A stretch of DNA of 64,000 bases from an uncultured Rivularia sp. GTDB taxonomy: Bacteria; Cyanobacteriota; Cyanobacteriia; Cyanobacteriales; Nostocaceae. Shown here piece by piece: positions 1-64,000 of this stretch. The DNA is taken from NCBI GenBank assembly GCA_963665115.1, contig OY762007.1, positions 6,624,001 to 6,688,000 of the forward strand. Direction: 5' to 3'. Each line of letters begins with the position of its first letter. Within the stretch, counting starts at the first letter, position 1. A program made the position numbers and the translations under genes. The notes beneath the pieces are model-generated. The model searched no databases, had not been told where the DNA came from, and was given only the letters and a program-made list of their open reading frames with translations.

Positions 1-645
1 GGCTGGACAAAAGAGCAGAGATTGCAAAGATTATATAATTGCATGACTGCGTATATTTCAGGCGCAGTACCACCTTATAACTTAGCTCTTGGAAGCAAGT
101 TAATTGCTTTGTGTTTAATGTTTCCAGAAATTAGAAGAGTTTTTCATGATAAATATAAAGATAAGATATCTCTTATTTCTGGTCAAAATAAAAAAGCTAA
201 TCTTGTCTATATAGATACTTTAGGAGCTTTTGGAAAGTCTGCGATATACACTCGTTTAATGAATTGGAAATTTATTGGTTATACAAAAGGTCAAAGTCAT
301 TTACATATAACAGCTAATGGAAGTTGGGAATTAATTAAAAAAGCTGTTCCTGAAGATTTTTTTAATACTTACAAATTTGGTCAAGGTCCTAATTGGAAAA
401 TGAGAGTTCTAAAAAAAGGGCTTAGAGAATTAGGATTTTCAGAACATATGTTAAGTATTGGCTGGCAAAGAGGATATTATAGTTGCCCTTTAGCTGATAA
501 TTGGCAAGAATATCTTTCAGGAGAATCTAATCAACCACAATGGAAAAAATTTAGCAAAACTGAATTAATCGAATATTGGAAAAATAGATGGATTATTCCG
601 AGATTAGAAAAGTTAGAGCATAATTTAGAAAAATTGATTCTATAA
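1..645 (+). CDS. 5'-truncated DruA/DUF4338-like protein (Druantia-associated family)
   Basis: Frame is open from base 1 (GWTKEQRLQRLY...). Motifs GAVPPYNLALGSKLIA, DTLGAFGKSAIYTRL and IGYTKG resemble the DUF4338/DruA core. Confidence 0.65.
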   Translation, partial: GWTKEQRLQRLYNCMTAYISGAVPPYNLALGSKLIALCLMFPEIRRVFHDKYKDKISLISGQNKKANLVYIDTLGAFGKSAIYTRLMNWKFIGYTKGQSHLHITANGSWELIKKAVPEDFFNTYKFGQGPNWKMRVLKKGLRELGFSEHMLSIGWQRGYYSCPLADNWQEYLSGESNQPQWKKFSKTELIEYWKNRWIIPRLEKLEHNLEKLIL

Positions 646-648
646 TCC

Positions 649-1044
649 CTACTTCCAAGCTCTCACCTTCCCATCCTTATGAACTTTCGCAATAAAAGGT
701 GCTGCTGTTTTGTTAAAAAAGCGCTTCATCGAAGGTACTGCTTGGGCAAATATCTCTGCCATTTCGCTACCGGATAAATTACCTGAAACCAAAACGAACA
801 TACAAGCACCGGAATTTTGAACAGCCATCATTTCTAAACGTCGATGGGCAATTTTTTTATCAGCAGTCAAAATTATCCAACCCTTTGATGCTACTACAGG
901 CAACCAATCTGTATCGGGAGTTGCTTGGTTAAAATGGTTGTCGTGAATCTCGACTAATTCACCTATATCTATTAAAGCATTAACAACATGAGTTTTTCCC
1001 AAAGAACGATCGATAAAAAATATAATTTCAAGTTTTTCACTCAT
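649..1044 (-). CDS. PIN-like toxin, VapC45 type
   Basis: FFIDRSLG, DTDWL and WIILTADKKI PIN motifs; overlaps the upstream DUF433 gene by 4 bp. Confidence 0.8.
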   Translation of the reverse strand: MSEKLEIIFFIDRSLGKTHVVNALIDIGELVEIHDNHFNQATPDTDWLPVVASKGWIILTADKKIAHRRLEMMAVQNSGACMFVLVSGNLSGSEMAEIFAQAVPSMKRFFNKTAAPFIAKVHKDGKVRAWK

Positions 1045-1742
1045 GCAGCTAATGCCAATTCATAACGGATAGCTTCTTCTACTTTCAAGCGATCGCACTT
1101 ATAATCTAGTGCCAAATCATCAATTGATTCTCCAGCACCATACCTTCCTACCAATATACTAGTTGGTATTCCCGTTCCTTCTAAAACAGGTTGTCCAAAG
1201 GATACTAAAGGATTTATAACAATCAACTTTGGCGTTGCAGTTTCTTTTGTGCGAGTAAAAGGATAAAGTGTAGTCGGTAAATCATCTTCATCCCATTCAA
1301 TTCTTTTTAAATAAATTTGCACAATTTCTGGTATGACTAACTGTCCACTTTTTGAAGTATTTACCAAATATCCCAACTGTTCAATAAATAAATCTATTCC
1401 ATCGGTATAAAGCTTTTTGTTAGCAAGAGGATGTTGCATTCCCGTGTGGCTTTGAAGATATGAAACCCCAAGTCTTACCTTTTCTAAAGGTACTTTATGA
1501 TAGCGTCGAATAGCATTAAGAACGTGTAATTCGATCAAATTAGTGAAAGACAATAATCGTTCGTGTGGCTCTGGAATAGTAATAATTGGCTCGAAACGTT
1601 TTGAACCGGCTTTAGTTCGATATCGAGCGCCAAATACCCAAGAACGCACGGTAGAATATGGTACGCGCAAATGGTGTACTGCTTCTGCTACGCTATAAGT
1701 CCCAATGTTGCGGGGATCTTTACCTTGATAAAGCTTGCTCAA
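1041..1742 (-). CDS. DUF433-domain antitoxin (VapB45-like) with N-terminal HTH
   Basis: YSVAEAVHHLRVPYSTVRSW HTH; C-terminal INPLVSFGQPVLEGTGIPT...AGESIDDLALDY DUF433 signature; TTG start. Confidence 0.85.
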   Translation of the reverse strand: MSKLYQGKDPRNIGTYSVAEAVHHLRVPYSTVRSWVFGARYRTKAGSKRFEPIITIPEPHERLLSFTNLIELHVLNAIRRYHKVPLEKVRLGVSYLQSHTGMQHPLANKKLYTDGIDLFIEQLGYLVNTSKSGQLVIPEIVQIYLKRIEWDEDDLPTTLYPFTRTKETATPKLIVINPLVSFGQPVLEGTGIPTSILVGRYGAGESIDDLALDYKCDRLKVEEAIRYELALAA

Positions 1743-1802
1743 CAGTTAATCTCCATCTACCTGTTATATTTTTTTATTTTAAAGCTTAATTGTTGCTTTA
1801 AC

Positions 1803-2417
1803 TCAAAACTCAACATCATCAATCAATTCTGCCAAAGCCGACTGTTGATTATCTGCTGATAAATTATCAAATACTTGATTTAAAACATCTGGAGATACAT
1901 TATTCACAAACCAATCATCGCCGGGATTTTCTTGAATATCTAAAAAATATTTTAAGCGTTCTTCTATAGCTTGCTTATCACCTTTATCTATTTGTCCAAT
2001 TCTAGTTAACCAATCACCGCTATCATCTTTAAAACAACTTGCATCAACAGTGAATATCTGATGAGCTAAAGCAAAAGATTGTTTTTCAAATCCATTACTC
2101 TTTGTGGGATTAATTGGGTAAGCTGTTGGTAAACCTTTATTCTTTTCTAAAATACTGAAAGTTAAAGGAATTGCAGTAAAAGTATCTATATAGTTGACAC
2201 CGTTTTTAAATTTATCGGATTCCCAGATGATATAAGCCTGTTCTCTGCGAAATAGCATACTATAGTTAATTATTTGTCTGCAATCACCAGTTTTACAGGA
2301 AATTTTATCCGGTTTATCTAATTTATAAAAGTGAAGATGATCGAGTTTACAACGAAGAAATACGCGGTAGGGATTTATTAAATATATCCAACCTTGTCTA
2401 GGTTTGTTTCCAGCCAC
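1803..2417 (-). CDS. PemK/MazF-like toxin with Cys-rich insert
   Basis: PRQGWIYLIN, FTAIPLT, SFALAHQIFTVD and RIGQI match the spacing of MazF motifs; lies directly downstream of the Panacea-like gene. Confidence 0.65.
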   Translation of the reverse strand: MAGNKPRQGWIYLINPYRVFLRCKLDHLHFYKLDKPDKISCKTGDCRQIINYSMLFRREQAYIIWESDKFKNGVNYIDTFTAIPLTFSILEKNKGLPTAYPINPTKSNGFEKQSFALAHQIFTVDASCFKDDSGDWLTRIGQIDKGDKQAIEERLKYFLDIQENPGDDWFVNNVSPDVLNQVFDNLSADNQQSALAELIDDVEF

Positions 2418-2426
2418 TTGATAATC

Positions 2427-2909
2427 CTAATTCAGTTCACTAACTAATTTTTCTCGCTCTAATTGCAGGTTAAGTTTAACTTTTTCTTCTGGTTTATGTT
2501 TCTCTTTAACCTCAACCATTGGAGCAGTACTATACACATAATCTGATAACTGCTTAATTTTATCTTGTCCGGAACCAGACCATTCTCTTCTAATATTATC
2601 AATAATTAATTTTAAGCTAACAGGTAACTGTAGATCGTCGATATTACCTGCTTTTGAACCAAGTTTAATAAACGTAGTATTGTATTCAGTTTCTAAATTA
2701 ATTTCTTTACCATTCATTTTATCCAAAGCAGAATTTATATCTTCATCCCAAGGACCTAAATGATAATAATACCAATTTAGTTGAGTCAGTTGTTTACTTG
2801 TCCACTTCACTGCATAAAGGTCAGCTAAATACAAAAACCGGATCAGCTGTATTTTACTAATATGACCTTTTGTTGCGTATGCAAAGTATTTTATCAGTTT
2901 GTCTAACAT
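2427..2909 (-). CDS. Panacea/SocA (DUF4065) antitoxin
   Basis: KIQLIRFLYLAD...W.YYHLGPW and YVYSTAPM motifs are typical of DUF4065; 9 bp gap to the toxin. Confidence 0.75.
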   Translation of the reverse strand: MLDKLIKYFAYATKGHISKIQLIRFLYLADLYAVKWTSKQLTQLNWYYYHLGPWDEDINSALDKMNGKEINLETEYNTTFIKLGSKAGNIDDLQLPVSLKLIIDNIRREWSGSGQDKIKQLSDYVYSTAPMVEVKEKHKPEEKVKLNLQLEREKLVSELN

Positions 2910-2983
2910 TGCTTTTAGCTATGCATTGTATAGGTTAGATATACCACAATAGTTTCAAAGTATAAGTTGATTTAATGCATTAA

Positions 2984-3382
2984 TCAAATAAACAATCCAA
3001 CATCAGTATTAAAAAAATCACCCAAAGCTTTTGCTTGTGCTTTGCTAATTTCTCGCTTCCCATTAATAATTTCTGATACTACACCACTAGAACCAATTAC
3101 ATCAATTAAATCTGCTTGTTTCAAACCACGAACTTCCATCAAATGCAGAAGCATCGACAATGGAGTTGTTTCACCCATCGGATATGCATCATTTTCATAT
3201 TTTTCTATTAATGCAATCAATAATTCATATAAAGCTGATTCTTCCGATGTTCTATTATTTTTGTGTGCCAGTTCCTCCGCTATTGCTATCGCTTGTTCAT
3301 TTTCCGCGTCATTTGTAATTACTTTCGGTTGGTATTTACCTAACAACTGAGCGTAAGTTTCTCGATTAAAAGTAAGGGTCAT
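2984..3382 (-). CDS. higA: HigA-type antitoxin (Xre HTH)
   Basis: LIEKYE motif plus GLKQADL..VIGSSGVVSEIINGKREISK HTH. Confidence 0.88.
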   Translation of the reverse strand: MTLTFNRETYAQLLGKYQPKVITNDAENEQAIAIAEELAHKNNRTSEESALYELLIALIEKYENDAYPMGETTPLSMLLHLMEVRGLKQADLIDVIGSSGVVSEIINGKREISKAQAKALGDFFNTDVGLFI

Positions 3383-3665
3383 TTTTCCACTTGTCTTTAT
3401 CGTATTCGGCGTGAGTTAAAATATATTTTACAAAAATAGTCTGGTCTACATATACAATATCTACAATTAGCCGATATGTATTACCTTTGATATTGAAAAC
3501 AGTCAAATTCCCTACTGATTCAGCAGTGGAATATATTGCTTGCACCTCGATTAAATTAGTCCATTTTGCTTTACTAACAAATTTGTACCAATTATTTAAA
3601 GCTTCGTAGGAATCGGGATGAGTACCCCAAAAATCCCGAAGTTTTTTACGACTAATTATATGCAT
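3366..3665 (-). CDS. higB: HigB toxin (RelE superfamily)
   Basis: MHIISRKKLRDFW...VFNIKGNTYRLI...LTHAEYDK; toxin precedes antitoxin. Confidence 0.9.
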   Translation of the reverse strand: MHIISRKKLRDFWGTHPDSYEALNNWYKFVSKAKWTNLIEVQAIYSTAESVGNLTVFNIKGNTYRLIVDIVYVDQTIFVKYILTHAEYDKDKWKNDPYF

Positions 3666-3749
3666 CCTAATTTATTTATCTCCAAACTATGCTCTCAAAA
3701 TGAGAGGAAGCTGTCAAGTATAAGTTTTAGGAAGGTTTATATCACTAGT

Positions 3750-4006
3750 CGTAGATTGGGTTAGACACGTTAGCGTTCACGCGGAGCGTGCAGTTCAGCG
3801 TGTCCCGGAGGACATAAAGCAATTTGATTTGTAAGAATAATTTATGTTTTCGTGTCGTAACCCAACATCATAAATGTGGATAAGCAATATTATTTTTAAC
3901 AGAATGTAGAATGTTGGAAAATACCTACAAATTGATCTTGGGTTACGACGCTTTCATCACTTTGAGTTGGCAACGATATTTGCGAAATGCGTCTAACCCA
4001 ACCTAC
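3750..4006. repeat. REP-like inverted-repeat element (GTAG...TGGGTT / AACCCAACCTAC) with nested small repeats
   Basis: gtagattgggttagacacg...cgtaacccaaca, then ttgggttacgacg...gcgtctaacccaacctac. The same ends recur at 29480-29516. Confidence 0.6.
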
Positions 4007-4054
4007 AAACTGTTAACTCAACATTGATAATTGATAACTGTTAATTGATAACTA

Positions 4055-6292
4055 CTAACTGTTAAACCGATACATTATCACCTTAGCTTTCGCATCTTCT
4101 TCAACAAATACCAAATATTCGCCATTTTTACGTCGAAAAGCACGTACACCATAAGGTATATCAACCCAACCAGTTTCCCCGAAGACTTCTGCACCGGGTT
4201 TCAAAATCTTCACTTGTCTTCCCGTCTTCGCATCATAAACGTAAACTTCGGCTTTTTTCACCGTCACAGCAAATACGTAATCTCCCGCTATACTCATAGC
4301 TGCTGGATTTAAAACTTCCGGAGGTGCGCTTCTATCTACGGGAAGCACTATGCGATATTTTGGTTTACGGTTTCCTTTGCTCCAGTTGTCGTAACGAGCG
4401 ATTTCCGAGCCGATTAATTTCGCGTAATCGTTGTTAATTGCAGGATTGTCTGGGGTGTAACCGGATAAATACATGGTGTCGGTTTCGGGAAAATATTCTA
4501 TTCTGCGTAAGTCTCCAAATATTTTGGGATGATTGATTTTTTCCATTTTGCTGTAGCTGTAGATGGGGTTGCCATTTTTATCCAATCCCTGTAGAGGAAA
4601 ATGACGAATCCCAACACCATCTTGAGTACGTAAACTTTTCCAAATATCGCCTTTACTATCTACCCACCATCCACCAATATAAGGATGGTCTTCACTTTTA
4701 TCGTATTCGTTGCTTTCAAATTTACCGTTACCGTTTTTATCGCGCCAAATCCATTCACCGGAAGTTGGTTGAAAGGGGGGAAAATCACCTTCTATAGCTT
4801 GTTTCCCATCTGGATGAGTACCGATAAACATTCCTGAAGGTATGGCAATTTCACCATCGGTTTGCTTGTTAAAACGGAAAATTTGCAGCTTTCCACCGTA
4901 CATATCCGTTAGAAACAGAAATTTTTTACCTTGAATGCGACGTACAAAAGGCGCGTCTGAGGGAATATGCAAGCGGGGATCTTGAGGATATTTGAAAGCG
5001 TTTAATGTATAACCTTTGTAAGTTGCTTCCTTCCCAGCTTGCTTGCTGTAATCCATTGTGAAGCGTTCGTTTTTGGTATATACATCCAAGCCGTTTGTTG
5101 ATGGATCTACATCGGCATTATCAAGGAATTGTAATCCCAATAATTTCCACTGTAATTCACCCGATGGGGAAAAACTGCGTAAATCTACTCCCGAACGTTC
5201 AAACCCGTCATTACTAACGTAAATATTACCCCGGCTATCGCTACCAACTCCCGAAATACCGTAAAATTTTAAATCTTTAACTTCTCCAGGAATCCCCGCA
5301 TAAATTCCACCTTTGACACCGAAAGTTCCAACTTGTTTTGGCTTATTCTTAATATCGTAAATTAGAATTTGCTGGCGATCGCCATTTTCTGCAACTAAAA
5401 GTCTACCGCGATTATCAATAGCAACTGCACTGGGATTTTGGAAATTAGAAATACGATACGCTAAGGGCTTTCCTTGTTTTGAATAATTTACAACTTTGTT
5501 ATTTTGGATTATCCATAAATTACCTGTCTTATCGACAGCAATATTTCCGGGTTTTGTGAAATTAAAACTACGTAACTCCTGCATCGTATCGGTATTATAG
5601 ACGCGCACCTTATTCGCTGCATTATCGCTGACAAATAATTCTTTACCGACAGTTGCCAGCCCAGTTAGTTCATCTTTTTGACTAACAATTAACATACTTT
5701 TATCCCACCCCTTGCCATTTGGGAAAGGAGCAGTTTTACCCGTTAAATCATACCTTCTTACACAATACCAATTCGTTCCTTTTGGTGGGAAACCATCTTT
5801 CTTTTGCTCGATCCCTGATTGTTCCATCGCGACATAGATGTATTTCTTATTGGCAGTAATAGCAACTCCACCGCTTCTTGCCCATCCATGTAAATCTTCA
5901 GCTTTTCCGATTACATCTCCGTTTCGATAAATCCCAACTTCTCTACCTGCTTCATCCCACTCGCTATTCGTATAAATAGTTCCATCCGGAGCCACATACA
6001 TTCCGCTAATTTGAATTTGTACCCATTTATCACCACCACCGAAACTATTTCCAATCCACGAAGTTCTATAGCTATTTGAAGAAGCAGCCGGGGTTATTTT
6101 TCCATCAAAGTGAATTGCAACTATAATCGAAGTCGCTAAAGTAGCGCTTAAAATTAATAGAAATTTCTCAGTTCCACCATATCTAAGACTTCCGCTCTTA
6201 AAGAAATTTTGAAGATGTGAAACAAAAGTTGTTATTTTACTTATTTGACTTTGGACAAATTTGCCAAATTTTGTAACTAATTTATTTTTCAT
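4055..6292 (-). CDS. Membrane-anchored/secreted NHL-like beta-propeller protein
   Basis: N-terminal hydrophobic segment; repeated P..IAVD..G.L.VA motifs; DKNGNG Ca-loop-like motifs. Confidence 0.7.
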   Translation of the reverse strand: MKNKLVTKFGKFVQSQISKITTFVSHLQNFFKSGSLRYGGTEKFLLILSATLATSIIVAIHFDGKITPAASSNSYRTSWIGNSFGGGDKWVQIQISGMYVAPDGTIYTNSEWDEAGREVGIYRNGDVIGKAEDLHGWARSGGVAITANKKYIYVAMEQSGIEQKKDGFPPKGTNWYCVRRYDLTGKTAPFPNGKGWDKSMLIVSQKDELTGLATVGKELFVSDNAANKVRVYNTDTMQELRSFNFTKPGNIAVDKTGNLWIIQNNKVVNYSKQGKPLAYRISNFQNPSAVAIDNRGRLLVAENGDRQQILIYDIKNKPKQVGTFGVKGGIYAGIPGEVKDLKFYGISGVGSDSRGNIYVSNDGFERSGVDLRSFSPSGELQWKLLGLQFLDNADVDPSTNGLDVYTKNERFTMDYSKQAGKEATYKGYTLNAFKYPQDPRLHIPSDAPFVRRIQGKKFLFLTDMYGGKLQIFRFNKQTDGEIAIPSGMFIGTHPDGKQAIEGDFPPFQPTSGEWIWRDKNGNGKFESNEYDKSEDHPYIGGWWVDSKGDIWKSLRTQDGVGIRHFPLQGLDKNGNPIYSYSKMEKINHPKIFGDLRRIEYFPETDTMYLSGYTPDNPAINNDYAKLIGSEIARYDNWSKGNRKPKYRIVLPVDRSAPPEVLNPAAMSIAGDYVFAVTVKKAEVYVYDAKTGRQVKILKPGAEVFGETGWVDIPYGVRAFRRKNGEYLVFVEEDAKAKVIMYRFNS

Positions 6293-7040
6293 AATCTATC
6301 TTGATTATTAATTATTCCCATTTATAAAGCTATAATCAACTTTATCTATCAAAAATATCGATGCAAACAATAAATATATCCCTTATTTAAGTTTGGCAAT
6401 CTATGGATAAATCATATCTATAAATGCTGTTTCTCTGCAAAATAGCCTATAATCCATATGGAATCATCACAAATAAACCAATTTGGTTAATATCATATTT
6501 GAATTAATTTAAAAGTTTGGATGAGAAATAAGTAAAAATAGTAAAAAGTAAATATTTCATTCCTTTAAATACCTTATACTTCATGTACGGCTACAGCTTT
6601 ATAATTTGGCTTTCATCAACAAGAATAATGATTAATGGCAAAACTTGTATTTGTTTTACACAAAATTTATGAAATTAACACAAGATTTTTAAATAAGGGC
6701 TAATTATTTTCAACATTAAATATCAAAATGGATTGTGTCCTTCATACTTAGGGAATAAGGTTATTCTCTATACATAAATCTAGCGATAAACAAATTCTTT
6801 CTAAATAGCTTCATAGTAATTGATTGCTAATTATTAATAATTTAGAGCCTTGCTATTTAACCAGATGCGTAATTCTATGGAATTATCAATTCTTCAAAAA
6901 ATAGGTGCAAAAAGCTATAAACAAGTTAGAATTAGACGAATTATATGCTTTGAGCAATACATATAGATATTGAAAAAAGCGTATGAGTTAAGCTCTACTA
7001 GACATAAAAACTGAGATTATAGGATATTTTTCTTATTCGT

Positions 7041-8237
7041 ATGGGAGCAGCAAAAGTGATATGTAATGAAAAAAATTATACTTCAGTGAAGCCCGCATCA
7101 ATACTTTGTTTGGGTTTGGGTTGGTTTCCCAAAACTCCTGGAGGCTTGGAAAGGTATGTTTACGATCTGACACTGAGATTAGCAGAGAATAAAGACCAAG
7201 TAGAATTGTGTGGGGTTGGTTTACCAGAGGATGAAACCAACCTGCCCATTAAAATGACAAATTTAGCCGCACCGGATACTCCAATATTGCAAAGATTGTG
7301 GACGGTGAGGAATAACTTTAAAAAAACAAGGATAAATAAGCCAGATGCAATAAACTTGCATTTTGCATTGTATAGCCTGCCAATATTAGACTTAATCCCC
7401 GCAGATGTGCCAATAACCTTTAATTTTCACGGTCCTTGGGCATCAGAATCTCAGGAAGAAGGGCTTGATAACATTACGGCTTTGCTCAAAAAAACTTTAG
7501 TTGAAAAAAGAACTTATAAACGTTGCGATCGCTTCATTGTTTTAAGTAAAGCATTCGGTAATATTCTGCATCAAAAATATCAAATTCCTTGGGGAAAAAT
7601 TCATGTAATCCCCGGTGGAGTAGATATTAATCGCTTCAAACCCGACTTATCGATTACTGAGGCACGTACCAAGTTAGGATGGTCGGTAGAACGTCCAACT
7701 CTATTTACATCCCGGCGTTTAGTACATCGCGTCGGACTTGATAAATTATTAACAGCCATAGCTCAAATTAAACCGAAAATTCCCGATATATATTTGGCGA
7801 TCGCCGGAAGAGGACCGTTACAAAATAGTTTACAGCAACAGGTTACAGAATTGGGACTCGAAAACAACGTTGAATTTTTAGGTTTTCTACCCGACGAACT
7901 TTTACCAGTAGCATATCAAGCAGCAGATTTATCAATAATGCCTTCTCAATCCTTTGAAGGCTTTGGGTTAGCAATAGTAGAATCCCTCGCTTGCGGTACT
8001 CCTGTTATCTGCACCCCCATCGGTGGAATGCCAGAAATCCTCGAACAATTTTCACCCAATTTGATTACAGACTCCATCCAAGTAAACGCCATTGCTAAGA
8101 AATTAGAACAGGTATTTTCGGGAGAAATAACCAAGCCTTCACGACAACAGTGTCGCGAATATGCGGTTGACAACTTTAATTGGGATAAAATTGCTCAAGA
8201 AGTTAGAAAAGTAATATTACGGCAGGAGATTAGGTAG
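7041..8237 (+). CDS. GT4 glycosyltransferase, HepB-like (heterocyst envelope polysaccharide)
   Basis: GGLERY, FHGPW and EGFGLAIVESLACGTP. The tandem GT4 pair resembles the Anabaena hepB locus (recalled, not verified). Confidence 0.85.
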   Translation: MGAAKVICNEKNYTSVKPASILCLGLGWFPKTPGGLERYVYDLTLRLAENKDQVELCGVGLPEDETNLPIKMTNLAAPDTPILQRLWTVRNNFKKTRINKPDAINLHFALYSLPILDLIPADVPITFNFHGPWASESQEEGLDNITALLKKTLVEKRTYKRCDRFIVLSKAFGNILHQKYQIPWGKIHVIPGGVDINRFKPDLSITEARTKLGWSVERPTLFTSRRLVHRVGLDKLLTAIAQIKPKIPDIYLAIAGRGPLQNSLQQQVTELGLENNVEFLGFLPDELLPVAYQAADLSIMPSQSFEGFGLAIVESLACGTPVICTPIGGMPEILEQFSPNLITDSIQVNAIAKKLEQVFSGEITKPSRQQCREYAVDNFNWDKIAQEVRKVILRQEIR

Positions 8238-8254
8238 AAGGGGAGATTATTAAA

Positions 8255-8430
8255 GTAATGAGTAATGAGTAATGAGTAGTGAGTAGTGAGTAATAAGTAG
8301 TGAGTAAAAATAGACGCAATTAGCAGCGACATTTATGACAATAATAAAAAGTGATTTACTTGCTACTTGCTACTTATTACTCATTACTTGCTACTTGCTA
8401 CTTGCTACTCATTACTCATTACTTGCTACT
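8255..8430. repeat. Palindromic heptamer (STRR) element around a unique core
   Basis: (AGTAATG/AGTAGTG)n left arm and (TACTTGC/TACTCAT)n right arm. Confidence 0.85.
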
Positions 8431-8471
8431 CCTAACTATTTGTTCCCCGTGCCCGTTCCCAATTATAAATT

Positions 8472-9623
8472 ATGAAAATCTTATTTTTAGATCAAAGCGG
8501 TAAACCCGGTGGTGCCGAATTATGTTTAATAGATATTGCCAAACCCTATCAAAATGATTGCTTGGTAGGATTGTTCGCCAATGGTTCTTTTAAGGATTTA
8601 TTAGAAAAAAATCATATTCCGGTACGGGTTTTAACAAATAAAGCTATACAGGTTAAAAAAGAAAGTTCTTTTAGTCAAGGATTAGCAAGTATTACTCAAC
8701 TTGCACCTTTAATTACCAAAGTAATTAAAATAGCCCGAAATTACGATTTAATTTACGCTAATACCCAAAAAGCATTAGTTGTCGGCGCGATAGCAAGCAT
8801 TTTCAGCCGCCGCCCTTTGGTATTCCACCTACACGATATTCTTTCAGCAGAACACTTTAGTAAAACTAATCGCAATATTTCGGTTACATTAGCAAATCGT
8901 GCATCCTTAGTTATTGTTAATTCTCAAGCTAGTAAAAAAGCCTTTATTGAAGCAGGTGGGAAAGCCGAATTAGTCGAAATAGTTTACAACGGTTTTGAAC
9001 CGCAAAATTATATAAGTCAAGAATCCGAAATTCAGCAAATTAGACAAAAATTAGAACTAGACGATAAATTTATCGTCGGACACTTCAGCCGTCTTGCACC
9101 TTGGAAAGGACAGCATATATTAATTGAAGCATTCGCAAAATGTCCGCCAGAAGTTACGGTAATTTTAGTTGGAGATGCTTTATTTGGCGAACAAGATTAC
9201 GTCAAACAGCTACATCAACAAATTGAAGAATTGCAACTACAAAACCGAGTCAAATTTTTAGGTTTTCGTAACGATATTCCCCTTTTAATGGCGGCTTGTA
9301 ATTTAGTCGCGCACACCTCCACTTCTCCAGAACCTTTTGGAAGAGTCATTGTAGAAGCCATGCTATCCGGAACACCCGTTGTAGCAGCAGCAGCAGGTGG
9401 CGCAGTTGAATTAGTAGAGCCTGGTGTAAATGGTTTTTTAGCAACTCCAGGAAATCCCCAAGAGCTTACCGAAATTATTAACACTTGCCTATCTGACAAA
9501 CAAAAAACTGACGCTATCGCACAAAAAGCACGTAACAGCGCCAGCCAAAGATTTCATGTCGCAAATATCAATCGGCAAATCGCTCAACTACTTCAACAGT
9601 TACCAGTAAACAGCGAACAGTGA
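8472..9623 (+). CDS. GT4 glycosyltransferase
   Basis: GGAE, RLAPWKGQ and EPFGRVIVEAM motifs. Confidence 0.9.
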   Translation: MKILFLDQSGKPGGAELCLIDIAKPYQNDCLVGLFANGSFKDLLEKNHIPVRVLTNKAIQVKKESSFSQGLASITQLAPLITKVIKIARNYDLIYANTQKALVVGAIASIFSRRPLVFHLHDILSAEHFSKTNRNISVTLANRASLVIVNSQASKKAFIEAGGKAELVEIVYNGFEPQNYISQESEIQQIRQKLELDDKFIVGHFSRLAPWKGQHILIEAFAKCPPEVTVILVGDALFGEQDYVKQLHQQIEELQLQNRVKFLGFRNDIPLLMAACNLVAHTSTSPEPFGRVIVEAMLSGTPVVAAAAGGAVELVEPGVNGFLATPGNPQELTEIINTCLSDKQKTDAIAQKARNSASQRFHVANINRQIAQLLQQLPVNSEQ

Positions 9624-9634
9624 ACAGTTATCAG

Positions 9635-9990
9635 TTGGGAATTGGGCATGGGGCATCGGGCATTGGGAATAGTTAGGAGTAGAGAGTAGGGAGTAGTAAG
9701 TAGAAAGTAGGGAGTAGTAAGTAGAGAGTAGAGAGTAGCAAGTAGTAAGTAGTAAGTAGAGAGTAGAGAGTAGCAAGTAAATCACTTTTTATTATTGTCA
9801 TAAATGTCGCTGCTAATTGCGTCTATTTTTACTCATTACTCATTACTCATTACTTACTACTCACTACTCACTACTCATTACTCATTACTCATTACTTACT
9901 ACTCACTACTCACTACTCATTACTCACTACTCACTACTCATTACTCACTACTCACTACTTACTACTCACTACTTACTACTCACTACTTCA
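9635..9990. repeat. STRR heptamer arrays surrounding an inverted copy of the 8.3-kb core
   Basis: AGTAGAG/AGTAGTA units on the left and many TACTCAT/TACTCAC units on the right. Confidence 0.9.
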
Positions 9991-10009
9991 ATAATCTCCC
10001 CATCCCCCC

Positions 10010-10285
10010 TCACGCTGCTTCTCGCAACTGGGGTTTTTGCGATTCCGGAAACGTAAACTGCAACTGTTCGGAAACGGGTGCTTTTTCCTTCTGCAAAACT
10101 TCAATCTCAATATTTACGCCGATCAAATAATTACCTCCATCAGCATCAACTGCTTCTGCAATTAACTTGGCAATATCTGGACGCTTGGAACTAAGCACAT
10201 CGCGCAAAATACATCTATCCCATTCGTGCTTGGCAGTAGGGTTGATACTCAGAATAAAATGCTTAACCATCTTAGCAATATCCAA
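10010..10285 (-). CDS. Small hypothetical protein
   Basis: 91-aa ORF with non-repetitive, protein-like composition; start uncertain. Confidence 0.6.
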   Translation of the reverse strand: MDIAKMVKHFILSINPTAKHEWDRCILRDVLSSKRPDIAKLIAEAVDADGGNYLIGVNIEIEVLQKEKAPVSEQLQFTFPESQKPQLREAA

Positions 10286-10630
10286 TATTTAAATATTTAT
10301 CTTCTCGAAGGCTTTTATATCGCCATTTAGCTTATTATAGTACATATGAACCATAAAAACAATATTTCTTCAGGAGTAGGTAAAAATCGAGGAGAAAAAT
10401 AGATGATTTCGGTTAAAAGCCTTATAACTAGTCGTTTCTTAGCAATGACACAGATTTGCGATCGATCAAAAAGCTTGCTGCTAAAGGATGAGACAAGTTT
10501 ATTCCTACGGTGAAATAATATGCTGACGGGGAATTAATCGTTTGTCATTGATTCCTCTAATTTAGATAGAGCAGAGGGAGCGGAGGAACCAAAAAGTTTT
10601 AAATAAGGGATAACTGCTCGCTGCTCACTG

Positions 10631-12226
10631 TCAATTGTTTGCTGAATTCAGCCAAACTGATTGTTGCAATACGGGAATACTTATTCCAGCTTTATCGAAG
10701 GTAACTTTAAGACGACGACGATATTCTCTGGCTACATCCCATTGTTTGAGGGGTTGAGTTTTAATCCAGATGCGAATTATCAAACCGCGATCGCCAAAGT
10801 TCTCAACTCCTAAAACTTCAGGTGGTTCGATGATTTGATGTTCCCATCGCGCATCTTTATCCATATCTAAACCAACCGTTTCAATTAGCTTCAAAGCTTG
10901 ATCGACATCCGTTTGATAAGCGATTGGGATGGTCAAATCGGCACGGGACCAGCGACTTGAAAGGTTGGCAACTATTTTAATTTCACTATTGGGAATTGTA
11001 ATCAAGCGTCCTTCTGCATCGCGTACCTGTGTTATCCGTAAGTTGAGGTTTTCTACCTTACCCCCCACATCACCCACATCAATTACGTCACCCAAAGCGT
11101 ACTGGTCTTCTACAATAATTAAAAAGCCATTGATTGCATCTTTAATCAAGCTCTGAGAAGCTAAAGAAAGAGCAACACCGACCAAACTTGCACCGGCTAA
11201 TAAGGGAATGATATCTATTCCTAAAGCCGTTAATGCCACCAAAACACCAATTGCCAGCCACAGAAGAGTAATTATACTTTTTGATACACCAGAAAAAGTA
11301 GAAACTCGTAGTTGGAGTCTTTCGGACGTTTCTGGAGTTATTAAAGTACTACTGCGGACGAAAGCAGTGGTAAAGCGGTCAATTAATAGATAGGTGAGGC
11401 GAATTGCTACATAAGTTACCAGTGCTACAATACCCAACCTTAAAGGAATTCGTATGGCAGCGATAATTCCGACTTCAATTGCTCGCGTATAGGGAAACAA
11501 ACTCAGTATTAATAAAGTTCCGCCAGTCCAGATTACAGCCTGAGTTAGCTGAAAAAAACGTCGTTTGAATTCTAAAATATGCCGATTTTGCTGATGGCTC
11601 AGTTGTGTTGTAATTGGTTTAATTACTCGTACATCTGAAGTTGGTGGCTTTAACATAAAATTTCGTTTGGAACGTTGCGATAAACGCCAGACTCCCCAAC
11701 TCATCAGAATCATTCCCCCGCCAATAGCCACAGCTATCTTGCTTTGATTAATAATAAATTCAGGTTGTCGCTCTAGCATCGCTCGTTCTAAACTATCTTG
11801 AATATCTTGCTCAAGATTCCTAGCTAAAATTTGAGGCTGAACCTGTCGTAACTTTGCATCTTCTTGAGTGACAGTTAAAAGATATTGGTCATTAACGTAA
11901 ATTACTGGTAAGCCGTTTTGAGTCCGAATTTGAACATTAAGTTCTTTATCGGATGATTCCAGGTAATTTTGGCTAATTTTAGCAATTTTTAGATTGATGT
12001 CTTGCAAGCGCTCATTTATACTAGCCCTGGGAGCAGCTATTTGAAATAAGCGCCGACCATCTAAATAAACCCAACTACTAACAACTTTGTTTTCTAAATC
12101 TTTAATATCTAAGGAAGGTGGTTGTACTTGAGGTAAAAAGGGAAACTGCGCCATCCCCACCTTGGCATCAATCCCCACAATTACTAATAATGAACATAAA
12201 GCAATAACAATAAATCGATAACGCAA
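10631..12226 (-). CDS. MscS-family mechanosensitive channel
   Basis: Multiple TM helices; ASQSLIKDAINGF...GDVI...G.VE.LNLRITQVRD..G.LITIPNS. Confidence 0.92.
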   Translation of the reverse strand: MRYRFIVIALCSLLVIVGIDAKVGMAQFPFLPQVQPPSLDIKDLENKVVSSWVYLDGRRLFQIAAPRASINERLQDINLKIAKISQNYLESSDKELNVQIRTQNGLPVIYVNDQYLLTVTQEDAKLRQVQPQILARNLEQDIQDSLERAMLERQPEFIINQSKIAVAIGGGMILMSWGVWRLSQRSKRNFMLKPPTSDVRVIKPITTQLSHQQNRHILEFKRRFFQLTQAVIWTGGTLLILSLFPYTRAIEVGIIAAIRIPLRLGIVALVTYVAIRLTYLLIDRFTTAFVRSSTLITPETSERLQLRVSTFSGVSKSIITLLWLAIGVLVALTALGIDIIPLLAGASLVGVALSLASQSLIKDAINGFLIIVEDQYALGDVIDVGDVGGKVENLNLRITQVRDAEGRLITIPNSEIKIVANLSSRWSRADLTIPIAYQTDVDQALKLIETVGLDMDKDARWEHQIIEPPEVLGVENFGDRGLIIRIWIKTQPLKQWDVAREYRRRLKVTFDKAGISIPVLQQSVWLNSANN

Positions 12227-12479
12227 TTAATACCTCCTTTACTTATTTGGAGTAAGCTGACACCGATTTTGGCAAATAGTTTCTGCAAATGTACCTATCG
12301 ATAGTCGAGTTTTAACCAATTTGGATATCTAATTGTGATATGCGATACATATAAACAAAGAAAGAACTAGTTGAAAACCATATATGATTTCCAAAATAGA
12401 AGTAAATCATGGTCTTTATTTGCCAGACTTGTTCTAATCTAGTAGAGTGCGTCTTTTTGGATGCAACATTTTTAATTAA

Positions 12480-13772
<1,293 letters not shown>

Positions 13773-13844
13773 TTTAATTTCAAACTTGAATTAGATTTGA
13801 ATCAAATTTAAATTTAATGTGAATTTAATTTGAATTAATTATGG

Positions 13845-13872
13845 GATGGGCTTTGATGCCCATCTTTTTTTT
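13845..13872 (+). terminator. Rho-independent terminator of ahcY
   Basis: GATGGGC-tttgat-GCCCATC hairpin followed by a T run. Confidence 0.8.
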
Positions 13873-14015
13873 CGTTGAATATAGCAGCACAGCCCGCTCA
13901 GCCCCTTTTTCAGGTCGGTTTGAGGGGATGTCAACCTCTGGAATGCATATCTTAGATGCTTATTAATAAATCACTAATTCTGTTTTCTGATTTGTTAAAC
14001 TGATTTAAGCGATAC

Positions 14016-14597
14016 TTGATTTGCTTTGATATTAGTAAATATACTGATTTAGTTCTCATCTTGATGAATGACTTTAGGATGTATCCCTTTTTTAAACTTA
14101 TGAGCACAAAAGTTGCGAAAATCGTCAGTTTGTTCGCAAAACCAACCAATATGATTGCTGAAAATAAATTAAGCAGGTTGTGGGTTTCCAAAATACCTGA
14201 AGCTGAAATTGAACTTGAAGACTTGCAAAAAGCCGTTATTCATCTTAAAGATGCTGTGGATGTCATGAAACCGTTAGAAAATTCTCCACAGAAAGTGGAA
14301 ATACATGATTTCACGACTGCATTTTGGTTTTTGGAATCTGCGAGAGAAGCACTATCCCGAGCCAGTATTCCCAATGCAGCCTCTTCTATGAATAAAGCTA
14401 TTAACAATATCAAGGCAGCTTGTCAAGCAAAGTCAGTAGTACACCAAAAAATGCTGATTGCAGGAGTATTAGATGCTTTGAATAGGGTTTTAAATTCGGT
14501 AGAAAAATCAATGGCTAACGTTGTAACTCCTATAGTTACGCATATGAATTATGAGCAATTACTATCTAAAATTGCAGTGTATGAGCAGTATTATTAA
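14016..14597 (+). CDS. Hypothetical helical protein (real start probably downstream)
   Basis: Long ORF; amphipathic-helix composition from about MIAENK onward. Confidence 0.55.
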   Translation: MICFDISKYTDLVLILMNDFRMYPFFKLMSTKVAKIVSLFAKPTNMIAENKLSRLWVSKIPEAEIELEDLQKAVIHLKDAVDVMKPLENSPQKVEIHDFTTAFWFLESAREALSRASIPNAASSMNKAINNIKAACQAKSVVHQKMLIAGVLDALNRVLNSVEKSMANVVTPIVTHMNYEQLLSKIAVYEQYY

Positions 14598-14797
14598 AGT
14601 TTATGCTACTAATTTTAAGCTTGTGGAGGAGTGCAATAGGATTTCAGGCAATACTATTATATAGAGTCCTTATATTTTCTCGCGATTGAAGCACGGTCAA
14701 AAATAAACTTACGTTATGTTAAACACCTCTATACTTGACATTGGTTGCGTAAGTTTTTTTTATTGCATATGAGTGATAAGTGATGCCTCCAAGACGC

Positions 14798-15261
14798 TAA
14801 GGGACATCCAAAAATAATTTATCCAAAACAATCGTAGTGCGTTAACGTTACCCTAATACCATTTCTTTATAAAGATGCGCCTAATTCAGCCCGTGCAGAC
14901 GGGCTTTGTTTCGATAGCCCCAGTCTTCCAGACTGAGGGCGATTCAGCGCAGCCTTATACAGAATTGGTATAACGAGTCAGTAAGCTGTTGCTTGCGTCG
15001 CCCGAAGGGCGATACACGCAGTGCGGCGAGCGTCCGTAAGGAGATGTATCTTGCTCGCGATATACCCCTCTTTTGCAGGGAGATGAAGTACATTACTATG
15101 CTTTACAATTCTTATGGGATAAACATCCCGGAGCATCCGAATGTACTTCACTAAAATCAAATATGCTGTATCTCCAGCGGACAGGCTGCGTTAGCGGAGC
15201 GAGACGATAGTCTTAGGCAGCATTACGGTAGTTGAATATTTTTTAATTCGGAAGTCTCTAA
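14798..15261. mobile_element. Composite MITE-like element with nested insertions
   Basis: Ends taagggacatcc... and ...ggaagtctctaa are imperfect inverted repeats. The left end taagggac..aaaaataatttatcc..gtagtgcgtta also occurs at 29988. Confidence 0.6.
14856..14971. mobile_element. 116-bp MITE, copy 1
   Basis: Imperfect TIR atacc.tttct / agaattggtat; colinear copy of the same length at 30190-30305. Confidence 0.8.
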
Positions 15262-16036
15262 AGCCAAGAGCAACAGCTTCAAAAGAACTTTATCATAGTT
15301 GATAGTTTGAATAAGATATTGCTGCCAGTTTGGCATTATTTGAGATAATTTTCTCCTTAAAGTAAACATACTTGCTTTCTATTTTCCACCTACACATCGT
15401 TTTCAAAGGCAAAGAGTTGACTTCTCTAATCATTTATAAGCAGGCATCACCTAACAAACACGGTAACTGATTGATTCCTGCCCACCTAGTAAGCGTTTCA
15501 TGACCAAAAATAAACTGATTAATAACCAGTGATACCTTCAGGGGTAAACTCTTAACCCTAGATAAAATTCTTATCCTGTTAAATTGGAATCAAGAGTATG
15601 ACATATGAGATAAACCCTACAAATTATTCCGGAAGCTTGAAACAATGAAAAATAGTCTCTCTCCAAACTTCTGTAGAAACTGTCTTAATAACTTTTCTTT
15701 CCGACTCTATTTTTTTGCTTAAATTATTTCTATAAACATAATTTGAGATAAGTGCGATCGTACAATTCATAAACTTTTTTATGATAGAAGCAAGACTAAC
15801 TCCGGATCGACTACCTTAAACTAGAAACTAAAACGGGATTTACGATCAAATATAAAAGAAGCGTAATTTTATTTAAAGTAAAGAACAAACCATTCTATCA
15901 ATGTTGGTACCGAAGACAGTAAGAGTGAAAGTAATTAAAATTATAAATTATAAATCTTAGCGTTATTTTTGTTCTTCTTGTCCCTTAGTTGCTTATACCG
16001 TGAAGGGAAACCATTATCTGCTTAGGCCCAAAACTG

Positions 16037-16528
16037 ATGTTTAAAATCCCAAATTCCAAAAACTTAGCTAGTCCATTGGACTATAAAGGAGTTTACCCTT
16101 GTCCAGTATGTAGAGTAGGAAAAATCCAAAATATGCCTTTAATGGAGGCAATGTCTTGTGATTTTTGCCATCAAATTTTTACCGTCAACTTAGAGCAACA
16201 GCAACTGAAAATGCCTTCGCGGGAACCTCCCTTAATTTGGCGCTGGAATGGCTTCTATTGGGCGGAGGCTCATTTAGAAGGAGTTGAATTTGGCTGGGGT
16301 TATATATTAGCTACAATAGCATTTGTATTACTTCCCACCAGTCTAATCGGACTAGTTGCCTATAATTTTCCCCCCGATCCAAATGCTCCTCTATCCTGGG
16401 TTCCTTACATTTGGACAATACTGACATTTTGTTCTCATCTAACAATTATAATTTGGCTGTTCGTAGAAGTTTATCAAATTCCAATCAAGGCATATTTTAG
16501 AGCTTTGCAACAGCGTTTTCTTAGTTAA
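16037..16528 (+). CDS. Hypothetical membrane protein with N-terminal Zn-ribbon
   Basis: CPVC...CDFC followed by two TM helices. Confidence 0.8.
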   Translation: MFKIPNSKNLASPLDYKGVYPCPVCRVGKIQNMPLMEAMSCDFCHQIFTVNLEQQQLKMPSREPPLIWRWNGFYWAEAHLEGVEFGWGYILATIAFVLLPTSLIGLVAYNFPPDPNAPLSWVPYIWTILTFCSHLTIIIWLFVEVYQIPIKAYFRALQQRFLS

Positions 16529-16786
16529 TAAACGAAATGCAAAATATAAAAGAACATTTTAAATAACTAAGTAAATAATTTCCCATTTTTAAACCCGGTA
16601 TCTCAAAGATATCGGGTTTCTTTATTTTGAGTATTTAGTATTAATAGTACAGTCAATAAATTTTATTTTGATCGCCATTACTTAAATAAAGATGTAAAAT
16701 GCTTTACATGATTTCAAATACAGCTACCTTCGTTAATGTGAATATTTGCGCTAACATCCTAATAATGTAAACCAATCCACTGCAAT

Positions 16787-17152
16787 ATGGAGCCAGATTC
16801 ACTAGTAACAGAAGTAATTTTAACCTCCGAGCATCAGTCTCTAGGCAGCATGAAACTTGATTGGACACCACAACCTGGAAACTATATTGACTTAAATGGT
16901 AAAACCTACGCAGTTTTAGAACGTCACCACCGCTACCAGTTAAAAGAAGGACGTTATTGCTTGCACAAGATAGCGATTTATGTACAGTCAGCAAAAAGAC
17001 CAGATGAACAAACCCTAGTGAATGGACGTTGGGTGATTGGTAATGCCAACTGTACTTATAACGCTCTTTCAGAAATTATCCGCTGTGCAATTAATCCAGT
17101 AGGACCTTGTGAAGGTTGCAAATATTTTGAAAAGGTAATTGCTAATTGCTAA
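16787..17152 (+). CDS. Conserved cyanobacterial protein (DUF6464-like)
   Basis: C-terminal IG.ANCTYNA.S..IRCAINP.GPCEGC motif. Confidence 0.8.
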   Translation: MEPDSLVTEVILTSEHQSLGSMKLDWTPQPGNYIDLNGKTYAVLERHHRYQLKEGRYCLHKIAIYVQSAKRPDEQTLVNGRWVIGNANCTYNALSEIIRCAINPVGPCEGCKYFEKVIANC

Positions 17153-17250
17153 TTGCTAATTGCTAATTGATAATTGATAATTGATAATAATCGCTTTAAA
17201 AAAAACATTTAACTCCTAACTCCTAACTCCTAACTCCTAACTCCTAACTC
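17136..17250. repeat. STRR arrays (TAATTGC/TAATTGA)n and (TAACTCC)n
   Basis: Direct heptamer tandem repeats between convergent genes. Confidence 0.85.
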
Positions 17251-18260
17251 ACGCTCCCTAATTCTTCTCCTACAGTTAAACGGGTACCGTTGACAAAATC
17301 CCATCCCGACTGGGGGCGTTTACCAGCTAGCTGTACTTCTCGTAATAACAATAAACCATTCCCGGTTTGTACAATTGCTCCTATATTTTTAACAATACTG
17401 ACAACTTGCCCAGGTTTACCTGACAGGTTTGATAAATCTGGCAATTTATCTTGGATTTCTTGCTGTAATTGTGGCAATCGCCTCAAGTAGTCAGGATCGA
17501 GGGGAGCGGTAGCTGCAATTTTGATTGTTTGATTGCGAAATGTGGCAACACAATTAGGGTAAAAACCCCGAATTTTATTATGTAACTGTATGGCACTCTT
17601 AGACCAATCCAAATGGTAATCTTCTTTTTTGATCAAAGGTGCATAAGTTGCTTGAGAATTATCTTGAGTCTGAGGTTCAATTTCTTTGTTTTGAAGTTTT
17701 ATGAGTGTTTCTACTAACAAATCTGCACCTATTGATGCTAATTTTTCTGCTAACTCGTGAGAATTATCGAGCAATCCAATGGGTGTAGTAGCTTTTAATA
17801 ACATTGGGCCGGTATCCATACCCGCGTCCATTAACATAGTAGTGTTGCCGGTTTCTTCTTCTCCATTATGCAAACACCATTGAATCGGGGCTGCACCGCG
17901 ATATTTCGGTAAAATCGACCCATGCACGTTAACGCAAGCAATTTTCGGCATATCTAGAATCTCTTGCGAGAGAATTTGTCCGTAAGCAATTACAACAAAT
18001 ACATCCGCATCCACTTCCTTTAATTGATTTAAAGTCGATTCGTCTTTTTTTATTCGAGTCGGTTGCCACACGGGTAAGTCGTGTGTCAGAGCAACACTTT
18101 TCACGGGAGACGGTGTAATTTTCTTGCCACGCCCCCTAACTTTATCTGGCTGAGTAACAACTGCAAGTACTTCAAATTCTGAACGATCGAGCAATTGTTC
18201 TAGGGTCGGAACGGCAAATTGAGGAGTACCAAAAAATATTACTTTCATCTTTTTCAACAC
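17244..18260 (-). CDS. fmt: Methionyl-tRNA formyltransferase
   Basis: [31 protein letters not shown] and MDAGMDTG motifs. Confidence 0.97.
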
Positions 18261-19024
18261 GGCTAACGTCCAATTGTAAACAGTAACACTACCGATAAAC
18301 TTTTTAAGAATAAGTCAAACGGTAGAGTGGCACTAGTAAATCTATAGACTATAATTATGTAGAGTAAGTCGAATATTGAAAATTTAATATTTTTATCAGT
18401 TGAGTTACTTATTTTTTTATTATTTAGAAGGAAACTGAGCATCTGTAGCGAAGTTTCTATATTATTTTGGTTACTTGTACTGTTGCAATTGAAACTTATA
18501 CGTGTTTCACTGTAATAAAATATTCAGTAGCATCTATAATACGGCTTTAATTTTTGTTCTACTATTTTTGGGATATTCCACATCATCACCGGAATCGGGG
18601 GTTGAAATGTGGAAGTTAAATTAGCACACGCTACTTAACACCTAGCATTCTACTTGTAATATCTGTACAAAGTGATTTCGGTTACATTAGTTTAGGTGTA
18701 GTTACTTTTCTGAAAGAGCGAGTTTGTTGTAGCTAATTTAACCTTTTTGGCCCAATGTTAGGTTTTGTTGTCATTTTCAGGTTTTTTGTAGCTACGCGAC
18801 AATATTGTTGTTAAGCGGACAAAAATTCAATCGTAATTTTTCTAAACGATTGTTTAGAATGTGAGTAAAAAAAGATACTTTATTTTCGGGAAATATGCGA
18901 AATTAAAGTACTGAATGTCGCTAAATCTTAAGTTCCCTGTTATACATATAAAAGATAGCCTCCCCCATTGCCGCGAGGCATTGCTCCTCCCACAGCAACC
19001 GCCCTCTAGAGAGTCAACCAAAAA

Positions 19025-20380
19025 ATGCTGAAACATCTTTTATTATCAGGATGGTTCCGCGTACAACCATTCCTTAAGTACGTATTAGTCGTAGTACTGA
19101 TTGCGCCTTTAGTCGGAGCGTCAGGACATTCGAGTTCGGCTTATCTATCGCAATCGCAAGCAACTGAAGTTACTGCCGAGATGCCAGAATTGGACTCGGT
19201 GTTAGTAGAGGTTCCGATTGCTAGCGAATACAAATTATCGCAACCAGAAACTGTCAAAACTTTGACACCGGAAAATAATTCTGAGTCAACGAAACTGGCT
19301 GCGGTTGTAGAGCCTGAAATTAAACAGCCGACGTATTTAATAGAGTCTTTAACGATAGAGACTTTGACTGGAGAAAAAGAAGTAACATCTTTTAATAATT
19401 CTTCTTCTATAAATGAAGACCCATTTAGAGAAGTTGAACTTGCTCCTCCTGTTAGTAATCCTGAACTAGAATCAGGAAAAATTTCTCCTTCTCCCCGCAG
19501 AATTAAGTTGGTACAGCGTTTAAAAGCTGCAAAAACTCAATCTTCAAAAAAAGATACTTTAGTAGCTAAATTGGCGCGTGTTAAGTCGCTCAAGGCAACT
19601 AAATTAGTCGCTTTGAGAAGAAATTTGATTCCCGAACCGACAGATGCGCCTGTAAGCGAAGAACCAGAACAATCAGAATTATCGCAGCAAGATCCAATTG
19701 GAAGTCCTCATCCAGTTCCCTGGAAATGGATAACGGCGACTCAAGAAGCTGTAAGTTCCAAGAATGGTTCGGGAGTACGGTATTACCGTAGCGCACCCGT
19801 AATGTCTCCAGATGGTCGTTATTCTATTTACAGCCGCGTAAGGTTAGAAGTTAAACCGCAAATGCACAAAAGCCGTGTTAGCAGCGTGTTGTTTGTGGAA
19901 GACAGAAAAACTAATAATTTGAAAGTTGTTGCATCTACTTCTGCTTTGGTAGATCCTCTGCTTGAAGCGAAGGAAATGGGTGGCGAAGCTAGTCAAATTC
20001 CAGGAAAAATCGGCGTATTAGTTCCTGTTGGCTGGTCAGAAAATGGCGAGCGTTTCTTAGCACGTAAGTTTGAAGGCTTATTCAATACTGCTCACGCTAC
20101 AGATCAAGCCCTTATCTGGAATCGTCAGAAAAACCACTCTAATACAGTTGCTCCTTCTCAGAAGAATCATCAGCATGATATTGCAATTTTATTAGGTTGG
20201 AGTAAAAATACACCTGACAACGTAGTATTCCAAGCTGGCGAAATGGGTCAAGAAACTTGGCCTACAATTACAGTTGCCAATGATGGTAGAACAGTTGCTA
20301 CACCAGAAGTAGACCAACCTACCACTTTTGGTAGAAAGACTACTGATGTTTGGGCTGGGCCGCAAGTTGCTTATCAATAA
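19025..20380 (+). CDS. Secreted/periplasmic hypothetical protein
   Basis: Signal-like N-terminus, low-complexity linker, and a globular C-domain (DPIGSPHPVPW, SPDGRYS). Confidence 0.8.
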   Translation: MLKHLLLSGWFRVQPFLKYVLVVVLIAPLVGASGHSSSAYLSQSQATEVTAEMPELDSVLVEVPIASEYKLSQPETVKTLTPENNSESTKLAAVVEPEIKQPTYLIESLTIETLTGEKEVTSFNNSSSINEDPFREVELAPPVSNPELESGKISPSPRRIKLVQRLKAAKTQSSKKDTLVAKLARVKSLKATKLVALRRNLIPEPTDAPVSEEPEQSELSQQDPIGSPHPVPWKWITATQEAVSSKNGSGVRYYRSAPVMSPDGRYSIYSRVRLEVKPQMHKSRVSSVLFVEDRKTNNLKVVASTSALVDPLLEAKEMGGEASQIPGKIGVLVPVGWSENGERFLARKFEGLFNTAHATDQALIWNRQKNHSNTVAPSQKNHQHDIAILLGWSKNTPDNVVFQAGEMGQETWPTITVANDGRTVATPEVDQPTTFGRKTTDVWAGPQVAYQ

Positions 20381-20407
20381 GTTAACAATTTTTACAATAC
20401 TTAAAGT

Positions 20408-20443
20408 AATCCCGTTCTAGTAAACACTAAAACGGGATTTTTC
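20408..20443 (+). terminator. Putative terminator hairpin
   Basis: aatcccgtt...aacgggatt followed by ttt. Confidence 0.6.
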
Positions 20444-20641
20444 ATTATTGGTAATAGGGCATGGGGCATGGGTATAGAAATTAACTTATTAACCTATTTT
20501 CTATTTTTTTAATTGTTAACCCTTGAGTAATTTGAGTAATTGTCATTAAAAATAAAATCCCTCTACATTTATTTATATATAGAGTTTTTTATGTTCAATG
20601 CCCTATGCCCTATACCCAATAAAGAGATATTGCTTAGAAAA

Positions 20642-20944
20642 TTACTCAGACTTTTTTTCGCCTGTTTCCGACTCCGCAGCAGAGTCTTTTACTCGACGAA
20701 TGGGTACATTGGCAATCAAAGCTGTTGTACGCTGGTTGCTTTCCAACGAAAACTCCAAGCCATCAGCTTCAACTTCCACGTAGCGACAAACAATTTCTAA
20801 GATTTCTTGCCGCATTTTCTCTATCATTTGAGGGCTTAAATCAGCCCTATCGTGAGCAATAACTAATTGCAAACGACGTTTAACATCATTGCGACTGTTG
20901 TCGTTACCGCGAAAAAAAAGTCGTTCTAAAAGTTCAAGAATCAT
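20642..20944 (-). CDS. minE: Cell division topological specificity factor
   Basis: [13 protein letters not shown]...[10 protein letters not shown]...ANVPI. Confidence 0.97.
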
Positions 20945-20974
20945 TGCAGCCCTATGAGCGCATACTGGATTTAA

Positions 20975-21781
20975 TTAAATAATTTTTGTCCACAATAACC
21001 TTCGGAGGCGGGAAAATAGGTTGTCTTGGGACGAGTCAAAATCAATAAAATCTACCGTTTCCCCTTCCATTCTACGAGCAATGTTATCGTAAGCCGTGGC
21101 AGCTAAAGAAGGATTTTCGGATAAAACCAGAGGTTCGCCACGGTTGGTAGAAACAATTACCCGCTCGTCGTCGGGAATTACCCCAATTAAAGGAACTGCT
21201 AGAAGTTCCTGGACATCCTGCACAGACATCATATCATTTAACCGAATCATTGCGGGTTTTATCCGGTTAATTATTAAGTGGATTTTCTTTACCCCTTGTG
21301 CTTCTAATAACCCAACTACCCGGTCAGCATCACGGACTGCTGCTATTTCGGGAGTTGTGACAATTAAAGCTTCTTTTGCTGGAGCGATCGCATTTTTGAA
21401 ACCCATTTCGATTCCAGCGGGGCTATCGATAATGATGTACTGATATTTCTGCGCTAAAGCATTAACCAGTAACTTCATTTGATCGGGTGTGACAGCTTCT
21501 TTGGTGCGATTCTGTGCCGCAGGTAGCAGCACTAAATTGGGTTGTCGCTTATCTTTGACTAAGGCTTGTTCCAAACGACATTCCCTAGCCAAAACTTCCA
21601 GCGCAGTGTAAACAATGCGGTTTTCAAGCCCCAACAACAAATCCAAATTTCGCAGACCAAAATCAGCGTCAACTAATGCAACTTGACGACCAAGTTTGGC
21701 TAAAGCCATACCAAGATTGGCTGTAGTAGTGGTTTTTCCTACTCCTCCCTTACCGGAGGTAATGACAACAATTCGGGTCAT
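20975..21781 (-). CDS. minD: Septum site-determining ATPase
   Basis: SGKGGVGKTT, DADFGLRNLD and a C-terminal amphipathic helix. Confidence 0.98.
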   Translation of the reverse strand: MTRIVVITSGKGGVGKTTTTANLGMALAKLGRQVALVDADFGLRNLDLLLGLENRIVYTALEVLARECRLEQALVKDKRQPNLVLLPAAQNRTKEAVTPDQMKLLVNALAQKYQYIIIDSPAGIEMGFKNAIAPAKEALIVTTPEIAAVRDADRVVGLLEAQGVKKIHLIINRIKPAMIRLNDMMSVQDVQELLAVPLIGVIPDDERVIVSTNRGEPLVLSENPSLAATAYDNIARRMEGETVDFIDFDSSQDNLFSRLRRLLWTKII

Positions 21782-21880
21782 GATTACGAAAGCGCTCGTG
21801 ATGGCATTGCAAAATATATTAGTAGTTAGTTGTTAGTTGTTAGTTGTTAGTTGTGAGAACTAATAACTAATAATTAATAA

Positions 21881-22951
21881 CTAATAACTAATTCGAGAAA
21901 AATCATTAGCGTTGGTGATGCGGATTCCCTGTGTCGTTATATACGCGACCTCAGCATATGGCTGCGTAGGCGATTTTTCTGGTGCCCTAGCCAAAGCATT
22001 GGCAATTCGCAATTGGGTTGGTTCCATTTGTAAAGCCATAATTGTGCATTCGCTGTTTCCTTGGGCACCCGCATGAGCAACCCCACGCAAGCGACCCCAA
22101 ATTAGAATATCGCCATCTGCGACTACAATACCACCAGGATTTACATCTCCCAAGATAATTACGCTACCTCTATGACGAATTTCTACACCAGAACGCACGG
22201 TGGTTTCCATGTAAAGTGGTTCTGCTGGGGGTAAGTTAGCCTTCTCAGATTCAAACGAAAAAGCCGTTTTCGGCTGCAATTGCTCTACAGAATAACCAGC
22301 ACCCGCAGCTGCGATCGCAGTTTGACGACGACTGGTACCAACGGATTTTAGCTGCAAAGACAATTCGCTTAAGGTATCGGCTATGTCTTGTAGCTGTCTG
22401 CTATCAAGTAAACGGTCGTATGCAACCAAATGTACGCTTATCTTCGAGGAAAAAAAGCGTTTTTGGGCTAAAAGCCGCAATTTCATTTGTTGCCAAATTT
22501 CAGACCAGCTGTACTCGGATACAGAAGCTTCCGATACAGTTGGTAAAGTTAACACCAATCTATCTTTCTCGCTTCTGATTTCTACCTGTATTTTTTGATG
22601 AGCCGCATTTTCTAATAACGGTTTATCAATGCTTATCTGATTATCAATTTGTTCAACCGCAGCATTTTCCTTGATGTTTGTTGGTTCGGAAACCGATCGA
22701 TCTAAAGTCACATGAGAATTTTCTTCATCGCTAGCTCGCTCAGAGACATCTTGATGGAGATTAACAGTAGAATTATCTTCAGCAGTAGTTTGATTAGAAA
22801 CTACTGCTGAAGAAACATTTACATTATTTGGACTGGATATAAAAGTCACTTCTGTCACAGTAGACTCCTCATCCGAACTAGTAACTTTGGAGTCTGTCTC
22901 AGAAACATCATTGTGAGAATTAAGATCTGGGATAGCTTCTTCAGAAGTCAT
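21881..22951 (-). CDS. minC: Septum site-determining protein
   Basis: TVRSG...GDVNPGG...WGRLRGVAHAG; position in minCDE. Confidence 0.96.
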   Translation of the reverse strand: MTSEEAIPDLNSHNDVSETDSKVTSSDEESTVTEVTFISSPNNVNVSSAVVSNQTTAEDNSTVNLHQDVSERASDEENSHVTLDRSVSEPTNIKENAAVEQIDNQISIDKPLLENAAHQKIQVEIRSEKDRLVLTLPTVSEASVSEYSWSEIWQQMKLRLLAQKRFFSSKISVHLVAYDRLLDSRQLQDIADTLSELSLQLKSVGTSRRQTAIAAAGAGYSVEQLQPKTAFSFESEKANLPPAEPLYMETTVRSGVEIRHRGSVIILGDVNPGGIVVADGDILIWGRLRGVAHAGAQGNSECTIMALQMEPTQLRIANALARAPEKSPTQPYAEVAYITTQGIRITNANDFSRISY

Positions 22952-23204
22952 GCAACACCATCCAAAAAGCGAACATTAAGCAATTATCAAACATTTAACA
23001 TTGGAAATTACAATTCCTGCATATTTAACCTGTATGATGTATCACTAATAACAATTCACACACATTAAAGATGTTTGGTTAATTGACGCACTACAATAGC
23101 ATTAAATGCAGGCATTTTAGATAATTATTTTTTATTCACGTAAAAATGCGAACTTCTCATGCATTGAAAAACTAATGGCGGTATGTGGGAAATATTATCA
23201 AACC

Positions 23205-24530
23205 TCAGTTTAAATTTTTACTTAACCTTTGGTAAACGGTAGAGACAGCATCCGCATCACCAACATTACCTGGAAATAGCACCACTGGTAAATTAGGAAA
23301 CTGGGGATGATTCTCCGGAGTACGCACCATCGAAACACCAGCGAGAATTTGACCGAGCAAACGCGCTGTTTTCAAAGCCAAACCATTACTTAAAACATCG
23401 TTAGAAGTAATACCTCCCTTACTAATTAAAAATCCGATATCCTCAGGTAAATTCCGCACGACATCCATTAATAAAGCTGAAACCTTAGCTCCAAATTGCA
23501 ATCGCGTATCAATATCCTCAAAAGTTAATTCCTGACGGCTGGTATAAACTACTGGTGTGTTGCCAGCATTATGTGCTTCACGAACATTTTTGAGTATATC
23601 GGGTAGCAGTGTAGCAGATTGATTCTCATTATCAAGTAACTTGGCTACATCTACTTCGATTCCGACAATACCTTTTGTCTGTAAAAGTACTTCGAGTTGT
23701 TGGGTAGTTTTTTTAACGTGAGAACCAACTATTATCGCTCCCGGTTTACCCGTAATTACATATTCAGCCATGTTTTCCGAGGAAACTGGTTGGGGAGGAA
23801 GTGCAGCCAAAGCAGTTAAAATACTTGCAGCAGAACGAAATAGAAAGCGCTTTCCCTGACTTGCTGCCGTTAACACATCTTCAGCGAACTTATCTAAATC
23901 GGCTTGCGTTTCACCATCGACAACACCACATTGATTGCCGCTGAGCTTCATCAATCGTTCCAGGCTACCACCGCGAATGTCATCAAGTAAAAATCTTTCT
24001 ACATTGGAGGCAGCAATGCGCCCTTGGGTTTTTTCCTCTACATACTTGGGTAAATAACTGTGATTATAGGCAAATACCGAATCGCGAGCGAATTCAGTTT
24101 CATGAACTGCAACGGGGGCACCCTGCATCATTAAGTAATGTATGCTGTCGCGAGTAATACGCCCTCCTTCAAAAAACGCCGGTACCAAGAAATGAGCATC
24201 AAAAGGGCCTAATTCTTCAGCAATAACATCAGTTTCAATTGGATAATGTCCCCGTAAAGTTGAGTCACTACGACTAACAACTAGAAAATCCTCGATTTTT
24301 TCGGCATCTATTGCCAATTTCAAGTTATGACAAGCTTCTTTAGTCACAGATGCAGCTTTTTCTGGAGTTAAGGCTCTAGTATTAGTTAAAACAAAAAAAA
24401 TCGGTGAATCATCTTGTAACCCCAAACGCAAAGTATCCACATCCCACTGCATTAATAACAAGCAACCGTGGACAGTTTGAGAACCCGTTGGATCGTCATC
24501 GAGAACAATTATTTTTGGTTTTGTAGCCAT
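23205..24530 (-). CDS. Four-carbon acid sugar kinase family protein (DUF1537)
   Basis: VLDDDPTG, SRSDSTLRGH, SKGGITS and FPGNVG motifs. Confidence 0.9.
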   Translation of the reverse strand: MATKPKIIVLDDDPTGSQTVHGCLLLMQWDVDTLRLGLQDDSPIFFVLTNTRALTPEKAASVTKEACHNLKLAIDAEKIEDFLVVSRSDSTLRGHYPIETDVIAEELGPFDAHFLVPAFFEGGRITRDSIHYLMMQGAPVAVHETEFARDSVFAYNHSYLPKYVEEKTQGRIAASNVERFLLDDIRGGSLERLMKLSGNQCGVVDGETQADLDKFAEDVLTAASQGKRFLFRSAASILTALAALPPQPVSSENMAEYVITGKPGAIIVGSHVKKTTQQLEVLLQTKGIVGIEVDVAKLLDNENQSATLLPDILKNVREAHNAGNTPVVYTSRQELTFEDIDTRLQFGAKVSALLMDVVRNLPEDIGFLISKGGITSNDVLSNGLALKTARLLGQILAGVSMVRTPENHPQFPNLPVVLFPGNVGDADAVSTVYQRLSKNLN

Positions 24531-24548
24531 TTTTTAGTTAGATTAAAA

Positions 24549-25214
24549 CTATTTGGGCGACTGTAACTTTCTTATTTGAGATTGAACATCAACAGCAATC
24601 TGCAAAGATTGATTAAGAAGTTGGGCATATTCGCCAGCTTCCGTACTAACTTGCAAAGCTTGCAGATTGGCTAAATTGTTAACAAATAAATCTTGATTGT
24701 TCGCAAGTAACTTTTTATTATCCCGTAAAATTCGTTCCGTTTTCAAAGCTCGTACCAAATCTTCTCGAATTAGTTGTAATGCGCCAATAACTTTATCTCT
24801 ATCATTAATATTACTTTGCGTATTTCCCGCTGTATCCAATTGGTCGTTAAGATCGATAGCTTGGATAACTTCGTGATATTCATCAACTTCATCCAAAAGT
24901 TTTGTCAGCGATTTTGGACAATTTCGTCGTCGTAAAAACCCCCGTACTAATATCACCATGACTGGTACTAAAGATAACAATATTAATCCGATAGAAATTG
25001 AGGAACCGATTGTAGGTAAAATAATAAATGCATAAATAAAACCAACAAAAATAGGAGTAAACGCTAAGGCTGTAATTACTTCATTCATGAAAAAAGCAAA
25101 TCGTTTTTCGCGATTTTTTAGAATCGAAGGGCGAAATACATCTTCTGGATCGACTCCCGTTAAGCGTCTTAATTCACCTTTAGTAATTTCTAAACCGATT
25201 AAATCTGGCTGCAC
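24549..25214 (-). CDS. Hypothetical 2-TM coiled-coil protein
   Basis: Two hydrophobic helices followed by LVRALKTERILR coiled coil. Confidence 0.8.
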   Translation of the reverse strand: MQPDLIGLEITKGELRRLTGVDPEDVFRPSILKNREKRFAFFMNEVITALAFTPIFVGFIYAFIILPTIGSSISIGLILLSLVPVMVILVRGFLRRRNCPKSLTKLLDEVDEYHEVIQAIDLNDQLDTAGNTQSNINDRDKVIGALQLIREDLVRALKTERILRDNKKLLANNQDLFVNNLANLQALQVSTEAGEYAQLLNQSLQIAVDVQSQIRKLQSPK

Positions 25215-25378
25215 TGGGGGATATTCTCCTATTTATGGGTTGTGTATTTTAAGAATACCTGGCGAATTAATTCGCGGCTACACAAACGAAACCCACCTAT
25301 GTCCTAACGGACACGCTGCGCTAACGTGGGTTTAATTAATTCTGGAGTCAGCATTTCAAGTAAATACATATCAATTAT

Positions 25379-25404
25379 GTAGAGACGTTGCACTGCAACG
25401 TCTC
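25379..25404. repeat. GTAG-type REP-like palindrome
   Basis: GTAGAGACGTTGC-act-GCAACGTCTC; variant copy at 31170-31194. Confidence 0.7.
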
Positions 25405-25572
25405 CCCGCATTTTGATTATTATCGAGAATTTAGAAAATAGTATTAACTATAAAGCTACAAGAAACGAGTTTGTATTTTCGGAATATATTCTCTGCTATT
25501 TTTAAAATAATTTAATCAAGACGAATCTGTTAGTATTTACCTAAATACAGCTACTATCAAATCTCTGTTGGT

Positions 25573-28500
25573 ATGAGCATAAATCAGAAAAAAGCATCAA
25601 ATTCAAAAGCAAATCGCGCTTTACAATTATTTATTGACAGGCATCATTTAATCAAACATTTTGCAAAATATATTAATAATGAGCCAGTTACAGAGAAAAT
25701 TCTGTATTTTTATGGCGATGGTGGTAATGGTAAATCTTTGTTACTCAAGTATTTAAGGACAAAATGTTGCAATAGATTCGATCAAAAAATATGGCAGCAA
25801 ATAATACATCAAAAAGATTTTAAATTATTAGCTAGTGATATTGCAATTCCTAATAATAATGATTTTGTTCGAGTACCAGCAGTATTACATGATTTTGGCT
25901 CACCACCCATTGATGACGATAAACCCCAAGATTTATTTTATGGGTTGTTGATGTTACGCCGAAATATTGGTATTGAGGCGAATGACTCAAAATATAAGTT
26001 GAAATATAAGCTGCGTTTTCCTTTGTTTGATTTTGCTTGCGTTTGGTATCTGCATCAAAAGCATCAACTCTCAAAAGATAGATGGAAAGAACTTTTTCCC
26101 GAAGAAGAATTTGAATTTACCATGCAGATTGTTGATACTTTGAGTAACACATCTTGGGGACAAATTGCTGATGTGGTGCTTGATGTGTTGATGAAATATT
26201 CTGGTAAAAATCTCTACGTAATGTTTCAGCAGCGAAGGTTGACAAAAGAAAACATCGAAGAAATTCGGGATATGGATGTAGACACCGAATTAATTTTCCA
26301 GTTACCAAGATTGCTAGCTCAAGATTTAAATTCAGCAATGTCTGAGAAAGATTCACCTGAAAGACTTGTATTGTTTTTTGATACTCATGAGGCTTTTTGG
26401 GGTAGTCAGCGGGATGTTGGAGATTACCGCTATTTTCAACAAGATAAGTGGTTGCGGTATTTTTTGGCAGAGTTGGAATTTTCACATGGAATTATGGTTG
26501 TGGTTGCGGGAAGAGAAGTACCTCGTTGGCAAGATGCTGATGAATATGATATTCCCCAAAAGTTTTTGGATACCCAATTAGTAAATCATCTTGCAGAAAC
26601 TGATGCTCGCGAGTATCTACGCAGAGCGGGAATTAGCAACCGGGATTTTCAGCAGAATGCGATTGATTACTCTAGCGCTAGGGAAAATCAAGTTCATCCG
26701 TTTTTATTGGGTTTGTGTGCGGATGTGATTTTGCAGGGAAACCAGGGGTTAAACGAACTCGATCTTAATGCTGATTTTGCGGATAAAGCTAAACAATTAA
26801 TTAACCGTTTGCTGAAATATGCAGATAGAGAAATTAATTATGCGGTACAGGCTTTAAGTGCTTGTCGTGGTTTTAATTATGATATTTACGAATTGCTAGG
26901 AAAAGAATTAAAATTTAAAACTAGCAAGCCTAGCTTTAATATCCTGACAGAATTTTCCTTTGTTTGGGAAGCGCAACGGGGTGAAGATTGGTATCGTATT
27001 CATGATTTATTGCGACGGTTGAATTATGAGGAAGATAACCAAACTACCCGACAAGCTCATGAGGTATTAGAGAAATATTACCGCGAACAAGGGGAAATCG
27101 CAGAAGCAATTTATCATGCTAACCGTTTGGATTGGGAGCGGGGTATTGATGAATGGGTTAATGAGTTTGATGAAACATTAAAATTGAGTCGCTATGATGA
27201 ATGTCGCGTTTTATTGGAAATTAGAAATGAGTTAGTTATTCAAAGCGATTTTCAATTAGGTAGTGTCTCGCAGTCTGAAGGTGATTACTTCGCGACATTG
27301 GCTCAACATCAGCAAGCAGAAAAAGAATATTTAGAAGCCGTAGAATCCTACAACCAAGCACTTAATCGCGCTCCCGATGATATTTCTGCTCACAATAATA
27401 AAGGAAACGCTTTAGCAAGTTTAGGGGATTTACAAGCAGGTTTATCACAACATCAAGATGCGTTAAATTCCTACACCCAAGCGATCGCATCCTACGACGA
27501 AGCACTCAATCGCGCTCCCGATTATATAAATGCTCACAATAATAAAGGACTAGCTTTACAAAGTTTAGGGAATTTACAAGCAGGTTTATCACAGCATCAA
27601 GATGCGTTAAATTCCTACACCCAAGCGATCGCATCCTACGACGAAGTACTTAATCGCGCTCCCGATGATATAAATGCTCACAATAATAAAGGAATCGCTT
27701 TAAAAAGTTTAGGGGATTTACAAGCAGGTTTATCACAGCATCAAGATGCCTTAACTTCCTACACCCAAGCGATTCGCATCCTACGACGAAGCACTCAATC
27801 GCGCTCCCGATGATATTTATGCTCACAATAATAAAGGAAACGCTTTACTAAGGTTAGGGAATTTACAAGCAGGTTTATCACAGCATCAAGATGCGTTAAA
27901 TTCCTACACCGAAGCAATTGCATCCTACGACGAAGCACTTAATCGCGCTCCCGATTATATTTATGCTCACAATAATAAAGGACTAGCTTTACAAAGTTTA
28001 GGGGATTTACAAGCAGGTTTATCACAGCATCAAGATGCGTTAAATTCCTACACCCAAGCAATCGCATCCTACGACGAAGCACTCAATGGCGCTCCCGATG
28101 ATATTTATGCTCACAATAATAAAGGAAGCGCTTTAGCAACTTTAGGGGATTTACAAGCAGGTTTATCACAGCATCAAGATGCCTTAAATTCCTACACCGA
28201 AGCAATTGCATCCTACGACGAAGCACTTAATCGCGCTCCCGATTATATTTATGCTCACAATAATAAAGGACTAGCTTTACAAAGTTTAGGGGATTTACAA
28301 GCAGGTTTATCACAGCATCAAGATGCGTTAAATTCCTACACCCAAGCAATCGCATCCTACGACGAAGCACTCAATGGCGCTCCCGATGATATTTATGCTC
28401 ACAATAATAAAGGAAACGCTTTACAAAGATTAGGGGATTTACAAGCAGGTTTATCACAGCATCAAGATGCGTTAAATTCCTACACCCAAGCAATCGCATC

Positions 28501-29461
28501 CTACGACGAAGCACTCAATGGCGCTCCCGATGATATTTATGCTCACAATAATAAAGGACTAGCTTTACAAAGTTTAGGGGATTTACAAGCAGGTTTATCA
28601 CAGCATCAAGATGCCTTAACTTCCTACACCGAAGCAATTGCATCCTACAACCAAGCACTCAATCGCGCTCCTGATTATATTCAAATTCACAATAATAAAG
28701 GACTCGCTTTACTAAGTTTAGGGGATTTACAAGCAGGTTTATCACAGCATCAAGATGCCTTAACTTCCTACACCCAAGCAATTGCATCCTACGACGAAAT
28801 ACTCAATCGCGCTCCCGATCATATTTCTGCTCACGGTAATAAAGGAAACGCTTTACTAAGTTTAGGGGATTTACAAGCAGGTTTATCACAGCATCAAGAT
28901 GCCTTAACTTCCTACACCCAAGCGATCGCATCCTACAACCAAGCACTCAATCGCGCTCCCGATCATATTTCTGCTCACGGTAATAAAGGAAACGCTTTAC
29001 TAAGTTTAGGGGATTTACAAGCAGGTTTATCACAGCATCAAGATGCGTTAAATTCCTACACCCAAGCGATCGCATCCTACGACGAAGCACTCAATGGCGC
29101 TCCCGATTATATAAATGCTCACAATAATAAAGGACTTGCTTTAGCAAGTTTAGGGAAATTACAAGCAGGTTTATCACAGCATCAAGATGCCTTAAATTCC
29201 TACACCCAAGCGATCGCATCCTACAACCAAGCACTCAATCGCGCTGCCGATGATATTTATGCTCACAATAATAAAGGAGTCGCTTTAGCAAGTTTAGGGG
29301 AATTACAAGCAGGTTTATCCCAGCAAGAAGAAGCAATAAAAAACTACGAAGCAGCATTAGCAGAGTTTAATCTTTCGTTAGAAATTGCACCAAATGATGA
29401 AAAAGTTAGAAATATAAGAGATGAGTTGCAAGAATTATTAGATAGTCTCAAGTCAACTTAA
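25573..29461 (+). CDS. STAND/NLR-like P-loop ATPase with C-terminal TPR-like repeat array (about 1295 aa after removing a 1-bp insertion at about 27774)
   Basis: FIDR pre-P-loop, Walker A GDGGNGKS, Walker B VLFFDTHE, sensor VVAGR, HPFLL and RIHDLLR motifs. After the extra T the frame stays open through the repeats to TAA at 29459-29461. Confidence 0.85.
27345..29325 (+). repeat. 14 tandem 144-bp (48-aa) coding repeats
   Basis: The His codon recurs at 27391, 27535, 27679, 27824, 27968, 28112, 28256, 28400, 28544, 28688, 28832, 28976, 29120 and 29264. Confidence 0.97.
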
Positions 29462-29513
29462 AATACGAGATTATATTTATAGGTTGTTGTTGGGTAACAT
29501 ACGTCAACCCAAC

Positions 29514-29669
29514 CTACTGAAACTCTTCTAAATACAGTTCTGTCGCTTCTTTAAGATTACTAATAGCCTCTTCTACCGTTTCTCCTTGACTAGCTGTTCC
29601 TACTTCAGGACATTCAGCCACATACACATCTTCTTCCCAATAAATCACTGCGGTAAAAATTTTATTCAT
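29514..29669 (-). CDS. HicB-like (UPF0150) antitoxin, short, orphan
   Basis: Manual translation MNKIFTAVIYWEEDVYVAECPEVGTASQGETVEEAISNLKEATELYLEEFQ*; not in the ORF track. Confidence 0.8.
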   Translation of the reverse strand: MNKIFTAVIYWEEDVYVAECPEVGTASQGETVEEAISNLKEATELYLEEFQ

Positions 29670-29750
29670 TGCATTCTCAAATCGTTACGTATCGTCTCAG
29701 GCTTTATTTTCCGCTCTATAAACTTAATTTAGTAACTCTGTAAAATAGCT

Positions 29751-29966
29751 GTGCGGATATCAACCAAGTTACTAGAAATTAACCGCTCTATCCGTGACTT
29801 ATCCCTAGAAGAACAAATGTGGCTTTTAGAAAGTTTAGTCAAGAATTTGCGAAAGAAGACAAATACAAATTCTTTTCCATTAAATCAAGATATCGAAAAA
29901 GAAATGGCTGCAATGGCGAACGATAGTGATATTCAAGTTGAGATTGCTGCTATTGATGTTAATTGA
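29751..29966 (+). CDS. Small antitoxin-like protein, possibly truncated
   Basis: LSLEEQMWLLE and MAAMANDSDIQ resemble small cyanobacterial antitoxin-like proteins; no toxin follows. Confidence 0.5.
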   Translation: MRISTKLLEINRSIRDLSLEEQMWLLESLVKNLRKKTNTNSFPLNQDIEKEMAAMANDSDIQVEIAAIDVN

Positions 29967-29987
29967 TATTTTTAAAAATTACTGCAA

Positions 29988-30183
29988 TAAGGGACTTTTA
30001 AAAAATAATTTATCCTTCATAAGTAGTGCGTTAGCCGCACCTCCGGTGAACGCGCTTAGCGGAGCGTACCGTAGGTATTGCGTGTCCGTAAGGACATACA
30101 TTTTGCTCGCTGTATGTCTCAAGCGAGCAAGATGCTCGCACTACCTAATGTTTTCCGGAGATATCTAATTTGGAAATCCTTAA
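29988..30183. mobile_element. MITE-like element with nested small repeats (relative of 14798-15261)
   Basis: Shared left end; right end ggaaatccttaa; internal ttgctcgc...gcgagcaa stem and tccgtaagga units. Confidence 0.6.
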
Positions 30184-30189
30184 ATACTT

Positions 30190-30305
30190 ATACCGTTTCT
30201 TTATAAAGATGCGCTTAATTCAGCCCACGCAGGTGGGCTTTGTTTGGGTAGCCCCACTCTTCGAGAGTGAGGGTGATTTAGTGCAGCCTCATATAGAATT
30301 GGTAT
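30190..30305. mobile_element. 116-bp MITE, copy 2
   Basis: Colinear with 14856-14971. Confidence 0.8.
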
Positions 30306-30527
30306 TACACAAAATTAATAATTCCCGATAACTCCCACCCTTACCCACCATCTCTCTATAACCTCTTCCCTCAGCGCCCTCAGCGCCTCTGCGGTTATTT
30401 ATACCTAACTCCCCCAAACATTTCAGAATGTTGCAAAAACTACATTATGAGAATTTGTAACAAATAATAGTGGTAAATCTGAATACTTTTTACTATCTAT
30501 TAACTATAGAGCCAGGGAGATAAATTT

Positions 30528-31133
30528 ATGACAGACGCTAATCAACAAACACCAATACAAACCTTTACTGCTAGTGAAGGCGTTCTCAAAACTAACAATA
30601 GTAATGCTACTACAATTAACATCCGTTCGGGTCCTTCGTTGAATCGTCAGGTGATTCACCAAGGAAAAAAGGGAGATAGGGTTAAAATTCTCGATCAAAA
30701 AAAACCTGCTGGGGATACTTATTCTTGGTATAAAGTCAAATTCGGTTCGGAAGCAGATGATATCGGTTGGGTACGTGAAGATGTAATCGAATTAACTTAC
30801 ACAAATCCTTCTTCTGCTTCAACATTATTACTTTTTGCAACCAACAGCAGAACAGTAAGAATTTATTCCGAAGAAAAGCAGATTTATATGAATGTTTACG
30901 ACAACCGCGCTGAAAAGACAGAATTATACGCCGTTGATGCTGCAAGATTGCCAAAAGTTGATGCAGAAAGTAAATTTAAAAGCTACGTTGCCATCAAAGA
31001 TAATACCGCTTACTATGTCAGGTTTATTCCTTTTGGTGAAGTAGATTTTATTGTTAATAACGCCACTAACGGTAATATTATCCTCAAAGAAAAAGGTTTC
31101 CGTGCAAGCGGTAGCGAATATCAGAACAATTAA
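30528..31133 (+). CDS. Bacterial SH3-domain protein
   Basis: INIRSGPS...GDRVKIL...WYKVKF...GWV SH3b pattern. Confidence 0.85.
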   Translation: MTDANQQTPIQTFTASEGVLKTNNSNATTINIRSGPSLNRQVIHQGKKGDRVKILDQKKPAGDTYSWYKVKFGSEADDIGWVREDVIELTYTNPSSASTLLLFATNSRTVRIYSEEKQIYMNVYDNRAEKTELYAVDAARLPKVDAESKFKSYVAIKDNTAYYVRFIPFGEVDFIVNNATNGNIILKEKGFRASGSEYQNN

Positions 31134-31237
31134 CAATTATCAATTATCAATGAACATTCGATCGCTGATGTAGAGACGTAGCACTGCTACGTCTTTATCA
31201 ATATTTTGATAATTGATTATTGTTCATTGATAATTGA

Positions 31238-32527
31238 TTAAGGATATAATCCTCGATCGTTCATAGCTTGCGCTACTCTTCCTACACCAAGTACATAAGC
31301 TGCTAATCTGGGAGAAATTTTCCTTTCCTGAGATTGCTGCATGACTTTACGATATGCCTGCACCATCAAATTTTCCATTTCGCCATTCACTTTTTCTTCA
31401 TCCCAAAACAAGTAAGAAAGTCCCTGTACCCATTCGAGATAACTAACTACAACTCCACCAGCGTTACTTAAAATATCTGGTAATACTGTTACACCACGGG
31501 CTTCTAATTCTAGGTTTGCTTCGAGTGTAACTGGGCCATTTGCGGCTTCAGCAATAATATTAGCTTGGATTCGATCGGCGTTTTCTTTAGTAATTTGATT
31601 TTCTAAAGCTGCGGGAATTAATACGTCACAAGGTAAGGTTAATAACTCTGCATTACTAATTGGTTTCGCTTGAGGAAATCCCGAAATTTTTCTATTATTA
31701 TCTTTTTTATAAGCTTTCAATTCTTCTATATCTAAACCATTCTCCGCGAAAACACCACCTGAACCTGTAGATACGGCAATAATTTTTGCTCCGGCTTGAT
31801 GCAGCAATTCAGCCGCAGCGCCGCCGACGTTGCCAAAACCTTGGATGGCAATTCGGGTATCTTTTAAAGATTTACCTTTATCTTTTAAAGCTTCGCGAAC
31901 GATAATCATTACACCACGTCCGGTTGCCATTTCTCTTCCCAAGGAACCACCGATCGAAAGCGGTTTCCCGGTGACTACTCCAGGTACTGCATGACCGATA
32001 TTTACCGAATAAGTATCCATCATCCAAGCCATTTCGCGGGCTGATGTCCCCATATCTGGCGCTGGTATATCTACCGACGGCCCTATGTCTTTAATTAACT
32101 CGCTAATGTAACGTCGAGAAATACGTTCTAATTCGTTGACGCTGTAATTTTTAGGGTTTATCGCGATACCACCTTTCGCACCACCGTAGGGAATACCCAA
32201 CAACGCACATTTCCAAGTCATCAGCATCGCTAAGGCTGAAACTTCCCGCAGAGTAACGGCTGGATGGAAACGAATACCGCCTTTGTGAGGTCCTAAAACG
32301 TTACAGTGTTGGACTCGATGTCCTGCTAAAATCTGTATTTCACCGTTATCTCGTTTCATGGGAATGGAAACAGTTACCACTTTGCGCGGGTTACTGAGTA
32401 TTTCTAATACACCTTGTTCTAACTTTAATTCTTTTGCCGCTGCGTCTAAATAGCTACAGGCTTGATCGAATGGGCAAATATACGCCGGAGAAGGATTTTC
32501 TGGCATTAGCGGGGATATCTTATCCAT
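31238..32527 (-). CDS. gdhA: Glu/Leu/Phe/Val dehydrogenase (glutamate dehydrogenase)
   Basis: GPHKGGIRF, GGAKGG, PAPDMGT, QGFGNVG and NAGGVVVSY motifs. Confidence 0.93.
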   Translation of the reverse strand: MDKISPLMPENPSPAYICPFDQACSYLDAAAKELKLEQGVLEILSNPRKVVTVSIPMKRDNGEIQILAGHRVQHCNVLGPHKGGIRFHPAVTLREVSALAMLMTWKCALLGIPYGGAKGGIAINPKNYSVNELERISRRYISELIKDIGPSVDIPAPDMGTSAREMAWMMDTYSVNIGHAVPGVVTGKPLSIGGSLGREMATGRGVMIIVREALKDKGKSLKDTRIAIQGFGNVGGAAAELLHQAGAKIIAVSTGSGGVFAENGLDIEELKAYKKDNNRKISGFPQAKPISNAELLTLPCDVLIPAALENQITKENADRIQANIIAEAANGPVTLEANLELEARGVTVLPDILSNAGGVVVSYLEWVQGLSYLFWDEEKVNGEMENLMVQAYRKVMQQSQERKISPRLAAYVLGVGRVAQAMNDRGLYP

Positions 32528-32608
32528 AAAATGTAAAAATTAAAATATTTTCTCAGCCTAGCCTGGTTTTTTACGATCGCAGGTAATTTTGTAAATTTCG
32601 TTACATTT

Positions 32609-34018
32609 TTGATTCAAAACAGTTATTTATCTAAGATGATTCTAGGCAATCCAAAATCTAAAAGCCAAAATCGAATGACACCTACAAATCCTAAAACACT
32701 ACCTTTACCTCCCGGTAATTTTGGTTTACCAGTTATTGGTGAAACAATCAGCTTTATACGGGATTCTGATTTTACAGAAAAACGATATCAAAAGTACGGA
32801 TCTATCTTCAAAACCCATATTTTTACAAATCCCACCATAGTAATGATTGGTTCGGAAGCTAACCGTTTTCTGTTTACAAATGATAATAAATATTTTTCTG
32901 GACAATGGCCTCGAAGCACTAAAATCTTATTAGGTCCTGGCTCTTTATCGATACAAATGGGCAGTACGCATCAAAAGCGTCGTAAAGTTTTATCACAAGC
33001 TTTTCAACCAAGAGCTTTAGCGGAATATGCTTCCACAATGGAAGAAATTCTCCGCAGTTATTTTGATAAATGGGAAAAAATGGGTACTTTGACTTGGTAT
33101 CCAGAAATTAGAAAATATACCTTTGACGTAGCTTGTAAATTACTTGTGGGAACCGATGCAGCTAGCGATAGTAATTTTGTCGAACTTTTTGAAGAGTTGG
33201 TGAGAGGTTTGTTTACCATTCCTCTGCGTTTACCTTGGACAAATTTTAGTAAAGCATTACGCAGTCGTAAATTGTTACTCAAGCAGATTGAAGAAATAGT
33301 ATTACAGCGTCAACAGCAACCCGCTTCTAATAAAGATGCTTTAGGAATTTTATTAGAAGCGAAAGATGATGACGGCAATACCCTTAGTGTAGAAGAAATT
33401 AAAGACCAAATATTAACTTTACTATTCGCCGGACATGAAACTTTAACATCGTCAATAGCTTCGATGTGTCTCTTGCTGTCACAGCATCCGGCAGTCTTAG
33501 CAAAAGTACGTCAGGAGCAGCAGGAATTAGGATTTTCGCAACCTTTAACTTCAGAAAATCTCAAGCAAATGACTTATCTAGACCAAGTTCTCAAAGAAGT
33601 TTTGCGTTTAATTCCTCCGGTTGGTGGTGGTTTTCGACAGGTAATTGAACCTTGTGAATTTAACGGTTACTCAATTCCCAAAGGTTGGTCTGTGCTATAC
33701 AACATACCTAAAACGAACCAAGATGCCAGTGTATATACAGATCCCTCAGACTTCGATCCAGAGCGTTTTGCACCTTCGAGGGCTGAAGATAAATCGAAAC
33801 CCTTTTCTCATGCAACATTTGGTGGCGGGATGCGCGAATGTATTGGTAAGGAGTTCGCTAAATTGGAAATGAAGCTTTTTGCAGCAATGTTAGTTCGAGA
33901 TTATGAATGGGAACTTCTACCAGAGCAAGATTTAACTATAATACCAGCGCCTACTGCTTATCCCAAAGATAAATTGAAAGTTAAATTTGGTCGTAATAGT
34001 GATACTGCTTTTGTATAA
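32609..34018 (+). CDS. Cytochrome P450 (CYP120-like); start probably ATG at about 32675
   Basis: LPPG.FGLP, AGHET, EVLR, PERF and FGGGMRECIG heme motif. Confidence 0.95.
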   Translation: MIQNSYLSKMILGNPKSKSQNRMTPTNPKTLPLPPGNFGLPVIGETISFIRDSDFTEKRYQKYGSIFKTHIFTNPTIVMIGSEANRFLFTNDNKYFSGQWPRSTKILLGPGSLSIQMGSTHQKRRKVLSQAFQPRALAEYASTMEEILRSYFDKWEKMGTLTWYPEIRKYTFDVACKLLVGTDAASDSNFVELFEELVRGLFTIPLRLPWTNFSKALRSRKLLLKQIEEIVLQRQQQPASNKDALGILLEAKDDDGNTLSVEEIKDQILTLLFAGHETLTSSIASMCLLLSQHPAVLAKVRQEQQELGFSQPLTSENLKQMTYLDQVLKEVLRLIPPVGGGFRQVIEPCEFNGYSIPKGWSVLYNIPKTNQDASVYTDPSDFDPERFAPSRAEDKSKPFSHATFGGGMRECIGKEFAKLEMKLFAAMLVRDYEWELLPEQDLTIIPAPTAYPKDKLKVKFGRNSDTAFV

Positions 34019-34041
34019 AGATGCGCTTAATAGTTATTAGG

Positions 34042-34107
34042 GGTTAGTAGTAGCGCTTTAGCGCCTCATGATTCGGGATTTGGAGGCGCTGAAGCGCAAC
34101 TACGAAC
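34042..34107. repeat. REP-like palindrome (gtag..gcgctt.agcgc...gcgct.aagcgcaactacgaac)
   Basis: Related copy at 39101-39161. Confidence 0.75.
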
Positions 34108-34437
34108 TTTTATTTATTAATAAATAGAATATCTAAAAATATTAAAAAAAGCATTTATGCTTATTTCCTTAGTAGGGAACAAACTACAGTGGGGACTGCT
34201 CGCTGCTTATACACAGATGAGAAGGGTTGGCATTTAGTCATTATGGGAATGATTAAACTCATAAGTATAAAAAAGTTTGCTCAATCTACCCAGAAAATAT
34301 CCTATTGTTGCGCTTAAAATTGCAATTAATTGAGTAAGATTTGAAAAATATCAAAAACTTATTACTTCATCTTATCTTTAAAAATATCAAAAAAGGATTT
34401 ACGCTGATTCCTTTAATAATTTAGCCAGTAAATCTAT

Positions 34438-35511
34438 TTAATGTACTGCTGCTCTTGTTGCTTCAGTATCAATCGGTTTCATCATGAACAACCGCACCAT
34501 ATGTCCGGCAATTGCAAGAAAACAAGGTACTTTTTGCAGTAATTTAACAATTTTAGGGCGATCGCTCTTATCAATCTCCGCTAACCGTAAATTACTATCG
34601 GAACATTCTTCCATTCTCTGGAAAAATTCTGGATGTTGGGTATTCAGAATTGTTGGAAATGCTCGTGCGGATGTTTTGTTGGTTTCTTCAATCACTCTCT
34701 TGTTGTATTCGCGAGCGTCTATACCAAGGGATTGATAAAAGTTGACTCGTTCAAATACCGTCAGGGTGTGGGTTACAAATACCATTAGTAAGAAAAAACG
34801 CACCCATAAACGCGCTTTCCAATTATTGAAAAGTGACGGTTGGGATCTTAACAGCGCTTTGAAGAAATCTCCATGTCTGTTTTCATCTTGACACCAACTT
34901 TCAAAGTAGCGGAATAGTGGATAGAATTGGTTTTCTGGATATAATTCCAAATGGCGAAACATAATAATATAGCGCCAATAACCAATTTTCTCGGATAGGT
35001 AAACCGTGTAAATAATCCATTCTGGGGGAAAGAAGGTATATGTACGGCTTTTGGTTAAATAACCTAAATCTAAAGAAAGATTAAAATCCGCCATTGCTTT
35101 ATTTAAAAATCCAGCATGACGTGCTTCATCCCGCGCCATACAGTTAAAAGCATCCGCTAACATGGGATTGCGGTTTTTTAATTTGCGCGATAACTCTTTA
35201 AATAGCAAAAATCCTGAAAACTCAGAAGTACAAGAGCGCTCTAAGAAATCAATGAAAGCTTCGCGTTTTTCACCTTCAATGCTATCCCAAACCTGCTTAA
35301 ACTCCTCATCGCGCACGAAGTGATGACGGTTATAGTCGGCTTTCAACTCGTCTACAATCGCCCCCAACTCCTTCTCATGCGCCGAAATATCCATTAATGC
35401 CACAGCATCAAAATCTGTTGTGTAAAACCGAGGGGTTAACAGCGTTTCCTGTACCGGCGCTTTTACACCTTCTTTGAACAATGGCTGTGAGGTTGGAAGA
35501 GACTTTGCCAT
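34438..35511 (-). CDS. acsF: Mg-protoporphyrin IX monomethyl ester cyclase, low-O2 paralog type
   Basis: LLTPRFYTTDF and the EFSG/DEARH/EKIGY/DENRH diiron motifs. The PPEWIIY variant and linkage to ho/hemN suggest AcsF2. Confidence 0.95.
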   Translation of the reverse strand: MAKSLPTSQPLFKEGVKAPVQETLLTPRFYTTDFDAVALMDISAHEKELGAIVDELKADYNRHHFVRDEEFKQVWDSIEGEKREAFIDFLERSCTSEFSGFLLFKELSRKLKNRNPMLADAFNCMARDEARHAGFLNKAMADFNLSLDLGYLTKSRTYTFFPPEWIIYTVYLSEKIGYWRYIIMFRHLELYPENQFYPLFRYFESWCQDENRHGDFFKALLRSQPSLFNNWKARLWVRFFLLMVFVTHTLTVFERVNFYQSLGIDAREYNKRVIEETNKTSARAFPTILNTQHPEFFQRMEECSDSNLRLAEIDKSDRPKIVKLLQKVPCFLAIAGHMVRLFMMKPIDTEATRAAVH

Positions 35512-35916
35512 AAAAATTCTTTAATTTATCCACTTTCAGCTATATATCTATTAATAGAAGAATATTTTCATCTAACGCAAAAATATTTAAATTGATTTAC
35601 AAGAACAAGTTTATACTGATGGTTTACTTGCTTTGTGTTAGGTACATTTGCTATTAAAGAATTTTATTTGCCGATAAGAATATGCAATAGTTTCTCTGCA
35701 TGGATATTATCGATCCATATCTTGCTATCTTAATTTTTGTTTATATATTATTACGCAAAACATTTAAAATGTTAGTATTTTTTTTTACGTTGCTTTTGCC
35801 AACCTAAGCCTTAAGATAGATGCTTCAAAAAACCTTATTTCGATATATTGTAATAATTATGACTACATTAGTTAAGATAAGATTAACTCAAGTTTAATAA
35901 TAGGTAATTAAAAGCG

Positions 35917-36177
35917 ATGAAAGAGTCTGATAGAGCCGATAAAGAGAATCTTCTTTTCCCTCGCAGTCGTTACTACGGTGAATTTAAGCCAGAAAACTTA
36001 GTATTTAATGCCAACTTACAAGAATTTTCTCAAAAAGTAGGCTATATAGTTAACTTTCAAACTTCAGGAAAAACAACTTCCGAAGAAGCCTACAGGCAAA
36101 TCAAAGCACTATGGAAAAAGCTGAAACACAGCAAGAAGGAACTCAGGATCGACGATGAACCTTCATCTGAAACTTAA
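35917..36177 (+). CDS. Small conserved cyanobacterial hypothetical protein
   Basis: PRSRYYGEFKPENLVFNANLQEFSQKV...AYRQIKALWKKLK. Confidence 0.8.
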   Translation: MKESDRADKENLLFPRSRYYGEFKPENLVFNANLQEFSQKVGYIVNFQTSGKTTSEEAYRQIKALWKKLKHSKKELRIDDEPSSET

Positions 36178-36231
36178 AACAACTGCGTAACCTTTCGCCG
36201 TAGATTCTTACAGATAAGTCCGAAAAACCCA

Positions 36232-36441
36232 TTAATGCTTGGCTAGTAACTCAAACTCTTTTAATTTCAACGACACCATAATATTTTCTGAATCTATGCG
36301 GATAATCCAACGCTTGCTAACCTCTTCATCCGACAATATTTCTTTCGCACAGACAAAACCTACTTTTCCGGCGATGTACGAGGGGCGCAAAACTATAACT
36401 TTATCTCCGACTTGTATACCTTCTGAGTTAGACAATTGCAC
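36232..36441 (-). CDS. Small hypothetical protein (KOW/SH3-like)
   Basis: IQVGDKVIVLRP.YIAGKVG pattern. Confidence 0.55.
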   Translation of the reverse strand: MQLSNSEGIQVGDKVIVLRPSYIAGKVGFVCAKEILSDEEVSKRWIIRIDSENIMVSLKLKEFELLAKH

Positions 36442-36850
36442 CCCCGAATCAAAAAAATATATTTATCTTAATTAGTCAACAAAATAATACAATCAATAAC
36501 CGATGTATCTCTTAACTGTTTCTTAACTTGAGATTTATATTAGCGTTTTTTAGGCGATCGAGATAAATATCGTACATAGTAATTACTTATAGACAGTACA
36601 ATATTTGATAGATCGTCATAATCAAAACATATCTATATAGATAAAGACTTTGGCAGATATTTCTGAAGATATGAAGAAATGTTTATAGCTATATGCGGAT
36701 ACAAAAAATAAAATTTAGGGCGAGTATTCTAGAAATCATGGTAATTTTGTAGTCGTATTTCGCGCTCGATGCTCGTTTCAGCATTGGGGACTATAATTCA
36801 AACTGCGTAAATCCTGTGGAAAATCGCGTTTCATCAATGCAGGATTAGAA

Positions 36851-37550
36851 ATGAGTAACAATCTAGCTATAAAACTCCGTACCGGAAACCCAGCAGTCTC
36901 ATGCTGCAACGGAAGAAATTGGTTTTATGAAATGTTTCGTCAAAGGCGTTGTCGATAGAAATTGCTTTGCGAAATTTTTGAGCAACCTATATTTCGTCTA
37001 CAGCGAATTAGAAGCAGCACTCGAAAATCATCAAAATCATCCTTGTGTTGGTATTCTTTACTTTTCCGAGCTTAATCGCAAAGCTAATTTAGAAAAAGAT
37101 TTAGAGTTTTACTACGGTTCGGATTGGCACAATCAAATTACACCGTTAGCATCTGCTCAAAATTATATTTCCCGCATTCGCGAAGTAGCTGAAAAAGAAC
37201 CAGAATTACTGATAGGACACGCTTACACCCGCTACATGGGCGACTTATCCGGCGGACAAATGTTGCAAAAAGTAGTCCAATCAACCTTGAATTTAGAAGG
37301 TTATCAAGGCACATCTTTTTATAACTTCGAGCAAATCCCCGACAAAAAAGCATTTAAAAACAGATATCGGGAAGCTCTCGATCGAGTACCCGTTGACGAC
37401 ACAACAGCTGACAAAATCGTTGCAGAAGCCAACAATTCATTCTTTTTCAATATGCAGATAGCAAGAGAATTGGAAGAAATTTTGATCGAATCAATCGGCG
37501 AAGCGAAGTTTCATAAGTTGATTAGTAATGAAACTGCTACGGCGAATTGA
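36851..37550 (+). CDS. ho2: Heme oxygenase (Ho2-like), apparent +1 frameshift at 36886-36888
   Basis: Removing one A gives MSNNLAIKLRTGTQQSHAATEEIGFMKCF..., restoring the proximal His; HAYTRYMGDLSGGQ motif. Confidence 0.88.
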
Positions 37551-37701
37551 GGGATGGGGAAATTTTTATAGTAGTGAGTAAAGAGTAATGAGTAGTGAGT
37601 AAAAAGTTTTATTTTCTAGCTATTTACTACTCCTGACTCACTACCTACTACTCGCTACTTATTCCTAGCAACTAACAACTATCTACTAACTACGAACAAA
37701 A

Positions 37702-39084
37702 ATGGTATTCCAATTTCCTGGCGTTAAGTTTGACTTAGATATCATTCAAAAATACAATACTCCGACACCGAGATATACTAGCTATCCACCCGCTACAGAG
37801 TTAACCGAAGCGTTTAATGCGAAGGATTTTGAGTCAGCTATTTCTATCTCAAATAGTAGAAAAACTCCGCTATCTTTATATTTACATATACCTTTTTGTG
37901 AAAGTGCTTGTTATTACTGCGGGTGCAATACGATTATCTCTGAGAAAAAAGAGATTGCTATTCCTTACGTCAAACATTTAGTTAAAGAAATTCAGCAAAC
38001 AGCTAGTTTGATTGATTCGGATCGAAAAGTTGTGCAAATGCATTGGGGAGGAGGAACTCCAAATTATTTGAACGTACATCAGGTAAAAACACTATGGGGA
38101 AATATCAATCAGTATTTTAATCTTGATGTTGATTCGGAAGTTTCTATTGAAATTAATCCTACGTATGTAGATAGAGATTATATTTTGTTTCTTCGAGAAA
38201 TTGGGTTTAATCGGATTAGCTTCGGAATTCAGGATTTTAATTATGAGGTGCAGGCTGCTGTAAATCGCGTTCAACCGGAAGAAATGCTGTTTAATGTGAT
38301 GGATTGGATTCGAGAAGCTGGATTTAAAAGTGTAAATGTAGACTTGATTTATGGTTTACCTTTTCAAACTTTGCACGGTTTTTGGAAGACGGTTACAAAA
38401 ACTATTAAATTAAATCCCGATCGAATTGCCGTATTTAATTTTGCTTACGTACCTTGGCTGAAACCACTACAGAAAAAGTTACCAGTAGATGCGCTTCCAA
38501 AACCCCAAGAAAAACTTGAAATTTTTAAATTGACAATCGAGGAACTTACCGCAAATCACTATCAGTTTATCGGCATGGATCACTTTGCTAAAGCCGACGA
38601 CGAATTGGCGATCGCCCAAAGTAATGGTAGTCTGGGACGGACTTTCCAAGGTTACACGACTCATGCAGAAACTGAGTTATTTGGTTTTGGTTCGACATCG
38701 GTAAGTTTGCTCAGAGATGCTTACGCTCAAAATCACAAAAAACTTAAAGATTATTATCAAGCGGTTGAAGCGGGAGTTTTACCAATTAGTAAAGGATTCA
38801 AATTAAGTTGGGATGATATTCTTAGAAGAGAAGTAATTATGTCTATTATGTCTGGTGGGATATTACGTTTTTCAGATATTGAAGCTAAATATCAGATTAA
38901 ATTTAATCAGTATTTCTCCCAAGAATTATCAGCATTAAAATTAGTAGAAACAGATGGGCTGATTAGGTTATCAAGCAATCAAATTGAAGTTACAGAAATC
39001 GGTAGATTGTTGGTAAGAAATATTGCCGTTATTTTTGATTCTCGAAAAACTACTCAACAGAATAAATTTTCCCGCGCAATTTAA
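37702..39084 (+). CDS. hemN: Oxygen-independent coproporphyrinogen III oxidase
   Basis: PRYTSYP, HIPFCESACYYCGC radical-SAM motif, GGGTP and IGMDHF. Confidence 0.96.
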   Translation: MVFQFPGVKFDLDIIQKYNTPTPRYTSYPPATELTEAFNAKDFESAISISNSRKTPLSLYLHIPFCESACYYCGCNTIISEKKEIAIPYVKHLVKEIQQTASLIDSDRKVVQMHWGGGTPNYLNVHQVKTLWGNINQYFNLDVDSEVSIEINPTYVDRDYILFLREIGFNRISFGIQDFNYEVQAAVNRVQPEEMLFNVMDWIREAGFKSVNVDLIYGLPFQTLHGFWKTVTKTIKLNPDRIAVFNFAYVPWLKPLQKKLPVDALPKPQEKLEIFKLTIEELTANHYQFIGMDHFAKADDELAIAQSNGSLGRTFQGYTTHAETELFGFGSTSVSLLRDAYAQNHKKLKDYYQAVEAGVLPISKGFKLSWDDILRREVIMSIMSGGILRFSDIEAKYQIKFNQYFSQELSALKLVETDGLIRLSSNQIEVTEIGRLLVRNIAVIFDSRKTTQQNKFSRAI

Positions 39085-39100
39085 CAGTTAGACGAATCAA

Positions 39101-39161
39101 AGGTTCGTAGTAAGCGCTTCAGCGCCTCCGATAAGAAGCGCTAAAGCGCAACTACGAACCT
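39101..39161. repeat. REP-like palindrome, possible bidirectional terminator
   Basis: aggttcgtag...ctacgaacct stem between convergent hemN and CCD. Confidence 0.75.
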
Positions 39162-39162
39162 A

Positions 39163-40674
39163 TTAATCTACAAACACATCATCAACAAAATTCCCATGTA
39201 ATCCATAGGGAATATGATGCTTGAGATGCAGTCTTGCAATTGGTTCTTTATTCAAATCCTTGGCATCTAAAATTACCACGTCAGAACGATGGTGAGTTGA
39301 ATCGTAAACCAAACCCAACAGCCAACCATCATCTTCATCACCATTGCGATTTCGCGGCACAAAATTCGGCTCGCTAGCGTAACCATGAGGTGCAGCACTC
39401 CAAATTTGCTTTTCACCAGTTTCTAAATCTACTTTTTCAAATGCTTGCAGTGGTGCATTACCTTCAGCAGCATGAGCCGCACCCATGTATAAATAACGAT
39501 GCTCGCGTCCGACTTTCTGTGGATGCACGCTAGGAAATTCACAGCAACGGCTTTCAATTAATTCTCGTCGTACCGTATTATCATCAAGATTAAGATGAAA
39601 CCGCCATAATTGCCCTGGCTCTAAAGATTCAAAATCAGTTTCTCTAAAATCACTTTCGGGTTCCACTTCTGGTAAAGCTTCGTAGCAAATAGAATCAATA
39701 ACTATTTCACGATCTTTTTCAAAAGCATTGGTATGGTGAAACACAAATCCCGATTGCGTTTCTAATATTTGCACCTGATTTTTATTCCCCTCATTTGCAA
39801 TCTTTGAATTTCGCGGAATTATCAAAACTTTTGTAGGTTGATTTGCCTGAAAATCAATGCATTCCCCAGCACCACGCATTCCTAAAGCAAAAGGAATCGG
39901 GTTAAAAGAAACGGGATTTTGAAAGAATATGCAGTAATTAGGAGTAATCGCGAAATCGTGGATAAAAGCAAAACCTGGAACGCTATGTAAGTTTTTACGG
40001 ACTATGTTACCCGCAGTATCTAATTCAAAAATAGTAATAGTTGTAGACAATCCCGGTTTGATAGAAAAATTCACCAAACAAGGTTCGCCATTATCTTGTT
40101 CGCAACTAGGATCGAAACGTGGATGTGCTGCAAAAGCTTCACCTTCAGATAAAACACGATTAAAATGTTCTTTACCCAAGGTTTCTAATGTACGTGGATC
40201 GAGTTTATGAGGATCTGCTGCTTCCCACAAGGCTAATAGCTTACCACCCCAATAAATAACATTAGTATTAGCAATATTTTTCAGATTAAAATCAAAAGCA
40301 TTCGCCAACCAACCACCAGGCTTTTGAGTTCCAAATACGCCGCGATAAAGAATTTTTCCGGCTTTTTGCTCTTCTACATAAGCTTTAGTCTGAACAAAAC
40401 GGTTGCTAAAATGAGCGCGTCCGTTAGTAAAAGTAATCCGGCTAATCATTCCATCCCCATCAAAAGGATGATGAATATTTTGCCCGTTAATATCCAACAA
40501 ACCCGGACCATTTTTAAACAGCGTACCGTTTAACTCCGGCGGAATTTCTCCTTCAATATCATCAATCCAATAATCATATTCTTCTTTTAAAGATTGATAT
40601 CCTTCCCGCCAATGTTCGCGAGTATAAGACTTTTCTTTACTTGCATCTCTTTCGTCAATTTGAATATTTTGCAT
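39163..40674 (-). CDS. Carotenoid cleavage oxygenase (RPE65 family)
   Basis: HPFDGDG, AHP, IHDF, FHH, EFP, EP.FVP and GLHG motifs. Confidence 0.95.
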   Translation of the reverse strand: MQNIQIDERDASKEKSYTREHWREGYQSLKEEYDYWIDDIEGEIPPELNGTLFKNGPGLLDINGQNIHHPFDGDGMISRITFTNGRAHFSNRFVQTKAYVEEQKAGKILYRGVFGTQKPGGWLANAFDFNLKNIANTNVIYWGGKLLALWEAADPHKLDPRTLETLGKEHFNRVLSEGEAFAAHPRFDPSCEQDNGEPCLVNFSIKPGLSTTITIFELDTAGNIVRKNLHSVPGFAFIHDFAITPNYCIFFQNPVSFNPIPFALGMRGAGECIDFQANQPTKVLIIPRNSKIANEGNKNQVQILETQSGFVFHHTNAFEKDREIVIDSICYEALPEVEPESDFRETDFESLEPGQLWRFHLNLDDNTVRRELIESRCCEFPSVHPQKVGREHRYLYMGAAHAAEGNAPLQAFEKVDLETGEKQIWSAAPHGYASEPNFVPRNRNGDEDDGWLLGLVYDSTHHRSDVVILDAKDLNKEPIARLHLKHHIPYGLHGNFVDDVFVD

Positions 40675-40741
40675 ATCTGTAGATGTTAGAAGTTAGTAGT
40701 TATAAAAACAATTGTAGTGTTCGCATCTTGCTCCCTTTCTG

Positions 40742-40820
40742 TCCCAATTCCCAATTCCAATTCCCAATTCCAATTCCCAATGCCCAATTCCCAATGCCCA
40801 ATTCCCAATGCCCAATGCCT
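40742..40820. repeat. STRR (CCCAATT/CCCAATG)n
   Basis: Heptamer tandem repeats. Confidence 0.85.
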
Positions 40821-40828
40821 AATAATGA

Positions 40829-42259
40829 TTATTCAACCGCTTCTTCAGGTTTTTTCATAATTAATTCTGACATCAAATTAGGTAAAGTGTCCTGTTCATC
40901 GCTATCTTTTAAAGCTGGTTGCGATACTTTCAGAGTTTCTTCTTCCTTCTCTGGCAGCCAATTAATAAATGGTAATGGCAACAAAGTACTCAGATTAGTA
41001 ATTGTTACTAACAGCCACAGCTTATCAAAGTTGTTTTCAGTAACTCCTAAATAATGCATCAATGCTGCACCTGTCTCATGGGAAACTAATCCCGCTAAGT
41101 TAGTTATCGACATTAATAATGCAAATAAAGTCGCTTCTACTCCCGGCGGACAAATTCTCGCTGCTAATACCAAAACTGGCATATAGGCAATTTGTCCCAT
41201 TACCGTCAGAATTAAACTATCACCTAAGCTAAACCAATGGTCATCTATTCCTAAAGCCCGGTTAGCATGAGTCACTAATAACAGCGTCGTCAACCCCAAA
41301 ACGGCTGAGATTACCGTACTCCAACCAAAAATCACCCTAAACGGAACGCTTTTAAGAAAACGTTGAAAGATCCAAATTCCAAATAAAGCCGCAACACTCG
41401 TTACTAACCGTACCCTTCCCAAAAATTCTGGTTTAAAATGTAGCTCGTTAGTAGTAAAAAAGAAAAATGCCGATTCCGAACTTGGTGTAGCTAGCCAGAT
41501 GAAGAGAAAGGCAGCAGGTAGCCAAATTACTTTTTTAGTTATGGCTTGACGCAATAACTTGATTTGCTGTTTAACATCTTCAAAATTGCCGTTTTTATCA
41601 TCTTCCGGATTATGCTCTACCGGAGATTCAGCAATTAACCAAGCAACTCCAGAAACAATCAACGGAAATGTCGCGGTAATCCAAAATACAGTGCGTGTAG
41701 TGAAATGCTCTAATAAAAATCCGCTAAAGTAAGCGGTTATCAAACCTCCAAATGCCGAAGCTCCCCAACAAATCGATTGTAAAGAACCTGCTTCAGCTTG
41801 CGATTCCGATCTTGCTCTTTCTACTACCAGCGAGTCAACTATTACATCACTAACTGCAACCGAAAGCGAGCTTAACAAAATGGCAGTTGTCGCAGCCGGA
41901 CTACTATGAACTACAGTCGCCATACCTGCCCAAGCTACTGCTCCAAGTATCCCCGACAAAATTAAATAAGGTCGTCTTCGATAACCAAATATAGGGAACC
42001 CATCGGAAAAGAAGCCAAATACAGGCTTAATAATCCAAGGTAGAACGATAATACCAAATAAGGCTGAAACCTCGGCAGGACTTAGCCCAAGTTCATCTTT
42101 GAGAAAAAAGCTAACCGCTAAACGCGATAGCCCCAAAATACCTTGGACGAAATAAACAGTAAGAATTGCGAACAACTCTGGTGTCGGTTCATTACCGAAA
42201 AGAATTTTTTCTTGTATTAAATGTTTGAGCTTAGACCAGCCAGAGGAAGATACCTGCAT
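40829..42259 (-). CDS. Folate/biopterin (BT1) MFS transporter
   Basis: YFVQG, PWIIKP..GF.SD, DVIVDS and [14 protein letters not shown] motifs. Confidence 0.93.
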
Positions 42260-42571
42260 TGGTAAATATTTTTTAAGATTTCTATACTTTTATTATGATA
42301 ACTATTAACAGTACTCGCGACCCTCTGAGGTATGGAATGTCAAGACAAATTGATTACTTTGAGGGAATAGGGAACAGGGAATAGAGAAGAGGAAATAAAG
42401 AAAAAATTTTTATTCAGTAATTTTCTCAAAATCAACCGTCGTGTTCCTCCGCAACGCAGTGACTCCCCAAGCAATACCACAATCTTCCCTACGTCTGGGC
42501 GGTTTTTCCATAGGTTATCTTCTTACGGGAAGAAAGTAAGAGTTTATATAATCTATTCCCTGCTCCCTTGC

Positions 42572-43786
42572 TTAATTTCCATTACCTAAAACTACAACCG
42601 CATTTTGTCCTCCAAAGCCAAAGCTAAAACACATTGCTCGCCCGATATCGCTTTGACGGGCTTCTCTGACTAAATTCAAATCAAATTCTGATTTCTGCAA
42701 ACCAACAGAAGGTGGTAAAATTTGATACTGTAAACTCATCAAAGAAAAAGCTACTCCTAAAGCACCGGAAGCTCCAACTGTATGACCAGTACTTCCTTTT
42801 GTTGAGCTAACCGCCACTCTTTTATTAAATATTTCTTGTATAGCTAAACTCTCTACACGGTCATTCATCTGCGTAGCCGTACCGTGAGCGTGAATGTAAT
42901 CAATATCTTCGGGAGAAATATGAGTGCGATGTAAACAATCTTTAACCGCAGAAATTGCACCTGTTCCTTGCGGGTCGGGTTGATTTGCATGATAAGCGTC
43001 AGATGTCAAGCCAAAACCAAGTATTTCACCGTAGATCTTTGCTCCACGCCGACGTGCTAACTCTGCTGATTCCAAAATAAATACCGCCCCACCTTCACCT
43101 AAAACCAAACCTTCCCGATTGACATCAAAAGGATAAGCACCAGTTTTTGCCAAAGCGCCCATTTTATCAAAACCAGCAATCGTCAGAGGAGTAATTGGAG
43201 CTTCCACCGCACCCGCAATAACTCGCTCGCATCGCCCAGATTTAATTAAATTAAAACCTTGAAAAAGTGCCCAAATACCAGTAGCACAAGCCGCCATCGG
43301 CGCTAAGACAATTCCAGTTGCACCCACAAGTCGTGCTGCTGCGATCGCATTCATGTGGGGGAGGGAGGAGAGGAAGAGATTGGGAGATTGGGAGAGGGGG
43401 GGATGGGGAGAAGGTTTTTCTGTGCTATCTCCTTGTCTCCTTGTCCCCTTGTCCCCTTGTCTCCTTGTCCCTTCAACATACATCCACCTTGCCATTCTTT
43501 CCCATTCCGCTTGATAGCTCCGACTCGAACCAATTACAACTCCGCAGTCGGGTAAAGGTGGAACTAATGAAGCATCTTGTAAAGCAGAAATGACAACCTG
43601 CTGAGTAAGACTTTTTAACTGCGCTGGGCGATCGCCAATCAAACCTAAAGGAAGGATTTGTAATTCTGGAAAAACTTGACGCTGCTTAATTCCACATTCA
43701 CCTGCAATTAAACGCCGCCAACTATCTTCCAGGCAATTGCCCAAAGCAGAAATCAAACCAATACCAGTAACTACAACCCGATTCAA
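42572..43786 (-). CDS. Beta-ketoacyl-ACP synthase (FabF-like paralog) with in-frame STRR insert
   Basis: VVVTGIG, ACATG, HAHGT, KGSTGH and SFGFGG motifs. Confidence 0.9.
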   Translation of the reverse strand: MNRVVVTGIGLISALGNCLEDSWRRLIAGECGIKQRQVFPELQILPLGLIGDRPAQLKSLTQQVVISALQDASLVPPLPDCGVVIGSSRSYQAEWERMARWMYVEGTRRQGDKGTRRQGDSTEKPSPHPPLSQSPNLFLSSLPHMNAIAAARLVGATGIVLAPMAACATGIWALFQGFNLIKSGRCERVIAGAVEAPITPLTIAGFDKMGALAKTGAYPFDVNREGLVLGEGGAVFILESAELARRRGAKIYGEILGFGLTSDAYHANQPDPQGTGAISAVKDCLHRTHISPEDIDYIHAHGTATQMNDRVESLAIQEIFNKRVAVSSTKGSTGHTVGASGALGVAFSLMSLQYQILPPSVGLQKSEFDLNLVREARQSDIGRAMCFSFGFGGQNAVVVLGNGN

Positions 43787-44025
43787 TTTTAGATTTTAGA
43801 TTTTGGATTTTGGATTTTGGATTTTGGATTTTAGATTTTGGATTTTAGATTGGGCATGGGGCATAGGGCAGGAGTAATTAAGGTTAGAGGTTAGAGGTTA
43901 AAGGTTAAAGGTTAGGAGTTAGTAGTGGGAGCATCTTGCTCCCTATATCTTTATAATTACTCCCATCTCCCCATGCCCAAATAATTACTCCCATCTCCCC
44001 AATCCCCAATCCCCAATCCCCATCA
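43786..44025. repeat. Mixed STRR arrays (ATTTTGG/ATTTTAG, AGGTTAG, CCCCAAT)
   Basis: Heptamer tandem repeats. Confidence 0.85.
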
Positions 44026-44028
44026 AAA

Positions 44029-44793
44029 CTACTTGGAGTTTTTCAAATTCTCTGCGCCTTCAGTAACTTTGGCGTTTTCGATTTTGTCGCCTTGCTTGAT
44101 GTTATTTACGACATCCATTCCGTCAGTAACTTTACCGAATACTGCGTAGTTACCGTCTAAGAAAGCTAAGTCTGAGAGAGCAAAGTAAAACTGCGAAGAA
44201 GCTGAGTTTGGAGACTGCGATCGCGCCATTGCGATCGCGCCAGCTTTGTGTTGCAATACTGGTGTTTTCTTGATTGTTTGCCCGTAAACTGGCTCTTCTT
44301 CACCTTGTGGCTTAATTTCCAAGGGAACAGTACGTTCCTTACCATTTACAACATACCCACCAGTTCCATTGCCTTTAGGATCTCCTCCTTGAGCTACAAA
44401 TGGTTGAGGATCTTTTACCACTCTATGGAAAGTTAAACCATCGTATACGCCTTTCTGAACCAATTCTACGAAGTTACCGGCACTGATGGGAGCATTATCT
44501 CCATCTAATTCGATAGTGATGGGAGAACCATTAACGTTCATCACTACAGTAGCTTTACCTTCAAGTCTGGGTAAATCATTCATTCCTGGAACAGCCTCAT
44601 TTTTTACTTCAGATGCAAGAGTTGCTTGTACGGTTGTATCGCTATTAGATCCAGCTATTGTAGAGTCTGGAGAAGTCGTAGTCGAAGCTACTTCCCCACC
44701 AGAACATCCATTTAACGTCAAAGTACCGACAACCAAAAGCGTAACCAAAAGATACTTAGGAGCTTTCAACAGCATTTCCATAACAAAACTCAA
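44029..44793 (-). CDS. Cyclophilin-type peptidyl-prolyl isomerase, lipoprotein
   Basis: Lipobox-like LNGC, FHRVV, QGGDP, AMARS and YAVFG motifs. Confidence 0.93.
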
Positions 44794-44834
44794 CCCATGT
44801 ATCTTAGCTTCTATGGTGATTTAGGCAACAAGTC

Positions 44835-45062
44835 AATTTTGGATTTTAGATTTTAGATTTTGAATAGGGAATTGGGTTTGGGGCATGGGGCATTTAGAAC
44901 AATTAGTAGGAGTTAGGAGTTAGGAATTAGGAGTTTAGTAGCAAGTAGCAAGTAGTAAGTAGTAAGTAGTAAGTAAAATAGCCTTTTATCGTTTATTGTC
45001 GTTGGAAAACCAGACCTACTCACTACTCGCTACTCGCTACTCGCTACTCTTTACTCACTACT
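44835..45062. repeat. STRR arrays including a palindromic AGTAGTA...TACTCGC element
   Basis: Heptamer arms flanking a roughly 40-bp spacer. Confidence 0.8.
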
Positions 45063-45083
45063 TTAAACTGTCCCTCAATCTTC

Positions 45084-45653
45084 CTACAATCCTTCTAGCG
45101 GTACTTCTAAAAACTTTGCTAACTGAGCGCCTTTTGTTTCTAGTTCTTTTAATGACAAAGGTTGACCTACTCTTGTTAAAGGAATGTCTCTACGGCCTTT
45201 GGCACGTAAATAAAGAGCGCGACGGGGGTTTATTCCTTCTTTTATTTCGACTCGTACTGATTGCACGTCTTCGGTACTAAAATCGATTTCTATTCGCCGG
45301 TTTTTTCCAGGAAATCCCCACCTAAAGATTTTTATTTGGTCTGTCTCCCGATTAAATTCGTTGTATCCGCCTCCTAGATCCCATAAAATTGCTAGCCACA
45401 GGTATAAAGCTAAAAGCAATCCTGCTATGCCATACAACCCCATCACTAAGCCCTGGGGGACGAATACTAATTGAGTTGCATCCGTGACTAAAAGTAAATT
45501 TTTCTGAAAATAGCTTGATAACCCGGCGAGCAGGAAGCCTCCGGCTCCAAGAAAAACCACTGTTGCCCACCAATAATTACTAAATCTACGAGAACCCAAA
45601 ACCTTTTGTGTAAGGACGTTGTTGTTTTTGGGGATTGTTGTTGATGCCGTCAT
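45084..45653 (-). CDS. ycf4: Photosystem I assembly protein Ycf4
   Basis: GSRRFSNYWWA, FVPQG, GGYNEF and FRWGFPGKNR; start taken at MTAST. Confidence 0.97.
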   Translation of the reverse strand: MTASTTIPKNNNVLTQKVLGSRRFSNYWWATVVFLGAGGFLLAGLSSYFQKNLLLVTDATQLVFVPQGLVMGLYGIAGLLLALYLWLAILWDLGGGYNEFNRETDQIKIFRWGFPGKNRRIEIDFSTEDVQSVRVEIKEGINPRRALYLRAKGRRDIPLTRVGQPLSLKELETKGAQLAKFLEVPLEGL

Positions 45654-46074
45654 GGAACAAATTAAGAGGTTGTGAGAAATTCTCTCTCTTCTCAAGTCTG
45701 CCATTCTTTACGACCACTCCGCACAAATTCTTTAGATTTTCTAATAAATTTAACTTTTATGAGAAAACTTGTGTCAAATTGTAAATATTCTGATATTGAT
45801 GGTATGTAGTGGTTTTGCACTTAACACTTGATTTATGAGTATAAATTGGTCACAAAACTGAGCTAATGTGATAAGTTAAGAATTATTAAGTAAACATACT
45901 CTGTCAAGGCAGTGTGTGATTAAGTTCTGGCACAATCCTGAGAAGTACTTGCTTACTTGGTAGTATTTTCTCATAAAATAGGTCACAGTATTGAAACTAC
46001 TGTCGAAAGTGCTGAATAAAAACTTTGTTTCCTTAGAAACGTAGCAATTTTAGTAAAAGAGGATTTTTGTCCAA

Positions 46075-47133
46075 ATGACCATCGCAGTTGGACGCGCCCC
46101 TAGTAGTAGAGGCTGGTTTGACGTACTCGATGACTGGTTAAAGCGAGATAGATTCGTTTTTATCGGTTGGTCGGGTCTATTGCTTTTCCCCTGTGCCTAC
46201 ATGGCTCTAGGTGGATGGCTAACAGGTACAACTTTTGTATCTTCTTGGTATACCCACGGTTTAGCATCTTCTTACTTAGAAGGTTGTAACTTCCTTACAG
46301 TGGCAGTATCCACACCCGCAGACAGCATGGGACATTCCCTATTGCTTTTGTGGGGACCTGAAGCTCAAGGTGACTTCACCCGTTGGTGTCAGCTAGGCGG
46401 ATTGTGGACATTTGTTGCGCTACACGGAGCTTTCGGTTTGATTGGCTTCATGTTGCGTCAATTTGAAATTTCCCGCTTGGTGGGAATTCGTCCTTATAAT
46501 GCCATTGCGTTTTCTGCACCGATCGCAGTATTCGTTAGCGTATTTTTGATGTACCCCTTGGGTCAATCTTCTTGGTTCTTCGCTCCTAGTTTTGGAGTAG
46601 CAGCAATCTTCCGTTTCTTGCTATTTTTCCAAGGTTTCCATAACTGGACTTTGAATCCCTTCCACATGATGGGAGTAGCAGGTGTATTGGGTGGTGCGCT
46701 GTTGTGTGCAATTCACGGTGCAACTGTAGAAAACACTTTGTTTGAAGATGGTGACGGTTCTAACACCTTCCGTGCATTTGAACCAACCCAAGCAGAAGAA
46801 ACCTATTCAATGGTGACAGCAAACCGTTTCTGGTCACAGATTTTCGGTATTGCATTCTCCAACAAACGTTGGTTGCACTTCTTCATGTTGTTCGTACCAG
46901 TAACTGGTTTATGGATGAGTTCAGTAGGTGTAGTTGGCTTAGCGCTGAACCTACGTGCTTATGACTTCGTATCTCAGGAATTGAGAGCGGCAGAAGACCC
47001 AGAATTTGAAACTTTCTATACGAAAAACATTTTGCTGAATGAGGGTATCCGCGCATGGATGGCTCCTCAAGATCAGCCCCACGAACAATTTGTATTCCCA
47101 GAGGAGGTTCTCCCACGTGGTAACGCTCTCTAA
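46075..47133 (+). CDS. psbD: Photosystem II D2 protein
   Basis: Canonical 352-aa D2 sequence. Confidence 0.99.
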
Positions 47134-48502
47134 TCAGGCAATTGCAGCAGGTGGACGCGACCAGCAAAGTACAGGCTTTGCTTGGTGGTCCGGTAACGCT
47201 CGCTTAATCAATCTTTCCGGTAAACTACTGGGCGCTCACGTAGCTCATGCTGGTTTAATAGTTTTCTGGGCTGGAGCAATGACCTTATTTGAGGTTGCTC
47301 ACTTTATCCCTGAAAAGCCAATGTACGAACAGGGTTTAATCCTGTTGCCTCACCTAGCAACTCAAGGTTGGGGTGTAGGTGCTGGTGGTGAAGTTATCGA
47401 TACTTTCCCCTACTTTGTTGTTGGCGTACTTCACTTAATTTCTTCTGCCGTACTAGGTTTCGGCGGTATTTATCACGCAGTTCGCGGTCCAGAAACCTTA
47501 GAAGAATACTCTTCTTTCTTCGGTTATGACTGGAAAGATAAGAACAAAATGACCACCATCATCGGTTTCCACCTAATTATTTTAGGATGTGGAGCCTTAT
47601 TGTTGGTGCTTAAAGCAATGTTCTTCGGTGGTTTATACGATACCTGGGCACCCGGTGGTGGTGATGTCCGCGTCGTTACTAACCCCACATTGAATCCTGC
47701 GGTAATCTTCGGTTATATACTCAAATCCCCCTTCGGTGGCGAAGGCTGGATTGTTAGCGTTGATAACCTAGAAGATGTCGTTGGTGGCCACATTTGGGTT
47801 GCCATCATCACTATTTCTGGTGGTATCTTCCACATTCTTACCAAGCCTTTTGGTTGGGCGCGTCGTGCTTTCATCTGGTCTGGTGAAGCGTATCTTTCCT
47901 ATAGTTTGGGTGCGCTGTCCTTGATGGGCTTTATCGCTTCCACCTTCGTTTGGTTTAATAACACCGCTTATCCTAGTGAATTCTTTGGTCCTACAGCTTC
48001 AGAAGCTTCTCAAGCACAGGCATTGACCTTCTTGATTCGCGACCAACGCTTAGGTGCTAACGTAGGTTCTGCACAAGGTCCTACAGGTCTTGGTAAATAC
48101 TTGATGCGTTCTCCTAGTGGTGAAATCATCTTCGGTGGTGAAACCATGCGCTTCTGGGATTTCCGTGGTCCTTGGTTGGAGCCTCTACGCGGTCCTAACG
48201 GACTTGACTTAGAAAAAGTTAAAAATGACATTCAGCCTTGGCAGGCTCGTCGTGCTGCTGAATATATGACCCACGCTCCTTTGGGTTCATTGAACTCTGT
48301 AGGTGGTGTTGCAACTGAGATTAACTCCTTTAACTACGTGTCTCCTCGTGCGTGGTTGGCTACATCTCACTTCGTATTAGGATTCTTCTTCCTAATCGGT
48401 CACTTATGGCACGCAGGTCGCGCTCGTGCGGCTGCTGGTGGTTTCGAGAGAGGTATTAACCGCGAATCCGAACCAGTAATGTTCATGCCGAATTTAGACT
48501 AG
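47117..48502 (+). CDS. psbC: Photosystem II CP43
   Basis: GTG start overlapping psbD by 17 bp; [11 protein letters not shown] and other CP43 motifs. Confidence 0.98.
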
Positions 48503-48542
48503 GTTATCTAGGACGGTAAAGTTTAATTACTGACAATCGACT

Positions 48543-48571
48543 GCTCCCGCTTTTACACGGGAGCTTTTTTT
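48543..48571 (+). terminator. psbDC terminator
   Basis: GCTCCCG-cttttaca-CGGGAGC followed by a T run. Confidence 0.85.
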
Positions 48572-48608
48572 ATGCAGGGATTTTGCTCCAAATGAGGCTG
48601 CGCTCGAT

Positions 48609-48662
48609 CGCCCTGACTCTGTAAGAGTGGGGCTACAGAAACAAAGCCCACCTCGGTGGGCT
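48609..48662 (-). repeat. Free copy of the two-hairpin core of the 116-bp MITE
   Basis: Reverse complement is agcccaccgaggtgggctttgtttctgtagccccactcttacagagtcagggcg. Confidence 0.8.
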
Positions 48663-48855
48663 AAGTTAGCCACATTTTTAAGCAGAAACTGTATTAGACA
48701 AGAAACTGAAAGAAGATAAATATATTTGATTTTAGATAGATAATGACTTATTTAGCATCGTTTCAAAGAGTACGATCGCTATTTTTACTTTTTTGTATTT
48801 TTTTATAAATAATTTCATCGTAAGATATTGACTTTAAAGGCTTCAATAACAATTA

Positions 48856-49152
48856 CTAATCCCATTCCAAAGTAATTTCGATATTAGCAGTGGAAGCATC
48901 TTTTACAAGCAAAGGTGTAAGTTTACCAGATTCAATACCAACGTCTATCCCAAATCTCACACGGGCTTTGTCTGGTTTTATTTTTTGAACGGTTTCAGCG
49001 ATTTCTTTTGTTAATGACTCTATAACCCCAGTCACTTCACTAAATGGTCGAGTTTGGAAAGTCAGTTTTCGGTCCCCAATAAGAGTAGCTTCAACTCTCA
49101 CATTTGTGCCATCACTCAACTCTACGGTAATAATTTTGCTTTGAAGTTCCAT
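48856..49152 (-). CDS. Trypco1 / CU044_2847-like small protein
   Basis: VELSDG..VRVE...KPDKARVRFGI.V.IESG.L...AN.EITLEW pattern. Confidence 0.7.
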   Translation of the reverse strand: MELQSKIITVELSDGTNVRVEATLIGDRKLTFQTRPFSEVTGVIESLTKEIAETVQKIKPDKARVRFGIDVGIESGKLTPLLVKDASTANIEITLEWD

Positions 49153-49434
49153 TCTTATTTAATTGGGTGAACCTGCCGTAATAGGATATCAGTAACCGGC
49201 GAACAGTTATCAGTAACCAGTCAATAATTATCATTTAAAGATCGATTAACATAGTTTTCTAGATACAAATAATTTTTTTTTAATAAAATATAAATTTCGA
49301 TACTTTTACTTTGTAATAAATTACCTATTTTATGTTTCTGCATCCGATTTTTTAAATTAGGCAAAATGTCTTATTAGCTATTAACTGAAAAAATATGTTA
49401 AATACCTAAAATCTAACAGTTAATTGGTTACTAT

Positions 49435-50289
49435 TCACTGATTTCCCACATTCATAGCAGCTAAAAATGCTTTCTGACTGGCATCTTTGTATAGTGAATT
49501 GAGATATTTCATTACGATATCTGTCGAATTAACATTAGCAATATTTTCATCTTCTTTTGCTAAAGGGATTGAACCTAATACATCTAATACAGTTTCGCCG
49601 GTTGATGGTGCAATTACTACTAATGATGATTCCAATGGTTGATTGTATTGCCAGAAGTTATCTAGCTTTAAAGAATTTTTTTGGTTGTTAATAGACTCTT
49701 GAACTTCTGAAGTTTCTATTTCTGAATCTAAAATATTAGCATTACGTAATTTCCGTAAATCGCTAATAATTTGCTCTTTAGTACGTCCTCGCAACTGAAA
49801 AAGTACAAATGGATCTTCGCTAAAACGATCGGCTAATTGATAGTAAATAGCACCTATATGTTTACAGGGGTTGGCTTTATCGGGACACGAACATTTACTA
49901 TGAACTTCAGGTAATGTGAAAGGAAATAGTGACAAACCATTTGCTGTAAATACTTCTTCTATATTTTGCGGCATTTCTCCCGCTAATAATTTGGCAGCAA
50001 ATATTGCTCTTTGGGACATTGTTTCAACAATAAAACCCCATTCTTCATCGCTGAAGGAGTCGAGAGAAAGAGACACACTATAAGGTTCCGGTTCGCTACC
50101 CTGTACTTTCGCTAATACTTTGGCATTTGCAAATTTAATGCTGAGAATATTTCCTTGACGTGCATAATTTCTCGCACGTTCCAAACGCTTTTTAAAACGG
50201 TAAGAATCTAATAATTCTAACCAACGTTGCGACCACCATTCTCTTGATGCTTGTAAATCGTAATTTGCTTGCATGATATCAATAAACAA
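49435..50289 (-). CDS. SWIM zinc-finger protein
   Basis: RLERARNYARQG and CSCPDKANPCKH; adjacent to SNF2. Confidence 0.92.
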   Translation of the reverse strand: MFIDIMQANYDLQASREWWSQRWLELLDSYRFKKRLERARNYARQGNILSIKFANAKVLAKVQGSEPEPYSVSLSLDSFSDEEWGFIVETMSQRAIFAAKLLAGEMPQNIEEVFTANGLSLFPFTLPEVHSKCSCPDKANPCKHIGAIYYQLADRFSEDPFVLFQLRGRTKEQIISDLRKLRNANILDSEIETSEVQESINNQKNSLKLDNFWQYNQPLESSLVVIAPSTGETVLDVLGSIPLAKEDENIANVNSTDIVMKYLNSLYKDASQKAFLAAMNVGNQ

Positions 50290-50345
50290 TGAACAATGAA
50301 CAACTAACTACTAACTACTAACTACTAACTACTAACTACTAACTC

Positions 50346-53300
50346 CTAAACTTCTTCTTCAATCACCGCATCGCGATCGAGTATTAACAAATTACGAAGC
50401 TGATCGGTGTCCATTTCGGTTAACCATTCTTCACCAGCACCTACAACTTGTTCTGCTAATTGTTTTTTACTTTCAATCATGTCGTGAATTTTTTCTTCTA
50501 AAGTACCAGTACAAACGAATTTGTGTACCTGAACATTTTTTGTTTGACCGATACGAAATACTCTATCTGTAGCTTGATTTTCTACTGCGGGATTCCACCA
50601 TCTATCGAAGTGAAATACATGATTTGCACGGGTTAAATTTAATCCGACACCACCTGCTTTTAAGGAGAGAATCATTACTGGTGGGGCTTGCGGGTCGTGT
50701 TGAAAACGGTCGATCATTTCCTCGCGTTGCTTTTTAGTTGTACTACCATATAAAAACAAAGTTTCTCTGCCCAACTTCTCTTCTAGATGGGGTTTGAGCA
50801 ACTTACCCCACTCCGCAAACTGAGTGAAAATTAAAGCGCGATCGCCGTTTGATATTGCTTCTTCTAGCATCTCATCTAAACGCTGAAGTTTGGCTGAATC
50901 GTATTGTTCTAATTTCTTTTTCTTTAAATACTGGGCTGGGTGATTGCAAATTTGTTTTAACTTTACAAGTAAGCCTAAAATCATTCCCCGACGCTGTAAT
51001 CCTTCTGCATCATCAATTGTGGCTAGGGAATCTTCTACTACTTTTTGATAAAGCTTTGCTTGCTCGGGAGTTAAACCACAAAAAACAGTCATTTCCTGCT
51101 TTTCTGGTAAATCTTGAATAATATCGCGGTCGGTTTTTAAACGACGTAAGATAAACGGTTGAACTAAAGAGCGCAATTGTGATAAGGAAGAAGTATCACC
51201 ATATTTTTCAATCGGCATTGCAAACCGTCTTTGAAAAAATTGTTTGTTTCCTAGATATCCGGGATTTAAGAAATCCATAATCGACCACAATTCTTGCAGT
51301 CTATTTTCTACCGGAGTACCTGTCAAAGCAATGCGAAATTCTGGTTCTAACTGTCTTACTGCTTGCGATTGTTTCGATTCTGCATTTTTAATATTTTGAG
51401 CTTCATCTAAAGCGATAATCTGCCAGGAAACATCTTGTAATGATTTTAAATCGCGATGAACTAACGAGTAACTTGTAATTACAATATTTTTATCTTTGAC
51501 GGCAGTTTGAAAAGCCTTTCCTTTCGGACGTTTATCACCGTGATACTGCAAAACTTTGAGATTAGGAGCAAATTTTTTAACTTCTCGTTCCCAGTTTCCT
51601 AATACTGAAGTGGGACAAACTAATAATGTGGGTTTTTCTAGGGCTTCTTCTTCTTTTAAATGCAGTAGAAAGGCTATGAATTGGATCGTATTGTGACAAA
51701 TTATATTATTCGCAACAAAATTGTGATGTTTTTCAACCTCGAAATCGTAAACCCATCCCTCGAATTCTACATCTTCAATGCTTTCTATTTTGCAGTAGAA
51801 GACTTCTTGGTTGATTTTTGGTTTTTCTTGTAAAGCAATATTGTCTTTTGAGGGAAGAGGAGTTGTATTTTTTAAACGCAAAGGTTCGCGGAGGTTTTCG
51901 CGGAGGTTCGCTGAGGAATTATTCGCTGGGATTCCAATGCGATCGCCTACCTTGAAGTGATTTGTCCAACCCTTATTCGTCAACAATTTATGACGACGGG
52001 TAATGGTAATGCTGTTACCATCTTTTAAATTGATTTTTATTAATTTTTCTTTGACTTGTTGTCGGTAAAGCCGTCGAATGGGAGCTTGGATAATTTTACC
52101 AGTTGACTCATCTATGGAATTAACTATTAATTTCTCTATGGATTCGCTCCAGAATCCTTCACCGTCAAATTGTGTTTCTCCTGCATAGCTTTCCCAAATA
52201 TTTTCAGCAGTATTTAAACAACCATTAATGTAAATTTGAGTATCTGGTGCAACGCATTTTCCCAAACCCATGTCATCCGCCAAACAAGCACCCAAACCCC
52301 AACGTTCCAAAAATGACAGCCAAGACATTCCCCGTCGTTGATATGGGCGCAATTCTCCGTGAAAACTTTCGGGTGTGGATAAAGTTTCTATATCTTGATT
52401 ATCTGTCAGATTTGTAATTAACTCCTGCAAAGCTCCGGAAGCTTCAAAGCTGACTACGGGTAATTTTTCAATGGTTTGAGTATCTCCAGAACCCAATCGT
52501 AATGCATCTTCTAATGACAGCGACATCTTTTCTTTTCTACCAGCAAAAAATGTCTGTGCTGTCTTGATATCTTGGGGGACGCAATTCTACCCACTCATCA
52601 TTAATTTGTACCAAGGGACTTTTTAAAGCCACAAGTTTGTCAAACTGCTGTTTGGAAAGAGTTTGTCCCCCAATGGCTAATTCCCATTTGAAATTAAGCA
52701 AACTTTGCAAACCCAAACGCTCGGTTTTTTTATTTGGTGTTTGAGCGCTGACTTTCAAACCCAAACGATTAGCCCAACCATCGCGATTTGCTAAGGTATC
52801 AGGTAAGATTACACCCAAACCATTATCTTCAAATCGCCAAGTTACCGACTTGATAAAATCATAAGCTTGCATCGGTTCGAGATGACAAGATTGAGGTAAA
52901 GCCGTATCTAAACTTGGTGCCATGATTGGATAAAGCCGCGAAGCCAAACCCAAACCTCGTAAAAAAGTTTCTTGTGGCTTGTCAATTGTGCGATTTTGGT
53001 AAACAAATTTTTCAACAGGATGTTTCCAAATCGTTTTTGCGTCTATCAAAAATTCTTCATCATCAATCGCTTGCAGATAATATTCCAACAACCATTGTGT
53101 CTCACCTTCTTCTGGAGTACGCAATGCAAAACAGGTGCGAAAAAGACTTCTGGTTCCCAGTTGGTTTTGTAAAGGTAAAGTCCAAGAATTCAGTGCCGCT
53201 TCTAACCTTTCAACTTCCTGATTATCCGCACTAAGTGAATTTTTCTTGCTTGTTAAAGAGTGCAACCATTGTCTAACTACAGATGGTAGAGATGACAACA

Positions 53301-54165
53301 ATCGAGTTTCTGCTGCATCCAAAGAATTTACCATTTCTCGCACTTGAGCATCTACAGTTTTATTCAGAAAATCCAGCAGTAATTGTTCGGATTCGGGAGG
53401 TAAATTAATTAATTGATAATTATCTGACTCAATTTGTGTTTGAGTTTGTTCTCGATACAGCCGACATGACATTGGCATTAATCGCGAATATTTATCTAAA
53501 CGACTGCCATCAACGGCACTATCCAAAAGTGCTTCCCAACTAGCAATTTTAGAATCATCGGATGCATTGTTAATTGCAGGCAATAACTTACACCTTGCAA
53601 TCAAATCTAAACCCCAACGACCAACTTGCGACCAAAAACGTAAATCTCCTCCGATAAAATCTTGCTCCTCCGAAGCAACATTCATCGGTAAGGAAGTTAA
53701 AAATTTTATTGCTTCTGTAGAGTTCAAGCAAAAACCTTCAACTTGCCAAGAATATAGATATTGCTCGTTTACAGCTTCGTTAACAATCCCCGAATGCAAG
53801 GGTTGTATCAAGTCAATATCCTTTTTTTTCTTCTTCTTTTCTTGGGGAATACGGGTAGGTAAGGCAATTACGATAGATGAAGAAGGTAAATTTATATCTT
53901 CTTTAGTAGCTGTAGCTTTGGATTTTCTTTTAGATTTAGTACTGGAATTATCGGCTTGGGCTTTTTCCCATGATTCAGGAATTTTAAGATTGCGTTTTTG
54001 CAATAACTCCAATAATTCTAACGGTGTCATACCGAAAGGATGAGGCTGTAATTGAATTAATTCATCTTGAGCCGAATCGCTACTTATAGAGCGCCAAGTT
54101 TCTCCCCATATAAAAAAACAGCTGTTTTGACCTTGTAGTAACCAACTACCGTGTAAAATTGCCAT
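50346..54165 (-). CDS. SNF2-family helicase (intein-containing; apparent +1 frameshift at 52574-52578)
   Basis: Removing one C joins ...WVELRP-QDIK... to the downstream ORF; LADDMGLGK[intein]T, DEAQ, TGTP and QATDR motifs. Confidence 0.92.
51690..52256 (-). mobile_element. Mini-intein (189 aa) in the SNF2 Walker A motif
   Basis: GK|CVAPDT...T..H (block B)...VYDFEV..HNFVANNIICHN|T; no LAGLIDADG motifs. Confidence 0.95.
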
Positions 54166-54457
54166 ATGTCAACTACATTCTTTTTTTCTTGTAGAACTTT
54201 AATTTTCGAGTACTTGATTTTTAATAAAATATTCTTTTAAGGCTGTAAAAACTCATTAAATATAAAAGGCTTTATAAAAAAATAGTAATATGCATATAAC
54301 GGGCATTAAAATATCTATTATCTTAAAAATAATTCAAACTTAATAAATTTTATTATCCTCCGACTTTGCGTTTAAAAATCTCTGAAAAAGCTATTTTGTC
54401 CGATTTTTAAACTTAATCAGCAATTGTAAAATATAACTTAATCAAGATTAACCTGTA

Positions 54458-55018
54458 ATGCAGCTACCAGTTTATACAAATTTAAAAAATGGCATACAAG
54501 TAGAATTAGACTATATGCATCCTGACGAATCCGAGCAGGTAAAAAAACTGCTCAATACCATAGTTATGGAAGGAAAATCATATCCACAAAAACAGGCTTT
54601 AACAGATTTAGAATTTGATGCTTACTGGCTTTTGGGTCATTCCTTTGTAGTCAAACCAGTAGATCCAAGCAATCAAGCTCTACCACAAGATATACTAGCT
54701 GCTTTTTACATCAAACCAAACTTTGTTGGAAGATGCAGCCATATTTGCAACGCTGGTTTTATTGTACAACCACAAATGCGAGGTCAGGGCATTGGGCGGT
54801 TTATGGGTGAAACAATGCTTTCGATCGCTCAGAGTCTTGGTTATCAAGCAGTAATGTTCAATTTGGTCTTTGAAAATAATATACCTTCAATTCGCCTGTG
54901 GCAATCTTTAGGATTCCAAACTATCGGACGGATTCCCGCTGCGGTAGAGCTAGAAAATGATTCATATATAGATGCTTTATTAATGTATCGTCGGTTGGGA
55001 GTTAAAAGTGAGGAGTGA
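54458..55018 (+). CDS. GNAT acetyltransferase
   Basis: NAGFIV...RGQGIG and FNLVFENN..SIRLW motifs. Confidence 0.9.
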   Translation: MQLPVYTNLKNGIQVELDYMHPDESEQVKKLLNTIVMEGKSYPQKQALTDLEFDAYWLLGHSFVVKPVDPSNQALPQDILAAFYIKPNFVGRCSHICNAGFIVQPQMRGQGIGRFMGETMLSIAQSLGYQAVMFNLVFENNIPSIRLWQSLGFQTIGRIPAAVELENDSYIDALLMYRRLGVKSEE

Positions 55019-55113
55019 GGAGTGAGTAGTGAGTAGTGAGTAGTGAGTAGTGAGTAGTGAGTAGTGAGTAGTGAGTAGTGAGTAGTGAGTAGCAAGTAGT
55101 GAGTAGTGAGTAG
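55008..55113. repeat. STRR (GAGTAGT)n array
   Basis: About 14 heptamer units. Confidence 0.92.
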
Positions 55114-55268
55114 TTAAGAATTATAAATAAAACTAAAAGAAATTAAATAAAAGTTACTCTTCACTGTTAACTGGTAACTGATTTACAAGCTACTGCGGCA
55201 AGCAATAAGGCATAAATGTTAGGATTGCCACTGAGAGCGAATAGTGCATAGAAGGAAACATAAACTGA

Positions 55269-57422
55269 ATGGAAGAATTTGAAAAGTCAATATCCTTTGA
55301 CGGACGGGATATTCGACTGAAAGTTGGCGTGTTAGCTCCCCAGGCAGGCGGGTCTGTAATGATACAATCCGGGGACACAGCAGTATTGGTGACGGCGACG
55401 CGATCGCAAGGAAGAGAAGGAATTGATTTTTTGCCTTTGACGGTAGATTACGAAGAGAGATTGTATTCAGCAGGTAGAATTCCCGGAGGTATTTTAAGAA
55501 GAGAAGGACGACCTCCAGAAAAGGCGACTCTTACTAGTCGTCTAATTGACCGTCCCATGCGTCCTTTGTTCCCTTCATGGTTGCGAGATGACCTGCAAAT
55601 TATTGCAGCAACTCTTTCGGTAGATGAGGAAGTACCGCCGGATGTGCTAGCCGTGACTGGTGCAAGTATTGCTACTTTGTTGGCAAAAATTCCCTTCAAA
55701 GGACCAATGGCAGCGGTAAGAGTTGGTTTAGTGGGAGATGATTTCATTATCAACCCCACCTACGCAGAAATCACTGCTGGAGACTTGGATTTGGTTGTTG
55801 CTGGTTCCCCTGATGGGGTAATCATGGTGGAAGCGGGAGCTAACCAACTACCAGAACAAGATATTATCGAAGCAATTGAATTCGGTTACGAAGCGGTACA
55901 AGATTTAATCCAAGCACAATTGGATTTGATTGCAGAACTCGGTATTGAGATTGTTAGCGAAGAGCCACCAGAAGTAGACACAACTCTAGAACAATTTATT
56001 AGCGATCGCGCTACCGATGGAATCAAAAAAATTCTGGCGCAGTTTAAGTTTACTAAAGCCGAACGCGATGATGCTTTGGATCTGATCAAAGAAAAAATCT
56101 CGGCAGAGATTGAAGAGTTATCGGAAGAAGATCCAATCCAAGTAGCTGCAACGGAAAACGCTAAGGCACTCGGCAATACTTTTAAAGGTATTACTAAAAA
56201 GCTGATGCGCCGTCAAATCGTTGAAGATGGCGTTCGCGTTGATGGTCGTAAGCTTGATGAGGTTCGTCCGGTATCCTGCCAAGTAGAGCTTTTACCAAAA
56301 CGGGTTCACGGTAGCGGTTTGTTTAATAGGGGACTCACCCAAGTACTTTCTATTTGTACTTTGGGAACACCTGGAGATGCTCAAAATCTAAACGATGACC
56401 TGCAACCAAATCAGCAAAAGCATTATCTCCACCATTACAACTTCCCACCATATTCTGTTGGGGAAACCAAGCCCTTACGTCCACCGGGACGAAGAGAAAT
56501 TGGTCACGGTGCTTTAGCAGAGCGAGCTATATTACCCGTGTTACCACCAAAAAGTGAATTCCCTTACGTACTTAGGGTAGTATCTGAGGTACTTTCTTCC
56601 AACGGTTCTACCTCAATGGGTTCTGTCTGTGGTTCAACCTTAGCGTTGATGGATGCAGGCGTACCAATTAAAAAACCCGTTAGTGGTGCGGCAATGGGTT
56701 TAATTAGAGAAGATGGTGAATTCCGTGTTTTAACTGATATCCAAGGGATTGAAGACTTCTTAGGCGACATGGACTTTAAAGTTGCCGGGACTGATACTGG
56801 TATCACTGCCTTACAAATGGATATGAAAATCACTGGTTTATCTTTGGAGACAGTTGCTCAAGCAGTTCATCAAGCTAAAAGTGCTAGATTGCACATTTTA
56901 GAAAAAATGCTTGCCTGCATCGACAAACCGCGTGAGGAAATGTCACCCTATGCTCCACGCTTGTTGACCATCAAGATTGACTCAGATATGATTGGGCTGG
57001 TAATTGGGCCTGGTGGTAAAACCATCAAGGGAATTACCGAAGAAACAGGTGCCACAGTTGATATCGAAGATGATGGTACCGTGACAATTGCCGCTTTGGA
57101 TGAAAATAAAGCTAAGAAAGCCCGCTTTATTATCCAGTCAATGACACGCAAACTAAATGAAGGCGACGTTTACGTTGGTAGAGTAACTCGAATTATACCA
57201 ATCGGTGCCTTCGTGGAGTTTTTACCTGGAAAAGAAGGGATGATTCATATTTCCCAGCTAGCCGATTATCGAGTTGGCAAAGTTGAAGATGAAGTTGCAG
57301 TTAGCGACGAAGTAATCGTCAAAGTTCGCGAAATTGACAACAAAGGTAGAATAAACCTTACCCGCTTGGGCATTCACCCAGAACAAGCGACTGCTGCGCG
57401 AGAAGCAGCTGCAAACAGTTAA
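55269..57422 (+). CDS. pnp: Polyribonucleotide nucleotidyltransferase
   Basis: [35 protein letters not shown] and S1 domains. Confidence 0.98.
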
Positions 57423-57429
57423 ATAACAA

Positions 57430-57470
57430 GGATTTTAGATTTAGATTGTGAATGCACAAATCTAAAATCC
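57430..57470 (+). terminator. Hairpin downstream of pnp
   Basis: ggattttagattt...aaatctaaaatcc inverted repeat. Confidence 0.55.
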
Positions 57471-57760
57471 GCGCTGCAATTTGAAAAATGATTAATTAAG
57501 ATCGACCACCAGGAATTGCTTGGTGGTTCAACTTAAATGATTAAGAAAAAAAATTATTAAACCAATTTAAGCAAGTTAAAAATTAAGTTATTTTAAGTAT
57601 AGGGCTTACGCATAGTAATCAAAAATCTCCCTAACCCACGCCACTTGCTACAACCGTCGTGTTCCTCGGCAACGCAGTGGCTCTCCTTTAGGAAAAGGGG
57701 CAGCTTTGCGTAGATCCTTTAAATAGTACAAGTAATCAACACTGCGGTATTGCATTAATC

Positions 57761-58024
57761 GTGAGTTCCAAACCACTACCAAAAACAGAAGCCCATGTGA
57801 GGATTACCCGACAATCGTGGGAAGACGGTTTGCTAAAAGGAGAAGTAATAGCAGGTGAATTTCAGTGGCAGTTTCAATGGCATTTTCGTCAAGGAGATTT
57901 GTCAATTACACCCTCCCAAGGACGAGCATTAATCAAAGAACCTCTCAGTCGCTTTTTAGAACAAAAAGACTATCAGCTAGAGCCCGGTGGAGATTACGCT
58001 TTTACAATTCGAGCCGACATTTGA
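57761..58024 (+). CDS. DUF3146-like cyanobacterial protein
   Basis: LPKTEAHVRI...F.W.F.W.F...GRALIKEPL.RFLE..DY.LEPGGDY. Confidence 0.85.
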   Translation: MSSKPLPKTEAHVRITRQSWEDGLLKGEVIAGEFQWQFQWHFRQGDLSITPSQGRALIKEPLSRFLEQKDYQLEPGGDYAFTIRADI

Positions 58025-58100
58025 ATCAATTATCGGTGAACAATTAACAAGTATCAATTATCAATTATCAATTACATTCCCCTTGTCCCCCCATCTCAAA

Positions 58101-58535
58101 TTACTCAGTCAAACGATTGAGATATCTTTCGATCAGCAAAATAGCAACAATATCATCAATGGGGCGTGGTGGTGTTCGCATTCCTTTGGGTAATAGTTTA
58201 GTCAATCCTTTGGGTGGGTACATCAGCCAGTAACGATCGCGTGCTTCCAAACTTGAATAGCGCTCATCGACTAAAATAATATTTACCGTCGGGGATAATT
58301 TTTCTTCTATTTGCTGTTTCCAACGTTTTGATGTGGTTTGGTTGCCCATTACTAATAAGGAAATGGGATATTTTTCATATAAATCCCCAATAGTGACGAT
58401 CGCCTCCTGAGAGGATACAACTTCGTGATACTGGAGTTGTCTATCAAGTCCCATCACGGCTACGCCACATTTATCTTTTCCTGGATCGAAACCCAAAATT
58501 ACCGAATCCGAAGGTGAAAATTTACGGGAAGTCAT
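58101..58535 (-). CDS. yqgF: YqgF/RuvX pre-16S rRNA nuclease
   Basis: LGFDPG..KCGVA, VDERYSS and DDIVA motifs. Confidence 0.88.
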   Translation of the reverse strand: MTSRKFSPSDSVILGFDPGKDKCGVAVMGLDRQLQYHEVVSSQEAIVTIGDLYEKYPISLLVMGNQTTSKRWKQQIEEKLSPTVNIILVDERYSSLEARDRYWLMYPPKGLTKLLPKGMRTPPRPIDDIVAILLIERYLNRLTE

Positions 58536-58631
58536 ATAAATACTACTAAAATATTACTAATAAATATTGCTAAAATAATTGATTATTCAGACTATTCCCC
58601 GTTAAGAGTTCCCTATTGCCTAACCATCATT

Positions 58632-60164
58632 TCACGTACTAAAAATAATTTGTCCATTTAACATTGCGACAATTTTAACTTTTAACGGCCCGGCTCTGTA
58701 AGTATCTTCTGCCGCAACAGCTTTGATATCTAATGATTGATTGTACTGCCGCAACAAGGTTACAAATCGAATAATAGTACCATCTATTTGAATACTTTCT
58801 AAAATACCAGCATTACGAGCGCGAAATTGAGAAGCACTAATCAATAATTCTAGTCGCTGGCTTACTTGTTCGGGTGTCATGTTTTGAGGATCTGCTGTAG
58901 TAGTTGCTAGCACCTCTCCTCTTTGAAAGACGACTTGATTGGGTGCTGCATCAGCAAAAAATTCGATGCGTTTTTCTCCCCGAACATAATTTCCTGCGGA
59001 AAATATTCTCACTACATATTCTCTACCATCATCAATCTGCTTGCTCAATTGCTGAATTTGTTTTGCAGTTGCAAACAGAATTGATGTTTTCCCATCTTTT
59101 GATAAATTGCTTCCGGGTTCGCTTAATCTTCTCAGAGCCGAACTGTTGGCTTCCTGCAATAATTTAATTACTGCTTGTTTGCCAGCTTCAGGTTTTTCGA
59201 CACGAACTACTGCTTCTGCAATAACTTGTCCCCTGATTAAAGCTAGCTTACCCAAACGCAAATCTCGATTGGATTGCCCTAATTTTGCGAGCTGCCGCTC
59301 TAAAGAAGCCTGCTGTCTTTCCAACTCCAAAAGGCGCGTTTGCTTTTCGTTAATCACTTTCTGACGTTGAGCAATCATTTTCTCGCGTGATGTGATTTCC
59401 GAATTACGCTCTTGGATTTGTTTATCTAGTTGAACAATTTTTTCATCGCGCTTTTCAATCGCTTCTTGACGATTGGCTAATTCGCGATCGCGCTTGTTAA
59501 TTGCAGTTTCAGCTTGAGCTAGGGCTTTTTTGGCATCTGCAATCAATCGTCTTCTGTCTTCCTTTAGCTGTAAGCTTTCTGCCCTTAGCTGCTCGATTTC
59601 TTTAATTTTGCTGTCTCTTTGATCGATGATGCTTTGCAGCTCGTCAATAGCTGTTTTGTAGCGAGTAGCAACTTGATTTAGTTTCTGTTGGGTACTTTGC
59701 AATAAAGCTTGAGTGCGGGCTTGCTGCTTGATGGTTTTATTGAGTAGGGCTTGGGTTAATCTTTGTTTGGCGTTTGCAGCTTGCAGGGAGCGGTTAGTAG
59801 CCTGTAAACTTCTTTGTGCTTGTGCTTGCTGATTCCGTGCCTCTGCTAACTCTCTTTTAGTGATTTCTAAATTATTCGCCGTACCTTCAAGTTGTTCTCG
59901 TTTCCTTCTCAAATCTTTTTGAATATCCTCAAGCTCAAACACTCCCTTACGCAATCCTTCATCAGCCAAAAATAAAATCGCTAAAGTTGATGCCGAAATG
60001 AGAATTCCCGTCAAAATCGTCACCACAACAGCAGTCTTTTTGGGACGCAGGTTGAAAAGTGAAAGCCGTTTCTTGCCCACCCGCGTGCCAATGCGATCGC
60101 CGACGGTAGCAATTACGCCTCCTAAAATTAAGATTACTGTTATCAGGATAAACGCGGTGGTCAT
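58632..60164 (-). CDS. DUF3084 membrane-anchored coiled-coil protein
   Basis: GG.IATVGDRIG..VGKKRLSLF.LRP followed by a long coiled coil; typical ntcA-downstream gene. Confidence 0.88.
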   Translation of the reverse strand: MTTAFILITVILILGGVIATVGDRIGTRVGKKRLSLFNLRPKKTAVVVTILTGILISASTLAILFLADEGLRKGVFELEDIQKDLRRKREQLEGTANNLEITKRELAEARNQQAQAQRSLQATNRSLQAANAKQRLTQALLNKTIKQQARTQALLQSTQQKLNQVATRYKTAIDELQSIIDQRDSKIKEIEQLRAESLQLKEDRRRLIADAKKALAQAETAINKRDRELANRQEAIEKRDEKIVQLDKQIQERNSEITSREKMIAQRQKVINEKQTRLLELERQQASLERQLAKLGQSNRDLRLGKLALIRGQVIAEAVVRVEKPEAGKQAVIKLLQEANSSALRRLSEPGSNLSKDGKTSILFATAKQIQQLSKQIDDGREYVVRIFSAGNYVRGEKRIEFFADAAPNQVVFQRGEVLATTTADPQNMTPEQVSQRLELLISASQFRARNAGILESIQIDGTIIRFVTLLRQYNQSLDIKAVAAEDTYRAGPLKVKIVAMLNGQIIFST

Positions 60165-60550
60165 ATAATCTTGCCGAATTCATCCTTCTACATACAGGCT
60201 ACTACTTTCAGTTATTGTGTGTGAGAAAAGGCAAATAATGCAAGAGCTAAATATACTTAATTTGCAAGTGTGTCTTACTTCAATTGCCAAAATTTTTATT
60301 TTACACTTGTGTCTTCTTTTTAACCCGATTCGATCGGGAAAAAAAATCATTCAAAAAATTTAAAAAAATTGGTAGCAGCCTTAATTATCATTTATCTGCT
60401 ACCAAAATAAAATCATCTGTAATGTTAACCGGATCGCTTAGTCATTGCCGGTACAATTATTCCAGATGTATTTTTTCCTCACGGCAAATCAACTAAATCA
60501 ATATAGACCTCCTAATAATATGCAGCAGACGCTAAATTCTTCAACACATT

Positions 60551-61222
60551 TTAAGTAAATTGCCGACTTAAAGTAACTGGCTTGTGTACGGTAATTTTCT
60601 TCTTGTGTATAGAAATCATCTTTTTTTCTCGTAAATCGCCTAATAATCTTGTAACGGTAACGCGAGTAGAACCAATTGCTTCAGCAATTGCTTGATGAGA
60701 TAACTTTAAATCGATAGTTATTCCATCAGCACAAGGAACTCCAAAATCTCGGCACAGAATTAGTAAAAAGCTCACTAATCTAGAACCCATATCTCGGTGA
60801 GCAAGAGTTTCAATCATCATCTCTGTCTGCAAGATTCGCGAGGAAAGTCCTCGCAGCATCAACATAGATAATTCTGGATTTTCTTTGAGTGCTTGCTCTA
60901 CTTGTTCAATTGGAGCCGAGAGCAATTCTACTGGCGTGAATGCTACCGCATGATAAAACCTATCCGATTTGTTTCCTGTTAATAAGGACAAAACTCCAAA
61001 AACACTATTTTCTCGGAGCAATGCCACCGTTATTTCTTCTCCTGCCTCATACACTCTGGAGAGCTTCACGGCACCTTTGAGAAGAAAATAAACTCGTTCT
61101 GCTGGATCGCCCGGAAAAAATATAGTTTTGTTGCGTTCAAATGTTTCTACAACTGGTGGAAAAGCTCCAGTTGCCATTTGTCTAAACACATTTGCTAGGG
61201 CTTTATCTTGTGTCACAATCAT
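60551..61222 (-). CDS. ntcA: Global nitrogen regulator NtcA
   Basis: [19 protein letters not shown]...[12 protein letters not shown]; 223 aa from the second ATG. Confidence 0.99.
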
Positions 61223-61310
61223 CTCCCTTCCCCTACCCAATGCCGGAATAAATAAAACAGATTACCGTATAATACACTTGAAAAATCAAGATTACATTGT
61301 GAACCTTTTT

Positions 61311-61324
61311 GTACTTTCCTATAC
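61311..61324. promoter_or_regulatory. NtcA box (autoregulation)
   Basis: Perfect GTA-N8-TAC (GTACTTTCCTATAC) about 95 bp upstream of the ntcA start. Confidence 0.85.
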
Positions 61325-61597
61325 TTAACCTCACAACCTCATTACTATTTGTTCATCATGATACATAAATTTTAGCTCCTAAAGCTACTTATTTTTAACA
61401 CTTTAAAAGTTAGTTCATAGAAGTAAGTTATTTAGATGAAGAAATATTTAAAATATCATAAAAAAAACGGTAATTAAAGTAGCAGAATTTTAACAAGAAT
61501 TATTATTGCATCCCATAGATCGTACTTAAAAGATAATATAAATCAGTCTAATATCTAGTATGCTCAACCATGAACCATTTTTGAGTAGGTCATTTTT

Positions 61598-62375
61598 ATG
61601 CTGGATTTAACAGGGAAAAACGCGCTTGTTACAGGTATTGCTAATAACCGTTCAATTGCTTGGGGTATAGCCCAACAACTGCATAAGGCAGGAGCAAATA
61701 TTGGTGTCACCTATTTACCTGACGAGAAAGGAAAAATGGAGAAAAAGGTCAAAGATTTGGTGGAACCGCTTTCTCCCAGTTTGTTTTTGCCATGTAATGT
61801 CCAAGATGACGAGCAAGTAAAATCTACTTTTGATTCCATCAAGGACAAATGGGGTTCTATAGATATTTTGATTCATTGTCTTGCTTTCGCCAAAAAAGAC
61901 GACTTAACCGGAGGTTTTAGCGAAACTTCTCGCGCAGGCTTCAATTTAGCTTTGGAAATCAGTGCTTATTCCCTAGCTTTATTAGCTGGTGCTGCTAAAC
62001 CTTTAATGTCCGAGGGAGGAAGCATTGTGACTCTTACTTACTTGGGTGGTGTTAGAGCTATTCCCAATTACAACGTCATGGGAGTTGCTAAAGCAGCATT
62101 AGAATCGAGCGTGCGTTATCTAGCAGCAGAACTTGGAGAGCAAAATATTCGCGTCAATGCAATTTCGGCTGGTCCCCATTCGTACTTTAGCTTCAAGCGC
62201 GGTGGGTGGCATTTTAGATATGATTCATCATGTGGAAGAGATTGCTCCCCTCAAACGTACTGTTACCCAGCTAGAAGTGGGTAATGCAGCAGCTTTCTTA
62301 TCTAGCGACTTAGCAAGTGGAATTACAGGGCAAGTTCTCTATGTTGATGCGGGCTATGAAATCATGGGAATGTGA
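61598..62375 (+). CDS. fabI: Enoyl-ACP reductase, apparent +1 frameshift at 62174-62177
   Basis: GIANNRSIAWGIA and YNVMGVAK; removing one C restores ISAGPIRTLASS...YVDAG. Confidence 0.95.
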
Positions 62376-62513
62376 TTCTAATCGTTTCCTATATTTTTAA
62401 TATTTTCTTTCTTATTTGCTGTCTTTGAATTATTAGCCATCAGATTTGAAATCTGGGGCTATAAAAGCGAAGCCCACCGTCGCGGTGGGTTAATAACTAT
62501 TCGAGCAGATAAA

Positions 62514-62633
62514 CTAGAGGAATTTTTTTTAGGGCTGCAACAATTATATTCTCATCAATCTTCCCAAGAAGGTACGGTACTTGGTTTGAGTCTATGCGAA
62601 AGTATTGTCGAGCAAATGGGTAGCAAAATTTAT
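62514..62633 (+). pseudogene. Histidine kinase HATPase_c fragment
   Basis: Translates to LEEFFLGLQQLYSHQSSQEGTVLGLSLCESIVEQMGSKIY, a degenerate F-box/G2-box. Confidence 0.55.
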
Positions 62634-62775
62634 CAAATACGACATTTAGCCGAAGCTTATCAGCTTAAAAAGCTCAAAGAACTACTCAAAAAATATCTCA
62701 AACAGAGTCGTACTTTGGGCTGCACAATTAGAACATCGCGGACAGCAAATAAAGCATAAGCTCGAAAAAAGAAAC

Positions 62776-63027
62776 TTAAAATTTTGTATCAGTCAAATCT
62801 CTAATTAACGGTGTTCTTGAACCAAGATATTTCGAGAGATTATGACTGTCTTCCGGACTCAGAAAAGATGCTTTTTCTACCTCACCAATTAATTTTTGGA
62901 TTAATTCGCCATCTGAAAGCTTTAAAAGACTTACAGGATTTAATGTCTCTACGAAAGCCCACACCATGCGGATGATCTTTATATCTAAATCCATTTTGTA
63001 AAACCTAGAACAACGGAAATATACCAA
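62776..63027 (-). CDS. Small hypothetical protein
   Basis: W.FVE...LLKLSD.EL...YL.SR..LIRDL pattern; start probably at MDLD. Confidence 0.7.
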   Translation of the reverse strand: MVYFRCSRFYKMDLDIKIIRMVWAFVETLNPVSLLKLSDGELIQKLIGEVEKASFLSPEDSHNLSKYLGSRTPLIRDLTDTKF

Positions 63028-63326
63028 TCGGGAATCTTAAGAAAGTATTAAAATAATACATTCATCTAAATTGTTGTACACCTATAGCCAGCAATATCTA
63101 GCTGTAGGTGTAAAGCATTGTCTGTCTAGAGATATAATTTTCAATGCAGTTCGATCGAATTGGGATTTAGATTTCCGCTGGAGGGAGGTTGAGAATTTCA
63201 AATTATCTAGTGGTATTATTTAATCCAAAATCGCTGTAGAAACGCATCCGTTGTTAAAATACAGAATTTAAAATTTCACCCCTCAAGAGATAATATAATC
63301 AAAGTATTTTTATCAGTACGGCTATC

Positions 63327-63986
63327 ATGCGCTCAATCGAACATCCCGAAATCTCTTCTAATCAAAGCAGTTCAAATAATAACAATTTTAGTTTTAATCC
63401 TCGCACCGCTACCGTTAGCCGTACTACCGGGGAAACGGACGTGCAAGTTACCCTTAATTTGGATGGTACTGGTAACTGTAACGCTCAAACCGGGATTCCA
63501 TTTTTAGATCATATGCTGCATCAAATTTCCTCCCACGGACTGATTGACTTGGATGTCCGAGCTACTGGAGATATAGAAATTGATGACCATCATACCAATG
63601 AAGATGTAGGAATTACATTAGGAAAAGCTTTGGCACAAGCACTTGGCGATCGCAAAGGAATTGTCCGCTTCGGTCATTTTGTGGCTCCTCTTGATGAAGC
63701 TTTGGTTCAAATAGCTTTGGACTTTTCGGGAAGACCTCATTTAACTTATGGTTTAGAAATTCCCACTCAAAGAGTTGGAACTTACGACACTCAGTTGGTG
63801 AGAGAATTTTTTGTTGCTATTGTTAATAACAGCCAGATGACATTACATATTCGTCAACTTGACGGTGTTAATTCCCATCACATTATTGAAGCGACATTTA
63901 AAGCGTTTGCTAGAGCAATGCGAATGGCTACGGAAATTGATCCAAGACGGGCAAGTACGATACCTAGTTCTAAAGGTGTTTTGTAA
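63327..63986 (+). CDS. hisB: Imidazoleglycerol-phosphate dehydratase
   Basis: [28 protein letters not shown] and PSSKGVL motifs. Confidence 0.98.
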
Positions 63987-64000
63987 TTGGTAATTGGTAA

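Follow-up and report, generated by a model that had tools for sequence, protein, structure and literature searches.

A STAND ATPase fused to a diversifying array of 48-residue TPR-like units, a candidate stand-alone NLR-like sensor

Fungal NB-ARC/TPR NLRs, such as Podospora Pa_2_10340 and the HET-D/E family, combine a STAND ATPase with a TPR array and are characterized by concerted evolution, variation in repeat number and positive selection at sites of the concave repeat face (PMC4986451). This regime, already known in fungal NLRs, was previously suggested for bacteria. High-identity TPR and WD repeats were noted in bacterial NLR-like proteins (10.1101/2020.01.06.895854), and WRAP STAND-WD40 proteins were described (PMC9218822); in the sections of these two sources considered here, the specificity regime is a suggestion, and the proteins have as partner a neighbouring gene of the Bell-domain or TIR-STAND type. 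Fungal-style bacterial receptors re-tuned by repeat shuffling have been proposed in print, and our literature search found no measurement of this re-tuning. In addition, the Avs antiviral STANDs (Avs1-21; PMC12803255) share the association of a STAND ATPase with a TPR-like helical sensor. Finally, EACC2-caspase systems with DUF1822 have been described; an ECF sigma factor, and not a STAND ATPase, is named in their neighbourhoods in the part of PMC8195603 considered here.

Here, we analysed a 64,000-nucleotide stretch of DNA from an uncultured Rivularia sp. (hereafter the window). Positions 25573-29461 are one gene, in which an ATPase module is followed by a repeat array (Table 1); each part is single-copy in the genome. 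The called ORF (25573-27813, 746 aa) is cut short by a single extra base near 27774-27775; beyond it, an open frame that runs to 29461 holds the remaining 11 units. This broken frame accounts for the remark of the initial annotation that the ORF track misses 11 of the 14 units. Once the extra base is removed, the gene encodes 1295 aa. Among the contigs listed, all 11 that span the site lack a base there, and none spans the site gap-free. The extra base is probably an assembly error. L018 and L022, two orthologues of 1055 and 768 aa, are intact and collinear with the window gene. As assembled, the window gene is frameshifted, which counts against a sensor role.

Table 1 Features of the gene and its downstream neighbours
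Feature	Coordinates	Strand	Evidence
Whole gene: STAND ATPase module and 14-unit TPR-like array	25573..29461	+	collinear intact orthologues
N-terminal leader, residues 1-18, without effector domain	25573..25626	+	pLDDT <50 at residues 1-11; homologue comparison
Nucleotide-binding domain, about residues 19-340, FIDR motif	25627..26592	+	conserved columns; AlphaFold model; fold matches
Walker A GDGGNGKS	25714-25737	+	invariant or near-invariant columns
Helical insert of ~150 residues (108-260), strand 2 to Walker B	25894..26352	+	model
Walker B LFFDTHE	26371-26391	+	invariant or near-invariant columns
Sensor-1 VAGR	26503-26514	+	invariant or near-invariant columns
Helical domain (VHP, GxP-like) followed by winged-helix domain closing with RIHD (MHD-like), residues 342-486	26596..27030	+	conservation; model
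Helical arm followed by a degenerate first TPR hairpin, residues 490-599	27040..27369	+	model; Pfam TPR matches from residue 572
Array, 14 units of 48 aa, helix A 5-24, helix B 28-48	27370..29386	+	TRF, unit alignment, model
Single surplus base in unit 3, frame-shifting	27774..27775	+	frame comparison; spanning contigs
C-terminal capping helix and stop codon	29387..29461	+	model helix 533-551; cap common to homologues
Neighbour: 51-aa HicB-like antitoxin fragment	29514..29669	-	weak sub-cut-off Pfam matches; also in L022, L080
Neighbour: 71-aa antitoxin-like ORF	29751..29966	+	PemK/MazF gene next in L080, not here

The STAND ATPase identity proposed in the initial annotation is borne out by the predicted fold and by the Walker A, Walker B, sensor-1, GxP-like and MHD-like motifs. 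K54, D270 and R314 are invariant or nearly so, and the nucleotide motifs are intact in the window. VHP and RIHD are conserved; their GxP-like and MHD-like labels follow NB-ARC nomenclature. The model covers residues 11-520 when compared with NLRs and archaeal STANDs. Foldseek top matches are CED-4 (E 1e-6), MalT in second place, and Apaf-1, while VIA fold matches include archaeal PAB2304 (Z 16.1, 324 aligned, rmsd 3.9), plant NLRs (Z 13.5-15.2), Avs3 (Z 11.1) and Avs5 (Z 10.4). Assignment to a named clade failed: none of the NB-ARC, NACHT, nSTAND1-6 and AAA_16 profiles is above cut-off for the window module, AAA_16 being weakly matched by 21 of 49 relatives (best E 6.5e-6) and NB-ARC by 1 of 49. 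Searches with Pfam, NCBIfam and PADLOC profiles (E 0.01) and against PDB sequences gave no family for the module, and the window protein matched no Avs profile in the PADLOC 2023 library, which predates later Avs families. A literature search covering few subscription papers found no publication on this STAND-ATPase family or on 48-residue TPR units. Three things are new here: an unannotated STAND clade, although PMC12803255 may assign it in its supplements; a unit of 48 residues; and evidence for selection.

The effector-less character noted initially also stands. The leader is only 18 residues long, and 327 of the 331 homologues carry at most 40 extra N-terminal residues; these sequence comparisons support the missing N-terminal effector as a trait of the whole family. 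The window protein therefore departs from the tripartite NLR layout, which includes an N-terminal effector or adaptor domain. Fungal examples have an N-terminal effector or prion-forming domain, whereas the window family does not, and the window protein differs from Avs proteins in the same respect. A conserved ATPase switch with the effector absent in nearly all members is a puzzle.

The units start at 27370, 27514, 27658, 27803 and so on to 29243, with a spacing of 144 nt, unit 3 being 145 nt long; TRF gives a period of 144, 13.8 copies, 91% matches and a score of 3190. The initial reading of a 14-unit, 48-aa array, including its five-residue codes for all 14 units, agrees with the sequence. 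Its near-invariant scaffold is likewise recovered: any two of units 1-13 differ at between 0 and 18 of their 144 nt, and units 5 and 7 are identical. Unit 14 resembles the scaffold only to about residue 27 and continues as a capping segment. Variable sites are 4, 6, 13, 16 and 17, as well as 9 and 20, the latter being likewise multi-state (D/N/K/E). Two states occur at positions 9, 33, 37, 43, 44 and 48 and three at position 45, and positions 2 and 7 deviate in one unit each. Asn10 is invariant in the window array and retained in 148/151 units. As had been remarked, the unit exceeds the canonical 34-residue TPR. Of 273 homologues with an array, 259 have 48 as their best period; most fungal units, by contrast, measure 42 aa.

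In the model (pLDDT 97), the 48-residue hairpins are predicted to form a TPR superhelix. The best fold matches of the array are LGN (Z 28.0, 323 aligned, rmsd 3.3), Pins (27.9) and OGT (27.6); with Z scores of 24-28 against TPR proteins and with Pfam TPR matches, it belongs to the TPR superfamily. Unlike LGN, Pins and OGT, the array is fused to a STAND switch and consists of near-identical units, whose helices, of about 20 residues, are longer. Under an assumed numbering offset, Asn10 aligns with the repeat asparagines of OGT that make up its peptide-binding ladder. In the alignment to OGT, sites 6, 9, 13, 16, 17 and 4 correspond to TPR positions 2, 5, 9, 12, 13 and 34. Hence, variable sites occupy six of the seven hypervariable concave-face (ligand-contact) TPR positions described in PMC1261162. 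By permutation, the variability of helix A is one-sided both in the window (p 0.009) and in other genera (p 0.004). Alignment and helical periodicity thus place the variable sites at TPR ligand positions and on a single face of helix A, the latter as the initial annotation expected, and these sites are predicted to line a concave groove around the Asn10 ladder.

The same annotation had loosely likened the array to a TALE or PPR code, whose readers have units of 33-35 aa, a two-residue base code and a basic surface. That each unit reads one nucleotide would suit modular, near-identical helical units with few variable residues, and a designer PPR is found at rank 24 (Z 18.5). We nevertheless consider a base-reading code extremely improbable: 13 of the 14 units are acidic (net charge -1 to -5), 5-7 sites vary and span 9-16 residue types (Tyr, Leu, Ile and Val among them) in place of a fixed di-residue code, and TPRs that bind peptides lead the fold matches (Z 27-28).

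In the window array, dN/dS reaches 3.8 at sites 4, 6, 13, 16 and 17 (p 0.0006). The same five sites are the top five in arrays of other clades and in 8/8 leave-one-clade-out rounds; the predicted elevation of dN/dS at the variable codons thus holds for sites chosen independently of the window array. Across 15 arrays, dN/dS is >1 in 11, with p <0.05 in 7, and at or below 0.9 in the other 4, which have no amino-acid excess at the five sites. In genus g55, dN/dS is >1 in 8/9 arrays, with p <0.05 in 6/9. Two other origins of the changes were considered and rejected: local hypermutation (synonymous change around the sites is 0.26 vs 0.35 per site, hence not raised) and a DGR, which would need a template repeat elsewhere in the genome and adenine-directed change (the best outside match to the invariant bases is 32/46, and the changes involve all four bases).

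At the DNA level, the units are recombinant mosaics of each other, 67 of 120 site pairs of the window array failing the four-gamete test (Rm 7). Scaffold DNA distance is 0.05 inside the window vs 0.30-0.41 to other genera; as in the fungal receptors, these distances indicate high internal identity with concerted evolution. Unlike in fungal NLRs, there is no exchange between paralogues here, because the window gene is single-copy. Unit counts at one locus are 14, 9, 3 and 14, internal deletions with differing ends occur in five congener loci, and all 7 comparable Microcoleus-like code strings are distinct, while Symploca-type arrays maintain unit order. The mosaic test and the comparison of loci therefore uphold the initial proposal that units recombine and that their number and order differ among congeners. 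Repeat-number variation is also combined, as in fungi, with positive selection at sites whose concave location is assigned by alignment. Overall, the variable sites are neither scattered nor, as judged by alignment, buried, dN/dS is elevated and arrays are not identical, so that none of the three findings the initial annotation named as contradicting it was obtained.

Could these patterns instead stem from a gene that is dispensable and decaying, in which the array was amplified recently and neutrally and the variable sites are unconstrained surface? The assembly frameshift, the deletions in the five congener loci and the frameshifts in L050 point that way, as does the frequent decay of young repetitive propellers reported in the sections of PMC9218822 considered here. 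However, unconstrained sites would give a dN/dS of about 1, not 3.8, and none of the matched neutral simulations reached the 16 steps of the window (0/311 and 0/679, in total 0/990). In addition, synonymous change is not raised, period 48 is kept in 259/273 homologues and the nucleotide motifs are intact. Neutral decay is largely refuted for the whole family, and we regard it as a very improbable account.

Homologues of the ATPase family are found in many phyla, so that the qualification "cyanobacterial" does not hold as a range; matches occur in only 19 of 401 cyanobacterial genomes. Genus g55 has the gene in 16 of 19 genomes, with one match each, and the gene was repeatedly lost among relatives. 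No match was found in phage records, and 3 viral-contig matches cover the Walker A region only. An ATPase relative precedes a CHAT gene in 5/6 split loci and on a Gloeothece plasmid, and is fused to an ADP-ribosylglycohydrolase in 6 proteins. In the split forms, ATPase relatives precede a TPR-DUF1822 gene and a CHAT gene, a resemblance to the EACC2-caspase systems with DUF1822 (PMC8195603). The window locus, unlike those systems, has neither a DUF1822 nor a CHAT gene; its genome contains 46 CHAT and 12 DUF1822 matches. Because the CHAT-linked loci have no array, array-bearing forms are tied to CHAT by ATPase kinship only.

The gene upstream of the window gene is divergently oriented and most neighbours are housekeeping genes. 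Within lineages, the gene stays in one place next to housekeeping genes, among them minCDE, fmt and gdhA. Comparison of 66 loci revealed no conserved co-linear partner, and the array-bearing form has no conserved neighbour between genera. The window gene thus differs from the bacterial high-identity-repeat NLRs, and upstream divergence and neighbour comparison show no adjacent co-linear Bell-type gene of the BASS kind, in which gene and NLR N-terminus have a short motif in common. Unlike Avs systems, it is weakly linked to defence islands: in an uncontrolled PADLOC count over 39 loci, a specific defence gene is nearby in 5, a generic one in 6 and none in 28.

The fixed housekeeping-side position and the presence in 16/19 genomes, at one match each, also fit a host regulatory role. 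The protein would then be a non-immune STAND signalling protein with MalT-like logic, responding to a host partner or cue, its residues tuned per lineage and not by conflict. Consistent with this are the absent effector, the second rank of MalT in Foldseek, and L033 and L035, which keep unit order with dN/dS 0.28-0.37; moreover, just 198 of 589 STAND clades are counted as defence-associated in PMC12803255. We find this role unlikely, since a constant partner would predict neither differing codes in close congeners nor the seven distinct Microcoleus-like strings. Repeated loss, the sparse distribution among cyanobacteria, an ATPase part that evolves faster than neighbouring genes (dN/dS 0.29-0.42 vs 0.07-0.17) and the absence of a visible DNA-binding output domain also argue against it.

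Mosaic units, variable repeat number and five fast-evolving sites therefore suggest a retunable sensor of foreign proteins. We favour, with a probability of roughly 0.6, a stand-alone NLR-like sensor in which a predicted STAND switch with a diversifying TPR groove would bind a foreign protein, oligomerise and signal in trans. The groove would bind the protein as an extended peptide, its backbone held by the Asn10 ladder and its side chains read by the variable residues. By analogy with other STAND proteins, the ligand would release the ADP-bound state and allow ring assembly. The ring may then signal to a separately encoded partner, most likely a caspase-like CHAT protease. Whereas Avs sensors recognise conserved phage folds, the sensor of the window family diversifies within species groups.

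Output is the weakest step of this mechanism. From the model, the ATPase insert is a candidate output surface; its hairpin (177-220) is moderately hydrophobic, with low model confidence. A transmembrane hairpin is not supported (best 19-residue hydrophobicity only 1.18, unexceptional amphipathic moment), and the Atlas returned nothing usable for the insert (best score 0.76, a lead only). If the protein is a sensor, output through a partner in trans that docks on the insert or ring, such as a CHAT protease, is somewhat favoured; toxic activity of the insert hairpin itself is a distinctly weaker candidate, and some other output slightly weaker again. The full picture, which we hold to be rather unlikely, is a bacterial sensor-only NLR family: a single-copy receptor in which shuffling and selection of 48-residue modules, each unit reading one short peptide segment, would change specificity within a species group, with the helical ATPase insert signalling to a caspase-like protease encoded elsewhere and possibly a self/non-self function. 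If true, it would mean recombination-driven, antibody-like recognition in multicellular bacteria.

As to mechanism, sensing of self versus non-self, in the manner of fungal heterokaryon-incompatibility NLRs, is a sub-case of the preferred sensor. The ligands would be proteins delivered by contact or secretion among filaments or neighbouring microbes, and not phage proteins. One fixed locus with many alleles is in line with this, and the named cyanobacterial carriers are mostly filamentous or colonial genera. The evolutionary regime also matches that of fungal TPR NLRs (PMC4986451). However, a polymorphic partner gene was not found, carriers include unrelated phyla and the present data equally fit anti-phage sensing, so that we hold this version to be quite improbable.

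Because each genome has a single copy, natural alleles are numerous, each unit has five defined positions and units can be swapped, the window family makes the shuffling question directly testable. In addition, the 48-residue unit with its near-fixed scaffold could offer a natural modular platform for peptide binding. Downstream, the 71-aa antitoxin-like ORF was rejected as a family partner, occurring elsewhere only in 2 congener loci and one protein tail; the site accumulates toxin-antitoxin genes.

The gene at 25573-29461 (+) begins with a 746-aa ORF that enters a tandem array with a period of 144 nt, 13.8 copies and 91% matches. Cut at the conserved Ala-Pro-Asp codons, the array gives 14 units, whose residues at the variable positions agree throughout with the 14 codes listed in the initial annotation. 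Unit 3 measures 145 nt, and its surplus base shifts the frame, which accounts for the 11 units already noticed to be absent from the ORF call. The ATPase part and the array are both single-copy in the 8.69-Mb genome. The extra base is probably an assembly error. The words of the gene are present at 0.74-0.83 in three sequencing runs of one study, which carry identical unit alleles. All 11 break-spanning contigs listed (contigs rather than reads were used, and the 11 may derive from other units) lack one base and none of them is gap-free, while a real single-copy insertion is expected to give a gap-free contig of about 61 nt. Without the extra base, the gene product would be 1295 aa long. In run X1, a contig on window 28106-28170 with a depth of 16.7 versus about 190-240 has new residues at two variable sites (16 and 20), which could stem from a second strain, a minor variant or an error.

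The first 520 residues of the protein match no family in Pfam, NCBIfam or PADLOC. The AlphaFold model of the ATPase (pLDDT 84.7) predicts a STAND module, with CED-4, MalT and Apaf-1 ranked at the top by Foldseek. By VIA, Z is 16.1 for archaeal PAB2304, 13.5-15.2 for plant NLRs and 11.1 for Avs3, and ORC/Cdc6 proteins are interspersed in this ranking. The Walker A and Walker B motifs, the sensor-1 arginine, VHP and RIHD are all conserved and intact; we take VHP to be GxP-like and RIHD to be MHD-like. Strand 2 and Walker B are separated by a helical insert of ~150 residues, for which the Atlas gave no usable match and which does not look transmembrane. At most 40 residues precede the ATPase in 327 of the 331 homologues examined. 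The window's protein is a STAND-TPR protein without effector, as the initial annotation proposed; for want of that effector, it is neither a tripartite NLR nor a member of Avs.

Units 4-14 were modeled with a pLDDT of 97, each with two predicted helices of ~20 residues, and in fold comparisons they come closest to the TPR superhelices of LGN, Pins and OGT, which bind peptides (Z 27.6-28.0). Asn10 (TPR position 6), retained in 148/151 units, aligns with the repeat asparagines of OGT, with the numbering offset used here. In the same alignment, unit positions 6, 9, 13, 16, 17 and 4 correspond to TPR positions 2, 5, 9, 12, 13 and 34, and helix A variability is one-sided (p 0.009 in the window and 0.004 in other genera). 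The available part of PMC1261162 counts these six among the seven most variable TPR positions, on the concave face, and that of PMC11440498 describes OGT's asparagines as gripping the peptide backbone. Hence, alignment and periodicity place the variable sites in a predicted groove, with an Asn ladder running between them. A code by which the array would read nucleic acid, in line with the TALE/PPR likeness suggested earlier, is scarcely plausible, as 13 of the 14 units are net acidic.

The five sites are under diversifying selection. With test sites picked from other clades to avoid circularity, positions 4, 6, 13, 16 and 17 ranked top in all 8 leave-one-clade-out rounds. In the window, they accumulated 16 amino-acid-changing steps over 12.2 sites versus 11 silent steps over 31.8 (dN/dS 3.8, p 0.0006), as compared to 0.43 for the remaining codons; the elevation anticipated from the repeat sequences is thus observed. 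Five-site dN/dS exceeds 1 in 11/15 arrays (p <0.05 in 7), the other four ranging from 0.28 to 0.89. In another genus (g55), 14 of the 16 matching genomes were taken, parsing gave 13 genes, 9 of them with three or more clean units; among these related, hence non-independent, arrays, dN/dS exceeds 1 in 8/9 (p <0.05 in 6/9). Neutral decay of the array is very unlikely, because simulations combining mutation, gene conversion and neutral variable sites, with silent change matched, never reached 16 steps (0/311 and 0/679). Silent change does not rise around the five sites, and no DGR template for the array variation was found in the genome.

The units are mosaics on a homogenized scaffold. The four-gamete test fails for 67 of the 120 informative site pairs in units 1-13 (17% of near and 61% of far pairs; Rm 7). 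The scaffold distance is 0.05 inside the window versus 0.30-0.41 to other genera, while the distance at the five variable codons is 0.34 inside the window. Both repeat number and order, whose comparison had been suggested, differ in congeners: the same locus carries 9 (L018), 3 (L022), 14 (L050, frameshifted) or at least 5 units (L021), some counts possibly being low through assembly collapse, and no unit order is shared. Internal deletions with differing ends were seen in five congener loci. Exceptions to this regime are two Nostoc arrays with much common order and the Symploca-type arrays, diverged and stable.

As far as the available parts of these sources go, fungal TPR NLRs follow the same regime, with units mostly of 42 residues (PMC4986451) rather than 48; it was also suggested for bacterial NLRs, where high-identity repeats were noted (10.1101/2020.01.06.895854), and cyanobacterial STAND-WD40 propellers turn over rapidly (PMC9218822). 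The ATPase clade may be among the 589 STAND clades defined in the accessible text of PMC12803255. Our literature search retrieved no publication on the array-bearing STAND family, and the accessible portions of PMC7159879 and 10.1101/309039 hold no material on it. Evolutionary evidence gives good grounds for a function resembling that of a fungal-type reshuffling NLR sensor. We consider a conflict sensor the best reading (probability about 0.6). An extended foreign peptide would bind in the TPR groove, leading to nucleotide exchange, then oligomerization, and a protease or other partner would be recruited. A version in which the protein senses self/non-self is quite unlikely.

At a cut-off of E 1e-30, the family counts 813 representatives (of 1.84 billion searched) in cyanobacteria, Acidobacteria, Chloroflexi, Poribacteria and others. 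The best period is 48 in 259/273 array-bearing homologues. Of 401 cyanobacterial genomes, 19 match, with a single genus accounting for 16 of these; 10/26 congeners match. No neighbour gene conserved between genera was found. In congeners, the gap downstream of the gene gathers toxin-antitoxin genes, and PIN-like small genes were recognized by eye in that of g55. A PADLOC scan of 134 nearest neighbours, at 39 of 66 loci, identified specific defence genes beside 5 loci: type III CRISPR-Cas (L037), DISARM-like (L044), AbiEi, Gabija and a cytosine methylase. A further 6 loci gave hits considered too generic to count (two kinases, RtcR, cyclase, TPR, Uma2), and 28 had none. Defence-gene enrichment, judged without matched control, is weak at most. 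A regulator devoid of immune role is an improbable alternative to the conflict sensor, though the least so. At L037, the family member directly follows an AAA_33-WCX gene; at L044, a CapP-like gene and a sigma factor come after it.

The array-bearing protein plausibly acts through a partner in trans, by analogy with split forms, which lack the array. At six loci, the ATPase gene ends past the helical arm and an overlapping -1-frame gene, preceded by a purine-rich stretch, begins at a common ATG; its product combines a single TPR with DUF1822 or a different domain. The next gene is CHAT at 5/6 (four by Pfam, L072 by clustering); among the seven split-form loci tabulated, only L056 has no CHAT gene next. 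A quick tree nests split forms in a mainly cyanobacterial clade (support 99). ATPase, DUF1822 and CHAT are consecutive on a Gloeothece plasmid, six family proteins carry a C-terminal ADP-ribosylglycohydrolase, and 46 CHAT and 12 DUF1822 matches are present in the window's genome; together, these make such a partner plausible. DUF1822 and EACC2-caspase genes form a predicted conflict system in the available part of PMC8195603.

Coordinates of the loci and arrays discussed
Feature	Location	Content
Small hotspot after gene	window 29462-30527	HicB-like fragment, antitoxin-like ORF
Equivalent site	L080	PemK/MazF gene
Equivalent site	L106	MazF-like pair (by eye)
Equivalent site	L022	AAA_15 ATPase with DUF3226
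Family member inside type III CRISPR-Cas locus	L037:1-16300	between cas10 operon and cas1/cas2 + CRISPR array
Family member, DISARM-like context	L044:1602-11099	83 bp downstream of same-strand helicase, DrmB-like, PLD genes
Natural split-form loci	L043:4587-9414, L045:377-7950, L057:7953-14111, L063:8001-12788, L072:6671-11431, L087:8968-16905, L056:7965-10237	
ADP-ribosylglycohydrolase sub-family	L074:7971-11537; P0299, P0300, P0311, P0323, P0331	same ATPase, other TPR region
Other high-identity coding arrays (window's genome)	G000:C1:118775-120073, 4700719-4701462, 8485617-8486439, 7204322-7205590, 3090155-3092141, 3134196-3135942	40-, 42-, 32-residue units

At L074, a StiP/PELOTA gene and an FkbM methyltransferase precede the sub-family member. 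One homologue has an N-terminal rhomboid domain and two have a second STAND ATPase further along (P0222; P0281; P0319), which may be fusions or assembly artefacts. Some of the other arrays of the window's genome have a few multi-state positions, and the one starting at 118775 is part of a 1365-aa ORF that matches CHAT. Many intergenic 7-nt tandem repeats, typical for heterocyst-forming cyanobacteria, are scattered over window 4023-58074.
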